In this document: positions 1 through 64,000 of the stretch, in pieces
Layout: each line of letters opens with the position of its first letter
Numbering within the stretch: the first letter of the stretch is position 1
From: Polyangiales bacterium
Lineage (GTDB): Bacteria > Myxococcota_A > Polyangia > Polyangiales > Ga0077539
Assembly (NCBI GenBank): GCA_044229975.1
Contig: JBGARZ010000023.1
Span: forward strand, 88,188 to 152,187
DNA: 64,000 nt
Direction: 5' to 3'
Made by a program: the position numbers and the translations under genes
The notes under the pieces: model-generated
Told to the model about the DNA's origin: nothing
The model's database searches: none
Seen by the model: only the letters and a program-made list of their open reading frames with translations

Positions 1-1265
1 CCCGCGGCCGCGAGCGAGAGCCGGCGCGCGCCGTTCTCGACGAAGGTCGTGGAGGCGTCCTCAAGCTCCCCCACCGCGATCGCGATCCCGGCGAGGGACA
101 TGATGTTGATCGACATGCCGACGTGGAACGTCGGGATGAAGGTGAGCAGGACCGCGAGCGGAATGACGACGACGGCGACGAAGGCCGACCGGGCGCTGAA
201 CAGGAAGAAGAGGCAGATGAGCGCGACGATGACGCCCTCCTGGATGAGCGTATTTCTCAGCGTCGCCACGGAGCCGCGAATCAGGTGCGAGCGGTCGTAG
301 GTCGGCACGAGGCGGACGCCCTCGGGCAGGCTCAGCCGCGCGATCTCGGCCTTGATGGCGTCGTTGACCTGGAGGGCGTTGGAGCCGATGCGCATGACGA
401 CGATGCCGCCGACGGCCTCGCCGCGGCCGTCGAAGTCCGCGGCGCCCCGGCGGATCTCCGGGCCGAACTGGACGCGCGCGACGTCGCGCAGCCGGATGGG
501 GTTGCCGCCCGCGCCCACGCTCACGACGCTCGCTTCGAGGTCGGCGAGGGTCCGCACGTACCCGCGGCCGCGCAGGACGTACTCGCGCCCGGCGACCTCC
601 AGCACGCGCGCCCCCACCTCGGAGTTGGCGTCCCGCGCGGCGCGGGTCACGTCGGCCAGTGAGAGTCCGTAGGCGGCGAGGCGGTTCGGATCGAGGACGA
701 TCTGGTACTGGCGCTCGAAGCCGCCGACCGTCGCGACCTCGGCGACGCCGGAGACCGCCTGGAGCGTCGGGCGGATCGTGAAGTCCTGGAGCTCACGGAG
801 CTGCGCGAGGTCGCGTCGCCCGGAGGTGTCCTCGATCACGTATTGGAACACCCAGCCGACGCCGGTCGCGTCGGGTCCGAGGATGGGTGCGACGTCCGGG
901 GGCAGGAGCCGCTGCACGCGCCCGAGCTGCTCGAGGACCCGGGTGCGCGCCCAGTAGATGTCGGTGTCGTCCTCGAAGATCACGTAGATGAAGCTCATCC
1001 CGAACATCGAGTAGCCGCGCACCGTCCGGGCGTGGGGCGTGCTCTGGAGCGCGCGCACGAGGGGGTAGGTGATCTGGTCCTCGACGAGGTCGGGGCTCCG
1101 GCCCATCCAGTCGGTGAACACGATGACCTGCGGATCGGAGAGGTCTGGGATCGCGTCGAGGGGCGTCCGCCTCATGGCGGTGACGGCCCACACGACGAGG
1201 AGGGCCATCACGCCGAAGACGACCCACGGGCGCTTCGCGGACAGCTCGATGATGCGCTCGACCAC
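1..1265 (-). CDS. cusA: CusA/CzcA-family heavy-metal RND efflux permease (5' part; runs off the window start)
   Basis: Manual translation from GTG at 1265: MVERIIELSAKRPW...TPLDAIPDLSDPQVIVFTDWMGRSPDLVEDQITYP...GPDATGVGWVFQY, the CusA-type N-terminus; directly downstream of the adaptor gene. Confidence 0.93.
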   Translation of the reverse strand, partial: MVERIIELSAKRPWVVFGVMALLVVWAVTAMRRTPLDAIPDLSDPQVIVFTDWMGRSPDLVEDQITYPLVRALQSTPHARTVRGYSMFGMSFIYVIFEDDTDIYWARTRVLEQLGRVQRLLPPDVAPILGPDATGVGWVFQYVIEDTSGRRDLAQLRELQDFTIRPTLQAVSGVAEVATVGGFERQYQIVLDPNRLAAYGLSLADVTRAARDANSEVGARVLEVAGREYVLRGRGYVRTLADLEASVVSVGAGGNPIRLRDVARVQFGPEIRRGAADFDGRGEAVGGIVVMRIGSNALQVNDAIKAEIARLSLPEGVRLVPTYDRSHLIRGSVATLRNTLIQEGVIVALICLFFLFSARSAFVAVVVIPLAVLLTFIPTFHVGMSINIMSLAGIAIAVGELEDASTTFVENGARRLSLAAA

Positions 1266-1276
1266 GGCGGCGGCTC

Positions 1277-2608
1277 CTAGTGGCCCGCGTGAGCCGAGCC
1301 CGGCGGTGGGCTCGGAGCGGGCTCGGGACGGGCGCCGCGATCGCTCGGTGTGGCGCCGGCCGCCGGCGGCGTCTGTCCGCCGTGGGCGTGACCCGTGCCG
1401 CCCCCCGAGGCGCGCAGACGGCTCTCCGAGTCGATCAGGAACACCCCCGAAGCAACGATCGACTCCCCTTCGCTCAGCCCCTCGCGCACCTCCACGCGGT
1501 CGTCGAGCCGGGTCCCCAGCGTGACGGCTCGGGGCACGAAGCGCCCGTCACTCCCGACGACGAAGACGTGCTGGGTCTCGCCGGTGTCCACGACGGCGTC
1601 CCGCGGGACCGTCAGCGCCCCGTGAGCGCTCACCTGGAAGTTGGCTTCACCGTAGAGGCCGGGGCGCAGGGAGCCGTCGTCGTTCGGGACCACGAAGCGC
1701 GCGCGCAAGGTCCGCGTGCGTTCGGTGAGGGTGGGGTAGAGGAAGTCGATTCGCGCCTCGAAGGGTGCCCGGCCCGAGGCCGCGAACTCGAGCCGCGCCG
1801 GCGTGTCCCGCTGAATCGCGGGGATGTCGCCTTCGGGGACCTCGGCCAGCACCCAGACGCGGGAGAGGTCCGCGATCGTGAGCAGCTCCGTCGAGGGGTC
1901 CACCGCGGTCCCGACGGCGATCCCGCGGTGGAGCACCACGCCCGTGCGGGGAGCCACCACGGTGACGGTGCGCAGGGGGCGGCCCGTGCTCTCGACCTGG
2001 GCGAGCTCCGCCGCGGTCATCCCGAGCACCGCGAGGCGGCTGCGCGTGGCCGCGAGGAGGCCCTGCGTAGCCGCCGCAGTGGTCGGGTGGGCGAGGTTCT
2101 GGCGCAGCGCGATGAGCTCGTTCTGCGAGGCCAGCAGCTCCTGCGAGAAGATGGCGGCGAGCGGTGCGCCGCGCGTGACGCGCTGCCCGGTGGTGTTGAC
2201 GTAGAGCCGCTCGATCCACCCCGCCACGCGGGTGTGAACGTGCGAGACCCGCGACTCGTCGAGCGCCACCGTCGCGACGGCGCGCACGGGCCGACCGATG
2301 TCCTCCCTCGCGACGCGGGCGACGCGCACGCCGATCGCGTCGAGCTGCCCCCGGGGGACCGCCACCGGCACGCGCCCCGGTACGGTGTGGGCCGCGTGCG
2401 GATCGACGGCCTCGTTCCCGTCGAGGGCGAGTGGCGCGGCGGTGCGCCCTCCGGGCGGATTCGCCGGCGCCATCTCGTGGTGCAGCGAGAAGGGCCAGGC
2501 CCGGCGGAGGTGCTGCGTGATGAGCGACCCCACCATGAGGACGACCACGGCGAGCGTGGCCACCGAGAGCGTGCGCCATCCCCGCGCCACCAGCGGGTGA
2601 GCGATCAT
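1277..2608 (-). CDS. cusB: RND periplasmic adaptor, CusB-like
   Basis: From MIAHPLV: N-terminal TM, VHTRVAGWIERLYV, SQELLASQNEL, IADLSRVWVLAEV, FLYPTL, LRPGLYG, SGVFLIDSESRL; His-containing tail; ATGA overlap with the upstream TolC stop. Confidence 0.9.
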   Translation of the reverse strand: MIAHPLVARGWRTLSVATLAVVVLMVGSLITQHLRRAWPFSLHHEMAPANPPGGRTAAPLALDGNEAVDPHAAHTVPGRVPVAVPRGQLDAIGVRVARVAREDIGRPVRAVATVALDESRVSHVHTRVAGWIERLYVNTTGQRVTRGAPLAAIFSQELLASQNELIALRQNLAHPTTAAATQGLLAATRSRLAVLGMTAAELAQVESTGRPLRTVTVVAPRTGVVLHRGIAVGTAVDPSTELLTIADLSRVWVLAEVPEGDIPAIQRDTPARLEFAASGRAPFEARIDFLYPTLTERTRTLRARFVVPNDDGSLRPGLYGEANFQVSAHGALTVPRDAVVDTGETQHVFVVGSDGRFVPRAVTLGTRLDDRVEVREGLSEGESIVASGVFLIDSESRLRASGGGTGHAHGGQTPPAAGATPSDRGARPEPAPSPPPGSAHAGH

Positions 2609-3894
2609 CGCGGCCCGCCGCCGAAGCGCCCGACGGTGCGCTCCAGCCGTGCGCGGACGACGCCGACATCGACCTCCGCCATCACCCGCTCCTCCTGCGT
2701 CATGCGCAGCGACACGATGGCTTCGATCACCGCGACGAGCGGCGCCTGGCCGGCGGCGTAGGCCGCGATCGTCGCCCGCAGGGTCTGGACCGCCTGCGGC
2801 TCGACCTCGTCGCGCAGGGCGGCCGACCGCACGCGGGCGGCGTCGAGCGAGCCGAGGGCGGCGCGCACCTCGCCTTCGATCATCGTGCGCGCCCCGCGCA
2901 GCTCCGCGTCTGCCATCGTCCCCATGGCGCGGGCCTCGGCGACGCCCGCCGCGAGCCGCGCGCGCCAGATCGGAACGGTCACCCCCACCATCACCATCAC
3001 CCCCGGGCCGTCGCTCATGGTGGTCGAGGCCCCCGCGCGCACGAAGGCCATCGGCGCGTACATCGCGCGCATCGCCTCGACCTCCGAGCCGTACTGGCGC
3101 CGCGAGGCCTCGACCGACGCGAGCTCGGGCCGCGAGCGCAGGGCCTCGGCGACCAGCGCCTCCGCGGCCGCCGGGGGCTCGTCGGCCGCGGCGGCGAGCT
3201 CCGGCACCGGGAGGTCGCCCGCGCGGCCGAGGGCGGCGTTGAGCATCGCCTCGGCGGCGACCGTCTGGCCCCGCAGCGCGGCCCGCCGGGTGGCCTGCCG
3301 GCGCGTCTCCGTGTCGGCGCGCAGGACGTCCGACTGCGGCGCCGCGCCAGCGGCGTAGCGCGCGGTGGCGATGCGGGTGAGGTCCCCGGCGAGCGCGACC
3401 TGGGCGTCGAGCACCGCGGCCATCCGACGCAGGCCCGCGAGCATGTGGAAGGCCCGGAGCGCCTCCGCCGTCACGTCGAGCACGGTCTCGCCCGCCCGCA
3501 GGCGTCGCGCGTCGGCGGCGGACTGGGCCGCGCGCCGACGGGCGCCCAGGACGCCGGAGAGCGGGAACTCCTGCTGCACCATCACGCTCCCGTCGAAGCC
3601 CATGCCGGAGAAGGGGATGTGGTCCGCCGACACCATCACCATGGGGTCGGGCAGCGATCCGACGATGGCCGGTCGCTGTCCGAGCGCCCGCGCCTCGGCC
3701 AGCGCGGCCGTGATCTCCGCCCGGTGCGCGCCCGCGTATTGGACCACGCCGACGACATCGAGCGGGCTCGGCAGCGTGTCGCGAGGCTGGCCGTGGGCGC
3801 CCTCCGTCGCGAGGAGCGTGATCACCGCGGCGATGAGTCCGGCCCACGCCGTCGCGACGCGCCGATCACGGGCGCCTTGAGGTTGGCCATTCAC
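2605..3894 (-). CDS. TolC-family outer-membrane efflux protein (CusC-like)
   Basis: Signal peptide, LPDPMV and QQEFPLSG motifs, RYAAGAAPQSDVLRA, VTVPIW; GGAGG RBS before GTG 3894; first gene of the CBA operon. Confidence 0.85.
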   Translation of the reverse strand: MNGQPQGARDRRVATAWAGLIAAVITLLATEGAHGQPRDTLPSPLDVVGVVQYAGAHRAEITAALAEARALGQRPAIVGSLPDPMVMVSADHIPFSGMGFDGSVMVQQEFPLSGVLGARRRAAQSAADARRLRAGETVLDVTAEALRAFHMLAGLRRMAAVLDAQVALAGDLTRIATARYAAGAAPQSDVLRADTETRRQATRRAALRGQTVAAEAMLNAALGRAGDLPVPELAAAADEPPAAAEALVAEALRSRPELASVEASRRQYGSEVEAMRAMYAPMAFVRAGASTTMSDGPGVMVMVGVTVPIWRARLAAGVAEARAMGTMADAELRGARTMIEGEVRAALGSLDAARVRSAALRDEVEPQAVQTLRATIAAYAAGQAPLVAVIEAIVSLRMTQEERVMAEVDVGVVRARLERTVGRFGGGPR

Positions 3895-4244
3895 GGGAGA
3901 TCCTCCCTCGAGCGTTCGATGGGGATCACTCCCCCGCGTTGCGCCGATGACGTCCCCTTGAGCAACCCACGCGCCACGTCCATGGGCGCGGAGGAATCGG
4001 TGGAACTTCGCCTGCCCGGAACTCGATCTCGGTGTCCGGCGCACAAGCTGCGCTCGGGCGAACGGATTGCACCATCGACGACCGCCGGACGTCCGCTCGG
4101 GCGCGGGGCGGAGATTCGCGCGGTGTAATGCCGATGGCACTGGTCCGTCTGCGGCTCCAGAGACGGAAGCCGGTGACAGATCGCAGCGACGGGGCACGCC
4201 GCCTGCTCTGCGGACTGCCGGGCGACCGCCCCGCGAGGCACTCC

Positions 4245-6623
<2,379 letters not shown>

Positions 6624-6709
6624 GGTCGATGCGGCTGTAAGGCACCGAGGGGGCCTGCGTCTGCCTTGATGCGAGCCAAAGCAACGCGGCCCGCAGGAGC
6701 GACGAAACC

Positions 6710-6934
6710 ATGAACTCCAACGAGACCCTGCTCGACGTCCGCGGCATGAACTGCGGCTCGTGCGTCCGCCACATTTCCCAGGCACTCGACGCGCTCGACG
6801 GCGTCGAGGAGGTCCACCCCTCGCTGCCCGACAAGACCGTCCGCGTCCGGCACGACCCGGCGCGGGTGAGCGCCGAGCAGCTCGCCGGCGCGCTGACCGC
6901 GAAGGGCTACCCCGCCGCCGCGCGCGCCGCGTGA
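6710..6934 (+). CDS. copZ: Copper chaperone (HMA domain)
   Basis: GMNCGSC motif in a 74-aa HMA fold; AGGAG RBS. Confidence 0.9.
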   Translation: MNSNETLLDVRGMNCGSCVRHISQALDALDGVEEVHPSLPDKTVRVRHDPARVSAEQLAGALTAKGYPAAARAA

Positions 6935-7036
6935 ATCGACCCCGGCCGGGTCACAGGTCGGCCGCGCAGCCGTAGAGCCTGAGCCCGCTTCGGCTGTAAT
7001 CCCCACCCACCACGCGCGTCTGCCGCGACGAAGCCC

Positions 7037-7297
7037 ATGAACCTCCTGATCCCACGCGTTCTCATCCTGGTCAGTGCGACCGCCCTCCCGCTCGGGTGCG
7101 GGGGCCGCGAGGTCCCTGTGCGCTTCGCCGAGCAGTCGGCGCTCTCCTCGGGCGCGCGCGAGGCGCCGGTTGGCGACCCCACGGTGGCCCTCACGGGCGA
7201 CCCGCCCCTCCCGGGCGAGCCCACCGGGGCCTGGACCGGCCTCGCCGCGGACGCGGGTGCTCCCCCGACCGGAGGAGGCCACGTCCATGCGCACTGA
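7037..7297 (+). CDS. Small lipoprotein with His tail
   Basis: Lipobox-like PLGC, C-terminal HVHAH; overlaps the next start codon. Confidence 0.65.
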   Translation: MNLLIPRVLILVSATALPLGCGGREVPVRFAEQSALSSGAREAPVGDPTVALTGDPPLPGEPTGAWTGLAADAGAPPTGGGHVHAH

Positions 7298-8705
7298 GCG
7301 CCTCCTGCCGGCCGCGCTAGCGCTGCTGCTGCCGCTCACCGGATGCGCGACGACGTCGTTCTCGTCCGACCTGCGGCGCGTCGAGCAGCTCTCCGGCGCG
7401 TCCATCCCCCTACGCGTCGCGGACGGCCCCCCCGAGGATCACGACCCGGCCGTCACGCGGGAGGTCCTCGCCCGCCCGCTCACGGCCGACGCCGCGGTGG
7501 GGATCGCGTTACGCAACAACCGCCACCTGCGCGCGTCGCTGCGGGACCTCGGCGTGGCGCGCGGCTGGCTCGCCCAGGCCGGCACGCTCCCCAACCCGGC
7601 GGTCGAGTTCGACGTGCGCTACCAGACCGACCGCTCGCAGCCCCTGCAGGGCGACGTGCGCCTGGAGTTCGGGCTGACGCGGGCGATCCTCACGACGCAG
7701 CGGGCGGGCCTCGCCCGGGCGGAGCTGGAGACGGCGCAGGCGCGCGTCGCGGGGACGGTGCTGGAGACGGGCTACGCGGTGCGCGCGGCCTTCTACGCGG
7801 TGCAGGCCTCCGAGGAGCGGCTCGCGACCGCCCAGCAGGCGCTGGACGCCTTCGCGGCCGCGCGCGACGCCGCCCGCGCGCTCCACGCGGCGGGCAACCT
7901 CCGGGCCCTCGACTTCTCGGTGCAGGAGGCGGCCTACGAAACCGCGCGCGTCACGGTGGCGGAGATCGAGCTGGAGCGCTTCGACCGCCGCGAGCGTCTG
8001 CAGCGCCTGCTCGGGCTCCACGGCGACGCCACCGAGTGGACCCTCGCGGAGGGCTTACCCCCCGCGCCCGAGGCCCTCTCGCTGGAGGCGATGACCGAGA
8101 CGCGCGCCCTCGAGGCCAGCCTCGACCTCGCGGCCCAGCGCGCCAACCTCCAGGCCCTCGCCCGGCGCGTCGGCCTCAGCCGGGCCGAGGGGTGGCTGCC
8201 CGACATCACGGTGGACGCGCACGCCGAACAGGACGGCAACTCCGTGGAGGTCGGCGGCGGGGCGCGCGTCACGCTCCCGATCTTCGACCAGCGGCGGGGC
8301 GCCACAGCCGCCTATGGGGCGCAGTTCGACGCCGCGCTCGAGCGCTACTACGCGAGCGCCGTGGACCTGCGCTCGGCCCTGCGCGAGACCCGCAACCGCC
8401 TGCGCTCCGCGCACGCCCGCGCGCGGCAGTACGACGCCGTGATCGTGCCGGCGCGCGAGCGCGTGCTGCGCGAGACGCTGCTCCAGTACAACGCGATGCA
8501 GGTCTCGGTGTTCCAGCTGCTCCAGGCCCGGCGCGAGCTCCTGGACGCCACGCTCCGGCGCGCCGAGGTCCGCCGAGAGTTCTGGAGCGCCACCGCGGGC
8601 ACCACCACCCTCTTCGCGGGGCGCCAGGTGGGCGCGTCCGACGGCACCGAATCCATGTCCGCCGCGTCGATGGACGCGTCGGGCGCATCCGCAGGAGGTC
8701 ACTGA
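7287..8705 (+). CDS. TolC-family outer-membrane protein (copper-oxidase associated)
   Basis: Lipobox LTGC; LPNPAV, TLPIFDQ and LQYNAMQVSVFQLL motifs; GGAGG RBS. Confidence 0.85.
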   Translation: MRTERLLPAALALLLPLTGCATTSFSSDLRRVEQLSGASIPLRVADGPPEDHDPAVTREVLARPLTADAAVGIALRNNRHLRASLRDLGVARGWLAQAGTLPNPAVEFDVRYQTDRSQPLQGDVRLEFGLTRAILTTQRAGLARAELETAQARVAGTVLETGYAVRAAFYAVQASEERLATAQQALDAFAAARDAARALHAAGNLRALDFSVQEAAYETARVTVAEIELERFDRRERLQRLLGLHGDATEWTLAEGLPPAPEALSLEAMTETRALEASLDLAAQRANLQALARRVGLSRAEGWLPDITVDAHAEQDGNSVEVGGGARVTLPIFDQRRGATAAYGAQFDAALERYYASAVDLRSALRETRNRLRSAHARARQYDAVIVPARERVLRETLLQYNAMQVSVFQLLQARRELLDATLRRAEVRREFWSATAGTTTLFAGRQVGASDGTESMSAASMDASGASAGGH

Positions 8706-8709
8706 AGCC

Positions 8710-10083
8710 ATGGACCGACGATCCTTTCTCCATGCCAGCAGCGCGGCGACGGCGCTCGGGTTGATGACCCGCGCGGAGCGGGCCGAGGCGCAGACCCACG
8801 AGGGCCACGGCGCGCCCGGGGGCCCGACGCAGGGACAGACGGCGGGGCAGACGCCACCCCCGCCAGCGACCTCCGCCGCGATCGTGCGCCGCTTCCCTGC
8901 CGGGCAGCCTGGGGTGACGGTGCCCAACGGGGGCACGCTGCCGCTGCGCGTGGTCGATGGGGTGAAGGTCGGCCACCTCGTGGTCGAGTCCTTCCCCAAC
9001 GAGTTCAGCCCCGACCTCACCGCGGAGGTGTGGGGCTACAACGGCACGACGCCGGGGCCGGTGATCGAGCTCGTCGAGGGCGACCGGCTGCGGATGTACG
9101 TCACCAACCGGCTGCCCGAGCCGACCACGGTGCATTGGCACGGCATCGTCCTGCCCAACGGGATGGACGGCGTCAGCGGCCTGAACCAGCGCCCGATCCC
9201 GCCGGGCGAGACGTGGGTGTACGAGTTCACGCTCCGCCACCCCGGCACGTTCATGTACCACTCGCACTTCGACGAGATGACGCAGATCGCGCTCGGCGCA
9301 GTGGGCATGATCGTCGTGCATCCGCGCCAGGCGAGGGGCCCGCGGGTCGATCGCGACTTCGTGCTCATGGCGCACGAGTGGAAGATCGAGGCGGGCGCCC
9401 GGCGGCCCGACCCCAACGCCATGAACGACTTCAACGTCCTCACCTTCAACGGCAAGGCGTTCCCGAGCACCGCGCCGCTGCTGGTGGGCAAGGGCGAGCG
9501 GGTGCGCATCCGCCTGGGCAACCTCGGCCCCATGGACCACCACCCGATCCACATCCACGGCCTGTGGTTCCACGTCACGGCGACGGACGGCGGCTACGTG
9601 CCCGCGAGCGCGCAGCGGCCCGAGACGACGGTGCTGGTGCCCGTCGGGGCCACGCGGGTGATCGAGTTCGTGCCGCCCGAGTCGGGCGACTGGGCGATGC
9701 ACTGCCACATGACCCACCACGTTATGATGCAGATGGCCCACGGCCTGCCGAACATGGTCGGCATGGACCCGCGCGTGCTGGAGCGCCGCATGAGCCGCTC
9801 GATGCCGGAGTACATGACCATGGGCCACCGGGGCATGGGCGGCATGGGTGAGATGCGGATGGAGATCCCGCCCAACAGCGCGCCGATGCGCGGGGGCCCC
9901 GGGCCCCACGCGTACATCGACATGGGCGGGATGTTCACCGTGCTCAAGGTGCGCGACGACGTGGCGACGGCCGACCCCGCGGGGTGGTACCAGGCGCCCG
10001 CCGGGACGGTGCCCACGGTGGCCGACGAGGCGCGGCTGCGCGCCGATGGGATCGACGTGGCGCGGACCTGGCGGCGCGGCTGA
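8710..10083 (+). CDS. Tat-exported multicopper oxidase, Met-rich
   Basis: MDRRSFL Tat motif; HWHG, YHSH, HPIHIHG, HCHMTHH copper motifs. Confidence 0.92.
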   Translation: MDRRSFLHASSAATALGLMTRAERAEAQTHEGHGAPGGPTQGQTAGQTPPPPATSAAIVRRFPAGQPGVTVPNGGTLPLRVVDGVKVGHLVVESFPNEFSPDLTAEVWGYNGTTPGPVIELVEGDRLRMYVTNRLPEPTTVHWHGIVLPNGMDGVSGLNQRPIPPGETWVYEFTLRHPGTFMYHSHFDEMTQIALGAVGMIVVHPRQARGPRVDRDFVLMAHEWKIEAGARRPDPNAMNDFNVLTFNGKAFPSTAPLLVGKGERVRIRLGNLGPMDHHPIHIHGLWFHVTATDGGYVPASAQRPETTVLVPVGATRVIEFVPPESGDWAMHCHMTHHVMMQMAHGLPNMVGMDPRVLERRMSRSMPEYMTMGHRGMGGMGEMRMEIPPNSAPMRGGPGPHAYIDMGGMFTVLKVRDDVATADPAGWYQAPAGTVPTVADEARLRADGIDVARTWRRG

Positions 10084-10156
10084 GCGGGGCGGCGGGCCGG
10101 TGAAGAGCTGCAGGCCCTGACGGCGCCGCGTCAGGGCCGCGCTGGGAGGGGATCCG

Positions 10157-10729
10157 TCAGGGCAGGACGCGCACGACGCCGGCCATCCCGACGTGCCCGT
10201 GGGTGTTGCAATGGAACGGGTAGAAGCCGGCGCCCGCGAACGTCACCGTGTAGGTGTCCCCGGCACGCTGCGCCTCGATGGGGCTGGGGCTAGTGGCGCC
10301 CGCGCTCGACCCGTGCGGGACGCCGGGGTTCAACGGGTGGGTGGTGAGGCTCATGGCGAAGGTCACCGATTGGCCCGCGCGGATGGTGAGGCAGCGCGGG
10401 GTGTAGCCCGTGGTGCCGCGCGGCACCACGGTGCGCTCGGCGGCGTCGGCGGAGCGGTCCACGTAGGCCGAGGCCGCGCAGTCGTTGAGCAGGGGCACCA
10501 TGGCGGGTGCGTCCGCCGCCGTACCGGCGTCGGTCCCGGCGTCCTGCTCGGCCGGTGCGACGTCGGCGACGGGCGGTTGGTCGGTCGCGGGGCCGACGTC
10601 CGTCGTCCCGACGTCGGCCGCATCGTGGCCGTCGTGGGCGGACGCGTCGCCGGTCGCGTCGTGGGCCATGTCACCGCAGCCGACAAGCAAAGCAAGCAGT
10701 GGGAGAACGATGGTCAGACGGGCGTGCAT
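10157..10729 (-). CDS. Cupredoxin (plastocyanin/azurin-like) lipoprotein
   Basis: Lipobox LVGC; THP and FHCNTHGHVGMAGVV type-1 copper ligands. Confidence 0.85.
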   Translation of the reverse strand: MHARLTIVLPLLALLVGCGDMAHDATGDASAHDGHDAADVGTTDVGPATDQPPVADVAPAEQDAGTDAGTAADAPAMVPLLNDCAASAYVDRSADAAERTVVPRGTTGYTPRCLTIRAGQSVTFAMSLTTHPLNPGVPHGSSAGATSPSPIEAQRAGDTYTVTFAGAGFYPFHCNTHGHVGMAGVVRVLP

Positions 10730-10764
10730 CGGTGGGGTCCTTCCGGGTCACAGAGGGGCGTGGC

Positions 10765-12189
10765 TCAGGGCTCCACGCGCACGGTGGCCATCATCCCGTG
10801 CTCGATATGCTCGAGGATGTGGCAGTGGTACATCCAGTGGCCGGGGCGCTCGTCGGGGCGGAACGCGATGCGCACGCGCTCCTTGCCCCGGAGCTGGATC
10901 GTGTCCTCCCACGACCGCTCGCCCTCGGGGGCGCCGTCGCGCGAGACCACCTGGAAGAAGAACCCGTGCAGGTGGAAGGGGTGCTCCATCTCGCTCGCGT
11001 TGACGAGGTCCCAGACCTCGGTGACGCCGACGCGCGCGACGACGTCGGGCACGTCGGGGTAGGACGCGTCGTTGATGGTGAAGACGACCCGCTCCGCGTC
11101 GCGGTCGATGTGCTCGTTGAAGGTCACGGTGCGCGGCGCGACGCCCGCCGTGGCCAGCGGCTCGACCCGCGGGCTGGGCGCGGGCGTGGCGAGCGCCGGC
11201 AGCGCCGGGTCGGGCGCGTAGCGGAGCCGTAGGATGTCCGACGCCTCGGTGAGGCCGGCGCCGTGGCCGCGGGCGTAGGGGAGGTTCTGGAGGACGGCCG
11301 TCGCACCCGGGTCGCCGGTACCGTCCACCAGGACGTCGAGGCGGTCCCCAGGCACCAGGAAGAGCTCGTCGGAGGCGCGCGGCGTCTCGACGGGACCACC
11401 GTCGGTGCCCACCACGGTGAAGCGGTGTCCCGGCAGGGCGAGGCGGTAGAAGCGTGCGCTGCCCGCGTTGACCACGCGCCACCGCTGCCGCTGGCCCGCA
11501 CGGATGGGGAGTTCCGCGCCCGCGCGGCCGTTGACCAGGGCGACGGCCCCCTCGCGGCCGGTGTGCTGCTCGACGAGGTCCCCGGTCGGCGCGATCTGGC
11601 CGTCGGCGCCGAGCAGCAGGTCGTCGAGCACCAGCACGCCCTCGGCGTCGGCGCGCGGCTCGCGGTCGCCCCGCACCACGATCGCGCCGTAGAGGCCGCG
11701 CTCCATCTGCACGCTCTCAGTGACGTGCGGGTGGTACCAGAAGGTCCCCGCGTCGGGCACGGTGAAGCGGTACTCGAAGGAGGCTCCCGGGGCGACAGGC
11801 GGCTGCGAATGGGGGCTTCCGTCCATGGAAGCGGGTACCCGCACGCCGTGCCAGTGGATGGTCGTGGGCTGGTCGAGGCGGTTGGTGAAATGCACGACCA
11901 CCGTGTCGCCCGCGCGGGCCTCGATCGTCGGCCCCGGCACCGACCCGTTGTAGGTCATCGCCCGGACGCGACGACCCGGCGCGTACTCCCACTCGCCGAA
12001 GCGCGCCTCAAGGTCGATCTCGACGACGCGGGGATCGGGGTTGCGATCGACGGCGGGGGCGACCCGGAGCACCGAGGCCCAAGGGTCCGGGCCGGTGCGC
12101 GGGGTGGCCGACGTCGGGGGCGCGTCGCCGCAACCGCCGACGAGGAGCGCGGCAGAGAGGCTACAGAGGAGGTGTCGGTTGGACGGCAT
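10765..12189 (-). CDS. Multicopper oxidase lipoprotein (three-domain)
   Basis: Lipobox VGGC; HWHG, WYHPH, HPFHLHG, HCHILEHIEHGMM. Confidence 0.93.
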   Translation of the reverse strand: MPSNRHLLCSLSAALLVGGCGDAPPTSATPRTGPDPWASVLRVAPAVDRNPDPRVVEIDLEARFGEWEYAPGRRVRAMTYNGSVPGPTIEARAGDTVVVHFTNRLDQPTTIHWHGVRVPASMDGSPHSQPPVAPGASFEYRFTVPDAGTFWYHPHVTESVQMERGLYGAIVVRGDREPRADAEGVLVLDDLLLGADGQIAPTGDLVEQHTGREGAVALVNGRAGAELPIRAGQRQRWRVVNAGSARFYRLALPGHRFTVVGTDGGPVETPRASDELFLVPGDRLDVLVDGTGDPGATAVLQNLPYARGHGAGLTEASDILRLRYAPDPALPALATPAPSPRVEPLATAGVAPRTVTFNEHIDRDAERVVFTINDASYPDVPDVVARVGVTEVWDLVNASEMEHPFHLHGFFFQVVSRDGAPEGERSWEDTIQLRGKERVRIAFRPDERPGHWMYHCHILEHIEHGMMATVRVEP

Positions 12190-12278
12190 GATCACCTACG
12201 GGGGCTGAGGAGCGGGGCACGCGAGCAGGCACCGACCGGCCTTCTAGTCGCCCGAACCGAAGGTGTGACCGAGGAACC

Positions 12279-13613
12279 TCACCGGGCGTTGCCGTTCCGG
12301 GCGTCGCCGCCGGTGACGGGCCATGCCGACGGGGCCGCGCCGGCGGACTCGGTCGCCACGACGAGCAGGCGGTCGTCGTCGGTGTGCAGGGCGAGGTCGC
12401 CGTTGGGCGAGAGCACGGGCGCCGAGGCGTTGGCGCCCTCCGGGATCGCGAGCGTCCACCGCTGGCGGCCGTCCTCCCCGACGGCGTAGAGCGCCCGGCC
12501 CACCGCGAGGTAGATCACGCTCGCGCGCCCGACGGCGTGCGTGGCGAAACGCTGGTAGTCGGTGCGGGTGGCGCTGGCACCGAAGCCCCAGGCGCGCGAG
12601 CCGTCGCGGCGGACGGCCACCAGCTCGCCGCTCGCGCCGCCGCCGCCACGGTGGACGTTCAGGTAGACGTAGACCGTGCCGTCGGCGCCGATCACGGGCG
12701 CGCCCATGAGGAGATCGACCTGGCCCCGCGAGGAGCGGGCGAGGTTTACCCGCCAGATCAGCCGGCCCGTCCGCAGTTCCCGGGCGACGAGCACATAGGA
12801 ACTCAGGCCGAAGAACGCGATGTAGATCCGGTCGCCGTCGATCGCGGGCGGGAGCGCGTGGCGCAGCGTCCCATCGAGGATCTCGTAGGGTTCGGACCAG
12901 AGCCTGCGGCCGTTGGTGAGGTCGAGCGCGGTGTCGAGGCAGCCGACGGTCGTGCCCGCAACGGCGCACTCGTTCACGTTGGACCAGTCCGGCGCGTCGA
13001 GGGTCTGGCGGCCCGCGAGCTCGAAGCCCGCGAGGCGCCCCACGGTCGTCCTCGCGCCCTGGGTTACCAGCACCGGGCCGCGCCCCGGCGGCAGTCCGAC
13101 GAAGCGCACCACGGCATCGACCGTCGGGTACGGCGGCCGGGCCTCGCCGTTCCGCCCGAAGCGCCACAGACCGCGCGCGGCGGTGTCGCCGTACATGCTC
13201 GTGAGCAGCACGTCGTCGCCGGTGGAGAGGCGGACCTCGCCCCCAAGCACGCGTCCGCCCGCGCCGGGGCGCACCGCCGGCGACCGCCAGCGCTCCCGGC
13301 CGCAGGCATCGAGGGCGACCACGCCGCGCCCGCGGTCGGAGGTCTCGTACGGCGCGTAGATCGTCCCTTCGGCGTCGATGGCGACGTGCCCGGTGACGCC
13401 GACGACGGCGAAACGAACGCTCCCGACGGGCGTGTCCCGACCGCAGCGCGGGGGCTGGAGTGGGACGTCCTCGGGGCCGGCGTCGTGTCGATCGAGGGCG
13501 TCGCAGGGCACGTCCACCGCCGCGTCGAACAGCTCATCGAGGCCGGTGCGCGCGCCGCACGCCGAGGCCACACACGCGAGGAACAGGTGGCGTTGGAAGG
13601 AGGGGCCGCGCAC
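12279..13613 (-). CDS. PQQ-like beta-propeller lipoprotein
   Basis: ASACGARTGL lipoprotein start; repeated AID/GADGTVYV, A..DG...W units; WP...GDARN tail; start codon uncertain. Confidence 0.7.
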   Translation of the reverse strand: MRGPSFQRHLFLACVASACGARTGLDELFDAAVDVPCDALDRHDAGPEDVPLQPPRCGRDTPVGSVRFAVVGVTGHVAIDAEGTIYAPYETSDRGRGVVALDACGRERWRSPAVRPGAGGRVLGGEVRLSTGDDVLLTSMYGDTAARGLWRFGRNGEARPPYPTVDAVVRFVGLPPGRGPVLVTQGARTTVGRLAGFELAGRQTLDAPDWSNVNECAVAGTTVGCLDTALDLTNGRRLWSEPYEILDGTLRHALPPAIDGDRIYIAFFGLSSYVLVARELRTGRLIWRVNLARSSRGQVDLLMGAPVIGADGTVYVYLNVHRGGGGASGELVAVRRDGSRAWGFGASATRTDYQRFATHAVGRASVIYLAVGRALYAVGEDGRQRWTLAIPEGANASAPVLSPNGDLALHTDDDRLLVVATESAGAAPSAWPVTGGDARNGNAR

Positions 13614-13900
13614 CCGCTGAGGGTAAGGGCGATCCCGTCGCCCGAGCGTCGATCTTCGCTTGCGACGATTGTATCGGCGCGCTGAACAATGCCGGCGAGG
13701 AGCGTCCGCCCTCCGTGTTTCCACGCCTTGCTTCCGCGCCCACGCGCTCACGCGCATGGGATGGCCGATCGAGCGGATCGCAGGGGCGGTTTGTTGGAGC
13801 CTCCGGGTCACGGACGGGATGGACACGGCTAGTACCTGCCCAATAGGACCCTACGCGACGGCCGACCGGCCGCGGAGCGTCCCAAGGAGCGAGTGACCCG

Positions 13901-14326
13901 ATGAACAACGAAACCCGCGCGAAGCTTCTGGCGATGGTGTCTGCCGCTCTGGGCGGCGCGGCCCTTGAGGGCTGCGCGAGTAATCCGCCAGCGATGGCGC
14001 AGCCCCCGACGAGCGCGAGCGCTCAGTCGGCCACAGGGCAGGCCGGCAGCTGCAGTGCTGCGATGGCCCAGAGCGGGAACTGCGGCGCCAACATGGGCCA
14101 CGCCCCGGGGGCAGCTCCGGCGGCCCCTCAGGGGGCGGCGACTGGGCAGGCGATGAGCTGCGGACACGACGGGAACTGCGGCGCGCACATGGCCGCGCCG
14201 ACCGCGCCGGCCGCTCCGGGGACGACCGCGGCGCAGCCGACTGCACCGCCCGCCCCGGCCCCCACGACTCCCGCCGCGGCACCTCCTCCCGCGGCCCCCG
14301 CTCGCCCTCACGTCCACGCCCACTGA
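13901..14326 (+). CDS. Putative MNIO RiPP precursor, Cys-motif lipoprotein
   Basis: Signal with LEGC lipobox; two SC..GNCGA(N/H)M repeats; Pro/Ala tail ending HVHAH; 3 nt upstream of the DUF692 gene. Confidence 0.75.
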   Translation: MNNETRAKLLAMVSAALGGAALEGCASNPPAMAQPPTSASAQSATGQAGSCSAAMAQSGNCGANMGHAPGAAPAAPQGAATGQAMSCGHDGNCGAHMAAPTAPAAPGTTAAQPTAPPAPAPTTPAAAPPPAAPARPHVHAH

Positions 14327-14329
14327 GCG

Positions 14330-15154
14330 ATGGCGCGCGTTGAGGGGGTCGGCCTGGGGCTGCGGGCGCCGCTGGTCGGTGACCTGATGACCCGGGCCCC
14401 GCCCTCGCTGCGCTGGGTCGAGGTCTCCCCCGAGAACCACATGGGCCGCGGAGGCTTCTTCGAGCGCATGCTCGCCGACGCGCGCGGGCGCTTCCCGGTG
14501 GTCACCCACGGCCTCAGCCTGGGCCTCGGCGATCGGGCCCCGCCGGAGCCCGCCTTCCTCCGGGCGTTGCGTGCCTTCCTGGAGGAAGTGGGAACGCCCT
14601 GGCACAGCGACCACCTCTGCTTCGGGTCCGTGGACGGCGCGCACCTCCACGACCTGCTGCCGCTGCCCTTCACCCGCGAGAGCGCCCGCGTGGTGGCGGA
14701 CCGCGTGCGCCTGCTGGAGGACGCCCTGGGCCTCCCGATCGCCGTCGAGAACATCTCCTGGTACGCCCACCCCGGCGAGGCGGAGATGGGCGAGGCGGAC
14801 TTCCTCGGCGAGATCGTCGCGCGCTGCGACGCGCGGGTCCTGCTCGACGTGAACAACGCCTTCGTCAACGCCCGCAACCACGGCACCGACGCGCGGGATT
14901 TCCTCCGGCGCGTTCCCGCCGAGCGTGTTGTGCAGATCCACGTCGCGGGGCACTTCACCGCCGCGGACGGCCTCCACATCGACACCCACGGGGAGCCCGT
15001 CTGCGAGGAGGTCTACGGCCTGCTCGAGTTCGCCCTCTCCCGCACTGGTCGGGTGCCAGTGCTCCTCGAGCGCGACGGCGGCTTCCCGCCCTTCGACGAG
15101 CTCGCGGCGGAGGTCGAGCGGCTCGACGCGATCCTGCGACGGGCCGCGCCGTGA
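14330..15154 (+). CDS. DUF692 multinuclear non-heme iron oxidase (MNIO, BufB/MbnB/TglH-like)
   Basis: GLGLR, EVSPENH, HGLSL, SDHLC, DLLPLP, ENIS, LLDVNN, IHVAGH, IDTHG, LLERD motifs. Confidence 0.95.
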   Translation: MARVEGVGLGLRAPLVGDLMTRAPPSLRWVEVSPENHMGRGGFFERMLADARGRFPVVTHGLSLGLGDRAPPEPAFLRALRAFLEEVGTPWHSDHLCFGSVDGAHLHDLLPLPFTRESARVVADRVRLLEDALGLPIAVENISWYAHPGEAEMGEADFLGEIVARCDARVLLDVNNAFVNARNHGTDARDFLRRVPAERVVQIHVAGHFTAADGLHIDTHGEPVCEEVYGLLEFALSRTGRVPVLLERDGGFPPFDELAAEVERLDAILRRAAP

Positions 15155-15894
15155 GCGACCTCGACGCGCGGCAGCGGGCGATCGCCCGCGTGTGCCTCGG
15201 CGAGGAGCCGCCGGCCGACGCACTGGCCCTCCTGGGGGGCGACCCGCGGCGGTGGCAGGTCTACCGCGACCTGGTCCGCACGCGGCTCTGGCGCGCCCTG
15301 CTGGAGGCCCTCCCGCGGACCTACGCGGCGGCGGGCCCCGATCGCTTCGGGGGCTGGTTCACGCGGTTCCTCGACGAGGCGCCGCCGCGCACGCGCTACG
15401 TGCGGGAGGTCGCCCCGGCCTTCGGGGCGTGGGTGCGCGCGGCCGAGGGGGACGCGCTGTCGCGCCCCGCGCCGTGGCTGCCGGACGCCCTCACGCTCGA
15501 CCTCGCCGAGCACCGGGTCGCGCTCTCCGACGCGCGCCTCGACCCGTCCCGCGTGGCGCCGTTCTCGATGGACCTCCCGGCGGCCCTGGACCCTGCCCAC
15601 TGCCGCGCACGGCTGTGGTGGGCGATGGACGGCGCGTCGGCCATCCATCGCCCCCGCGCGCTCCTCGTCCACCGTCACCCGGCGACGGGCCGCGTCGAGA
15701 CGATGGAGCTCGACGCGCTCGACGCGGAGGTAGTGGACGCGATGGACGACGAGGCGACGCCCGTAACGGCGGCGGTCCTGTCGGTGCTGAACCGCCACGG
15801 TCTGGCCGCCGACGCCGCCTTCTCGGGCCGCCTCGCCGGCCTGCTCGCCGACCTGATGGAGCGGGGCGTCTTGCTAGGCTCTCGACGGCCCTGA
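15151..15894 (+). CDS. DUF2063/HvfC/BufC-like MNIO partner protein
   Basis: RWQVYRDLV...ALPRT...FTRFL...PP N-terminal pattern; GTGA overlap with DUF692. Confidence 0.8.
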   Translation: MSDLDARQRAIARVCLGEEPPADALALLGGDPRRWQVYRDLVRTRLWRALLEALPRTYAAAGPDRFGGWFTRFLDEAPPRTRYVREVAPAFGAWVRAAEGDALSRPAPWLPDALTLDLAEHRVALSDARLDPSRVAPFSMDLPAALDPAHCRARLWWAMDGASAIHRPRALLVHRHPATGRVETMELDALDAEVVDAMDDEATPVTAAVLSVLNRHGLAADAAFSGRLAGLLADLMERGVLLGSRRP

Positions 15895-16004
15895 GCCCCG
15901 CGCCTTGCGCGGCTACCCGGCCGCGTGCGCAGTGCCCGCGCCCCGCGCGGCGCCAGCCATCTGCCGACAGTCGGCGGCGCACCGGCAGGCGTCGGCGCCA
16001 AGGC

Positions 16005-17216
16005 TCAGGGGAGCCCGCCGAGCCGCTGCAGGGCCGCGATCATCTCGCCGACCTCACGCGCCTGAGCGTCCATGACGTCCGCCGCGAGGTCGGCGAGCTC
16101 GGCGCGGCGGAGCACCGGGAGCGCGCGGTGCGCGGGCTCGAGCCCGCCGCCGTGATGGGGGATCATCCCCTCCAGGAACATCCGGTCGAGCGCGCGGCCC
16201 GAGAGGGAGCGCATGGCGGCCATGTCGCGTTCCATGTGCGGGTCGGGGATGGGGGGCGGCTCCGGCGCGACGCCGAGCGCGCGGCGGGCGTCCTGCATCA
16301 CGGTGATCTCGCGGGTCTGCGCCTCGCGCATGCTCGCGGCCATGCGGCGCACCTCCGGGTCGGCGCCGCGGGCGACCTCCATCTCGGCCATCATCACCGC
16401 GCCGCGGTGGTGGGGGATGAGCATGTCGGTGAAGCGCACGTCGTCGGTCGGGGTGAAGGGCGCGCGCGGGTCGGGCGGCGGCCGGATCGCCGCCGGGTCG
16501 ATCGCGCGCGACTCCGCTGCGAGCGCCGCGCGGGCGTCGCCCGTGAGCCGGTCGAGCAGGGCGTACATCTCCCCGACCTCCTCGGCCTGAGCGACGTAGA
16601 TCGAGCGCGCGATGTCGCGCAGGTCGGCGCGCCGCAGGTGCGGCAGGGCGCGGTGGGCGGCCGGGAGGCCACCGCCGTGGTGCGGGATCATGTGGACCAG
16701 GAACGCGCGGTCGAGCGCCGAGCCGGAGAGCGACGCGAGCCGGGCCATGTCCGCCTCGCCCGTCGGGTCGTCGATCGGGGGGTAGTCCCCCACGCCCGTC
16801 AGCTCCTCGCGCGCGACGCGCAGGAGGTCCAGCTCGCGCGCCTGGGCGTCGCGCATGTGCTCCGCCATCCGACGGACCTCGGCGTCCTCGCCGCGCTCAA
16901 GGACCATCTCCGCCATCTCAATGGCCATGTGGTGGTGCGGCTTGAAGAAGTCGATGAACTCGACGTCCCCGAGCGGGGTGTACGGGCCCCGCGGGTCGGG
17001 CCTCGCCTCGTCCGTCGGCGTCGCAGGGCCCGCGTCCCCGGGCCCGGGTCGGCCGGCGTCCGCCGCGGCGCCCGCATCCGCCACGACGGCCGCGTCCGTG
17101 TCCCCGTGAGGGCGTCCGTGGGAGAGGGCCCGGAACCACTCCTCCCAGGGACAGCCGGGCAGCGCGGCGAGGGCGGCCGCGAGGAGCACGCCGCGAAGAA
17201 ATCGACTCTGGTGCAT
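16005..17216 (-). CDS. Lipoprotein with two DUF305 (CopM-like) domains
   Basis: LPGC lipobox; four (M/K)xPHH motifs in two copies of D..F...M..HH..A..MA / LDR.FL..MIPHHGGG. Confidence 0.88.
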   Translation of the reverse strand: MHQSRFLRGVLLAAALAALPGCPWEEWFRALSHGRPHGDTDAAVVADAGAAADAGRPGPGDAGPATPTDEARPDPRGPYTPLGDVEFIDFFKPHHHMAIEMAEMVLERGEDAEVRRMAEHMRDAQARELDLLRVAREELTGVGDYPPIDDPTGEADMARLASLSGSALDRAFLVHMIPHHGGGLPAAHRALPHLRRADLRDIARSIYVAQAEEVGEMYALLDRLTGDARAALAAESRAIDPAAIRPPPDPRAPFTPTDDVRFTDMLIPHHRGAVMMAEMEVARGADPEVRRMAASMREAQTREITVMQDARRALGVAPEPPPIPDPHMERDMAAMRSLSGRALDRMFLEGMIPHHGGGLEPAHRALPVLRRAELADLAADVMDAQAREVGEMIAALQRLGGLP

Positions 17217-17476
17217 GACGATGCCTCCTTAGTGGGGGCGACGGGTCGCCCTCGGCGACGCGTGCAACGGAGCGGCCACCCTGCGGTTCGGGCGATGGCG
17301 AGCCACGCGCTGGCGTGCGTTGCCGCAGGTGTGGCGCACCGATGCGGGCGGCCGCGGTCCACGCGGACTGGGCGCCGACGCGGCGACGTGAGAATCTCGC
17401 GCCGCATCGTTGAACCTCGGGCCGAGGGAGGTCGTCGTAGCGCGGCGACATCGACGTCGGAGGAGCGGAGGAGCCG

Positions 17477-18271
17477 ATGGGGAAGAACTGCCCGAATCCC
17501 GCCTGCGGGGCCTTCACAGCGGACGACGGGGCCGCCTTCTGCTCGCGCTGCGCGACGCCGCTGGCCCGCGCCCCGTTCCCCACCGAGGTGAACCCGGCGC
17601 TCGCGGCCCCGTGGACCAGCCCGCCCTCGCAGGCGTCTCACCGCGTGTCGTGGCCGATGCTCGTGGCCGCCGCCCTCGCGGCCTCTACGCTCGCCGGGGG
17701 CGCCTTCCTCGCCCTCGCCCGCCGGCCACCCCCCGCGGCGCCGCCCGCCCCGGCGGTCCCCGGCGAACCGGGCCAGGCCGAGCAGCGCGCGCTCCCGCCC
17801 ATGGTTCCGGCCTCGACGCCGCCCGCTGTTCCCCCCGCGCCGCCCGCGGCGCCGGCGTACCCCGCGGCCCCGTCCCCCGCGTGGCTCTCGTCGGTCCACT
17901 ACCGCAGCCCGGGCGTCGATCTGCACGCGGGCGACCTCGACGCCGCCGACGGGCGCTGCGTCCGCCTGACGGGCGCGATGATCACCCTGGAGGTGCCGGG
18001 CGGCGACCAGTTCGTCTCCGACGGGGACCCGCAGCGCGCCGACCTCGAGCTGCGCCTCGGCGCCCCCGCCGGGCAGACCTATGATGTGGAGCTCGGCGTC
18101 GGCCACAACCGCTTCGTTCCGGTGGGCAGCGGCCTCACGGGCGACCAGTCGATCGACCTCGACCGCGCCGGCGGGCGCGTGGGCCGCTTCGTGCGGGTCT
18201 CCACGCGGCGCACCGGCGGCACCATCTGCCTCGACGGCGTCATGGCGACCCGGCGCGTGCCGCAGGCCTGA
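17477..18271 (+). CDS. Zinc-ribbon membrane protein with Pro-rich linker
   Basis: CPNPAC..FCSRC N-terminus, one TM segment, Pro-rich spacer, C-terminal beta domain; GGAG RBS. Confidence 0.7.
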   Translation: MGKNCPNPACGAFTADDGAAFCSRCATPLARAPFPTEVNPALAAPWTSPPSQASHRVSWPMLVAAALAASTLAGGAFLALARRPPPAAPPAPAVPGEPGQAEQRALPPMVPASTPPAVPPAPPAAPAYPAAPSPAWLSSVHYRSPGVDLHAGDLDAADGRCVRLTGAMITLEVPGGDQFVSDGDPQRADLELRLGAPAGQTYDVELGVGHNRFVPVGSGLTGDQSIDLDRAGGRVGRFVRVSTRRTGGTICLDGVMATRRVPQA

Positions 18272-18322
18272 TCGCGCGTCGCGGGGCCGCCGCGCGGAGC
18301 AACGTCAGCGCGCGGCCCCGCC

Positions 18323-18952
18323 CTACCTCACGACTGGCTGCTCGACGACGCGCACGACCAGCCCCCAGAGCTGCCCCGAGCACCGGTAGGCGTCGGCCAC
18401 GACGTACCCCTCCGCGTCGATCGAGGGCGCGCCCGTGATCGTGCAGACGCCGATGTCGTCGTCGAACATCACGTCCGCGTCGATCGCGCGAAACTCTAGG
18501 AAGGCCTCCAGCGGCACCGCGCCGACGTCTACGGGGGCGCTCACCCAGGTTGGCGCGACCGTGTCCTGCGCGACGCTGGTGCCTCCCAGCACGCGGCCGT
18601 TGAGGCTCACCGCCACGCGCACGTCCGGCGCGGCGTAGGCGCCGTTCATCAGCGACGCCACCTCGGGGGCCACCGCCGTGAGCGCCGACAGCCCGCCGAC
18701 GCTCGGCATCAACCCGAGCATGGCGTGCCGCAGCGGGGGAGCGAGGCCCTGGACGGCGGCCCGCGCGACCGCGGGCGGCAGCGTGCCCGTGCCGTCCCAG
18801 GGGCGGCCGTCGCTCTTGCCGGGGGCGATCAGGGCGGCCGTCACGAACACCTGCAACCGGCCGGTGGGACGGCGCGTATGCGTCCCGGCACAGCTCATCT
18901 CTCCGACGGCCAACACCGCAACGCCGGCGATCGCCGACAACCGCACGCCCAT
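18323..18952 (-). CDS. Lipoprotein with C2-like domain
   Basis: Signal ending EMSC; PWD..APDVRV..QDTVAPTW..DADVMFDDDIG pattern. Confidence 0.6.
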   Translation of the reverse strand: MGVRLSAIAGVAVLAVGEMSCAGTHTRRPTGRLQVFVTAALIAPGKSDGRPWDGTGTLPPAVARAAVQGLAPPLRHAMLGLMPSVGGLSALTAVAPEVASLMNGAYAAPDVRVAVSLNGRVLGGTSVAQDTVAPTWVSAPVDVGAVPLEAFLEFRAIDADVMFDDDIGVCTITGAPSIDAEGYVVADAYRCSGQLWGLVVRVVEQPVVR

Positions 18953-19035
18953 GGGGCGGACCCTCGCCCAGCCGGGCGAGCAGCGCAAGCCGCTAAACTC
19001 ACTACGGATACCGACTTCGTCTTCGATGAGAAGTC

Positions 19036-19485
19036 GTGAACCAAAAAAGAGGAGCGACCTTGCACGGAGAGCGTGTCGAAGTCATGCCGTTCGCCATGGA
19101 ATCCGCTGCAACCTTCGCCTACGACGCCGAGCGTGAAACCCTCCTCGCTCTCGCCCCCATCGTGCAGCCGTTGGCGCTGGGGATGGGCGACCGGGACGAG
19201 GTCCGGGACGCCGCGCTCGCGGCCTTGGGCCACAACTTCCGCCCCGCCTGGCGGCTCGTGAAGCGCGTCGCGCGCGGGCTCAACGCGGATGGCTCTCGCG
19301 CCGCCATGAGCCGCAGGCACTGGATGCTGGTCCGGCAGGTGAAGTGGGCCATGCACAACGTTGTGCGGTGCGCCCAAGGGTTGAGCGCGCTCCCTCCGCA
19401 GGAGGACCTGCGGGTGTTCATGGCAGCGCCGACCTTTTCGCCTCGGCCGAGGGCCGCGCTGACGCGTTTCACCCGGACTTGGTAG
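19036..19485 (+). CDS. Hypothetical protein, possibly truncated by a premature TAG
   Basis: 149-aa ORF; the same frame continues with protein-like sequence (TEWEERLGRIREMQRAVG) after the stop. Confidence 0.35.
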   Translation: MNQKRGATLHGERVEVMPFAMESAATFAYDAERETLLALAPIVQPLALGMGDRDEVRDAALAALGHNFRPAWRLVKRVARGLNADGSRAAMSRRHWMLVRQVKWAMHNVVRCAQGLSALPPQEDLRVFMAAPTFSPRPRAALTRFTRTW

Positions 19486-19826
19486 ACCGAGTGGGAAGAG
19501 CGGCTCGGGAGGATCCGAGAGATGCAGCGGGCCGTTGGCATCGAGCCCCTCCGCCCGCGCCGGTGCGTCGTCCGGCCCGTCCGACCCGCCCGCCGGCCCC
19601 GCCCCGCCGCGGGCCGAGGTAGCGCGGGGCGATCGCTCCCACGAACGATCCGATTGGATCGGCGGCTGCCCAGTAGCCTCGGTCACAAGGCGACGTCGCG
19701 TGGGGGCCTCGACGGTCTTCACGGGCGCCGAAGCACATCGGTACGCCGCGGTAGCGGTCCAGCATGCGTGTACTGCGCATCGTGCTGGTTGGCGTGCGGT
19801 CCTTCCTTTCAGCATGCGTGCCACAT

Positions 19827-19938
19827 GGACTAGATATCTGGAACTGTTGACCTACTAGTCCACTGCGTGTAAGCTTCTTTTTAGCGAGTTTTTGTAGAAA
19901 CGGACTAGATGCCAGACATAGAGAAAGAATTAGTCCAC
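19827..19938 (+). promoter_or_regulatory. Sigma70-type promoter overlapped by two copies of a bipartite inverted-repeat operator
   Basis: TTGACC (19847-52), 17 bp, TAAGCT (19870-75); GGACTAGAT-N20-TAGTCCAC at 19827-19863 and again at 19902-19938. Confidence 0.7.
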
Positions 19939-21021
19939 GTTGCGCGGCTCGCCCTTGAGGGGCGACGCCCCGACCTCGTCGCCGTTGTCCGGCGCTCCCT
20001 CCGGTCCCTCGCAGGGCGACGGCCCGACTTGCAGGAGCAGATCAACGCGGTGCTGGCTCTCGCGTCGGCCAACCCCCCGATCCGCGAGGCGTCCAGGCTC
20101 CCCATCCCCGCGGACAACGACAGCCGTGCCGAGCTCATCCGCCGCGATGACCAGCCGGAGGTGGCGATCGAGCCGACGTGGCCTGCGGCCGTCGAGAAGG
20201 CGCTCGGGGAGTTTTTGCTGGAGCGTGACCGGGAGGCGGAACTGCGCGCGGCTGGTCTGTCCCCCGTCCGCTCGCTGCTTTTCATCGGCCCGCCCGGTGT
20301 CGGCAAGACCATGGCTGCGCACTGGGTGGCCCAGCGTCTCGGGCGGTCGCTCCTCACGCTCGACCTGGCGGCCGTGATGAGCTCCTACCTGGGGCGCACG
20401 GGGCTCAACTTGAAGGTCGTGTTGGACTACGCACGGCACCAACACGCGGTGCTGCTGCTGGACGAGTTCGACGCCATCGCCAAGCGCCGCAACGACGACG
20501 CGGAGGTCGGGGAGCTCAAGCGCCTCGTCACGGTGCTCCTCCAAGCCATCGACCAGTGGCCGAGCGACGGGGTGCTGCTGGCGGCGACCAACCACCCTGA
20601 GTTGCTTGATGCCGCTGTGTGGCGCCGCTTCGACCGGGTGATCGAGTTCCCGTGTCCGACCGTCCCGGAGATTCGGTCGTCCGTGGAGAGGCTCCTTGGC
20701 GCGCCGGCGGCCTCGGACCTCGCCGAGGTCCTCGACACGCTGGCCGCCCTTCTCGGCGGCCAATCCTTCGCGGACGTCGTGCGGCATGTGAACTCCGCGC
20801 GCCGCGCGTCGGTGCTGCGGGGCATCCCGCTGAGCGAGGCGCTGACCGAGCTGACGAGCGAGCTCGTCCGCGCGGCGCCACTGGAGCGAAAACTACAGTT
20901 CGCCCGCGAGCTCGAACGCCAGAAGCGCTCGCAGCGGACGATCTCCCAGATCACGGGGCTCTCCCGCGACACGATCCGAAAGCACCTGGGCAAGGGCGCC
21001 CCGACGGGCGGTCGGAAATAG
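19909..21021 (+). CDS. AAA+ ATPase (IetA-like) with C-terminal HTH
   Basis: GPPGVGKT Walker A, LLLDEFD Walker B, AATNHPELLDAAVWRRFD SRH; C-terminal SQRTISQITGLSRDTIRKHL. Confidence 0.9.
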   Translation: MPDIEKELVHVARLALEGRRPDLVAVVRRSLRSLAGRRPDLQEQINAVLALASANPPIREASRLPIPADNDSRAELIRRDDQPEVAIEPTWPAAVEKALGEFLLERDREAELRAAGLSPVRSLLFIGPPGVGKTMAAHWVAQRLGRSLLTLDLAAVMSSYLGRTGLNLKVVLDYARHQHAVLLLDEFDAIAKRRNDDAEVGELKRLVTVLLQAIDQWPSDGVLLAATNHPELLDAAVWRRFDRVIEFPCPTVPEIRSSVERLLGAPAASDLAEVLDTLAALLGGQSFADVVRHVNSARRASVLRGIPLSEALTELTSELVRAAPLERKLQFARELERQKRSQRTISQITGLSRDTIRKHLGKGAPTGGRK

Positions 21022-21036
21022 AAGGGTTGAAGGACC

Positions 21037-23277
21037 ATGGCGCGCGAGAACAACTTTTTGCTCGGTCGCGGTGAGCGCCTCACCGAGCCCGTCGAAGTGC
21101 CCTCGGGCGGAGGCGACAAGAACCCTCCCTACGACTTCGACAACGCCCGCACCCGCGTGGCGCAGAGGCTCGCTGTTGCGGGGGACACGATGCGGTCGAT
21201 GCCAAGAGACGCCTGCCCGCGCGGCGAGGCGGTCGCGATCCTGACCATGCACCCCCGCTACATTTCGAAGAGCGATTTTCCCAACGAGTTGCTGATCGCC
21301 GCCGGCGTGCGGGCGGTGGGCAGCCGGTCGCGCGCCGTCACGCCCGAGCGGTGGGGCGTGCAGCTCCATCCGGTGCGCGCCGTCACCGAGGAGATCTTCA
21401 TCGCGGGACCCCGCGACAACTTCACCCGGTGGGCGGCGCAGGTGAGCGCGTGGACCGAGCAGACCCGCGGCGCGCGCCACCTGACCCACGTCGAGGACCT
21501 GGCCGCCTTCACGGCGTCCGAGAAGCTCCGCGCGATCCCTGCGAACCGGGACGAGGTGCTCCTCGAGGTGGTGCTCCACAACGCCGACGACGAGGGCATC
21601 GTCGAGGCTTTCGAGGCCTACGCGCTGCGCCGCGGGGCGCGGCCGCTCATGGAGCGCCTGCGCCGGGTGCAGGGCCTGGGGTTCGTGCCGGTGAGGGCGG
21701 CGGCCGAGAGGGTCGGCGAGTTGGCGGCGTTCACGTTCGTGCGCGTCGCGCGCGGGATGCCCTCGCTGCGCCCTTGCGAGCCGGGGGTGCTCCGCGTGGT
21801 GGGCGGGTTCCCGGTCAACCTGCCGACGGAGGGCCCCCTCGACAACGAGGTCCGCGCGGTGGTCTTTGACGGCGGCCTGCCGAAGTCCGAGCGCGCGCGG
21901 CTCGCCCCGTGGGTCACGTACGTCGAGCCGGCGGGCATCGGCCCCGCCGTGCCTCAGTACGAGGCCCACGGCCTGAGCGTGACGGCGGCGCTGGCCTTCG
22001 GCCCCCTCTCGAAGGCGGGTCCGCTGCCGCGACCGCTCTGTCACATCGACCATGTGCGCATCCTCGACGACGGCACGGGCACGACCCCGAGCGACCTCGA
22101 GTGCGTGGACGCCCTCGACCGGATCCTGGGCTTCCTGGAGGCGCACCCGGCCGAGTACGGGTATGCCAATATCAGCGTGGGTCCGAACATCGCCGTGGCA
22201 GACGACGAGGTCACCCTTTGGACCGCCTCGCTGGACGAGCGGTTCGCTCACGGCGCGATCCTCGCGACCATCGCCGCGGGCAACGACGGAGAGCTCGACG
22301 CGGAGAGCGGCGCCAACCGGGTCCAGCCGCCCGCGGACGGCGTGAACGTGCTGGCCGTCGGCGCGTCCCACCGGCCCGGGTCCGCCTGGCAGAGGGCGGC
22401 CTACAGCTGCGTCGGCCCGGGGCGCAGCCCCGGCGTGGTGAAGCCCGATGGCGTGGCGTTCGGCGGCTCCGACGAGGAGCCCTTTATGGTGCTCGGACCC
22501 GGCCTCCGCGCGCGCGGCGTCCAGGGCACCAGCTTCGCGTCGCCCTTCGCGCTGCGCAACGCGCTGTCCGCGCGCGTGCAGATCGGCAGCGACCTCGCGC
22601 CCCTCACCGCCCGCGCGCTGCTGATCCACCGGGCGGACCCGGCCAAGCACCCCCAGCCCCACGTCGGCTGGGGTCGCTTCGAGTCGGACTCATCGATGTT
22701 GGTCACCTGCGACGACGACGAGGCGGTCGTGGTGTTCCAGGGCGAGCTCCCTGTGAAGGAGCACCTTCGGGCGCCGATCCCCCTCTCGCAGGTGGCCTTG
22801 GCGGGGAAGGTCACGCTCTCGGCGACCCTCCTGATCGCGCCCGAGGTCGATCCGGGCTACCCCGGCGTCTACACGCGCAGCGGGCTGGAGGTCTCCTTCC
22901 GCCCGCACCGGGACAAGTTCAAGCGGTACGACGACGGCTCGACGTCCGCTCACCCCAAGACGGACTCGTTCTTTTCGGCGGCGCACCTATACGGCGTGCC
23001 CGAGTACGAGACCCGCGAGGATGGTCACAAGTGGGAGCCGGTGCTGCGCAGCTCCCGGACGTTCCTCGCGTCGTCGCTCAAGGAGCCGTGCTTCGACATC
23101 TACTACCACCACCGCAGCAAGGGCACGGCGGCCGCCGAGCAGCATCCAATCCCCTACGCGCTCGTGGTGAGCGTGAAGGCCCCGAAGGTGGCCGACCTCT
23201 ACAACCAGGTCGTGCGCGCCTACGCGAACATCCTCGTGCCGATGCGGCCGCGCGTGCAGATCCCCCTGTCGGCCTAG
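21037..23277 (+). CDS. S8 subtilisin-like serine protease (IetS-like)
   Basis: VFDGG (Asp), HGLSV (His), AAGNDG oxyanion, GTSFASP (Ser), KPD; no signal peptide; follows the AAA ATPase. Confidence 0.9.
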   Translation: MARENNFLLGRGERLTEPVEVPSGGGDKNPPYDFDNARTRVAQRLAVAGDTMRSMPRDACPRGEAVAILTMHPRYISKSDFPNELLIAAGVRAVGSRSRAVTPERWGVQLHPVRAVTEEIFIAGPRDNFTRWAAQVSAWTEQTRGARHLTHVEDLAAFTASEKLRAIPANRDEVLLEVVLHNADDEGIVEAFEAYALRRGARPLMERLRRVQGLGFVPVRAAAERVGELAAFTFVRVARGMPSLRPCEPGVLRVVGGFPVNLPTEGPLDNEVRAVVFDGGLPKSERARLAPWVTYVEPAGIGPAVPQYEAHGLSVTAALAFGPLSKAGPLPRPLCHIDHVRILDDGTGTTPSDLECVDALDRILGFLEAHPAEYGYANISVGPNIAVADDEVTLWTASLDERFAHGAILATIAAGNDGELDAESGANRVQPPADGVNVLAVGASHRPGSAWQRAAYSCVGPGRSPGVVKPDGVAFGGSDEEPFMVLGPGLRARGVQGTSFASPFALRNALSARVQIGSDLAPLTARALLIHRADPAKHPQPHVGWGRFESDSSMLVTCDDDEAVVVFQGELPVKEHLRAPIPLSQVALAGKVTLSATLLIAPEVDPGYPGVYTRSGLEVSFRPHRDKFKRYDDGSTSAHPKTDSFFSAAHLYGVPEYETREDGHKWEPVLRSSRTFLASSLKEPCFDIYYHHRSKGTAAAEQHPIPYALVVSVKAPKVADLYNQVVRAYANILVPMRPRVQIPLSA

Positions 23278-23367
23278 CGTCGCCCACCGGTCCCAGACCC
23301 GACGAGCGAACTCGTTCCCGCGCACGGCCTTTGAGGGCCTCCACCAACCCCGATCATCGAGAGAGCC

Positions 23368-23529
23368 ATGACCACTAAGAAGCCGAACATCGAGCGCCAA
23401 CACCCCGACCCGCGACCCCCGCGCCAGGGCGAGTTTCGCCAAGACCACGGGCGGGAGCCGGGCCTGATCACCAACCAGATGCCGAAGGAGAGCAACCCTC
23501 CTCCCGCGCCGCCGGCCGACAAGAAGTGA
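23368..23529 (+). CDS. Small Pro-rich protein (53 aa), below the ORF-track cutoff
   Basis: ATG 23368 after GAGAG; MTTKKPNIERQHPDPRPPRQGEFRQDHGREPGLITNQMPKESNPPPAPPADKK*. Confidence 0.55.
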   Translation: MTTKKPNIERQHPDPRPPRQGEFRQDHGREPGLITNQMPKESNPPPAPPADKK

Positions 23530-23556
23530 TTCCGTAGAAGGCGGTTCAAGCTCCTC

Positions 23557-24573
23557 GTGGACGTCGGTTGCACTCCCATCCTCAGCTTCGTCGGCACCCT
23601 CCTCGCCTTGGGGGTGACCAAGACTTTCGAGCGGGTGCTGACGCGGCGCCAGGACGCGAGCGACCTGGCGAGGGACGTCCTCGTGGACTTCGCGAGCACG
23701 CTGACCAGCGTAGAGCGGACCCTCGCGGTGCTGGCCCGCGAGCCCGCGGTCTCCCGGCGCGAAGACCTCCCAAGCATTTCGAGCGCGTTCAGCCGTAGGC
23801 CTCCGACCATCTCGCTCGAGCGCATGCTCAACGTCTTTCACGACGAGCGCCTCCACCGCTCCCTGATGCTCTTCTTCGACCGCCAAGCGCTGTTCGCGGA
23901 AAGCTCGGACGAGCGCCGAGCCGCCTTCTATTGGTTGATCGACCGGCCGGAAACGTCCGCGGAGGACCTAGCGGCTCAGGAGCGGCTGGGCGTCATCCGG
24001 TACTCGCGGGTGCAGATGACGCAGCACTGCTCGGACATGCTCAGGCACGGATACGAAGTGATCGAGCACCTCTTCGACCGCGCGGAGCGGGCGTTCGCAC
24101 CCATGAGGGCGGACTTCGCGGAGACGCGGGCGTTCCTCAAGTCTAAGTACGGCCTGGACTCGGAGACGATCCGCTTGAGGCGCGCGTACTACAGCGCCGA
24201 ACGGATCGAAGACGACGAGGCGCAGGCCGCTCCGTTCGAGCCCAGCCTCGCCTACGGCCTCACGTCGTGGGAGGGGCCCCTCGCCAACGAGGTGGCCGCC
24301 CGCGGAGGCTGCCTCCAACTCCGGGTAGAATCCCCCTCGCAGGAATGCCGCCTGCTCCTCTCGCTCTCGCCCGAGACGGAAGTCGCTCTGCCACGCAACG
24401 CTCGCGTGGTCTGCGCTCACGTATGCCTGCGGGGCACCGGAGCGGGTGGTGTTCACCACGCGGTGAATCTCGAGCAACTCGACGTGACCAAGCCGCCCGT
24501 GGTGGGCCGCGTTCGACTGGAGGGTCCCTCGCTTGCGCGGTTGGGAGACGCCCTCCGAGAGCGGGGCCAATGA
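23557..24573 (+). CDS. Hypothetical protein with N-terminal hydrophobic segment
   Basis: 338-aa protein-like ORF co-oriented with the defence genes; no family recognised. Confidence 0.6.
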   Translation: MDVGCTPILSFVGTLLALGVTKTFERVLTRRQDASDLARDVLVDFASTLTSVERTLAVLAREPAVSRREDLPSISSAFSRRPPTISLERMLNVFHDERLHRSLMLFFDRQALFAESSDERRAAFYWLIDRPETSAEDLAAQERLGVIRYSRVQMTQHCSDMLRHGYEVIEHLFDRAERAFAPMRADFAETRAFLKSKYGLDSETIRLRRAYYSAERIEDDEAQAAPFEPSLAYGLTSWEGPLANEVAARGGCLQLRVESPSQECRLLLSLSPETEVALPRNARVVCAHVCLRGTGAGGVHHAVNLEQLDVTKPPVVGRVRLEGPSLARLGDALRERGQ

Positions 24574-24733
24574 ACGGGATGCAAGACAGTCGTGTGCCGC
24601 GCGAACCCCGCGTCCCTCGGCGCGAAGTCGCGTTCAGATCACAAAACGCCCGGCAACCGGTCGCCGGGACAGGAGCACGAACAGGTGGCGAAACTTGTCC
24701 GTCGAGCGCGACTGGCTCCAGTGTCCCGATCCC

Positions 24734-26191
24734 ATGAAGCTCCTCGACCACTTCAGCGAGTTTATGACCGAGGTCGTGAACCTAAACGACACGCGGGTGG
24801 ACCAGCTCGAAAAGAGCATCGTCACCCTCAAGGGAGTCATCCGCGGTTCCGCCTGGGGGCCAAAGGTGAGTTCCTTTGAGGCTCAAGGATCGTGGGCCCA
24901 CAAGACGATCATCAGGCCTGTCGGCGACAACGCCTTTGACGCCGATCTGCTCGCCTTCGTGGAGCCTGTCGAGGGATGGGACGCCCGGAAGTACCTCACC
25001 ACCCTCCGCTCGGTGTTCGCCAGCCTCGCCCCCTACGAAGGGAAGGTCACCCGCTCGTCGCACTGCGTGACGATCGAATATGCCGGAGAACGCAAGATCG
25101 ACATCGCCCCATGTGTCGTGGACAGGACGGGCGTTCCTCGCTTCGAGGTATGCAACCACGATCGGAACGAATTCGAGGAATCGGAGCCGAAAAAGTACAC
25201 CGACTGGTTTGTCCAGCGGAACGCTTGGACGGGTGGCAACGGCCTCCGCAAGGTGACCCGGCTCCTGAAGTATCTGCGCGACATCAAGGGCACGTTTACC
25301 TGCCCGTCGGTTCTCTTCACCACCCTGCTTGGCTACCGGATCGACTGGCTCGACGATGCCAACTCAAAAGAGTTCAACGATTTGCCGACGTCGCTCAAGA
25401 CCATCACGAGCCGTCTGGACGACTGGTTGCAGACGCGACCGTTGCGGCCGAACGTGACCAACCCGGTCCTGCCTTCCGAGGCCTTCAGCGACTTGTGGGA
25501 CGATGCGCAGTACGCGAACTTTCGAGAGCGAATCCATACGTACCGCGCCTGGATCGACGACGCCTACGACGAGACCGACCCCGACGAGAGCATCGGTAAA
25601 TGGCAGCGAGTGTTCGGCGATCAGTTCGCCAAGAACGCCGCGATGGAGAAGGCCGCCTTGGTGTCGGAGGACGCCGCTAGCCGCCTTTCGGAAAGCACGA
25701 TACTTGCGGGCCCCGGCTCGCGGGAAGACCTAGTCGCACTCTTCACCCGCTTCGGGCGACAGATCCTGCCGAAGGGGTTCGACAGGCTCCCGCACAAGCA
25801 CCGGCCACGCTGGCCTGCACTCTCGAGACCTCCGTTTCGGGTCAGCGTTGTGGCCAACCGTCACACCGCCCGAAACGGCGACTGGATTGCGCCGGTGGCC
25901 TCCGGGGAGGGCCCTTTGCCTAAGCACCACTGGCTCCAGTTCCGGGCTCGTACCGAAGACGGCTCTCCTCTAGCGGCCAACTTCGAGGTCCATTGGCGCG
26001 TGACCAACACCGACCGGGCGGCCAGGGAAGCCGACTGCCTGCGCGGGTGGTTTGATAGGGGCAACGACGGAGCATCCCGTTGGGAGCGACTCCAGTACCG
26101 GGGCGTCCACTCCGTGGAGGCCTTTGTCGTGCGCAGGGACGACCAGATGTTGGTGTCCCAGAGCGATCCCTTCTACGTGGTCATCGAATAG
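24734..26191 (+). CDS. cGAS/DncV-like nucleotidyltransferase (SMODS) with C-terminal AGS-C domain
   Basis: QGSWAHKTIIRP..FDADLL, HCVTIEY..IDIAP, RLLKYLRD, SVLFTTL, NPVLPSE; C-terminal WRVTNT..A...CLRG..ERLQYRGVHSVEAF. Confidence 0.9.
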   Translation: MKLLDHFSEFMTEVVNLNDTRVDQLEKSIVTLKGVIRGSAWGPKVSSFEAQGSWAHKTIIRPVGDNAFDADLLAFVEPVEGWDARKYLTTLRSVFASLAPYEGKVTRSSHCVTIEYAGERKIDIAPCVVDRTGVPRFEVCNHDRNEFEESEPKKYTDWFVQRNAWTGGNGLRKVTRLLKYLRDIKGTFTCPSVLFTTLLGYRIDWLDDANSKEFNDLPTSLKTITSRLDDWLQTRPLRPNVTNPVLPSEAFSDLWDDAQYANFRERIHTYRAWIDDAYDETDPDESIGKWQRVFGDQFAKNAAMEKAALVSEDAASRLSESTILAGPGSREDLVALFTRFGRQILPKGFDRLPHKHRPRWPALSRPPFRVSVVANRHTARNGDWIAPVASGEGPLPKHHWLQFRARTEDGSPLAANFEVHWRVTNTDRAAREADCLRGWFDRGNDGASRWERLQYRGVHSVEAFVVRRDDQMLVSQSDPFYVVIE

Positions 26192-26230
26192 ACCGTGGCC
26201 AGCCTGCGCTGGCCGCTGTGAGGCAAACCG

Positions 26231-27154
26231 ATGAACCAGATTCCGAACCTCCAGAACGAAGAAGCGCAGCTCAAGCTACGGCGGGCCTGCAAACGCTTCT
26301 ATACGCTCGCCACCTGGGTGATGGCGTCCCAGCTTGTTCTCACACTGGGCCTTCCGCTCGTAGGGGCGACCCTCACGATCTTCTGCCCCGCGGTGAGCGC
26401 CTATGTGGCTTCGGTCTCGCTCGTGGTGCTCGTGCTCGACGTCCTCGTGCTTGACCGTCAGCACAAGTTGCTGATGAAGCGCGCCGCGAAGATCGCCGAG
26501 CAGTTCGACTGCGCCGTTTTGGATCTGCCTTGGGACCAGTTCATCGTCGGGGACAGAGTCGAAGCGGAGGACGTCCACAGGGCAGCAACGGACTTTGCGG
26601 CATCTCACGACGACGCGGAGCTTCGAGGGTGGTACCCCGAGGCCGTGGGGGCTGCGCCTATGCACCTTGCACGCATCATCTGTCAGCGCTCCAACCTTCG
26701 CTACGACAGCAAGCTGCGGCGCAGCTACGGCACAGCGATCGTTGCTGTCGTCGTGGTCGTGCTGATCGCCCTATTTGCCTCCGGCTTGGCGCGCGGACTC
26801 TCGCTGACCGCCTGGGTGTTGAGCATGGTTCCAGCCTCGTCCATGCTCGCCTGGGCGGTCCGCGAGTACTACCGCCAGCGCGACACCGCCGACTTCTTGG
26901 AAGACCTGATGAAGGAAGCCAAGAAGCTGTGGGGGCAGGCGCTCGGAGGCTCCTGCGACGCCGAGGGCTGTCGGCAGAAGTCGCGCGAGTTCCAGAACGC
27001 CATCTACGCGCGTCGAGCCACAAGCCCGCTCGTCATGCCGTTCCTCTACCGCCTTCAGCGCGCGAGGCTGGAAGACGAGATGAAAGAAGGCGCGGCAGCT
27101 TGGCTGCGCGAACTCAACGAGACATCCGTGGCCTCCGATCTCGGGGGCCGATAG
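26231..27154 (+). CDS. SMODS-associated 4TM effector (S_4TM)
   Basis: Two TM hairpins; QNEE, AAKIAEQFDCAVLDLPW, WY, CQRSNLRYD..LR, QNAIY..R motifs; directly after the CD-NTase. Confidence 0.85.
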   Translation: MNQIPNLQNEEAQLKLRRACKRFYTLATWVMASQLVLTLGLPLVGATLTIFCPAVSAYVASVSLVVLVLDVLVLDRQHKLLMKRAAKIAEQFDCAVLDLPWDQFIVGDRVEAEDVHRAATDFAASHDDAELRGWYPEAVGAAPMHLARIICQRSNLRYDSKLRRSYGTAIVAVVVVVLIALFASGLARGLSLTAWVLSMVPASSMLAWAVREYYRQRDTADFLEDLMKEAKKLWGQALGGSCDAEGCRQKSREFQNAIYARRATSPLVMPFLYRLQRARLEDEMKEGAAAWLRELNETSVASDLGGR

Positions 27155-27616
27155 GTACGGTCGCTCACTGCAGCGTACTCGTTTCTTGGATAGGATCGAC
27201 CGTACCCAGTGCGCGATCCCCATGCCAACGATGCCATTGCGCTGCTTGCGAGCGCCCGCGCCCCGTAGTGGACGCCGCGCCCGACGTGGCCGTCATCGCG
27301 CCAACCGACGGCCGCCGACGCGCTCGATCGCATGCGGGCTCTGGAAGCCCGCTTCCTCGGTCTCCATGGCGACGCCGGCCTTGCCACCGTTCACTCCGGC
27401 GTCGAGTGGCTCCCCGGGCTCAACTGACCGACACGCGCGACCGCGAACTCGACGAGGTCTTCACCGCCTCGCCCCCTGCCCCCTGCCCCCGCGCCGTCTT
27501 CCTCGCGCTCTGCCGTCGGTACATCCAACGCCGGGTGGCAAAGAAGTGCGCCCTACGACCGTAGGGGCGCCCGTGCGGGGTTTCGGGCCGGAGGCTGCGT
27601 GGTACGTTCCGACCCG

Positions 27617-28816
27617 GTGCAGATCCGCGCGCTGAACGTGAGCAACTTCCGCAGCCTTGGTTACGACGTGCGGATCGAGTTCCCCCGTGAGGGCACCCGG
27701 CTGATCGTACTCGCGGGGGGCAACGGCGCGGGTAAGAGCAACGTCCTCGACGCCTTCGAGTTCGTGGGTGACGTGACCCGCGTCGGCATCGACGTCGCCA
27801 TGACGGCGCGTGGTGGCGAGGGCTCGGTGCTCCGCGAAGGCAGTGATTATCTCGAGCTGGCGGTCGAGTTTGAGTACGGAGAGGGCCGCCTCGTCTGGGG
27901 CATTGGATTCTCCAGACACGACACGCTGTGGGGGCGCGGCTGGGAGTGGGGGTACGCGGTGCCGACGCGCTCCCTCCCCGGCTACGACGCCGCGCTTCAG
28001 GCGGCGCTGGGCGGCGAAGGCGTGCGGACCAGAGAGCTCGGACGCGCGGGGGTGCTTCACGACCTTCCCGATCGGGGGAGCTTCGCGGAGGCCGCGTGGG
28101 AGGAGGGCAACCTTTCCGGGACGCAGAGCGGTGGCCTCGCCGAGCACGCGCGTACCAACGTTCGCTGGCGGGCCGTGAGGGAGCACCTCGCTGCGTGGCG
28201 CACGTACGTGCTGCCGATCGAGACGATCCGCGACCCGAGGTCGTCGGGGGTGGAGCGGGTGATGGTGCGTGACGGGGGGAACTGGCCGTCCGTGCTCCGG
28301 TCGCTGGACCCGGCGGGGCCGGGTCTGGAGCTGCGGGCCGCCCTCTGCCGTTTGGTGCCCGACCTGACCGACTACGACGTGCTCGACGCCGGAGGTCGCA
28401 ACATCGCGCGGTTCCAGCACCGCGGTGCCGGGGGCGACCTCTGGCGGGCCGCGCCGCTGGAGTCGGACGGGACCCTGCGCGCTGCGGCCCTCCTCACGGC
28501 AACACTGCAGCGCCCCCTGCCCGTGCTCCTCGGCGTCGAGGAGCCCGAGACGGCCATCCACGTCCGGGCCCTGGGCGTGATCGCGGACTTCCTCCTGGAC
28601 GCCGCCGACCACGCACAGGTCGTCCTCACGACCCAGAGCCCCGACCTGCTGGATCTCCTCCCGCCGGACGCCGTCCGGGTCGTGACGCGCGACGAGCGCG
28701 GGACCACGGTTCACCCGCTCGACCCCGTGCAGCGGGCCGTCCTCCAAGCGGGTGGCGGGACCGGCGCCCTGCTCCGCGAACAGGGCCTGATCGCTGCCGA
28801 GGCGGCCCGTGGGTAG
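27617..28816 (+). CDS. ABC-type ATPase (AAA_21/AAA_15 family)
   Basis: NFRSL, GGNGAGKSN Walker A, SDGTLR signature, VEEPETAIH Walker B/D-loop, TTQSPDLL. Confidence 0.88.
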   Translation: MQIRALNVSNFRSLGYDVRIEFPREGTRLIVLAGGNGAGKSNVLDAFEFVGDVTRVGIDVAMTARGGEGSVLREGSDYLELAVEFEYGEGRLVWGIGFSRHDTLWGRGWEWGYAVPTRSLPGYDAALQAALGGEGVRTRELGRAGVLHDLPDRGSFAEAAWEEGNLSGTQSGGLAEHARTNVRWRAVREHLAAWRTYVLPIETIRDPRSSGVERVMVRDGGNWPSVLRSLDPAGPGLELRAALCRLVPDLTDYDVLDAGGRNIARFQHRGAGGDLWRAAPLESDGTLRAAALLTATLQRPLPVLLGVEEPETAIHVRALGVIADFLLDAADHAQVVLTTQSPDLLDLLPPDAVRVVTRDERGTTVHPLDPVQRAVLQAGGGTGALLREQGLIAAEAARG

Positions 28817-29459
28817 GGGGTATGTCGTCATCGAAGGCCATGGGGAGGACGCGGCGATCCTCAACCTACTCGTCCGCCTGGCTGATGATCTCGGCCTCCC
28901 CAGGGTCGTCTGGGCGCCCCCCATCCGCCGCAACGCGCTGCATCGCGAAGCGGCCACGCTCGCCCTCTGCGACGACCTGCGTCGGCGGCCCGACTGCGAG
29001 CGGGCGCTGTTGCTCAGAGACGATGAAGACGGCTGCCCCCGTAAAACGGGGCCCGAGGTCGCGTCATGGGTAGTCCAGGCGGCGCTCCCGTTCCCCACAG
29101 CGGTGGTGCTGTTCTACCGCGAGTACGAGACGCTGTTCCTGCCCTGCGCGAGCGCGATGGCGGGGAAGCCGCTGCGCGACCTGAGCGGCGCTGAGCGCCC
29201 GGGATTGCCGCTGGGGGCTACGTGGCAGGGCGACCCGGAGGCGAAGCGGGACGCCAAGGGGGCCATCTCCGCGCTACTCGGCCGCCGCTATAAGGCGACC
29301 ATCGACCAGCTCGCACTGACACGGTTGCTCGACTTCGAGGCGCTCCGCCGGTCGGGCCTCCCATGCTTCGGGACGTTGGAGCGCGCCCTGAGTTGGCTGG
29401 CGTACGCCAAGGAGCCTGGCGTCTATCCGCCACCGCCGCGTGTCGCAATCGAATCCTGA
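28809..29459 (+). CDS. DUF4276-family (TOPRIM-like) protein
   Basis: VIEGHGE, RDDED, REYETLFL, DPEAKRDAK, YK..IDQ; overlaps the ATPase stop. Confidence 0.78.
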   Translation: MGRGYVVIEGHGEDAAILNLLVRLADDLGLPRVVWAPPIRRNALHREAATLALCDDLRRRPDCERALLLRDDEDGCPRKTGPEVASWVVQAALPFPTAVVLFYREYETLFLPCASAMAGKPLRDLSGAERPGLPLGATWQGDPEAKRDAKGAISALLGRRYKATIDQLALTRLLDFEALRRSGLPCFGTLERALSWLAYAKEPGVYPPPPRVAIES

Positions 29460-29474
29460 GCGCCTGCTCCCCAC

Positions 29475-29605
29475 TTCAGCGTGCCCGCCGAGCAGGTCTC
29501 GTCGGGGTGGAGCTCGCCGAGCTCCGCGAGGGACAATGCCGCTTCCCGGTGGCGTTGCGCATCGAGCCCGAGCGGGCGGTGGACGCCGAGGCTATGGGCG
29601 GCCTG
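29475..29605 (+). pseudogene. Internal fragment of a czcA paralog
   Basis: Encodes GVELAELREGQCRFPVALRIEPERAVD, matching GVEVAELREGQRRFPVALRIDPALAVD of czcA (44809-44958). Confidence 0.75.
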
Positions 29606-29806
29606 TGGCATCAACGACCGCTGAGTGGGTCAGGACGAGCCCGGCAAAGCTCGCCAACGGTCATGGGAAGACCTCAGCCAACACGGGGGCTGAGTAATAA
29701 TGCCCGGACCCCTTGTGTTGCCTGCCAAGCACCTTATGGTGGGCGGCCGAGTTTTCTCACGGGGGCCTACACCTCCACCAACGTCGCTTCCTTGCCAGGG
29801 TCACGG

Positions 29807-30628
29807 ATGAACAATCAAGGCTTCTTTTGGGTGGATGTCGTGCGGGAAATTGGTCGCGGCGGCCTTGGGGTCGTGGAAGAAGTCCAAGTTTCACGCTCTA
29901 CCTGCGAATATCCGGTTGGCTTGCGGCTGGCGCGAAAGAAGCTGGGGCCGAAGTGGGCGGCGGACCCGGGCGCGACTGAGCGGTTTGAACGAGAGATTTC
30001 GATGCTCTCCACAATGAGCCACCCGACAATCGTCCCCTTCCGCGGACGGAACGTCAATGGTGAGCGCACGTACTTCATGCCGCTGTACAACAACAGCCTC
30101 CGGCAGGCCATTCTGGCCATGAACAACGTCGGCTTGCCCCTTCGCACTGTCATCTCGATCGGCCTGAACCTGGCGAGCGCGCTCGAATACGCGCACGCGT
30201 GCAACTACGTCCACCGTGACTTGAAGCCCGAGAACATCCTTGTCGCCTCCAACGGCGACTACGTGATCGCGGACTGGGGGCTCGGCCAGTTCATCCATAA
30301 GGAATCGAAGGTGTTCGACCTCACGCGGGGGGCCGGGTTGGGAACTCCGCTCTACTGCCCGCTGGAGCAGTGGGCCAACGGCGAATGTGGGGCGCCTGGG
30401 GACATCTACTCTCTCGGCTTGGTCATGGCGGAGCTCGCTCTCGGTCGTGGGGAGTTGATCACCCAGACGGGCGCTGGCCTGCCGAGAGGCGCCTTCGGTG
30501 CGGTTGCGATGCCCCTGGCCGAGTTTGACCGCATCCTCGCGAAGATGACAGCGATGTTCGCGAAGGATCGCTACCAGAGCATTGCGGGGTTGCGTGCGGA
30601 TCTCTCGGCCCTGCAGCCGCTCTGCTGA
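29807..30628 (+). CDS. Stand-alone Hanks-type Ser/Thr protein kinase
   Basis: IGRGGLGVV, ARK, RFERE, HRDLKPEN, DWG, GTPLYCPLEQ, DIYSLG; no TM or sensor domain. Confidence 0.88.
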   Translation: MNNQGFFWVDVVREIGRGGLGVVEEVQVSRSTCEYPVGLRLARKKLGPKWAADPGATERFEREISMLSTMSHPTIVPFRGRNVNGERTYFMPLYNNSLRQAILAMNNVGLPLRTVISIGLNLASALEYAHACNYVHRDLKPENILVASNGDYVIADWGLGQFIHKESKVFDLTRGAGLGTPLYCPLEQWANGECGAPGDIYSLGLVMAELALGRGELITQTGAGLPRGAFGAVAMPLAEFDRILAKMTAMFAKDRYQSIAGLRADLSALQPLC

Positions 30629-30723
30629 CACGGCTCTGAAAAATTCGAAGGCCACGTTGGCTTTCGGACTACTTAGTGGCGGCGACGGGGCTTCCGAAAT
30701 TCGGCCAGAAGGAAGATGGAACG

Positions 30724-31002
30724 ATGTCAATCTACTATGTTTCGGCGATCAAAAAGACGTCGTCGGGTGGCATCGATCAACTCCAAACCGCCCTGCTGGA
30801 CACTATGGCAAACCGTCTGGGGCAGTGGCAGTGGGTTGCCGTCCAAGTGGTGAAAAAATCCATTGTCGATGGACATCAGTTCTTCACGAGCAAGCAGACC
30901 CCCGAGGGATGGGTGCGCGGCGCGCTCGTCGAGATCCACCTGACTACCCATGCCGACAAGGACATTGCTGACAACCTTCGCAGCTTGCCCGTCGTTCCAT
31001 AG
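30724..31002 (+). CDS. DUF3892-family small protein
   Basis: YYVSAIK start, I..G..FFT, LTTHAD...DNLRSLP C-terminus. Confidence 0.75.
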   Translation: MSIYYVSAIKKTSSGGIDQLQTALLDTMANRLGQWQWVAVQVVKKSIVDGHQFFTSKQTPEGWVRGALVEIHLTTHADKDIADNLRSLPVVP

Positions 31003-31158
31003 CGCCTGACGTTGCGCCCTGGCGATCTACGCTAAGCTACCCGTCGAAAACACTTCCTCCACTCGCTCCAACGCTCTGTCTGCTAGGCGTTTGCGTGCGG
31101 AGGCGTGGGCATGAGACGCGTGGTTTGGCGTCCCGACCTGGGAAACCCGGCCACTTCG

Positions 31159-32061
31159 TTACGAAGCCGACCGACCGCCGAAGCGCTGGGCCAACGGTTG
31201 GAGCACATCGGCCAGGAACTGCTGGCCCGTCGCGCGAAGGTTCTCCATCGTGACGCCCTTGCCGGCGAGCAGCCCCACGTCTACGGCGTAATGCGCTTCA
31301 TCGAGGGCGAGGTCGTCCTCGAGCAGCGCCCGAAGCCCGTCCCCGGCGGAGAGACTCAACCGAGAAGACTCCTCTGGAAACCTCTCCCGAAGTGCCTCTC
31401 CCCAGCTCTGCACCCACGCCTCCGTGCCGCGGCGGCTCGTGAGCCACGCCAGCGCGAGCACGCGCCCGAGATCCTTCGCGGACCGCAGGATGGTCCGGTT
31501 CCCGATCGGGCTGCTCATCTTCTTCGTACCGATTTTCGGGTGGGCCAGCAGGTTCGCGAGGGCCAGCATTTCGGGCGCCGCGTAGTGCAGGCCGTTCTCC
31601 GCCTGCTTCCAGTCGCGCCCGGTCAGGCCAAGGTAGCGGAAGCTCGGGAGGCAGTACCAACCGTCGCTCAACTGGAACGGGATCCACCTCACGGCCTCCT
31701 TCTGCCCGACGTCCGGGAAGGCGAGGAGCTCGATGAAGTACGCTTCCGTGCTGGGCGGGTTCAGGCGGATCGCCCGCAGCTCGGTGTCCGGCTCGGGCCG
31801 CTCCCTGGGGCTGCAATCGTCCCGGCGCCTCCAGCCGTCCGAGAGCAGCTGGGTTGCGATGGCTTGGCACTCCGTCAAGGCGCCGGCCGGGTGGATCACG
31901 CAGTCGGCGTCCTTGGTGGCGATGCCGTCGCGGTGGATGGCGTCGCGGAAGTGGTAGGCGGCCGCGAGGCTGCCGACCACGAGGACGTGGGGCCGGAGCT
32001 CGTCGGGCAAATCGTGGGCGATCATCTCGAAGAGCATCCGGGGGTCGAGGCGGTCAGACAT
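31159..32061 (-). CDS. Pol-beta-type nucleotidyltransferase, AbiEii/MenT-like toxin
   Basis: VVGSLAA..TKDAD, PEMLALANL and RSAKDL motifs; overlaps the partner gene's stop. Confidence 0.72.
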   Translation of the reverse strand: MSDRLDPRMLFEMIAHDLPDELRPHVLVVGSLAAAYHFRDAIHRDGIATKDADCVIHPAGALTECQAIATQLLSDGWRRRDDCSPRERPEPDTELRAIRLNPPSTEAYFIELLAFPDVGQKEAVRWIPFQLSDGWYCLPSFRYLGLTGRDWKQAENGLHYAAPEMLALANLLAHPKIGTKKMSSPIGNRTILRSAKDLGRVLALAWLTSRRGTEAWVQSWGEALRERFPEESSRLSLSAGDGLRALLEDDLALDEAHYAVDVGLLAGKGVTMENLRATGQQFLADVLQPLAQRFGGRSAS

Positions 32062-33163
32062 GGTCGTCCCTCTTGCGCCGCAGCATCTGCACGAAGTCGT
32101 CGGCCTGCTCGGTGAGCCGAAGGTCGTAAAGGTCCAGCAGGACCTCCGCCGGACTGGCTAAGGGATAGGCCTCCCGGCGCCCCGACGGCTCGTCCGGCGC
32201 AGCGCGTCGGCGGTGGTGAACGACGAGGAGCGGCGACCGCTCCTGGAGGGTCGCAGGGCGCAGCGCCGGATCGAGGCGGGCGACCCACGACGACGCGTCC
32301 TGCTCCAGCGTGGTCACGTCCACGCGCGGGAGGCCGTTCAGGTCGAAGGTCGGCACGTACTGCCGCGCGGCGGCGACCCCGCCGACCGCGACGGACACTG
32401 GCGCCTTCGTGCCGACTCGCTGGAGGAGGTCCTCCGGGTCCGGGCGACGCCCCGAGCCATCGACGTAGCGCACCGTGCCGCGAAGGTGGTCCGCCAGCAC
32501 GAGGATCTCGCCCAGAGAGCCGCGCGGTAGCGAGCGGAGGCTCGCCTGGCGCGCGCTGGTCCGGGTCACCTCGTTGCGGTCCTCCAGGTGCCCTACCGTT
32601 GCCGCGACGGTCGGGGTGCTGCACCGCGAACGGCGAGCGATCTCGCTCATCAGAAGCGGCCCTTCGCGCCCGAGCCACGCGTCGAGGAGGACCATCCAGA
32701 CATCGAACGCCTTCGCTGTCCACGTCATCGTCTGGAGCGCGCGCCGCTTGTTCCAGGCGTCCGGGTCGAGAGAGATCCTCGCGCGCTGCGCCAGCCACCT
32801 GAGCTCCTCGTCATCCTGGGGGAGGGCCACTAAGCCCTCGGCCGAGAGAGCAACGAGCGCTAGGCGCTGTGACAGTTCCGGGCGGAGCGCGTCCAAGACG
32901 CGCCTCCATTCCTCTTCGATCCGTCCCAGGCTGATACGACCGACGTAGGCCACCAGGGTCATTCGCGCGAGCCCAGGCACGGCGCCGAGTTGAAGGGCGA
33001 GGTGGATCGCGGCGGCGTGGAAGTCACGAACACCGTGGAGGGCGGACTTGAGGACCAAGGCCTCCTGGCGATCAGAGCGGAGGAAGTCGTAGCCCTCATC
33101 ACTCCCTCTCGGGCTGGGCTCGTAATGTTTGGAGACGGCCGACGCGAAGGCGTCGAGTCGCAC
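32054..33163 (-). CDS. AbiEi-like antitoxin / wHTH regulator (start uncertain)
   Basis: HTH MSEIARRSRCSTPTVAATVGHLE, AVGGVAAA, C-terminal ASPAEVLLDL; upstream of the NTase. Confidence 0.65.
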   Translation of the reverse strand: MRLDAFASAVSKHYEPSPRGSDEGYDFLRSDRQEALVLKSALHGVRDFHAAAIHLALQLGAVPGLARMTLVAYVGRISLGRIEEEWRRVLDALRPELSQRLALVALSAEGLVALPQDDEELRWLAQRARISLDPDAWNKRRALQTMTWTAKAFDVWMVLLDAWLGREGPLLMSEIARRSRCSTPTVAATVGHLEDRNEVTRTSARQASLRSLPRGSLGEILVLADHLRGTVRYVDGSGRRPDPEDLLQRVGTKAPVSVAVGGVAAARQYVPTFDLNGLPRVDVTTLEQDASSWVARLDPALRPATLQERSPLLVVHHRRRAAPDEPSGRREAYPLASPAEVLLDLYDLRLTEQADDFVQMLRRKRDDHV

Positions 33164-33217
33164 TCTCAAGGGTGGGGGCGGGTCGAGAAAGTAGTGGCTA
33201 CCCACAGCGCTGCAGAA

Positions 33218-33264
33218 AGTCGCAACTCCTTTCAAAAGTTGCAACTACCTTTCGAGTTGCGACC
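33218..33264. promoter_or_regulatory. Symmetric triple operator
   Basis: AGTCGCAACT (33218-27), perfect palindrome AGTTGCAACT (33237-46), AGTTGCGACC (33255-64). Confidence 0.55.
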
Positions 33265-33296
33265 TCTGATCGGTTCTGGAGCTAGCGCTACCCAGA

Positions 33297-33324
33297 CGAA
33301 ACCGAAACGCTCCTTTCGGTTTCG
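33297..33324. repeat. Perfect 11-bp inverted repeat upstream of the recombinase
   Basis: CGAAACCGAAA-cgctcc-TTTCGGTTTCG. Confidence 0.8.
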
Positions 33325-33357
33325 CCCGACCCCCACCCCCGAGGTAGGGTCAGGCCC

Positions 33358-34245
33358 GTGGACATTCCCCCGAAGCGTGGCGGACGACCTCGGGGCAGCC
33401 GCTCTAAGGTCCGACCGACCGTCGCCCCCTCCCCGACCGGTCGGCCGCGGACTCGGGTGGTGGGCTACGTCCGGGTGAGCACCGAGCGTCAGGCCGATGA
33501 GGGGGTTTCTCTCGACGCCCAACGAGCGAAGCTCCGCGCCCACTGCACCGCCCTCGATCTCGATCTCGTGGCCATCGAGTCTGACGAAGGAGTCAGCGCC
33601 AAGACCCTCGACCGGCCCGCCCTCCAGCGCGCCCTCGCGGCCCTCCGCGACGGCCGAGCCGACGCGCTTCTCGTGCCCAAACTCGACCGCCTCACCCGCC
33701 GTGTGGTGGACCTGGGGCATCTCATCGAGAGCTACTTCGCCGAAGGACGCTGGGCCCTGGTCTCCGTCGCCGACCAGATCGACACCCGCACCGCCGCCGG
33801 CCGCATGACCCTCTTCATCCTGATGAGCGTCGCCCAGTGGGAGCGTGAGGCGATCGGCGAGCGCACCGCTGACGCCCTCGCGCACCTGCGGGCTGAGGGT
33901 GTTCCTCTCGGCCGCCCAGCGCTGGGCTGGCGGCACACCTCGGCGACTGACCCCGTCACAGGTCGTCGCGTGCTCGCCGCCGTGGAGGGAGAACAGGCGG
34001 CCGTCGCGCGAATCCGGGCGCTACGGACGGAGGGGTGGTCGTACGCGGCCATCGCGTGCCAGCTCGTCGCCGAGGGGCACCCCTCCCAGCGCGGGGGGCG
34101 GTGGCTGCCCAACACGGTGCGGCGGGTGTGGCTGCGCGGCGGGACGGAGTTGTCAGGGGACAGCGTAGGGCCGGTTGAGGTCAGGGCGGGGACACCTCCA
34201 TCGTGCGGAAAGATGGAAGGACGTCAAGAAGGAGTTCCTTCTTGA
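33358..34245 (+). CDS. Serine recombinase (resolvase domain plus short recombinase/HTH tail)
   Basis: GYVRVSTERQ, SLDAQ, DEGVSA..DRPAL, KLDRLTR, AQWEREAIGERT, RGGRW. Confidence 0.93.
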   Translation: MDIPPKRGGRPRGSRSKVRPTVAPSPTGRPRTRVVGYVRVSTERQADEGVSLDAQRAKLRAHCTALDLDLVAIESDEGVSAKTLDRPALQRALAALRDGRADALLVPKLDRLTRRVVDLGHLIESYFAEGRWALVSVADQIDTRTAAGRMTLFILMSVAQWEREAIGERTADALAHLRAEGVPLGRPALGWRHTSATDPVTGRRVLAAVEGEQAAVARIRALRTEGWSYAAIACQLVAEGHPSQRGGRWLPNTVRRVWLRGGTELSGDSVGPVEVRAGTPPSCGKMEGRQEGVPS

Positions 34246-34431
34246 CGGCATGCCCTGGGTCCAACGAACTCCTCCCATAGCCCCCCGCCTGTGAGCTCAG
34301 CGCCATCGATCGATGGCTCATGCGCGAGATGGGCACCCATCAGTTCCAAAGACTAGGGTGTCCAGACTGTCACGCTGTCTCGAGCTCCCTGACCCTCGCT
34401 GGCGAACGCGGGGGAGCTGCCGCCAGGAAAC

Positions 34432-34575
34432 CTGCCAGCCATCTTGCTAGTTGCCATCCTCCTGCCAGTGTTCCTTGCCATGCTCCTGGCATGGACTCTT
34501 CGCCAAGCTCTTCCCTGTGCTCCCAGCCAAGCTGCTCGCCGTATTCCTAGCCGACCTCCATGCTACGCTCCGTCA
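34432..34575. repeat. Degenerate 12-bp tandem repeat (about 11 units)
   Basis: ctcctgccagtg / ttccttgccatg / ctcttcgccaag / ctcttccctgtg / ctcccagccaag / ctgctcgccgta / ttcctagccgac / ctccatgctacg. Confidence 0.6.
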
Positions 34576-34618
34576 AGCTCCTGTTAGCTCCTACCCAGCG
34601 CCGGAAGGTACCATCCAG

Positions 34619-35287
34619 ATGCCAGCTGCTAGCACGTCGCCAACGCCGACCCCCGCTCGTGTTCGCCGCCAGCGTCCCCCGCCGGGCCCCCCCGTCGAGG
34701 TCTGGTTCTGGCGGATCCTTCCGAAGAAAGGGCGCGGCGAACACCGGACCCTCGCCGACCACGTCCAGTACGAGGGTTGGCAGGAACTCGGACGCCATCG
34801 CCCCCTCTCCGAGGGCCGCTACCGCGTCGAGTTCCGAGACGCCCGGTGCGCGATCGTTGAGGTGCGGTACATGAACGTCCCGGACCCGCGCTCTGGAGAG
34901 AAGCCGTACTTCACGACGGGCCGACACCGGCGGTCGCAACGAAAGGTCCCGCCGGCCCGTCCAGCATGGGAGCCACGCGCCGCATCGCCCTCTACCCCCA
35001 CGGCGCGCCCTGCGGCGACTCGGGCTCCCACGCCAGCTTCGGCAGCCGCCCTCCGGCCGCCCGTGACGGCCCTTCCCCAGGGCATGATGTGGCGGCTGCG
35101 GAACGGGAAGTGGGAGCATTTCAACCGTACCCAGGCCGTCCCCCCGAACTGTCACCCGGTTTGGCTCGCCGACTCGAAGCAAGTCGTCCTCGTCTACTCG
35201 ACCACGGGGACATGGCCGGGTCACGAGTGGGGCAAGCTCTCGAACGGCACGCCGGTTCTCGTTCCCCTCAAAGGATCGCGCAGGTGA
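34619..35287 (+). CDS. Hypothetical protein
   Basis: Trp-rich globular segments separated by a Pro/Ala linker; GAAGG RBS-like sequence. Confidence 0.5.
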   Translation: MPAASTSPTPTPARVRRQRPPPGPPVEVWFWRILPKKGRGEHRTLADHVQYEGWQELGRHRPLSEGRYRVEFRDARCAIVEVRYMNVPDPRSGEKPYFTTGRHRRSQRKVPPARPAWEPRAASPSTPTARPAATRAPTPASAAALRPPVTALPQGMMWRLRNGKWEHFNRTQAVPPNCHPVWLADSKQVVLVYSTTGTWPGHEWGKLSNGTPVLVPLKGSRR

Positions 35288-35403
35288 TCTCGCCGCACGC
35301 CTGACCAGGCTGCGTTCGACGCCCGAAGGAATGCGCTCCGACCGTTGGCGAACCGCCGAGACTCTGCGCGCTTCTCAAAGCCCGAGGCGGAGCCATTTTC
35401 TCT

Positions 35404-36336
35404 TCAACTCTCAGGCGGCTCCCGTCCCCCGGTCCGCAGTCGATAAACGTACCCTCCGCGGAAACCCTCGCGCACCAGGGCCCCGGCGTCGAACAAGCTC
35501 CGCACCACGTTGTGGAGCTCGTTCTTGCGCGGACGGAGTGAGCTGGCGCCAAGGACCTCGGCGATCTCAGTCGTCCGCAGTCCACCAGGGTTGGCCCGCA
35601 GGAGGAGGACCACAGCGCCGCGGACGTTGCGTTCGTGCTGGAGGGGCGGCGTGACCACCGCCGCCGCGGTCACGCGCGCCACGACCGCCGTCGCGGTGGA
35701 GGGCGCACCGCCCGGCGCGTCCGCGAGGTTGAGCAACGCGGACTCGACCTGCTGGGCCTTCCGAACCAGGCGACTTAGGCGGTCTTCAAGCTCCTGACGA
35801 AACTCGGCGACGCGACGGGCGAGCGGTAGCTCCTCCGCGGCAGCGTCCCCCGGAGGGTTGGTGTCGGCTCCGTTCGCCTGTGGCACCGCGATAGGTGGGC
35901 CAAGTGGGCTTGGGAGGGCGACCGGAAGATCCGCCCGGTCCGGTGCCTCGCTCGACACCTTCGAGAGCACCGCCTCGGCCGATCGAAACGCTTCGTCCAC
36001 GAAGTTCGCCGTGCCAGAGGCGCGCCCCTCGCCAGGAGGGTTCTTACGGGGACGTCCGCGCTTCGGCTGCGGGGGTGGGGCGGGGGCAAGGAGCGCGGCG
36101 ACGTCTACCTCCAACGCCTCGGCGATCCGGGTCAGGGTCGCTGCCGTCAGGTTGGTCGTGCCCGACTCGATCTGCCGATAGAGCCGCGGAGACAGGCGCC
36201 CCGCTCGCGCGGCGACCTCCTCCTGGGTCCACGGGTGCGCCGCGCGGATGCGTCGGACGTTGCTCGCGATGCGGCTCACCGTGTCGGCGTATTGGGCCGA
36301 GCGGTACCTCGCGCTTCCTGGCGCCTTGGGCTGCAC
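35404..36336 (-). CDS. XRE-family HTH protein with AT-hook and C-terminal wHTH
   Basis: RRIRAAHPWTQEEVAARAG..IESGTTNLT..L..IAEALEV; KRGRPRK; LRTTEIAEVLG..YVYRL. Confidence 0.8.
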   Translation of the reverse strand: MQPKAPGSARYRSAQYADTVSRIASNVRRIRAAHPWTQEEVAARAGRLSPRLYRQIESGTTNLTAATLTRIAEALEVDVAALLAPAPPPQPKRGRPRKNPPGEGRASGTANFVDEAFRSAEAVLSKVSSEAPDRADLPVALPSPLGPPIAVPQANGADTNPPGDAAAEELPLARRVAEFRQELEDRLSRLVRKAQQVESALLNLADAPGGAPSTATAVVARVTAAAVVTPPLQHERNVRGAVVLLLRANPGGLRTTEIAEVLGASSLRPRKNELHNVVRSLFDAGALVREGFRGGYVYRLRTGGREPPES

Positions 36337-36458
36337 AGGGGACGTTTTTCGAGACGTGCTCTTTGCTGAAAGTCACTTCTTCGCCTATAGACGTGCCGCG
36401 ATGGAAACCCTGGGAAGGATTCCAGTGACCCTCGCATCAGCCTGACAAGGAGGGACCC

Positions 36459-37307
36459 GTGTCGAAGCGATTGGTGGGGTTGGGGATGCTGTGCATGCTG
36501 CTGGGCGGGTGCTCGGGGGACGATTCGAGAACGGGGGACGACGGCGACGCCGGCTTCCCAGGCGACACGGGGGGAAACCCGTGCGCGGGCCGCGTATGTG
36601 GCGGCAACGGGGCGGGCGTCTCCTGCGGCAGCTGCAACGCTGGCTACAGCTGCACAGCGGCGGGGCAGTGCGTCGAGGACAACCCGGCGGTGATGTGCCG
36701 ATCCGAGTGCAGCAATCGGCAATGCGGCGCGGACCCCGGCCTGAACTGCTCGAACCGGTTCTGCGGTCCCAACGGCGGCGCGTGCCCGACGGGCACCGCC
36801 TGCATGTCAGGCCAGTGCGTCTGCACCCCTAACTGCGCGGGGCGGACGTGCGGTTCCGACGGCTGCGGTGGCACCTGCGCGCCGGGCTGTGGGCGAGGGT
36901 TCCAATGCGGCGGCGCGGGCACCTGTGACCTCGACCCCTCCTCGCGATGGGGGCTCACTGTCACCACGGGCGCCGTCGCCACCCAGGGTTCGGGAGGCGG
37001 CGCCTGGGACCCCTTCGGTGGCGCGCCCGACCCCCAGGTGTGCATCACCATCAGCGGCCGGCAGACCTGCACGCCCTACGCGAACGACAGCTTCTCCGCG
37101 GCGTGGAACTTCGCCTTCCCGGTCACCACCGCCGGGGTGCTCCAGGCCGGCGTGCTGACCTCCTACCTCGACTACGACAGCGGCACCGCCAACGACCGCA
37201 TCTGCGGCGACTACACGCTAGCCATCAACCGCGCGACCTTCGAGGCGGGCGGCACCACGGTGGGGTGCGGCGCCAGTGGGTGGACCTTCACGCTGAGGGC
37301 GCAGTAG
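36459..37307 (+). CDS. Cys-rich lipoprotein (myxobacterial Cys repeats plus C2-like C-terminal domain)
   Basis: LGGC lipobox; C.P.C.GR.CG.DGCGG.C repeats; WDPFGGAPDP. Confidence 0.75.
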   Translation: MSKRLVGLGMLCMLLGGCSGDDSRTGDDGDAGFPGDTGGNPCAGRVCGGNGAGVSCGSCNAGYSCTAAGQCVEDNPAVMCRSECSNRQCGADPGLNCSNRFCGPNGGACPTGTACMSGQCVCTPNCAGRTCGSDGCGGTCAPGCGRGFQCGGAGTCDLDPSSRWGLTVTTGAVATQGSGGGAWDPFGGAPDPQVCITISGRQTCTPYANDSFSAAWNFAFPVTTAGVLQAGVLTSYLDYDSGTANDRICGDYTLAINRATFEAGGTTVGCGASGWTFTLRAQ

Positions 37308-37364
37308 GCCGAGAAGCTTCTTCTCCTTCGCGAACTCGCGACGAGCCAGGCGTCAGCTTGCCGT

Positions 37365-37817
37365 TCATGCGCAGCGGTCACAGCGGCCCTTGATCTGGAC
37401 CTCCAGCGCGCCCCCATGGAGGGACCGCGGGAGCCCGCGGCCCCCGGAGACGCGGACGATGCCCGCCGGGAGGCACTCGACCTCGCCGCAGTCGCTGCAG
37501 ACGAAGTGGGGATGCTCCACGTCGGCGTGTTCGCTTCGCCCGGAGACCCCACGCAGCTCGAACCGCCAGACGTGATCCCCTACGTCCGTGCGCTGCAGGA
37601 GGCTTGCCTCGGTCAGGTCCATGAGGTTGCGGTAGAGGGTCACGCGGTCCCACCCGCGCGGCGCGAGCGCGGCAAATACCTGGGCGTGGGTCATCGGCGA
37701 TCGGGCCTGCTGGAGATGCTCCACCACCGCGACGCGCGAGGCCGTGACGCGCAAGCCCACAGCTCGAATCCGCTCGCGAACCTTGTCCGTCGTCAGTTTG
37801 CGGTGCGGAGGAGCCAT
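37365..37817 (-). CDS. Fur-family metal-dependent repressor
   Basis: GLRVTASR, TLYRNL, HPHFVCSDCG, CDRC. Confidence 0.9.
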   Translation of the reverse strand: MAPPHRKLTTDKVRERIRAVGLRVTASRVAVVEHLQQARSPMTHAQVFAALAPRGWDRVTLYRNLMDLTEASLLQRTDVGDHVWRFELRGVSGRSEHADVEHPHFVCSDCGEVECLPAGIVRVSGGRGLPRSLHGGALEVQIKGRCDRCA

Positions 37818-38029
37818 GGAGTCCATCTTGGTTTTGAGGGCGACAAGGACACGCCTCGTGCCCGTCTCAAACCCGAGCAGCTCGGGCTTCGGCACACGCT
37901 CATCTTGTAGCAGCGGCGGGAAGAAGACCGCGATCGCCCGCTTCTCTCTAGCTCGACGGACGGTGCCTCTCTCCAGTGCTCGTCGCACCAACGAGCGTGA
38001 TCACCTACCGCCGCGCCGAGCCGACAGCG

Positions 38030-38398
38030 TCACCCGTTCGGGGAGCGGGCGGCCTGAATCTTGGTCTCGAGGTCCGGCGGCACCGGCATGCGGGCCAGCG
38101 GGCTGACGTTGGCGCCGCCCGTGTTGCCGTGGGGCACCAGACCGATGGCGGTCTTCGTCGCGGCGCCGCCGATGCGCAGCAGCTGTCCCGCGCACTCCCG
38201 CACGTCCCCTCGCTTCAAGCCCCACAGGAACATGCGCCAGTGGACCCGAACGTGCTGTCTCGTCGAGGCCTGTCCCAGGACGTGAGCCCGCTCCAGGTGG
38301 GCGAACGCTTCGGCGGCTCGGCCGGCGGCGTTGGCCTCGTCCGCCGCGCGGAGTTCAGCATCGACGTGGGGGCGGATGTTGCGGCCGAAGGCGCTCAT
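38030..38398 (-). CDS. DUF3703-family protein
   Basis: HLERAHVLGQ..HVRVHWRM..GQLLR..GNTGGANVS..MPVP. Confidence 0.85.
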   Translation of the reverse strand: MSAFGRNIRPHVDAELRAADEANAAGRAAEAFAHLERAHVLGQASTRQHVRVHWRMFLWGLKRGDVRECAGQLLRIGGAATKTAIGLVPHGNTGGANVSPLARMPVPPDLETKIQAARSPNG

Positions 38399-40599
38399 GC
38401 GCCCGATGCTGTCGGAACCGGACGCGGAGGGTCAAGGCGTGCGGGAGCGGTCGCCAGCCGCAGGCCGTTGGCGACCACGATGATGGTGGCGCCCACGTCC
38501 GCGAGCACGGCCATCCACATCGTTGCCACGCCCGCGAGGGCCAGCGCGAAGAACACGACCTTGCTGCCGATCGCGAAGACGATGTTCTGCGTGAGGATCG
38601 CGGAGGTGCGTCGGCTCAGCCGGATGAACTCCGGCAGCGCCCGCAGGTCGTCCCCCATCAGCGCGACGTCAGCGGTCTCGATGGCGGCGTCGGTGCCCGC
38701 CGCCCCCATCGCAAACCCCACCGTCGCCCGGGCCAGCGCGGGCGCGTCGTTGACCCCGTCGCCCACCATGCCGACGCTCCCGTGCGCGGCCAGGAGCGAC
38801 TCGATCGCGGCGAGCTTGTCCTCCGGGAGCAGCTCGCCACGGGCGTCGTCGATGCCCACGGCGCGCGCGATCGCCGCCGCTGTCACCCTGTTGTCGCCGC
38901 TCAGCATCACGGTGCGCACGCCGAGGGCGCGCAGCTCGCGCAGCGCCTCCGCGCTCGACGCCCGGGGCGCGTCAGCGACAGCCAGCACGGCCCTCGCCTC
39001 CCGCCCGCGCAGGAGCACGACGGCGGTTCGCCCCTGCTCTTCCTGCGCCCGCAGCGCGGCCTCGACGCGCGCGTCGCCCGCCCCCGCCTCCTCCGCGAAG
39101 CGGCGGTTGCCGAGCGAGTACGCTTCACCGCCGACGCGCCCCCGCACCCCTCGACCCGGGACAGACGTGAACCCCTCCACGGGCGCGAGGGGCCCCTGCC
39201 ACGCCGCGGTGATGGCGCGCGCGACGGGGTGGTCCGAGCCCGCGTCGAGGCTTGCGGCGAGCCGCAGGGCTTCGTCCCGCGTTCCGGCCAGGGGCACGAC
39301 CTCGACCAGCCGGGGCCTGCCCTCGGTGATCGTGCCGGTCTTGTCGAGCGCCACGACCGCGAGCCGGCGGCCCTGCTCCAGGTGGACGCCGCCCTTCACC
39401 AGGATCCCGCGCCGCGCCGCCGCCGCGAGCCCGCTCACGATCGTGACCGGGATGGAGATCACCAGCGCGCAGGGGCAGGCGATGACCAGCAGCACCAGGG
39501 CGCGGCTGAACCACGCCAGGAAGGGTTGGTGGAGCAGGAGCGGGGGGAGGACGGCGACGAGCGCTGCGAGCGCGAAGACCACGGGCGTGTAGACACGGGC
39601 GAAGCGGTCCACGAAGCGCTGCGTCGGCGCGCGCTGCGCCTGGGCCTCCTGCACGCTGCGCACGATGCGCGCGAGGGTGGTGTCGTCCCGGCCGCCCGTC
39701 GTGCGGAACTCCAGCAGGCCCTCGCCGTTGATCGTCCCGGCGAAGACCGCGTCCCCCGGGCTCTTCGCGACCACCGCGCTCTCGCCCGTGATGGGGGCCT
39801 GATCGACCGACGAGGCCCCGGCGGTGACCACGCCGTCCAGCGGGACGCGCTCGCCCGGCCGGACGCGCACCACGGACCCTGCGGTGACCCGCGCGGCCTC
39901 GAGCTCGCGCCACCCACCGTCCTCCCGTCGCACGCTGGCCTTATCGGGGCTGAGGGCCATCAGCGACCGGACGGCTTGGCGCGCCCGCTCCAGCGAGTGG
40001 GCCTCGATGCGCTCGGCCACGGCGAACAAGAACACTACGACGGCGGCCTCGGGCCACTGCCCGGTGAGCGCCGCGCCGAGCACCGCCACGCTCATCAGCA
40101 GGTGGATGTTGAGCGTGAAGGTCCGCAGCGCCGTGAGCCCCTTGCGCAGCGTCGGCAGCCCGCCGAGCGCGATGGACGCGAGGGCGAGTGCGACGACCGG
40201 CGCGGAGACCTCGCGCCCGCCGGACCAAACGATCCCTTCGGCCCCGACCGCGAGCACGCCCGCGCCGATCAAGCGGGCCGTCCGCCAGTGCGAGGGAGTG
40301 CTCTTCGGCGCGAGCTTGGGCTTCGGAGCGTCGGGAGCGCACCCCGCGCAGGCCTCGCCTTCACACGCGCTCCCCTCGGCCGGAGCGGAGACCGCGGGCG
40401 GGTCAGGCGCCATACCCACGTCGGTCAGCGCGGTCACGATGGGCTCGTCGGAAGCCAGGGCGTGCTCCACCGTCAGTCGCTGGTTCAGCAGGTCGAATGA
40501 GAGCGCCGTGACGCCTGGCACCGCGCCGAGGCGGCGGCGGATGAGGGCCTCCTCGGTCGGACAGTCCATCGCAGTGATCGTGTACGAGCGGGTGGCCAC
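38395..40599 (-). CDS. cadA: Zn/Cd/Pb-translocating P1B-2 ATPase (CadA/ZntA-like)
   Basis: MDCPTEE metal-binding domain, TGES, CPCALVIS, DKTGT, HP, GDGVNDAPAL, K in TM7 and D.G in TM8; AGGAG RBS before GTG 40599. Confidence 0.92.
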   Translation of the reverse strand: MATRSYTITAMDCPTEEALIRRRLGAVPGVTALSFDLLNQRLTVEHALASDEPIVTALTDVGMAPDPPAVSAPAEGSACEGEACAGCAPDAPKPKLAPKSTPSHWRTARLIGAGVLAVGAEGIVWSGGREVSAPVVALALASIALGGLPTLRKGLTALRTFTLNIHLLMSVAVLGAALTGQWPEAAVVVFLFAVAERIEAHSLERARQAVRSLMALSPDKASVRREDGGWRELEAARVTAGSVVRVRPGERVPLDGVVTAGASSVDQAPITGESAVVAKSPGDAVFAGTINGEGLLEFRTTGGRDDTTLARIVRSVQEAQAQRAPTQRFVDRFARVYTPVVFALAALVAVLPPLLLHQPFLAWFSRALVLLVIACPCALVISIPVTIVSGLAAAARRGILVKGGVHLEQGRRLAVVALDKTGTITEGRPRLVEVVPLAGTRDEALRLAASLDAGSDHPVARAITAAWQGPLAPVEGFTSVPGRGVRGRVGGEAYSLGNRRFAEEAGAGDARVEAALRAQEEQGRTAVVLLRGREARAVLAVADAPRASSAEALRELRALGVRTVMLSGDNRVTAAAIARAVGIDDARGELLPEDKLAAIESLLAAHGSVGMVGDGVNDAPALARATVGFAMGAAGTDAAIETADVALMGDDLRALPEFIRLSRRTSAILTQNIVFAIGSKVVFFALALAGVATMWMAVLADVGATIIVVANGLRLATAPARLDPPRPVPTASGA

Positions 40600-40671
40600 G
40601 GTGGCTCCTGGTGGCGGGCGGAGGGCCAGACCCGCGCCCTTGCGTTGGGAGGGTGAACGGGTAGGTTCCTC

Positions 40672-40695
40672 ACATATGAACAAGTCGTCATATGT
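40672..40695. promoter_or_regulatory. ArsR/SmtB-type operator
   Basis: Perfect ACATATGA-N8-TCATATGT between divergent cadA and arsR-czcBA. Confidence 0.8.
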
Positions 40696-41122
40696 TGGAT
40701 CTCGGGCCGCGACCCGGCAAGCGCAGAGCGCCCCGTGCGGGGATGCGTGCGGCGAGGTGTGCGACGTTGAGGTCATCCACGCCGACGCGGTACGTGCGGC
40801 GCGCGCCGCCCTGCCTTCGGCGAGGGAGCAGGAGGAGCTCGCACGGCTCTTCGCGCTCTTCTCCAACCCGACGCGCATGACCCTCCTGATCGCGCTGCGC
40901 TCCGCCGTGGGGTCGGCCCGGCCTGAGCTCTGCGTCTGCGACCTGGTGGCCATCACGGGGGCCTCGCAGTCGATGGTCAGCCACCAGCTCGGCCTGCTAC
41001 GCGAGGGGAAGCTCGCGACCAGCCGCCGCGCGGGGCGTCTCATCTACTACCGCCTCTCCGACGGCCCGCTGGTCTCCCTGCTCGACGACGCGCTCCGCGC
41101 CGTGCGCAAGGAGGCCGCGTGA
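40676..41122 (+). CDS. ArsR/SmtB (CadC-like) metalloregulator
   Basis: N-terminal Cys residues, FSNPTR, ELCVCDL, SQSMVSHQLGLLR, YYRL. Confidence 0.9.
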   Translation: MNKSSYVGSRAATRQAQSAPCGDACGEVCDVEVIHADAVRAARAALPSAREQEELARLFALFSNPTRMTLLIALRSAVGSARPELCVCDLVAITGASQSMVSHQLGLLREGKLATSRRAGRLIYYRLSDGPLVSLLDDALRAVRKEAA

Positions 41123-42633
41123 TCCCCGCGACGCGCGCGGCGCAGGGAGGGTCGTGGAGGGGTCTGGGGGTGGTCGCGCGACGGCCTGTCGTGCGCCACG
41201 GCGCGCTCGTCCTGACGGCGATCGTCCTGCTCGCCGCCCTCCTCGGCGCCTGCTCCCGCCGCGAGGCGCCTGCGCCCGCGGCACGCCCCGCGGCGCCGGC
41301 CGGTGGTGCTGCACCGAGCTTCCACGGTGGGCCAGCGGCGCACCCGGGCGACTGGTGCGGGAGCCACGGCGTCCCCGAGTCCGAATGCACGCGCTGCAAC
41401 CCTGAGCTCATCCCGCAGTTCCAGGCCCGCCACGACTGGTGCGGCGAGCACAGCGTGCCCGAGTCGCAGTGCGCCGCGTGCCACCCCGAACTCCTGCGCC
41501 AGGGGGTTGCCCCGCCGCGGCCCCGCGGCGCCCCCACCGAGACGGGCGAGCACGGTGACCGCACGCCGGGCGGCGACGCGAGCGCGGGGCTCGCGCCCGG
41601 CACGACGGTGCGCCTTGCCTCCCCAGCGGTCGCCGCGCAGGTGGGCGTCGAGACGGTGACCGCGACGGCCCGGCCGCTCGCCGAAGAGGTGGCAGTCCCG
41701 GCACGGCTCGCCTTCGACCCCACGCGCCTCGCGCGGATCTCCGCGCGGGTGCCCGGCGTCGTGCGCACCGTGGCCGTCAACGTCGGCGCCGCGGTGCGCC
41801 CGGGCGACCTCCTGCTCACCCTGGACAGCGTCGCTGCGGCTGCCACCCGCGCGGAGGTCGGGGCCGCGCAGACCCGCGCGCGCTCCGCCGACGCCGCGCT
41901 CCAGCGGGCGCGCGCCCTCCAGAGCGAGGGCATCGCGAGCCGCGCGGGCGTCGAGCGCGCCGAGACCGAGTCCGCCGCCGCGCGGGCTTCCCTCGCCGGC
42001 CTGTCCGCCGCGGGGGCGGCCTTGAGCGGCGCCGGCCGGTCCGTCCGTGTGCTGGCGCCGCGCGCGGGTGTCGTCGTCGCGCGTGCGGTCTCCGTGGGCC
42101 AGCAGGTGACCGCCGAGGAGGTCCTCGTCGAGGTCGCCGACCTCTCGCGGATGTGGGCGATCCTCGACGTGCCCGACGCCCAGGCGCAGCGCCTCGCCAT
42201 CGGTCAACGCGTCGCGATCGAGCTCGACGGCTTCGCCGCACCGCTCGCCGGGACCCTCGCCTACCTCGCCCCGATGGTCGATCCGCACACGCGCACCGTC
42301 GAGGCGCGGGTCGAGCTCCCCAACCCCGACGGCCGCCTGCGGGCCAACGCGTTCGGCCGCGCGCGCATCGCCGTCGCCGCCCCGGACGAGGGCGTGGTCC
42401 TTCCGCGCGACGCGCTCCAGCGGGTCGAGTCGCAGGACGTCGTCTTCGTCGAGCGCTCGCCGGCCGTCTACGAGGCCCGCGTGGTGACGGTGGCGCGCCG
42501 CACGACCAACGAGGTGTTGCTGCGGGACGGTGTCGCGCCCGGCGATCGGGTGGTCACCACCGGCGGCTTCGAGTTGAAGACCGAGATCCTGCGCGGGAGC
42601 ATCGGCGCGGGCTGCTGCGACGATGAGGGCTGA
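41119..42633 (+). CDS. czcB: RND periplasmic adaptor with duplicated WCxxHxVPESxCxxC domain
   Basis: Lipobox LGAC; adaptor motifs (ARVPGVV, ADLSRMW, DPHTRTV, LRANAFG); GCC tail. Confidence 0.85.
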   Translation: MIPATRAAQGGSWRGLGVVARRPVVRHGALVLTAIVLLAALLGACSRREAPAPAARPAAPAGGAAPSFHGGPAAHPGDWCGSHGVPESECTRCNPELIPQFQARHDWCGEHSVPESQCAACHPELLRQGVAPPRPRGAPTETGEHGDRTPGGDASAGLAPGTTVRLASPAVAAQVGVETVTATARPLAEEVAVPARLAFDPTRLARISARVPGVVRTVAVNVGAAVRPGDLLLTLDSVAAAATRAEVGAAQTRARSADAALQRARALQSEGIASRAGVERAETESAAARASLAGLSAAGAALSGAGRSVRVLAPRAGVVVARAVSVGQQVTAEEVLVEVADLSRMWAILDVPDAQAQRLAIGQRVAIELDGFAAPLAGTLAYLAPMVDPHTRTVEARVELPNPDGRLRANAFGRARIAVAAPDEGVVLPRDALQRVESQDVVFVERSPAVYEARVVTVARRTTNEVLLRDGVAPGDRVVTTGGFELKTEILRGSIGAGCCDDEG

Positions 42634-42639
42634 TTCGGC

Positions 42640-45600
42640 GTGCTTGGCTCGCTGATCGCCCTCTCGCTACGCCATCGGTTCGCCGTGCTCGCCCTCACGG
42701 CCGCGATGGCGGCCCTGGGCGTCTGGTCGCTGCGGGACCTGCCCATCGACGCCTTCCCCGACACGACGCCCGTGCAGGTGCAGGTCAACACCGTCGCGCC
42801 ATCGCTCGGCCCGGAGGAGATCGAGCGCCTGGTCACCTTCCCCGTCGAGCAGTCGCTCTCGGGATTGCCTGGGCTCGTGGAGGTGCGCTCGCTGTCGCGC
42901 TTCGGGCTCTCGCAGGTGACGGCCCTCTTCGAGGACGGCACCGACCTCTACCGCGCGCGCCAAGTTGTGGGCGAGCGCGCCGCCACCGCGCGGCTGCCCG
43001 CCCGCTTGGGGCCGCCCGCGCTGGGCCCCGCGGCGACGGGGCTGGGGGAGGTGTTCCACTACCTCGTGACGGGCCGGGGGAAGTCTCTGGCGGAGCTGCG
43101 CACGGTCCACGACTGGGTGCTGCGCCCGCAGCTGCGGAGCGTGCGCGGGGTCGCCGAGGTCAACACCTGGGGCGGCGAGGAGCGTCGCGTAGAGGTGCGG
43201 GTCGATCCGGTCGAGCTGCGCCGCCGCGGGCTCGCGTTGCACGATGTGGCCGAGGCGCTGCGGCGCAGCCACGGCAGCGAAGGTGGCGGCCGACTCCGAC
43301 AGTCGGGTGAGGCGACGCTGGTGCAGGGCGTCGCGCTCCTGACGACGCTCGACGACGTCGGGGGCGTGGTGATCGGTGCCGAGGGCGGCGTGCCCATCCG
43401 TGTGCGGGACGTCGCGCGGGTCGTCGAGGGCGCCGAGGTGCGCCGCGGCGCGGTGACGGCGCAGGGGCGCGGGGAGGCCGTGCTTGGCCTGGGGTTCATG
43501 CTGCTCGGGGAGAACAGCCGCGAGGTGAGCGCCGCCCTGCGCGCGCGCCTAGAAGCCGCCCGGCCATCGCTCCCGCCCGGGATCGACGTCGAGGTCGTCT
43601 ACGACCGGCGCACGCTGGTGGACGAGGTGCTCACGACGGTGCGCACCAACCTGCTGGAGGGCGCGCTGCTGGTCGTCCTCGTGCTCTTCGCCTTCCTCGG
43701 CAACGTCCGCGGGGGCCTTGTGGTCGCGTCGGTGATCCCGCTCGCGATGCTCTTCGCGTTCACGGCGATGCGCGTCACGGGCGTCGCGGGCAGCCTGATG
43801 AGCCTCGGCGCGATCGACTTCGGCCTCGTCGTGGACAGCGCCATCATCGCCGTCGAGAACGCCACCCGCCGCCTGCACGAGGACCGCGGCCGCCGACCGG
43901 TCGTGGACGTGGTGCGTGACGCGTCGCTGGAGGTGCGCGGCCCCACGCTCTTCGGCGAGCTGGTGATCGCGATCGTGTACCTGCCGGTGCTCGCCATGGC
44001 GGGCCTGGAGGGCAAGCTCTTCCGCCCGATGGCGCTGACGGTGCTCTTCGCGCTGGCGGCCTCGATGGTGCTCTCGCTCACCTACGTGCCGGTGATGACG
44101 AGCCTCGTCTTCCGCCGCGGCGTCCCCGCGGAGGAGCCGCGGCTGGTCGCGTGGCTCCAGCGCCTCTACCGCCCGGTCGTCGCGATGGCGCTGCGCCGGC
44201 GGGCCTGGGTGCTCGTGCTCGCTGCCCTCCTCGTGGCCAACGGCGTGGCCGTGGCGACGCGGCTCGGGGCCGAGTTCCTGCCGCGGCTCTCCGAGGGCAC
44301 CGTCGTCGTCAACACCGTGCGGCTTGCGAGCGTGGACCTCGACGAGTCGGTCCGCTACGGCAATCGGATCGAGCGCGCGCTGCTGGCTGCCTTCCCCGAC
44401 GAGATCGCCCGCGTCTGGACGCGCACAGGCACCGCTGAGGTCGCGACCGACCCGATGGGCGTCGAGCTCTCGGACGTGTTCGTCACCCTCCGGCCCCGCG
44501 ATCGGTGGCGGCGCGCGCGCTCGCAGGACGAGCTCGTACGGGCGATGCAGGCCGCGCTGCGCGACCTGCCCGGCATGCGGATGGTGTTCACGCAGCCCAT
44601 CGAGATGCGCGTCAACGAGATGATCGCGGGCATCCGCGCCGACCTCGGGGTCAAGATCTTCGGCGACGACCTCGACGAGCTCCGCGCGGCCGCGCGGCGG
44701 GTGGAGTCCATCGTGCGGGCCGTCCCCGGCAGCGCCGACGTCTCCGTCGAGCAGGTGACGGGCCTGCCCGTGCTCCGGGTGGAACTCGACCAGGCGGCCG
44801 CCTCGCGCTTCGGCATCCCGGCCGAGACCGTGCTCGCCACCGTCGCCGCGCTCGCCGGGGTGGAGGTCGCCGAGCTGCGGGAAGGCCAGCGCCGCTTCCC
44901 GGTGGCGCTGCGCATCGACCCCGCGCTCGCGGTGGACTCGGACGCCGTCGGCGCGCTGCTCGTGGCCGCGCCCGACGGAACGCAGGTGCCGCTCTCGCGC
45001 CTCGCGCGCCTCCACACGGAGGCCGGACCCTCGGCGATCCAGCGGGAGTGGGCGCGGCGCCGCATCACGGTGCAGGCCAACGTGCGCGGGCGCGACATCG
45101 CCTCCTTCGTGGCCGAGGTGCAGCGCCGCGTGACCGCCGAGGGCCGCCTCGCGCCCGGCTATTCGGTGACCTACGGCGGGCAGTTCGAGCACCTGGAGCG
45201 CGCGCGCCACCGGCTGCTCTTCGTGGTGCCCCTCGCGCTCCTGCTGGTGTTCTCGCTGCTGTACCTGACCTACGGGCGGGTGCTCGACGCGCTGCGCGTC
45301 TTCACGGGCGTGCCCTTCGCGGCGGTCGGCGGCGTCGTCGCGCTGTGGCTGCGGGGGCTGCCCTTCTCCATCTCGGCGGCGGTGGGGTTCATCGCCGTGA
45401 GCGGCGTGGCGGTGCTGGGCGACATGGTCCTGGCCTCGACCATCCGCCGCGCGCTCGACGCGGGCGTCGAGACCCGCGAGGCCATCCGCGCGGCGGCGAT
45501 GGAGCGACTGCGACCGGTCCTGATGACCGCGCTCGTGGCGGGCCTGGGGTTCCTCCCCATGGCGCTGAGCCGGGGTGTCGGCGCCGAGGTGCAGCGGCCG

Positions 45601-45735
45601 CTGGCGACCGTGGTGCTCGGCGGGCTCATGTCCTCGACGCTCCTGACCCTCGTCGTGCTGCCGGCGCTCTACTCGTTTCTGGCTGAGTCGCCGCCTCCAG
45701 CGCGCAAGCAGGATGCGGCTTCAAGCCTTCCGTAG
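42640..45735 (+). CDS. czcA: CzcA-family heavy-metal RND permease
   Basis: LPIDAFPD, SLMSLGAIDFG, GKLFRPMA, RLRPVLMTA, GAEVQRPLATVV. Confidence 0.95.
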   Translation: MLGSLIALSLRHRFAVLALTAAMAALGVWSLRDLPIDAFPDTTPVQVQVNTVAPSLGPEEIERLVTFPVEQSLSGLPGLVEVRSLSRFGLSQVTALFEDGTDLYRARQVVGERAATARLPARLGPPALGPAATGLGEVFHYLVTGRGKSLAELRTVHDWVLRPQLRSVRGVAEVNTWGGEERRVEVRVDPVELRRRGLALHDVAEALRRSHGSEGGGRLRQSGEATLVQGVALLTTLDDVGGVVIGAEGGVPIRVRDVARVVEGAEVRRGAVTAQGRGEAVLGLGFMLLGENSREVSAALRARLEAARPSLPPGIDVEVVYDRRTLVDEVLTTVRTNLLEGALLVVLVLFAFLGNVRGGLVVASVIPLAMLFAFTAMRVTGVAGSLMSLGAIDFGLVVDSAIIAVENATRRLHEDRGRRPVVDVVRDASLEVRGPTLFGELVIAIVYLPVLAMAGLEGKLFRPMALTVLFALAASMVLSLTYVPVMTSLVFRRGVPAEEPRLVAWLQRLYRPVVAMALRRRAWVLVLAALLVANGVAVATRLGAEFLPRLSEGTVVVNTVRLASVDLDESVRYGNRIERALLAAFPDEIARVWTRTGTAEVATDPMGVELSDVFVTLRPRDRWRRARSQDELVRAMQAALRDLPGMRMVFTQPIEMRVNEMIAGIRADLGVKIFGDDLDELRAAARRVESIVRAVPGSADVSVEQVTGLPVLRVELDQAAASRFGIPAETVLATVAALAGVEVAELREGQRRFPVALRIDPALAVDSDAVGALLVAAPDGTQVPLSRLARLHTEAGPSAIQREWARRRITVQANVRGRDIASFVAEVQRRVTAEGRLAPGYSVTYGGQFEHLERARHRLLFVVPLALLLVFSLLYLTYGRVLDALRVFTGVPFAAVGGVVALWLRGLPFSISAAVGFIAVSGVAVLGDMVLASTIRRALDAGVETREAIRAAAMERLRPVLMTALVAGLGFLPMALSRGVGAEVQRPLATVVLGGLMSSTLLTLVVLPALYSFLAESPPPARKQDAASSLP

Positions 45736-46111
45736 AGACGTCAAGCCTGCCCTCCCGCAAGACTTCTATCCGTAGAGACATCTTGCCGTCTAGAAGTCAT
45801 GCCTGCTGTAAGTCCCTCCATTGTGCCACTAGTTTAGATTGTGTAACACGGCTCGTGGGCAGGCGCGGCGGCCCGGATGTGACGTCCGATCGACCCGACG
45901 CGGTGCCTCGAAAGCGCGCCTGTGAACCTCCCTCGTTCCCTGCACTGCATCGACCGTCCGTCTATCTGCCTCTCCTCGGCGCCGCCATCGCGCATGTCCC
46001 GGGTACACAATCTGCGGGACTTCCTCGCCTCCATCGCCGCAACAGTGGGCCACTTCAACGGCGAAGGGCACTGCAACGAGCGGGTGCAATAGCGCCCCCC
46101 GTGGGCGAAGG

Positions 46112-46210
46112 GCGCCACCCTCGCCACGCTCCTGGCCGGCTGCGGCGACCTGAGCCTCCCGCCACGGCCTCACCCTGCGACCACCGATGTGGGCGCCGAT
46201 GTGGCACCCG
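46112..46210 (+). pseudogene. Degenerate copy of the PAD gene leader
   Basis: cgccaccctcgccacgctcctggcc(g/a)gctgcggcgac...cctgcgaccac..gat..gggcgccgat also found at about 46731-46832. Confidence 0.7.
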
Positions 46211-46318
46211 CGACGTCCGCCATCCCCGTCTGCTGGTGAAGTCTCCTTCTCCTTTGGGAGAACCACGGAAGCGTCGCGTCGAGTGAGGAGTTTCCGAACC
46301 GTTCTCAGGAGCCGAGGG

Positions 46319-46567
46319 ATGAGGATGCAACTGAACCGCCTCGGACTGGTGATGTTGTTCGGCACGTCGTGCGCGCCTTCGGAGGCATACCGCCTTGCGC
46401 GCCTCCGCGCGGCAGAGGATCTCCGCTGCGCGAGCGACCGCATCGCACAGGTCTCACGTCCAGGGCGCAATGCTGCGTTGAGCTATGCCTTCCGCTGCGG
46501 CGGCGCGATCGCGGTCTACGAGTGCCAACAGCACGCACCCGTCACGCTCTGCCGCCGCACCCACTGA
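46319..46567 (+). CDS. Small Cys-containing putative lipoprotein
   Basis: AGGAG RBS, signal ending GTSC, AAEDLRC..CGG..YEC pattern. Confidence 0.5.
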   Translation: MRMQLNRLGLVMLFGTSCAPSEAYRLARLRAAEDLRCASDRIAQVSRPGRNAALSYAFRCGGAIAVYECQQHAPVTLCRRTH

Positions 46568-46687
46568 GGTTGCCGTACGCCTTGCACGACCGGTCACAAG
46601 ACGAGCTCGCCACCGGCGCTCGGGGCGTATGTCCCTGCGGGCGAAGAGTGACACCCCTCGTTGACTCCGCCTCTCGACGGCGCTCCC

Positions 46688-48547
46688 ATGCACGCCGTGA
46701 ACGCCCCCAGACGCCCTGCCCACTGGCTCATCGCCACCCTCGCCACGCTCCTGGCCAGCTGCGGCGACTCGGCAGCCCCCGCCACCCCTCCTGCGACCAC
46801 GGATGCGGGCGCCGATGGGGGTGCCGATGTGGCCTCCGATATGGCGGCCGCACCGGCGGCGCTTCGGGTGCGCGTGCTCGTCGATGCCAACCGGGACGGC
46901 ACCATCAGCGACTCGGGGGAGGATGAGGCCTTCCGCGCGAGCTGGAGCGCATCGCACGGCGCCGTGTTCCTCGCGAACATGGACGACGACGACGACGACG
47001 ACCGGATCGACGGCGAGGACGACGAGGTGAACGGCGAAGCCGACGCGCTCGACCTCGCACGGGTGCGGGTGGCACCGATGGCGGGGCTCCCCGACGGCGC
47101 GACCGGGCGCCTCACGCTCGACGGACCGGAGACGCCGACGGTGCGGGTGTTCCGCTTCCATGACGGGGCGTGGCGACGGCTCGACCTGGCCGCCGAGACC
47201 CTCTCCGCCGACGACCTGCGCGGGGGCGTCGAGCTCGGCGTCGAGTCGAGCGCCTTCCCCACGGCCGACTGGGCGGGCGAGATCACCCTCGGCCTCGCCG
47301 TGACCCGCGGCGATGAGACGCTCGGCGACGACCGCGCGGTGCTGCGCGTGGCGCCCTTCGTGGTGAGCACCTCCCTCAACGAGGCCACGCGGGTCTACGC
47401 GACCGGCGGTGCCGGCATCCTCCCGCTCGCACGCTTCATCAACGACGTCACCGACATCACCACGGAGGACAGCATGGAGTTCGAGGTCGTGGACGGCCTC
47501 GACTCCGACTGGCGCGAGCGCAACTACGGCCCCGACGTCTGGACCGAGGACTACATGGAGCTTGGCTGGACCGCGATGCCCGGCGCCGGGGCGCCCCAAG
47601 GCATGAACGTCGCCCTGCGCCACCCGAACCCCACACGCCGCATCGCCGCCTGGACGCGCCGGGAGTTCGCCGGACCCGACCGCGGGTACGTCTGGCATCA
47701 CTCCACCCGCTACCCCACGACGCGCACGCACGATCCCAGCCTCGACTCCTTTGGCAACCTGGAGGTCCTCCCCCCGTACGCGGGCCACCCCTTCGGACGG
47801 CTCTTCCACGGCAACGTCTCCGCCCGCAACAGCGACCCCGCGCTCCGCGCCTTCTTGAACGCCCAGCGGGTGCAGGGGCCGGTGCTGGAGCTCGACACCT
47901 CCTGGCTCAACGTCGGGCATGTGGACGAGTTCGTGAGCTTCATCCCGGTGGACTCCCCGCGCGGCTGGAAGATGCTGATCGCGTCGCCCCGCGCGGCGCG
48001 GGCGCAGCTCCAGGCCCTGGTGGCCGCCGACCCGGCCAACGGCGAGCGGCGGATGTTCGAGGGGCAGTATTGGTTCTACCCGCAGAACCACCCCATGGAG
48101 GGCCGCGCCTACCCGGCGGCGCGCACGATCAACAGCATCCTCGCGGACACCGAGCTCATGGCCTTCAACCAGCGCGATCAGGGGCACATCGACCTGATCC
48201 GGGAGACCCTCCAGACGGAGGCCGGGCTCACCGACGACGAGGTCATCGAGATCCCGTTCCTGATGTGGGACGTCGGCAACGGCGAGAGCGCCGCGTACAT
48301 GCCCGGCACCGTCAACCTGCTGCTCTACGGTCACTCGGTGACCATGGCGAAGCCGCACGCGGCGGTGATCGACGGCGCCGACTTCATGCAGACCTACCTG
48401 TCCAACCTGTTCCGGGCGGAGGGCATCACCGCGCACTTCGCCGAGCAGTGGGACATCCTCCACGCCGCCGGGGGCGAGGTGCATTGTGGGACCAACGCGC
48501 TACGAAGAATCCCTGCGCAAGGCGCGTGGTGGGAGGTGACCCGATGA
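46688..48547 (+). CDS. Protein-arginine deiminase (animal PAD-type) lipoprotein
   Basis: LASC lipobox; DANRDG, NMDDDD, LRVAPF, WTED, LDSFGNLEV.PP, WLNVGHVDEF, GEVHCGTN catalytic motifs. Confidence 0.9.
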   Translation: MHAVNAPRRPAHWLIATLATLLASCGDSAAPATPPATTDAGADGGADVASDMAAAPAALRVRVLVDANRDGTISDSGEDEAFRASWSASHGAVFLANMDDDDDDDRIDGEDDEVNGEADALDLARVRVAPMAGLPDGATGRLTLDGPETPTVRVFRFHDGAWRRLDLAAETLSADDLRGGVELGVESSAFPTADWAGEITLGLAVTRGDETLGDDRAVLRVAPFVVSTSLNEATRVYATGGAGILPLARFINDVTDITTEDSMEFEVVDGLDSDWRERNYGPDVWTEDYMELGWTAMPGAGAPQGMNVALRHPNPTRRIAAWTRREFAGPDRGYVWHHSTRYPTTRTHDPSLDSFGNLEVLPPYAGHPFGRLFHGNVSARNSDPALRAFLNAQRVQGPVLELDTSWLNVGHVDEFVSFIPVDSPRGWKMLIASPRAARAQLQALVAADPANGERRMFEGQYWFYPQNHPMEGRAYPAARTINSILADTELMAFNQRDQGHIDLIRETLQTEAGLTDDEVIEIPFLMWDVGNGESAAYMPGTVNLLLYGHSVTMAKPHAAVIDGADFMQTYLSNLFRAEGITAHFAEQWDILHAAGGEVHCGTNALRRIPAQGAWWEVTR

Positions 48548-49437
48548 GAACCGCGCGACTGCTGGCCACGCTGGCGTTCCTGGCCCTGCCGACCCTCGCC
48601 GGCGCCTCCCCCCTGCTCGACTCTCGCGCGGTGCCCGAGGCCGTGTCCCGGCCGCTCGCCGACGTCGTTCGCGCCGACCGCGCGCGTCATCCGGCCTTCT
48701 ACCGCCGCATCGCCGACCTCGAAGGCCTCCGGCCCGAGCTCTACCGACGCACCCGCGCCGGGCGGCCCACCGTCTCGGTCGAGCTGCGGGCGATGGGCCC
48801 CGAGGCGCTGCTCCCGATGCTCGACGCCCTCGCCCTCAGCGGATACCCCCGAGACCTTTCCGCGGAGGAGCAGGCGGCGCTGCGCCTCGGCCTGCTCGAA
48901 GCCGTGGGCAACCTCGGCGACGTCCGCGCGCTCCCGGTGCTCCGTGGGGTCTTCGCGACCGCCGTCGAGGCGCCGGAGCTGCGCGCCGCCGCTCGCGGGC
49001 TCGCGCGCGTCTGCGAAGACGCCGACCGCCAGACGCTGATGGGTGCCACCGGCGTGCGGCGCGCCCCGGCGGCCGCCGCCCTCGGGCTGTGCGCGCACCC
49101 CGACGCCGCGCGATGGATGGTGACGCAGCTCGAAACGACCGGGGATGCGACCCTCGTCGAGGCGCTGGCGAGCGGCCTCGCGGGGGCGAACGCGAGCTGG
49201 ATCCGGCCGAACGCTCGTACGATCGACGCCGGCCTGCGGGCGAGGGCGGCGCAGGCGTTGGTGCGGCGCTGGCGCGAGCTGCCCGCGCAGCGCGGCGCGC
49301 TCGGCGTGACCCTACTGTCGATGGGCGGCGCCGAGGCACTCGCCGCCGTGCGCGACGGGTTGCGCGACGCCCCGGCGGACGTGCAGCCCGGGCTGCGGGT
49401 GCTGGAGCGAGCGCTGGTGCGCGACCTCGGTCGTTGA
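48544..49437 (+). CDS. Secreted HEAT/ARM-like repeat protein
   Basis: Signal peptide; EAVGNLGDVRALPVL, AAARGLA, AAAALG repeats; ATGA-coupled to PAD. Confidence 0.6.
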   Translation: MRTARLLATLAFLALPTLAGASPLLDSRAVPEAVSRPLADVVRADRARHPAFYRRIADLEGLRPELYRRTRAGRPTVSVELRAMGPEALLPMLDALALSGYPRDLSAEEQAALRLGLLEAVGNLGDVRALPVLRGVFATAVEAPELRAAARGLARVCEDADRQTLMGATGVRRAPAAAALGLCAHPDAARWMVTQLETTGDATLVEALASGLAGANASWIRPNARTIDAGLRARAAQALVRRWRELPAQRGALGVTLLSMGGAEALAAVRDGLRDAPADVQPGLRVLERALVRDLGR

Positions 49438-49482
49438 CGTTCGTGCGAATGAGGCGGCCGCGGACGTGAACGGTCCGGTTCG

Positions 49483-49662
49483 CTCGAGCGCCTGGAGGTG
49501 CTCTGCCCCGACGACGTCCAGGAGGCCCTGGCGCGGGTGGGGTTCGATGGCACCGTGGCCCGCTTCCACCACATCACCTTCGGCGACATCTGGCTCCGCG
49601 ACACCGCGCCCGTGTTCATGCACGACGCCTCGGGCGCGGTGGTCGCCGCGCGCTTCGGGTTG
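49483..49662 (+). pseudogene. Agmatine deiminase (PPAD/AguA-family) fragment
   Basis: ERLEVL...ARFHHITFGDIWLRDTAPVF...RF motif; no start, and the FNGWG continuation is absent. Confidence 0.6.
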
Positions 49663-49667
49663 GCCGG

Positions 49668-50048
49668 TCAGCGCTTCAGGATGCTGTTGAGCGTGTTGAA
49701 GATGTTGGCGCCGCTGGGGTCGGCGTTGGCCATCGGGGTCGCCGCTTTCACGAGCCGTTTGCGTTCTTCGGCGCCGGCGAAGGCCTCGTGGCAGCGGGTG
49801 CAGTGCGCGAGCTCGAGCAGCGAGTGGGCATTGCAGAAGACGCACTCGCGGGTGAGCGAGGCCTTGCACTGGGCGCACACTCCGCGCCCCCGCATGTTGA
49901 CGCTGGAGCAATCCGGGCAGGAGGCGCCGGCCTCGATGCCTGCGTAGGCGCCGCGGCAGTAGGGGCAGGCGGCGAGTCCGGGGACGGGTGCGGCGCCGCA
50001 ACCGTGGCATTCGTGGCTGCATCCGTCATGGTCGTCGGCGTGGGCCAT
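49668..50048 (-). CDS. Multi-CxxC (double zinc ribbon) protein
   Basis: Six CxxC pairs in 126 aa. Confidence 0.75.
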   Translation of the reverse strand: MAHADDHDGCSHECHGCGAAPVPGLAACPYCRGAYAGIEAGASCPDCSSVNMRGRGVCAQCKASLTRECVFCNAHSLLELAHCTRCHEAFAGAEERKRLVKAATPMANADPSGANIFNTLNSILKR

Positions 50049-50753
50049 AGAGGGCGGAGCCTAACCCACCACGCCGACGGGATCGAGGGTTGCCACCTAC
50101 CCCCACGCCGCGCGTGCCATCGCCAAGTCGGCGATCGACCGAGGCGGGTCTGGGTGGGCGGCCACGTTGGAGAAGCCGGATGCGAACGTGGTGGGATTCA
50201 ACTCGCAGAACTCGGCCGTGAACGAACTCGACCGGGCCATGACCAGAGTGGCGAGCGCCGGTGCCAGACCGGAACAGTTCGGTGGTTTGCAGCCAAGCGA
50301 CAACTGCATCGCGGCTGCTGCCGTCGTCGCGACGGTCGCGACACGCTGCACCGGAGGGTGCGATCGTTCCCATGATGGTCGTCCAGGGTCTCGGCTCGCC
50401 GTTCACTACGCTCACCCTCGTACTCCTCCTGAGCGCTCGCACCATCACTCCTGCTCTTCGGGCTCGCGTGGGCACTCAACGGCACCGGGCAAGCGCTCGT
50501 AGCCATCCCGACCATGGCCCTGCTCGCGGCGCACCCGCCGACGAGCGCGGTCGCGCCTACGCCGGCCACTCCGCGATCAACACTACCCGCCGGCTCGTGA
50601 GCTACCTCCTCATGGAGGCCGGGGTGGTCGGGTACGGCCGGGCCGCTCCGCAACCTCACTCTTCGCACGTAGAGGAACACGCGCGATGCTGACGCGCAGG
50701 GGAAACCTCCTGCAGCGTCCGCCCGGCGGGTGCCCACCTCGCGACAAGGCCCG

Positions 50754-52522
50754 ATGACGACGATCAAGGCGGCCTCGCCGAAACTGGCCGAGCTGTTCAC
50801 GCGGGAGAGGTGGATCGAGGTCGGACGCATCGGACGGCGGGCGCGGACCTCTTCGCAGAGCGAAAGGTCGGGCCCGCCGTCTTCACCACCCTCGCGACCG
50901 TGGTTGCGCTCTTCGGCGGCGAGACGGTCGCCGGGGCCCTCGTGGTGGTGATGGTCCTGACCGCCGAGTTCGTCACGGACCTGAGCACCGACCGCGCCCG
51001 CGCCTCCATTCAGGCGCTGATCCGCCCCATGCCCCAGGTCGTGATCGTTCGCGAAGGCAGCGCGGAGCGCCGCGTCTCCGTCGGGGACCTCAAGGTCGGG
51101 GACGTGGTGCTCGTCCGCGCGGGAGAAACGATCCCCGTGGACGGCACGGTCGTCTGGGGGAGCGGCGCGGTCCACGAGGCGTCCGTCACTGGCGGGTGCG
51201 TCCCGAAGGACAAGGCGGCCGGCGCCGCCGTCTTCGCCGGCACTGTCGTGGAGTCGGGCGCGCTCGACGTCCGCGCCGCCCGGCGCGGCAGCGACACGTT
51301 GTTCGCTCGCACCATCGCGCTCGCCGAGCAACCGGAGCCGCACCACGCGAAGGTCGCGCAGCTCGCCGATCAGGTGGCGTCGTGGCTGCTTCCCGCCGAC
51401 CTGGTCCTCCTCGTGGTCGCTTTTGTGGTCACCCACAACGTCCGCACGATCGTCACGCTCACGATCGTCACGACGCCGGTGCAGCTCGGCCTCGCGACGG
51501 CCCTCGTGGCGATCTCGGCGATCGCCCGCGGCGCGCAGAACGGCATCCTGATCAAGGGCGGCCCCTGCCTGGAGTCGCTCGCGAGGGCGGACGTCTTCGT
51601 CTTCGACAAGACCGGCACGCTGACCGTGGGCAGACCGCAACTGATCAGGGTTCTGCCGGAGGTGCGGCCGGGCCTGGACGAAGGCGGACTTCTCCGCCTC
51701 GCCGCTGCGGCGGCCCGGCGGTCCGGGCACCCGCTGGCGAGGGCGATCGTGGAGCACGCTGGGAAGGCGGTCCTGGAGGTGCCCAAGCCGGAGACCTTCG
51801 AGTTCCTCCAGAGCCGCGGCGTGAAGGCGACTGTGGAGGGGCGCGAGGTGCTCGTCGGCAATGCGGCACTCCTCCGCGACCACGGGGTCGTTCCGCCCAA
51901 ACCAGTCCATGGGCAGGTCGGTACGGTGGTCTTTGTCGCCGTAGCGAGACGGGCCGTGGGCCGCCTTATCATCGGCGACCAGCCGCGCCCTGGCGCGAAG
52001 AAGGTCGTCGCGCGCCTCAAGGCGACCGGGGTCCGGCGCGTCATCATGCTGACGGGCGACAAGGCCACGATCGCGCAGGCCGTCGCCACGGCGCTGGGGG
52101 TGGAAGAGGTCCAGGCGGAGCTCACGCGCGAGGGCAAGGTGAAGGGCATTCGCGCGCTCCAGGCGCAGGGACACCGCGTCGCGATGGTGGGGGACGGGGT
52201 CAACGACGGTCCCGCCCTGGCTCGGGCCGACGTAGGCATCGCGATGGGCTCCAGCGGGACGCAGGCCGTGCTCGAAGCCGCCGACGTTGCGCTTGTGACC
52301 GACGACCTCTCGACGATCGTCTTCGCCCGCGCCCTGGCCCGCCGCGCGTACCGGACGATCCAGCAGAACCTCTTCGTGGGAGTCGGGGTCGTTCACGCGG
52401 TGGGAATCACCGCGGCGCTGCTCGGCCTCATCGGACCGTTCGAGGCGGTGATCATCCACCTCGGCTCCGGCATCCTCGTCCTGGTGAACTCGGTGAGACT
52501 CCTCCGGGTGCGGATCGAGTGA
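50754..52522 (+). pseudogene. Frameshifted atypical P1B-type ATPase
   Basis: N-terminus MTTIK..ERWIEVGRI is in another frame from the body; DKTGTLT, HP, GDGVND intact, but TGES reads TGGC and CPC reads TTPVQ. Confidence 0.7.
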
Positions 52523-52564
52523 GGCGAGGCCCGACAGCCTGACAGACGATGGGGCCGGGCACGC

Positions 52565-53728
52565 CTACTGCCCCGTCGGTCCGCCGAACGCGGGCCGACC
52601 GCCGGGTGTCGCCGCGTAGGCCCGACCGTCGAGGAAGAAGCGTTCCTCGGAAGCGCCGCGCACGAGGACGGTGCCGCGCTGCGCAGGGTCGGTGTTGCCG
52701 ATCTCGCCGCCGACCGCGAGCACCAGGTGGGCGCTCCCGGCTACGGCGTGCAGGGTGTCGCCCGCGAGCAGACGTGTCCCGGTGATCGCGCCCGGGCCGC
52801 CGTAGCGGAGCGTGAGCCCGAGTCGGCCGACCATGTAGAGGCTCCGCTCGTTCTCGACCCAGACGCCGTTGAGGCCGGGCAGGGTCTCCGACAGGGAGAC
52901 CGGCGCCCAGCCCGCGCCCGTACGCAGCAGCGCGCGGCCCGACTGCGCCCCGCCCACGGCCGCGCAGGCCAGGCCGTCCGGGGCGCACGACACGGTGAAA
53001 AGGTTGCCGTCCCGCTCGGGAACAGGCACCGCGTCCATCTCCCAGGCCGTCGCCTCGTCGGCCCGCGAGAAGACGATCCCGGAGGCCCCGACGACGATCG
53101 TCCGGCCGAGACCGTGGGCGACCTTGTAGAGGTTGGCTTCCTGCGCGGCCGAGGGGACCGGCAACCTCTCGAACCGGACGCCGTCGTAGTGCAAGAGCAC
53201 GCCGCGCGGCCCGGTCGGCGCCGCCGACCCGCCGACCAGATAGAGGTCGTCCTCGCTCGCCCCCCAGACGCCCCAGAACGTCGGCCGACCCACGGGCCAG
53301 TCCCCGCCAATCTCCAACGGTTCGCAGCCCCGCGCGGGCGTGTAGCGGACCACGGCGCCGCCCTCGCCGACGGCGAACGCGGCGCCCCCGACGCCGATCA
53401 CCCACCAGAGCACCTCCGGGGTCCGGCAGAGGGTCGTGAAGCGCCCTTCCCGGTAGCTCACCAGGCGCCCCGCGCCGCCCGCCGGTACCCGCGCCGGGTC
53501 CACGCCCACGTAGCCCCCGCAAAGGTACGCCGAGGCCTCCACGGGCGACACCCAGGCGCCGAGAAAGGCGCCGCCGGGTGCGCCCCCGAATGCGACCCGG
53601 AAAAGCTCGGGCGGAGCGGGAGGAGCGCCGCAGGTCGCCGTCAGTGACGCCAGCAGACACCCCGCAACTCGCCACCCCTGACGTTGGCTACCGCATGACC
53701 GCCGCAGTCGTTGGGCTTCGGAGCGCAT
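52565..53728 (-). CDS. Beta-propeller-like lipoprotein
   Basis: TATC lipobox; repeated L.GVW / FAVG..G.V.RY units. Confidence 0.7.
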   Translation of the reverse strand: MRSEAQRLRRSCGSQRQGWRVAGCLLASLTATCGAPPAPPELFRVAFGGAPGGAFLGAWVSPVEASAYLCGGYVGVDPARVPAGGAGRLVSYREGRFTTLCRTPEVLWWVIGVGGAAFAVGEGGAVVRYTPARGCEPLEIGGDWPVGRPTFWGVWGASEDDLYLVGGSAAPTGPRGVLLHYDGVRFERLPVPSAAQEANLYKVAHGLGRTIVVGASGIVFSRADEATAWEMDAVPVPERDGNLFTVSCAPDGLACAAVGGAQSGRALLRTGAGWAPVSLSETLPGLNGVWVENERSLYMVGRLGLTLRYGGPGAITGTRLLAGDTLHAVAGSAHLVLAVGGEIGNTDPAQRGTVLVRGASEERFFLDGRAYAATPGGRPAFGGPTGQ

Positions 53729-54025
53729 GCAGTTCACGGTGTGTCCGCAGGGGTAGTTCATGACCGCCAGGCCGGGCGCGTTCATGGGGACATACCGCAC
53801 GAACCAGTCGCACGGCGACCTCTTCGCTCACCTCGTCTCCACCATCCCGCCGCCCGGCCGCGCGCCTGGAATCGCCCCACTGGAGGCACAGGGAAGGGCC
53901 GCCGATGCCAGCCGTCGCAGGACCCCACCTCGTGGCGAAGCGAACCCGCGAGGCCTGTCGCTAATTACGATCGTGAGTAGTAGGTTCGTCCACACGTGAT
54001 CGACCCCGACGCGTGGAGATCCTGC

Positions 54026-56569
54026 GTGCGCAAACTGCAACTCGAGATTGAGCTGATCCTCCCTGAAGCCGAGGGAGCCGATCCGTGCGTCGAGCGCCTG
54101 CTCGGTGCCATTCAAGGGCACCGCGGTGTGATCGAAGCCCACGTTGACCAGAAGAGGTCGAAGCCGAGGCTCTGTGTGCACTACGAGCCCGACCGGGTAA
54201 ATGTTGGCGAGCTGGAGGGTGCCGTCCGCAAGGCGGGGGCTGAACTCGTGAGCCGCTTCGGGCACGCGCGTCTTGCACTGCCGAATCTTCGCCATGCCCG
54301 GCATGCGCGTCTGGTCGAGGAGGTGCTCTCGCAAGAGCCCGGTGTGCTTCATGTCGCCGTGAGCCTGTCGGCGAAGGTCGCCAGCGTGGAGTACGAGCCC
54401 GGTCGCGTCGATCGCACGCGACTCGCCCAGATTGCGGCGAGCGCAGGGGCGACTGAGAACGCGGGCGTCGCAGACGCAAAGGTCGGAAACGGAGGCCACG
54501 GGGACCACGACCACGAGGGCCATGACCACAAGGGCCACGAGAAGGAGGACGGCGAGAAGCACGAGGCCAGCGACAAGAAGCACGGCCCCGGCGACGGGCA
54601 CGCGCACAGTCACGACGGCCCGCTTGGGGAGCACGCTGAGCTCGTCTTCAGCCTGATCTGCGGGGCGCTCGCGCTCGGTGGGTGGGTCGCGGGAAAGCTG
54701 GGCGCGCCGGCCATCGCGTGCAACGTGGCCTTCTGGCTCGCGTACGCGTTCGGTGGGTGGTTCACCGTGAAGGAGGCGGTGCTCGCCATCCGCGCGAAGA
54801 AGTTCGAGATCGACTTCCTCATGCTGGTGGCGGCCGGAGGAGCGGGCGCGCTCGGGGAGTGGTTCGAGGGTGCGCTGCTGCTGTTCCTCTTCAGCTTCGG
54901 CCACTCGCTGGAGGGCTTCGCGATGGGCCGCGCACGGAAGGCGATCGAGGCCCTCGCCAAGATGGTCCCCGAGACGGCACTTCTCCTGGCCGACGACGGG
55001 GCCGAGCGGGAGGTGCCGATCGCCGAGGTGAAGCGTGGCGCCCGCGTGCGCGTGAAGCCCCACACCCGGATCCCTTGTGACGGGATCGTCGCCGTCGGCA
55101 ACAGCTCGGTAGACCAGGCTCCGATCACGGGGGAGAGCGTCCCGGTTGACAAGTCTCCGGCACCAGACCTCGACGCCGCGCTGCGCGACCCCGACCGTGC
55201 TCCGCCCGCGCACCGGGTCTTCGCGGGGACCATCAACGGGGGGAGCGCGCTGACGGTGGTCGTCACCCGCGCCTCGACGGAGAGCACCCTCGCGCGGGTC
55301 GTCGAGCTGGTGAGCCAGGCCGACTCCCAGAAGTCCCCGACCCAACAGTTCACCGACCGCTTCGAGCGGGTCTTCGTCCCTCTCGTGCTCGCGTTGGTCG
55401 GGCTGCTGCTGTGCGCGGGCTTCGTCATCGACGAGCCCTTCCGCCAGACCTTCTACCGGGCAATGGCCGTGCTGGTGGCCGCCAGCCCATGCGCGCTCGC
55501 CATCGCGACGCCGAGCGCGGTGCTCGCCGGGGTGGCGCGCGCGGCGCGCGGCGGCGTGCTCGTCAAGGGCGGCGCCCACCTCGAATCGCTCGGTGCCATC
55601 GAGACCTTCGCCTTCGACAAGACCGGAACGCTGACCGAAGGGAAGCCCAAGCTGACCGACGTGGAGCCGGCCGAGGGCGTGGCGCGCGACGAGCTCCTCC
55701 GGGTCGCGCTGGCCGTCGAGAAGCTCTCCGATCACCCGCTCGCGCGAGCCATCGTCGAAGGGGCGGTGGACATCGCCGACGTGCCCGAGGCGACGGACGT
55801 CGAGGCGATCATCGGAAACGGCGTCAAGGCGCGCGTCGCGGGTAAGGAGGTCCTCGTCGGGAAGGCGTCGCTCTTCGACGCGAGCGGGGGGTTGCCGGCG
55901 GACGTGAAGGCGGCCGTCGAGCGGCTCCGCGCGGGCGGTCGAACCATCATGGTGGTCGGCGAACCGGGTCGCCTCCTCGGCGTCCTCGGCGTCATGGACA
56001 CGCCGCGGGACAGCGCACGAGAGGTGCTGAAGGAGCTGCTCGCGATGGGGGTCCAGAAGACCCTGATGTTGAGCGGAGACCACCAGGGCGTTGCCGATGC
56101 GGTAGCCCGGCAGGTTGGCCTGACCGAGGCGAAGGGAGACCTCCTCCCCGAGGACAAGGTCCGCGTCATCGACGAGCTCGCGAAGTCCGGCTCGGGCGTC
56201 GCCATGGTGGGTGACGGGGTCAACGACGCCCCGGCGCTCGCACGGGCGACCGTGGGCATCGCGATGGGGGCGGGGGGCTCGGACGTCGCTCTGGAGACGG
56301 CGGACGTCGCGCTCATGGGCGACGACCTGCGCGCGTTGCCCTTCGCCGTCGGCCTCAGTCGAGCCTGCCGACGGATCATCCGACAGAACCTCTGGGCGAG
56401 CCTGGGCATGGTCGCGTTCCTCATCCCGGCGACCATCTTCGGGATCGCGCGGATCGGCGTCGCCGTCGTCCTGCATGAAGGGTCGACGCTCCTCGTCGTG
56501 GCCAACGCGCTACGGCTCCTCGCGTTCCGAGACCCCCGTCGACCCGACCCTGCCTCCACCACTGGATGA
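54026..56569 (+). CDS. P1B-4 type (Co/Zn/Cd) ATPase with two HMA-like folds and a His-rich insert
   Basis: SPCALAIATP and HEGST transmembrane motifs, TGES, DKTGTLT, GDGVND; HGDHDHEGHDHKGH..HAHSH. Confidence 0.9.
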   Translation: MRKLQLEIELILPEAEGADPCVERLLGAIQGHRGVIEAHVDQKRSKPRLCVHYEPDRVNVGELEGAVRKAGAELVSRFGHARLALPNLRHARHARLVEEVLSQEPGVLHVAVSLSAKVASVEYEPGRVDRTRLAQIAASAGATENAGVADAKVGNGGHGDHDHEGHDHKGHEKEDGEKHEASDKKHGPGDGHAHSHDGPLGEHAELVFSLICGALALGGWVAGKLGAPAIACNVAFWLAYAFGGWFTVKEAVLAIRAKKFEIDFLMLVAAGGAGALGEWFEGALLLFLFSFGHSLEGFAMGRARKAIEALAKMVPETALLLADDGAEREVPIAEVKRGARVRVKPHTRIPCDGIVAVGNSSVDQAPITGESVPVDKSPAPDLDAALRDPDRAPPAHRVFAGTINGGSALTVVVTRASTESTLARVVELVSQADSQKSPTQQFTDRFERVFVPLVLALVGLLLCAGFVIDEPFRQTFYRAMAVLVAASPCALAIATPSAVLAGVARAARGGVLVKGGAHLESLGAIETFAFDKTGTLTEGKPKLTDVEPAEGVARDELLRVALAVEKLSDHPLARAIVEGAVDIADVPEATDVEAIIGNGVKARVAGKEVLVGKASLFDASGGLPADVKAAVERLRAGGRTIMVVGEPGRLLGVLGVMDTPRDSAREVLKELLAMGVQKTLMLSGDHQGVADAVARQVGLTEAKGDLLPEDKVRVIDELAKSGSGVAMVGDGVNDAPALARATVGIAMGAGGSDVALETADVALMGDDLRALPFAVGLSRACRRIIRQNLWASLGMVAFLIPATIFGIARIGVAVVLHEGSTLLVVANALRLLAFRDPRRPDPASTTG

Positions 56570-56609
56570 AGGTATCGTCCCCAACCCGTCCCCCCACTCG
56601 TCGAGGTAC

Positions 56610-57329
56610 ATGATGAAGACTCTCGCGTATGCCTTCGCGCTCTCCACCTTCGCCGTCGTCGGCTGTGGAGGCGGCGGCACCACCGGCGTGACGCCGACGG
56701 TCGACTCGGGCGTCAATGCGGGCGTCGATGTTGGTGTGGATGCCGGTTCCGCCGCCGTGGACGTGGTCGTCGAACCCCCGACCGATACCGGCGCGCCCCC
56801 GGCTGAGACGTACCCGCCGGGTCCCTACGGCTCCAGCGTGGGCCGACTGTTTCGCCCCTTCACCCTCACCGCGTGCAACCGCGAGGGCGACGAGGCCATG
56901 TGGCGCTTCGACGGCCCCGACTTCTTCACGAGCGAACTCACGGTGCTCATCATCTCCGCCGTCTGGTGCGTGCCCTGTCAGCGCGAGGCGGCCCAGATCC
57001 AGTCGGAGGTCATCGACCCCTACGCCGATCGCGGCGTGCGCGTCGTCCAGGTGCTGGTGCAAAACGCCGACTACTCGGCCATCACCCCCGCCTCGTGCCG
57101 CAGTTGGGTCAGCCGCTACGGCATCAACTTCCCCGAGCTGATGGACCCCATGTTCATCACCCAGCCCTTCGTGCCGATGACCGCCTTCCCGGCCAACGTC
57201 ATCATCGATCGCTGCGGTCGTATCCGTTGGCGCGAGTACGGCAGCGACACGGGCCTCACCTCCATCCGCACCGCGATCGACGCGGTGCTCGCCGATCCGC
57301 GCTACCCCGCCTGCCCGACCAACGACTAG
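56610..57329 (+). CDS. TlpA/thioredoxin-like lipoprotein
   Basis: VVGC lipobox; YPPGPYG, WCVPC, FPANVIID. Confidence 0.82.
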   Translation: MMKTLAYAFALSTFAVVGCGGGGTTGVTPTVDSGVNAGVDVGVDAGSAAVDVVVEPPTDTGAPPAETYPPGPYGSSVGRLFRPFTLTACNREGDEAMWRFDGPDFFTSELTVLIISAVWCVPCQREAAQIQSEVIDPYADRGVRVVQVLVQNADYSAITPASCRSWVSRYGINFPELMDPMFITQPFVPMTAFPANVIIDRCGRIRWREYGSDTGLTSIRTAIDAVLADPRYPACPTND

Positions 57330-57342
57330 GGCCCCCTCCAGG

Positions 57343-57359
57343 TGCGACATCATGTCGCA
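57343..57359. promoter_or_regulatory. Perfect 8-1-8 palindrome, candidate Fur-family box
   Basis: TGCGACAT-C-ATGTCGCA about 40 bp upstream of mbnP. Confidence 0.6.
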
Positions 57360-57398
57360 AACCAACGGACTCAGACGTCTGCTACTTGTGCTTTCACC

Positions 57399-58432
57399 AT
57401 GGTGAACGCGTCGTCTCTTCCGCGTGCTTCGACCCTCATCGTCCTCTCGCTCGGCCTGACGGCGTGCAGTGACCCGGCGCCGGTGCTTCCGGTGGACGCG
57501 GGCATCGACGCGCCGCGGATCGATGTCCCCGCGGTCGACGCAGGTGCGCCCGACGTCCCTTCCATCGATCGCCCCGCGGACGACGTCCCGGCTGTCACGA
57601 CCGACGATGGCACCCAGGCCGTGGCCATCAACTTCGCGGGACGCGTCGGGTCCCAGGAGTTTCGCTGCGGTCAGCGCTACACCCTCGGCACGCCCGCGGT
57701 GCAGGCCGACGTGGCGGACTTCCGCTTCTACGTCCATGACGTTCGCCTGGTACGCGCGGACGGCACCGAGGTTCCGGTGGCACTCGCGACCAACACCTTC
57801 CAGTACGGCGGCGTGGCGCTCATCGACTTCGAGAACCGCACCGGGGAGTGTGACCAGGGCGACGCCGAGACCAACACCGTCGTCCAGGGCCGCGTACCGA
57901 TCGGGAGCTACGCGGGCCTGCGCTTCCGGCTGGGCATCCCCTTCGCGATGAACCACACCGACCTCACCGCGCAGCCTTCGCCGCTCAACCGCAGCACCCT
58001 CTTCTGGAGCTGGAACTCGGGTCACCTCTTCTTCGCGAGCACGACCCGCTCCCCCTCGCAGCGCCCCATCACCGTCGATGGCGGCATGGGCGCGTCCGAC
58101 GCTGCGGCGACGGGCGACCTCGGGCTGATGATGGTGATGAACGACCACTTCACCCACGTCGGCTCGACGGGCTGCATGGGCAATCCCAGCGCCGGGACGC
58201 CGGTCACCACCTGCACCCGCCCCAACCGCGCCGAGATCAACCTCGCGGCCTTCGACGCGGGTCGACAGCGCGTCGTAGCCGACCTCGCCGCCGTGAAGGA
58301 GGGCGTGGACATCACGAGCAACCCGGGCTGTCACTCGTTCTCGGCGAGCTGCACCGCGATGTTCAGCCACCTCGGACTCGATTGGATGACCGGGGCGCCC
58401 ACCCCCGCCACGCAGACCGTCTTCCGGGTCGA

Positions 58433-58436
<4 letters not shown>
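57399..58436 (+). CDS. mbnP: MbnP-family metal-binding protein (four-Cys type)
   Basis: LTAC lipobox; DFRFYV, LIDFEN..C, GIPFAMNH, FWSWNSG (WxW), HVGSTGC, C.RPNR, GC.S. Confidence 0.88.
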
Positions 58437-59704
<1,268 letters not shown>

Positions 59705-59709
59705 TCGGT

Positions 59710-60174
59710 TCACCCGCAGCGGTCGCAACGGCCCTTGACCTGTATCTCCACCGTCCCTTCGAGAAGGAACCTTGGTAGGCCGGGTCCGCCGATCACCTGC
59801 ACGGCATTGTGGGCGAGACACAGCACCTCTCCGCATTCGCTGCAGACGAAGTGGGGGTGGCCCGCGGTGGAGTGGGCGACGCCCTCGGTCTCGGGCCGGA
59901 GCTCGAATCGCCAGACGTGGTCGCCCATGTCGGACCGCCGCAAGAGTCCCGCTCCTGTCAGGTCCGTGAGGTTTCGGTGGACGGTCTTGCGGTCCCAGCC
60001 CGAGGGCGCGAGCGCGTCCGCCATCTCGGCGTGGGTCATCGGGCCATGGGCCTCCCAGAGCCGCCGCAGCACGGCCGCCCGCGGGGCCGTGACCCGCAGA
60101 CCCGCCGATCGTATCCGCACTTGAATCTGTGCGAGCGACGGACCGCCCTGCCTGCGATGTCTCGACGAGCTCAT
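59710..60174 (-). CDS. Fur-family repressor (paralog of 37365-37817)
   Basis: GLRVTAPR, RNL, HPHFVCSECG, CDRC; ATGA overlap with the upstream gene. Confidence 0.9.
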   Translation of the reverse strand: MSSSRHRRQGGPSLAQIQVRIRSAGLRVTAPRAAVLRRLWEAHGPMTHAEMADALAPSGWDRKTVHRNLTDLTGAGLLRRSDMGDHVWRFELRPETEGVAHSTAGHPHFVCSECGEVLCLAHNAVQVIGGPGLPRFLLEGTVEIQVKGRCDRCG

Positions 60175-61604
60175 CGAGGTCCGAGAGCCACGGCTCGTTG
60201 CGTCGCGTTGAGGGCACGCCGGCGTCGTCGACCGAGGGTCAGCAGGAGCACGGGAATCCACCCACCGAGGCGCGCCAGCGTCGGCCCGGCATGGCACCCG
60301 CAGTCGGAGGCCGCCGGAGCTCGCACGCCGACGTCGCTCATCGCAGGCACACCAGCGTCCGGGAGCGGTGAGGCGGCATCGGGAAGTGGAGGAGTCGAGG
60401 AGTCCACGACATCCTGGCTTTCCGCGTCGGGGTTCACGGCTCCGGCATCCGTTCGCGCCCGGGGTGGTTCGAGGGACGACCGGAGCGAGGGCCAGCGCTC
60501 CTGGCAGATGACCGTGCCCTCCGACGGTCTCGCGCAAGCCGGAGGACCGAGGACATCCTCGAAGCGCAGCACGCCCTCGAAGTGGTCTCCCCCGTCCATC
60601 GAACGCCCGAGCGCCCAGGGCTGGCGCACCCAATCGGTGACCGCCCAGAGCGTCCCCGCATGGAACCGCAACCCGTGCGTCGGAAGCATCCCGATCTGGG
60701 TAAAACGGCGGCCTCCGTCGGTGGACCGGAACAGTCCGCCGTCCGCGCTGCCGTACCAGACCGTCTGGCCATCGTCGGAGAGGGCAAAGCCGAGCATCGT
60801 GTCGCGGGTGCGAGCGACGACCTCGAAGTGTGCCCCGCCGTCGCCGCTGCGCAGCAGGGACGACCCCAAGCCCTCGACCACCCTCACGTAGAGCACGTCG
60901 GGGTCGGTGGGGTCGACGCCCGAGACGTACGCCTGGTCGCCGAAGCCGTCCGGGGTGCTGAGCTCGCGGAAGGTCGCGCCGCCGTCGTCGCTGCGGAGCA
61001 CCCTCGACGTGCGAGACGCAGCGTCGTCAAACCCGCTGGCGTAAAGGCGTTCGGGTCGAGACGCGGCGACCTCGACGGTGAGAAAGCGCAGGCGCTCGAT
61101 TCCCTGACCCACGCGCTGAAACGAGAGGTCGGCGCCAGCGCGGAGGATGAAACTCCGCTCGCCTGCGGTGCTCTCGGTGGCGTACAGCGTGGCGCCGTCC
61201 GGGGTGGCGGCGAGGTCGGTAATCTCCCGGTGCGAGACGCTGGTCAGGTCGCGGACGTTGCAGCCGTCGGAGAGGGCGCGGGCGCCGTCCTCGCAGCCCA
61301 GGGTGATGTCGCTCAGGGACGTCACCTCGACGGGTGGGTCAAAGCCCCGGCCCGGGACGAAGGGGAAGTACAAGAGGTCTTCGCAGTACCAGCGGAAGGT
61401 GCGCCCGGCGTCACGGCTCACCAACAGACCGAAGGTCACGCGCAGCGCGATGACGTCCGAGCGCGTGCCCGGACCCAGCACCACCTGCTGCGCCTCGGGA
61501 AAGCGCCCGTTGGCGTGAGACGCCGCCGGGGACAGCACCACGAGGGCGGCCGCGGCGAGGGCGACGCGCAAGGCGGTGGTGGGGCGACCGGTAGGGCGGA
61601 GCAT
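60171..61604 (-). CDS. BNR/Asp-box repeat surface protein with MYXO-CTERM-like tail
   Basis: Signal peptide then NGRFP; repeated RS.DGG..F; C-terminal CGC..hydrophobic..RRRRR. Confidence 0.8.
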   Translation of the reverse strand: MLRPTGRPTTALRVALAAAALVVLSPAASHANGRFPEAQQVVLGPGTRSDVIALRVTFGLLVSRDAGRTFRWYCEDLLYFPFVPGRGFDPPVEVTSLSDITLGCEDGARALSDGCNVRDLTSVSHREITDLAATPDGATLYATESTAGERSFILRAGADLSFQRVGQGIERLRFLTVEVAASRPERLYASGFDDAASRTSRVLRSDDGGATFRELSTPDGFGDQAYVSGVDPTDPDVLYVRVVEGLGSSLLRSGDGGAHFEVVARTRDTMLGFALSDDGQTVWYGSADGGLFRSTDGGRRFTQIGMLPTHGLRFHAGTLWAVTDWVRQPWALGRSMDGGDHFEGVLRFEDVLGPPACARPSEGTVICQERWPSLRSSLEPPRARTDAGAVNPDAESQDVVDSSTPPLPDAASPLPDAGVPAMSDVGVRAPAASDCGCHAGPTLARLGGWIPVLLLTLGRRRRRALNATQRAVALGPR

Positions 61605-62404
61605 CTACTGCCCCGTCGGCCCGCCGAAGACCGGTCGACCATCTGGGGTCGCCGCGTAGGCCCGACCGTCGAAGAAGAAGCGTTCCTCAGAGGCGCCGCG
61701 CTGCGTCGGGTCCGTGTTGCCGATCTCGCCCGCGAGCAGGCGCGTGCCGGTTATCGCACCCGGACCGCCGTAGCGGAGCGTGAGCCCGTGGCGACCGACC
61801 ATGAACACGCTCAAGCTCTCGCCGCCAGCATCACGCTGCGGTAGAGCACCCCCGCGCTGTCCACCGCGCTGGCGTCTGTCGCTGTGGATGCCGTCGTCGC
61901 GAGCAGGTAGAGCACGTCGGGGTCGCGCGGATCGACGCCGGAGACGTAGGCCCCGGGACCGCCGAAGCGCGGTGGTTCGGACCCAGTTGAGTCCGCCATC
62001 GTCACTGCGAAATAGGAAGGGGGCGTCGCCGACGGGGCCGCTCGCGTAGAGCCACCGCGGATCGGAGGGGCGACCTCGATGATCTCCATGACGCTGTTCG
62101 CGAAGCGGTCGCCGACGAAATCGAAGGTGAGCCCGTTGTTGGTCGAGCGTGCCGCACGGGGCTCGGGCGTGGTGCTGGGCGTGATCGTGATCGTCCAGGT
62201 CACGCGCCCGTCGGGCGAGGCCGCGAGGTCGCGGACGGCGAGCGACTCGAGGTCCAGTTGGCGACGAAACGTGTGGCCGTCGCGGGTGCTGACGAGGACT
62301 CGGAGGCGTTGCTGGCGCGACGGTACGACGCTCCACGCGCAGGCCGCGCGAGGGTCGCTTCGGAGCGCAACCTCGGCATCGCGCGACCCTTGTGTAGAGG
62401 CCAT
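61605..62404 (-). pseudogene. Mosaic relic: BNR-protein paralog fragments joined to the 3' end of a 52565-53728 paralog
   Basis: 61605-61810 matches 52565-52840 with two in-frame deletions; 61811-62404 carries frameshifted DLAASPDG, RSDDGG and AYVSGVDPRDPDVLY pieces. Confidence 0.75.
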
Positions 62405-62407
62405 CCC

Positions 62408-63313
62408 TCACTCCTCGCTCGGCGCTGTCGCGCCTGTGTAGACAAGCTCCGGCGGGGTCTCGCTGCCCAGAAGCTCACGCTCGATGGTCATACAAATCCG
62501 AGTGAGGGCCAGGTCGTTCGCGTCGTGACCGAACGGGTCGTCGAGGTCGGTGGCGAGTGCGTCGAGCAGCAAGATCGGATAAGCGATCAGCATCGTCACC
62601 ACCGGGGCGAACGCCTCGACGCGGGTCACGAGCATGAAGGGCATCGTCGCCAGGTAGAGCGCAATAAAGCGCTCGAACAGCAACACATACCCGAGCGGCG
62701 TCGGCGTCTTGCGAATCTTCTCGCAGCCTCCGAGCGCATCCACCAGGGCCGCGACGAGTCGCTCCGACCAAGTGATCAGGCTCGGGTCAACAGCGCGGCG
62801 ATCGAGCGCCGCCACGAGGTGATCGGTGAGCCGCCCAGCAGCGTACCCTGGCAAATGGGGCGCTGCGGACAACGCAGAGAACGCCTCGCCCGAGAGGAGC
62901 CGCTGGATCTCGGGGCGCTGCGTCTCGTCGCGAAGGTGCCTCCGCGCGGCATGCGCGAAGACCACGACCCACGTTGCGAAGTCACGGGCGTCGTCCGCGT
63001 TGAGTTTGGCAAAGCGCGGGACCATCCGGCCGAGGTTGCGGCAGGAATTGACGATCATGCCCCACAACGAGCGCCCCTCCCAGAAGCGGTTGTAGGCAGT
63101 GTTCGTGCGGAACGCGAGCACTAGCGCAATCAGCGCGCCGCCGGTCTCGTGAACACCCGCGGGGAGGTGGACCTGGAAGCCACCGCGGTCGAGCAGGACG
63201 ACCCCTGTAGCGATCGCTCCGAAGAGCAGCACTCGCAACGTGACGCCACGCGAGGACGAGCCGCGTAGCGAGAACAAGAGGCGCAGCCAAGTGGTGCCCT
63301 TGTAGGGGATCAC
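62408..63313 (-). CDS. Bestrophin-family (YneE-like) ion channel
   Basis: LAFRTNTAYNRFWEGR..WG, CEKIRKTPTP..Y, DDPFGHDANDL. Confidence 0.9.
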   Translation of the reverse strand: MIPYKGTTWLRLLFSLRGSSSRGVTLRVLLFGAIATGVVLLDRGGFQVHLPAGVHETGGALIALVLAFRTNTAYNRFWEGRSLWGMIVNSCRNLGRMVPRFAKLNADDARDFATWVVVFAHAARRHLRDETQRPEIQRLLSGEAFSALSAAPHLPGYAAGRLTDHLVAALDRRAVDPSLITWSERLVAALVDALGGCEKIRKTPTPLGYVLLFERFIALYLATMPFMLVTRVEAFAPVVTMLIAYPILLLDALATDLDDPFGHDANDLALTRICMTIERELLGSETPPELVYTGATAPSEE

Positions 63314-63317
63314 GGTT

Positions 63318-63872
63318 TCAACCGCAGCATGGCAAGGCAGCGACCTCGACGGGGTGGAAGGTGACACCATGGGATGTCGCGATCATCTCGATGAGTGGGT
63401 CGTGGTGCAGGCGCGAGATCATCCGCAAGACCTGCGCCTGGTCGTGCCCCATCACCACGAAGTCACGCAGCTTGAGGTGGACCACCGCGTAGAAAAACCC
63501 GGCTACGGTGTAGGGACCGAAGGGGCTGTGAGGCAGATCAAACGAGCCGCTCGCGAACGCGAACACCTGGTTGGGGCCGAACTCGCCGAGCGACACCCCG
63601 CGAATCCGCTCGTACGCCTCCGCCGCGCGGGAGCGCGCGTCAGGTACGTCGCAGGTCGCGAACAACCCGACCGCCGGGGCCTGCGTCGAGGTCCGCTGCG
63701 CAAGCTCGGGATGGTCGGGGGGGAGCGTGGCGTATCGCTCGCGCAGCTCAACGTAGACGTCGTCCCAGAAGGTCCGCCGGTCGGGGTGCCCGTCGAGGCG
63801 GAAGTAGGCGTTCTTGCCATAGTCCTGGATGCCGACCGTGATCTCGATGCCGACGCTACGTGCGCTTGTCAA
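63318..63872 (-). CDS. Hypothetical protein
   Basis: 184-aa protein-like ORF ending PCCG, 4 nt upstream of the bestrophin start. Confidence 0.55.
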   Translation of the reverse strand: MTSARSVGIEITVGIQDYGKNAYFRLDGHPDRRTFWDDVYVELRERYATLPPDHPELAQRTSTQAPAVGLFATCDVPDARSRAAEAYERIRGVSLGEFGPNQVFAFASGSFDLPHSPFGPYTVAGFFYAVVHLKLRDFVVMGHDQAQVLRMISRLHHDPLIEMIATSHGVTFHPVEVAALPCCG

Positions 63873-64000
63873 ACACCTACCAACAAGAAATGGCGGACGT
63901 CCGTTGGCGCGGCCTGGCGAGCGCCTTGGCGTGACCGGCTGACGCTCGGGCGCTCGTTGGTTTTGGCGTCGCAGCGATCGCCGTCGAGCCCGTCGCCGTC

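Follow-up and report, generated by a model that had tools for sequence, protein, structure and literature searches.

Overview of the operon

A three-gene operon was identified in the window, i.e., the whole 64,000-nt stretch of Polyangiales DNA analyzed here, and it probably makes a predicted membrane-anchored 5-thiooxazole copper chelator that would belong to a Ser-Cys branch in myxobacteria, sister to the EGKCG captophorins. The precursor, MNIO (DUF692), and DUF2063-like genes named in the preliminary description were all recovered as ORFs (Table 1), with a gap of 3 nt between precursor and MNIO and an overlap of 4 nt between MNIO and partner; besides the PF09836 match, the partner scored 26.5 bits against PF22106 (cut-off 27). 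The operon displayed the sequence features of the captophorin class: an MNIO with metal ligands and catalytic Asp, an adjacent DUF2063/RRE protein, and an upstream Cys-containing exported precursor. On these features it is likely a lipidated captophorin, yet it lay outside the HvfA and bufferin families by their own tests (see below). A scan for sigma-70 promoters and terminators found none, and metatranscriptome contigs spanned the precursor in 4/4 runs, the runs having been picked by this stretch, two of them being contig-identical and one also spanning distant genes.

Table 1. Features of the operon and its surroundings (positions are those of the window)
Feature	Position	Strand	Evidence
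CusB-like gene and outer-membrane efflux gene	within 1277..12195	-	profile scans
TolC-like gene	within 1277..12195		profile scans
P1B ATPase with CPC/YN/MxxSS	4032-6623		profile scan and motif
Multicopper oxidases, two	8710-10083 and 10765-12195		profile scans
Cupredoxin-like gene	10157-10729		profile scans
Beta-propeller gene without copper annotation, between copper genes and operon	12279-13826	-	
Shine-Dalgarno AAGGAG	13884..13889	+	11 nt 5' of precursor ATG; also in paralogues and orthologues
Precursor gene A, predicted lipoprotein, 141 aa	13901..14326	+	ORF
Signal peptide aa 1-24 and lipobox LEG↓C	13901..13975	+	sequence; N-terminus conserved across 67 precursors
Core repeat 1, ATGQAGSC-x7-GNCGANM, Cys51/Cys61	14030..14095	+	sequence
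Core repeat 2, ATGQAMSC-x3-GNCGAHM, Cys87/Cys93	14138..14191	+	sequence
Pro/Ala/Thr-rich tract, aa 98-136, 3' of cores	14192..14308	+	sequence
HVHAH tail	14309..14323	+	sequence
MNIO (DUF692) gene B, 274 aa	14330..15154	+	PF05114, 300 bits (cut-off 25)
DUF2063/RRE partner gene C (PME type 1), 247 aa	15151..15894	+	PF09836, 39.3 bits (cut-off 27.2)
CopM-family (DUF305) gene, convergent with operon	16005..17216	-	NF049983, 153 bits (cut-off 90)

In the proposed mechanism, B and C would bind A in the cytoplasm and form 5-thiooxazoles from as many as four of its core Cys residues by oxidation, each losing 4 Da; Sec would then export A, which would be cleaved after lipidation at Cys25 and, having no Asp or Lys at position +2, would not be retained in the inner membrane. 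Its place beyond that membrane would be the periplasmic face, the surface, or the matrix. The ring thiols would bind excess envelope copper with the aid, in the window copy, of its 6 His and 5 Met, and this capture would take place beside the ATPase, the Cus pump, and the oxidases. The window copy probably moved into the copper island and was re-tuned there, with a His tail gained and the SigF-like promoter not found.

Precursor of the window

The N-terminus of the precursor was basic and then hydrophobic and ended in the lipobox, with Cys25 as the predicted lipid-bearing residue followed by Ala at both +2 and +7; the features of lipoprotein signal peptidase II processing were thus present by a regex detector for the lipobox. 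The lipobox LEGC and the C-terminal HVHAH tail had been noticed before and were both confirmed. Each of the four core Cys residues had Gly or Ser right after it, Ser being found after Cys51. The repeats were present as previously described in that ATGQA and GNCGA(N/H)M each occurred twice, but the spacers were SC-x7-GNC and SC-x3-GNC instead of x4-7; the repeats were also evident in the DNA (26 nt at 77% and 23 nt at 91%), and repeat 2 was conserved better than repeat 1 and fitted the family pair SCG-x(1-3)-G-x-CG. The reported Pro/Ala stalk did exist as a tract (92% P/A/T), but it was located after the Cys repeats, so that it separates the repeats from the His tail and forms no stalk between anchor and cores.

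The precursor was a conserved coding gene, since comparison with a 90%-identical orthologue gave 16 synonymous versus 6 non-synonymous codon changes. Profile scans gave no Pfam or NCBIfam match for it, a homologue search returned 1 match only (an 81-aa fragment), and ESM Atlas placed it in unnamed clusters with Myxococcota as the commonest phylum (best score 0.91, low recognition). Ala at +7 is a matrix-export rule in M. xanthus as described in PMC3222651, and the window precursor fitted it, but Ala made up 37/117 of the mature residues and only 10/67 relatives had Ala at +7. The conserved signal peptide could conceivably act as the leader; that of bufferin 1 is described as dispensable under overexpression (PMC11626156).

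Precursor family among relatives

A total of 236 related loci were found. The best 80 of them, titled Myxococcota, Polyangiales, unclassified deltaproteobacterial or other MAGs, plus 60 stretches from relatives composed a first set of 89 distinct MNIOs (at least 47% identity), 79 of which had at least 500 nt upstream and were used for upstream counts. A second set was composed of 40 stretches hand-picked across families from matches to the partner profile, and it contained 35 new MNIOs. The precursor detector needed a lipobox and two Cys residues but no core motif.

An adjacent lipobox precursor was detected upstream of 67/79 MNIOs in the first set (one of the 67 looked frameshifted) and 34/35 in the second, against 86 positives among 4845 control windows scanned with the same detector; it was placed divergently in 3 further first-set loci. 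A lipobox precursor is thus nearly universal in the myxobacterial MNIO clade. The residue before the core Cys was Ser in 202/269 cases and Lys in 4/269 in the first set, and Ser in 89/134 and Lys in 2/134 in the second, giving the family motif x-[GA]-S-C-[GS]. The claim of a core unlike EGKCG therefore held. The further expectation that lipobox plus SC..GNCGA would be kept upstream of DUF692 homologues came true for the lipobox and for SC[GS], which was present in 65/67 family precursors, and failed for GNCGA, which was present in 6/67 and in 1 of the 34 second-set precursors; GNCGA was not supported as the defining core, EGNCGA also being carried by a non-lipoprotein Pseudomonas plasmid precursor of the HvfB clade. 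Cys pairs five residues apart dominated the inter-Cys spacings (75 of them), and 32/67 family precursors had a core without His or Met.

It is very improbable that the lipoprotein is no MNIO substrate at all, such that it would bind metal with unmodified Cys, His, and Met residues while the enzyme had another target. Such a division of labor would suit the 9/79 loci whose fetched stretch contained no lipoprotein precursor (a non-lipoprotein candidate being present in one of them) and one congener MNIO (82% identical) located directly after nrsF; it is opposed by the adjacency counts in the standard A-B-C order, by the three divergent precursors, and by the joint change of motif and enzyme pocket (see below).

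The profile of the DUF2063 partner matched 110/151 sampled genomes of the order (inferred to be Polyangiales; the tally includes one unpublished genome, G122), and it gave 29 matches in a 201-genome sample of the phylum, 4 of them outside the order. Predicted lipidated MNIO products would accordingly be the norm in one myxobacterial order, with the partner subfamily this widely distributed. No paper on a myxobacterial Ser-Cys lipoprotein family appeared among the literature matches listed, although supplementary tables may list members; the string "Myxococc" is absent from the main text of PMC12452194.

Several variations were observed around the family. Three loci (L017, L021, and L022) had the precursor on the opposite strand, and a YceI-like gene lay in the 1-2.7 kb that separated it from the MNIO; L017 additionally had a radical SAM gene after the precursor. 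A YceI-like protein adjoined the cassette in 15/89 loci (e.g., L145:9576-10283), and a peptidase M61-like gene stood beside it, up- or downstream, in 35/89 (e.g., L100:9528-10931), possibly by synteny of close relatives. The window genome had no orphan precursors beyond its three operons; it carried a fourth MNIO (L001, G000:C38:103852-104634; 38% identical) with a partner and without an upstream precursor, downstream of which lay a convergent Cys-rich lipoprotein-like ORF, and L001-like MNIOs recurred in relatives as a clade of their own. The myxobacterial MNIO loci L102, L104, and L131 had lipoprotein precursors of DAGC/AGCP repeats, and their enzymes fell outside the Ser-Cys clade. Outside the order, L311 (genome G210) had a precursor with many EGSC/EASC/AGCP repeats, and its MNIO had Met and Gly at the two pocket positions discussed below.

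Placement of the MNIO and its pocket

Gene B scored below the family cut-offs of HvfB (287.6 versus 360) and BufB (266.8 versus 310), and gene C scored below that of HvfC (52.7 versus 142). The residues H60, H95, E140, D173, H204, D218, H220, and E247 as well as the proposed base D249 were intact in gene B, and the metal ligands and proposed base were invariant in 56 aligned MNIOs. A tree was constructed from 85 MNIO rows (LG+G4), rooted on one distant Bacillus row after two long rows were dropped; its references were the MNIOs of annotated plasmids and of metagenome loci found via the pattern EGKCGEGKCG (38 full-length, 21 used). It contained a myxobacterial clade (44 rows, support 99/97) and an EGKCG (HvfB-type) clade (22 rows, 100/100) as sisters (98/89), with the window MNIO not nested inside the latter; the bufferin 1 and 2 enzymes fell outside this grouping, being represented by a thin sample of three and two enzymes, respectively. 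The earlier view of an MNIO plus DUF2063 RiPP system with a lipoprotein-type precursor, kin to HvfABC, was supported. Comparison with the HvfA and DUF2282 models had a divided outcome: the window precursor matched neither HvfA (NF050137 and NF050188) nor DUF2282, and 11/60 relatives' precursors, all from one close group, reached the HvfA-family domain cut-off of NF050137, while none reached NF050188. The family thus fell in part inside a characterized one, and its Cys motifs were conserved among neighbors.

FonB residues Arg16 and Phe250 have been linked to EGKCG recognition (bioRxiv 2025.11.18.689057). At the equivalent positions, matched to FonB numbering from the alignment pattern with FonB itself outside the alignment, EGKCG controls had Arg in 38/38 and Phe in 35/38, while the myxobacterial MNIOs had Arg in 2/89 and Phe in 0/89 (second set: 0/35 and 0/35), and the window MNIO had A13/G250. 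As far as sequences can tell, the loss of both pocket residues matches the Lys-to-Ser change before the core Cys. The Lys counts of the controls were given by construction, since control loci were chosen by the EGKCG motif; Ser preceded 18/272 of their Cys residues, and the above Pseudomonas plasmid precursor carried EGSCG in addition to EGNCGA. The predicted complex of B, C, and precursor residues 1-100 scored 0.62, against 0.55 for the control.

A different product is a rather improbable outcome of these changes, whether by participation of the Ser hydroxyl, by a cross-link of paired Cys, or by modification of one Cys per pair. The clade-wide difference at both pocket residues, the dominance of Cys pairs five residues apart, and the chemical diversity of MNIO subfamilies described in PMC13056109 would all agree with a product other than 5-thiooxazole; the FonB mutants R15A, R16A, F250A, and F250D, however, are reported to still yield 5-thiooxazole, FonBC is reported to accept Ala or Thr in place of Lys, with a small residue preferred after Cys, and all characterized MNIO-PME1 systems install 5-thiooxazole according to the same text (bioRxiv 2025.11.18.689057). 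EGSCG was moreover already present within the HvfB clade. Points against the preferred reading are that the FonBC variants named in that text include neither Ser nor Asn before Cys, and that FonBC tolerated only Ala after Cys, where Cys51 has Ser. Because the pocket mutants were active and Ala and Thr were tolerated for Lys, unchanged chemistry is the best reading. Under 5-thiooxazole formation, Ser-Cys would be an added substrate class, with a matching pocket change, beside the three captophorin groups named in published accounts so far (the DUF2282, the Lys-Cys, and the Cys-Lys group); the motif and pocket together allow the published model of selectivity to be tested directly, and current knowledge is not overturned by this family.

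Comparison with known systems

The Lys-Cys captophorins comprise oxazolin HvfABC, fontiphorin FonABC, and gonophorin (bioRxiv 10.1101/2025.11.18.689057; reassignment in 10.64898/2026.06.05.730506). The Ser-Cys family shared with them the A-B-C order, the DUF2063/RRE partner, an exported precursor, the sister MNIO clade, pentamer repeats ending in Cys-Gly, and the NF050137 matches of some relatives, but it displayed (i) Ser or Asn instead of Lys before Cys, (ii) an enzyme without the Arg16/Phe250 equivalents, and (iii) a lipoprotein signal, no DoxX, and an order-level myxobacterial range; the window genes also stayed below the HvfA, HvfB, and HvfC cut-offs.

NedABC of Neisseria dentiae likewise combines a lipoprotein signal and repeated Cys pentamers with an adjacent MNIO and partner; NedA is described as triacylated, its mass being shifted by −12 Da across three EGKCG motifs, and has a proposed role in membrane copper sequestration (PMC13056109). 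NedA belongs to an EGKCG-type, lipidated subset of the oxazolins, whereas the lipobox was nearly universal in the Ser-Cys clade, and the window copy differed from NedA by its P/A/T tract and His tail. With NedA lipidated and about 16% of Buf2 precursors being predicted lipoproteins (PMC12452194), the lipid anchor lost the novelty that had been ascribed to it.

Bufferins BufA1B1C1/BufA2B2C2 of Caulobacter vibrioides resembled the family in having MNIO plus DUF2063 and a SigF/NrsF link, and buf2 was further similar in its lack of DoxX and in some lipoprotein precursors (PMC11626156 and PMC12452194); in contrast, the window precursor was of low complexity and had neither DUF2282 nor the six-Cys Cys-Lys pattern, and the BufB cut-off was missed. 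Chryseobasin-type DAG-RiPPs (DybAH and myxobacterial ArlA) also have a lipobox precursor modified by an MNIO, as described in PMC13056109, but the window system had no CPxCG, scored 51 versus 600 bits against the ChrH model (ChrH/DybH), and was composed of a 274-aa MNIO without C-terminal bundle and with a DUF2063 partner.

DoxX was found in 0/89 first-set loci and 0/40 second-set stretches, compared with 12/38 short control loci, by a profile built from four proteobacterial sequences; both DoxX matches of the window genome were on other contigs. The absence of an adjacent DoxX, reported earlier, was hence reproduced, and it was not distinctive: Caulobacter buf2 has no DoxX, and DoxX is dispensable for buf1 (PMC11626156). 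Given a published lipidated EGKCG product and a dispensable DoxX in bufferin 1, neither the lipid anchor nor the missing DoxX is new.

Copper island

The operon was preceded by a series of copper-related genes (Table 1), among them a P1B ATPase whose CPC/YN/MxxSS pattern we take to be copper-type. The copper island of the preliminary description was therefore present in the window, but it did not extend to the family. A tblastn search with the copper proteins of the window (E 1e-6, flanks 0-8 kb, limits at which divergent or distant copper genes can be missed) found multicopper-oxidase neighbors in 5/89 loci only, namely that of the window and four from the same genus; a P-type ATPase match alone was found at four other loci, and the 35 second-set loci had no copper-protein match nearby (0/35). 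GNCGA(N/H)M and a His-x-His tail occurred together only in these five copper-island copies (5/67 precursors). The CopM-family gene was absent beside both orthologous island copies with downstream DNA.

One island paralogue of the window genome (on contig C31) had upstream DNA 85-90% identical to the window island, while its B and C genes resembled those of the non-island paralogue on C19, at 79-97% identity per 100 columns; a clade of island MNIOs was rejected (p-AU 0.005). Given the mosaic make-up of the C31 copy, independent origins of the island copies were considered and rejected. The five island copies are not independent and probably go back to one event, with one insertion plus recombination as the simplest account. 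The TolC-multicopper oxidase block (6554-10096 in the window) was present in three copies in the genome, including those on C31 and C27 (90% and 79% DNA identity). Further downstream in the window (19909-23277), an AAA-ATPase-like ORF was followed by a subtilisin-like ORF, as judged by eye from the translation; the pair presumably resembles ATPase/S8-protease defence or toxin-antitoxin pairs.

SigF-like promoter and regulation

A motif AAC-N15-18-[CA]GTA, mostly TG[AT]AACC...CGTA, was found upstream of 16/49 non-redundant precursors (shuffle mean 1.7, maximum 6 in 500) and of 13/34 second-set precursors. It resembled the Caulobacter SigF site GTAACC-N16-CGAA, the regulon of which holds two DUF692 operons and yedY (PMC3511200). 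An ECF sigma plus nrsF pair was located directly upstream in four congener loci, and the family appears to be ancestrally tied to SigF/NrsF stress control. In the window genome, the motif preceded the C19 precursor, an MsrP-like gene, msrA, a P460 cytochrome, and the third TolC-oxidase copper cluster, as found by a genome-wide scan that gave 39 matches without a chance estimate. The strict motif was absent upstream of all five island copies, the window copy included; the C31 copy had a relaxed match. A CorE site is given in PMC3107203 as AAC plus a G at −10 only, and a CorE-control check with AAC-N15-19-CG[TA] found no match upstream of the window precursor.

With the same chemistry, the main job could instead be the scavenging of oxidants (HOCl/peroxide) or a response to general heavy-metal stress under SigF/NrsF, copper being secondary and the island incidental; we regard this as unlikely. 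The SigF-like motif and the sigma-nrsF pairs point in that direction, as do the MsrP-like and MsrA genes behind the motif, which fit oxidant as well as metal stress, the response of Azospira SigF/NrsF to reactive chlorine through YedY (PMC4436054), and the lack of copper neighbors at most loci. Conversely, the SigF-controlled buf operons of Caulobacter are described as copper-induced and copper-protective (PMC11626156), so SigF control is no argument against copper; moreover, the motif also preceded a copper cluster, and the window copy had no motif and had extra His and Met.

A broader scenario can be sketched, which we consider speculative and unlikely: Polyangiales-type myxobacteria would have a near-core Ser-Cys class of lipid-anchored thiooxazoles, ancestrally serving SigF-controlled oxidant or general-stress defence and possibly of a chemistry unlike the Lys-Cys class, and one copy would have been recruited in this genus to the copper island, with SigF promoter lost and His/Met gained. 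The genome would then hold both states (C19 and C29) as a natural experiment on the purpose of captophorins; since the SigF-like promoter of one paralogue and the copper island around the other are found in a single genome, copper and oxidant roles can be compared.

The sigma-nrsF site itself was variable. The window genome had ECF sigma, nrsF, and mutS2 without an MNIO cassette there (L277, G000:C34:291745-296590), whereas congeners held the cassette at this place; in the congener locus L095, the site contained MNIO and partner without a precursor. Three same-genus precursors behind sigma-nrsF (L008, L009, and L010) had 9 core Cys, 6-8 His, and CACP, CPCA, and GGAC motifs, and they were far richer in metal ligands than the family norm.
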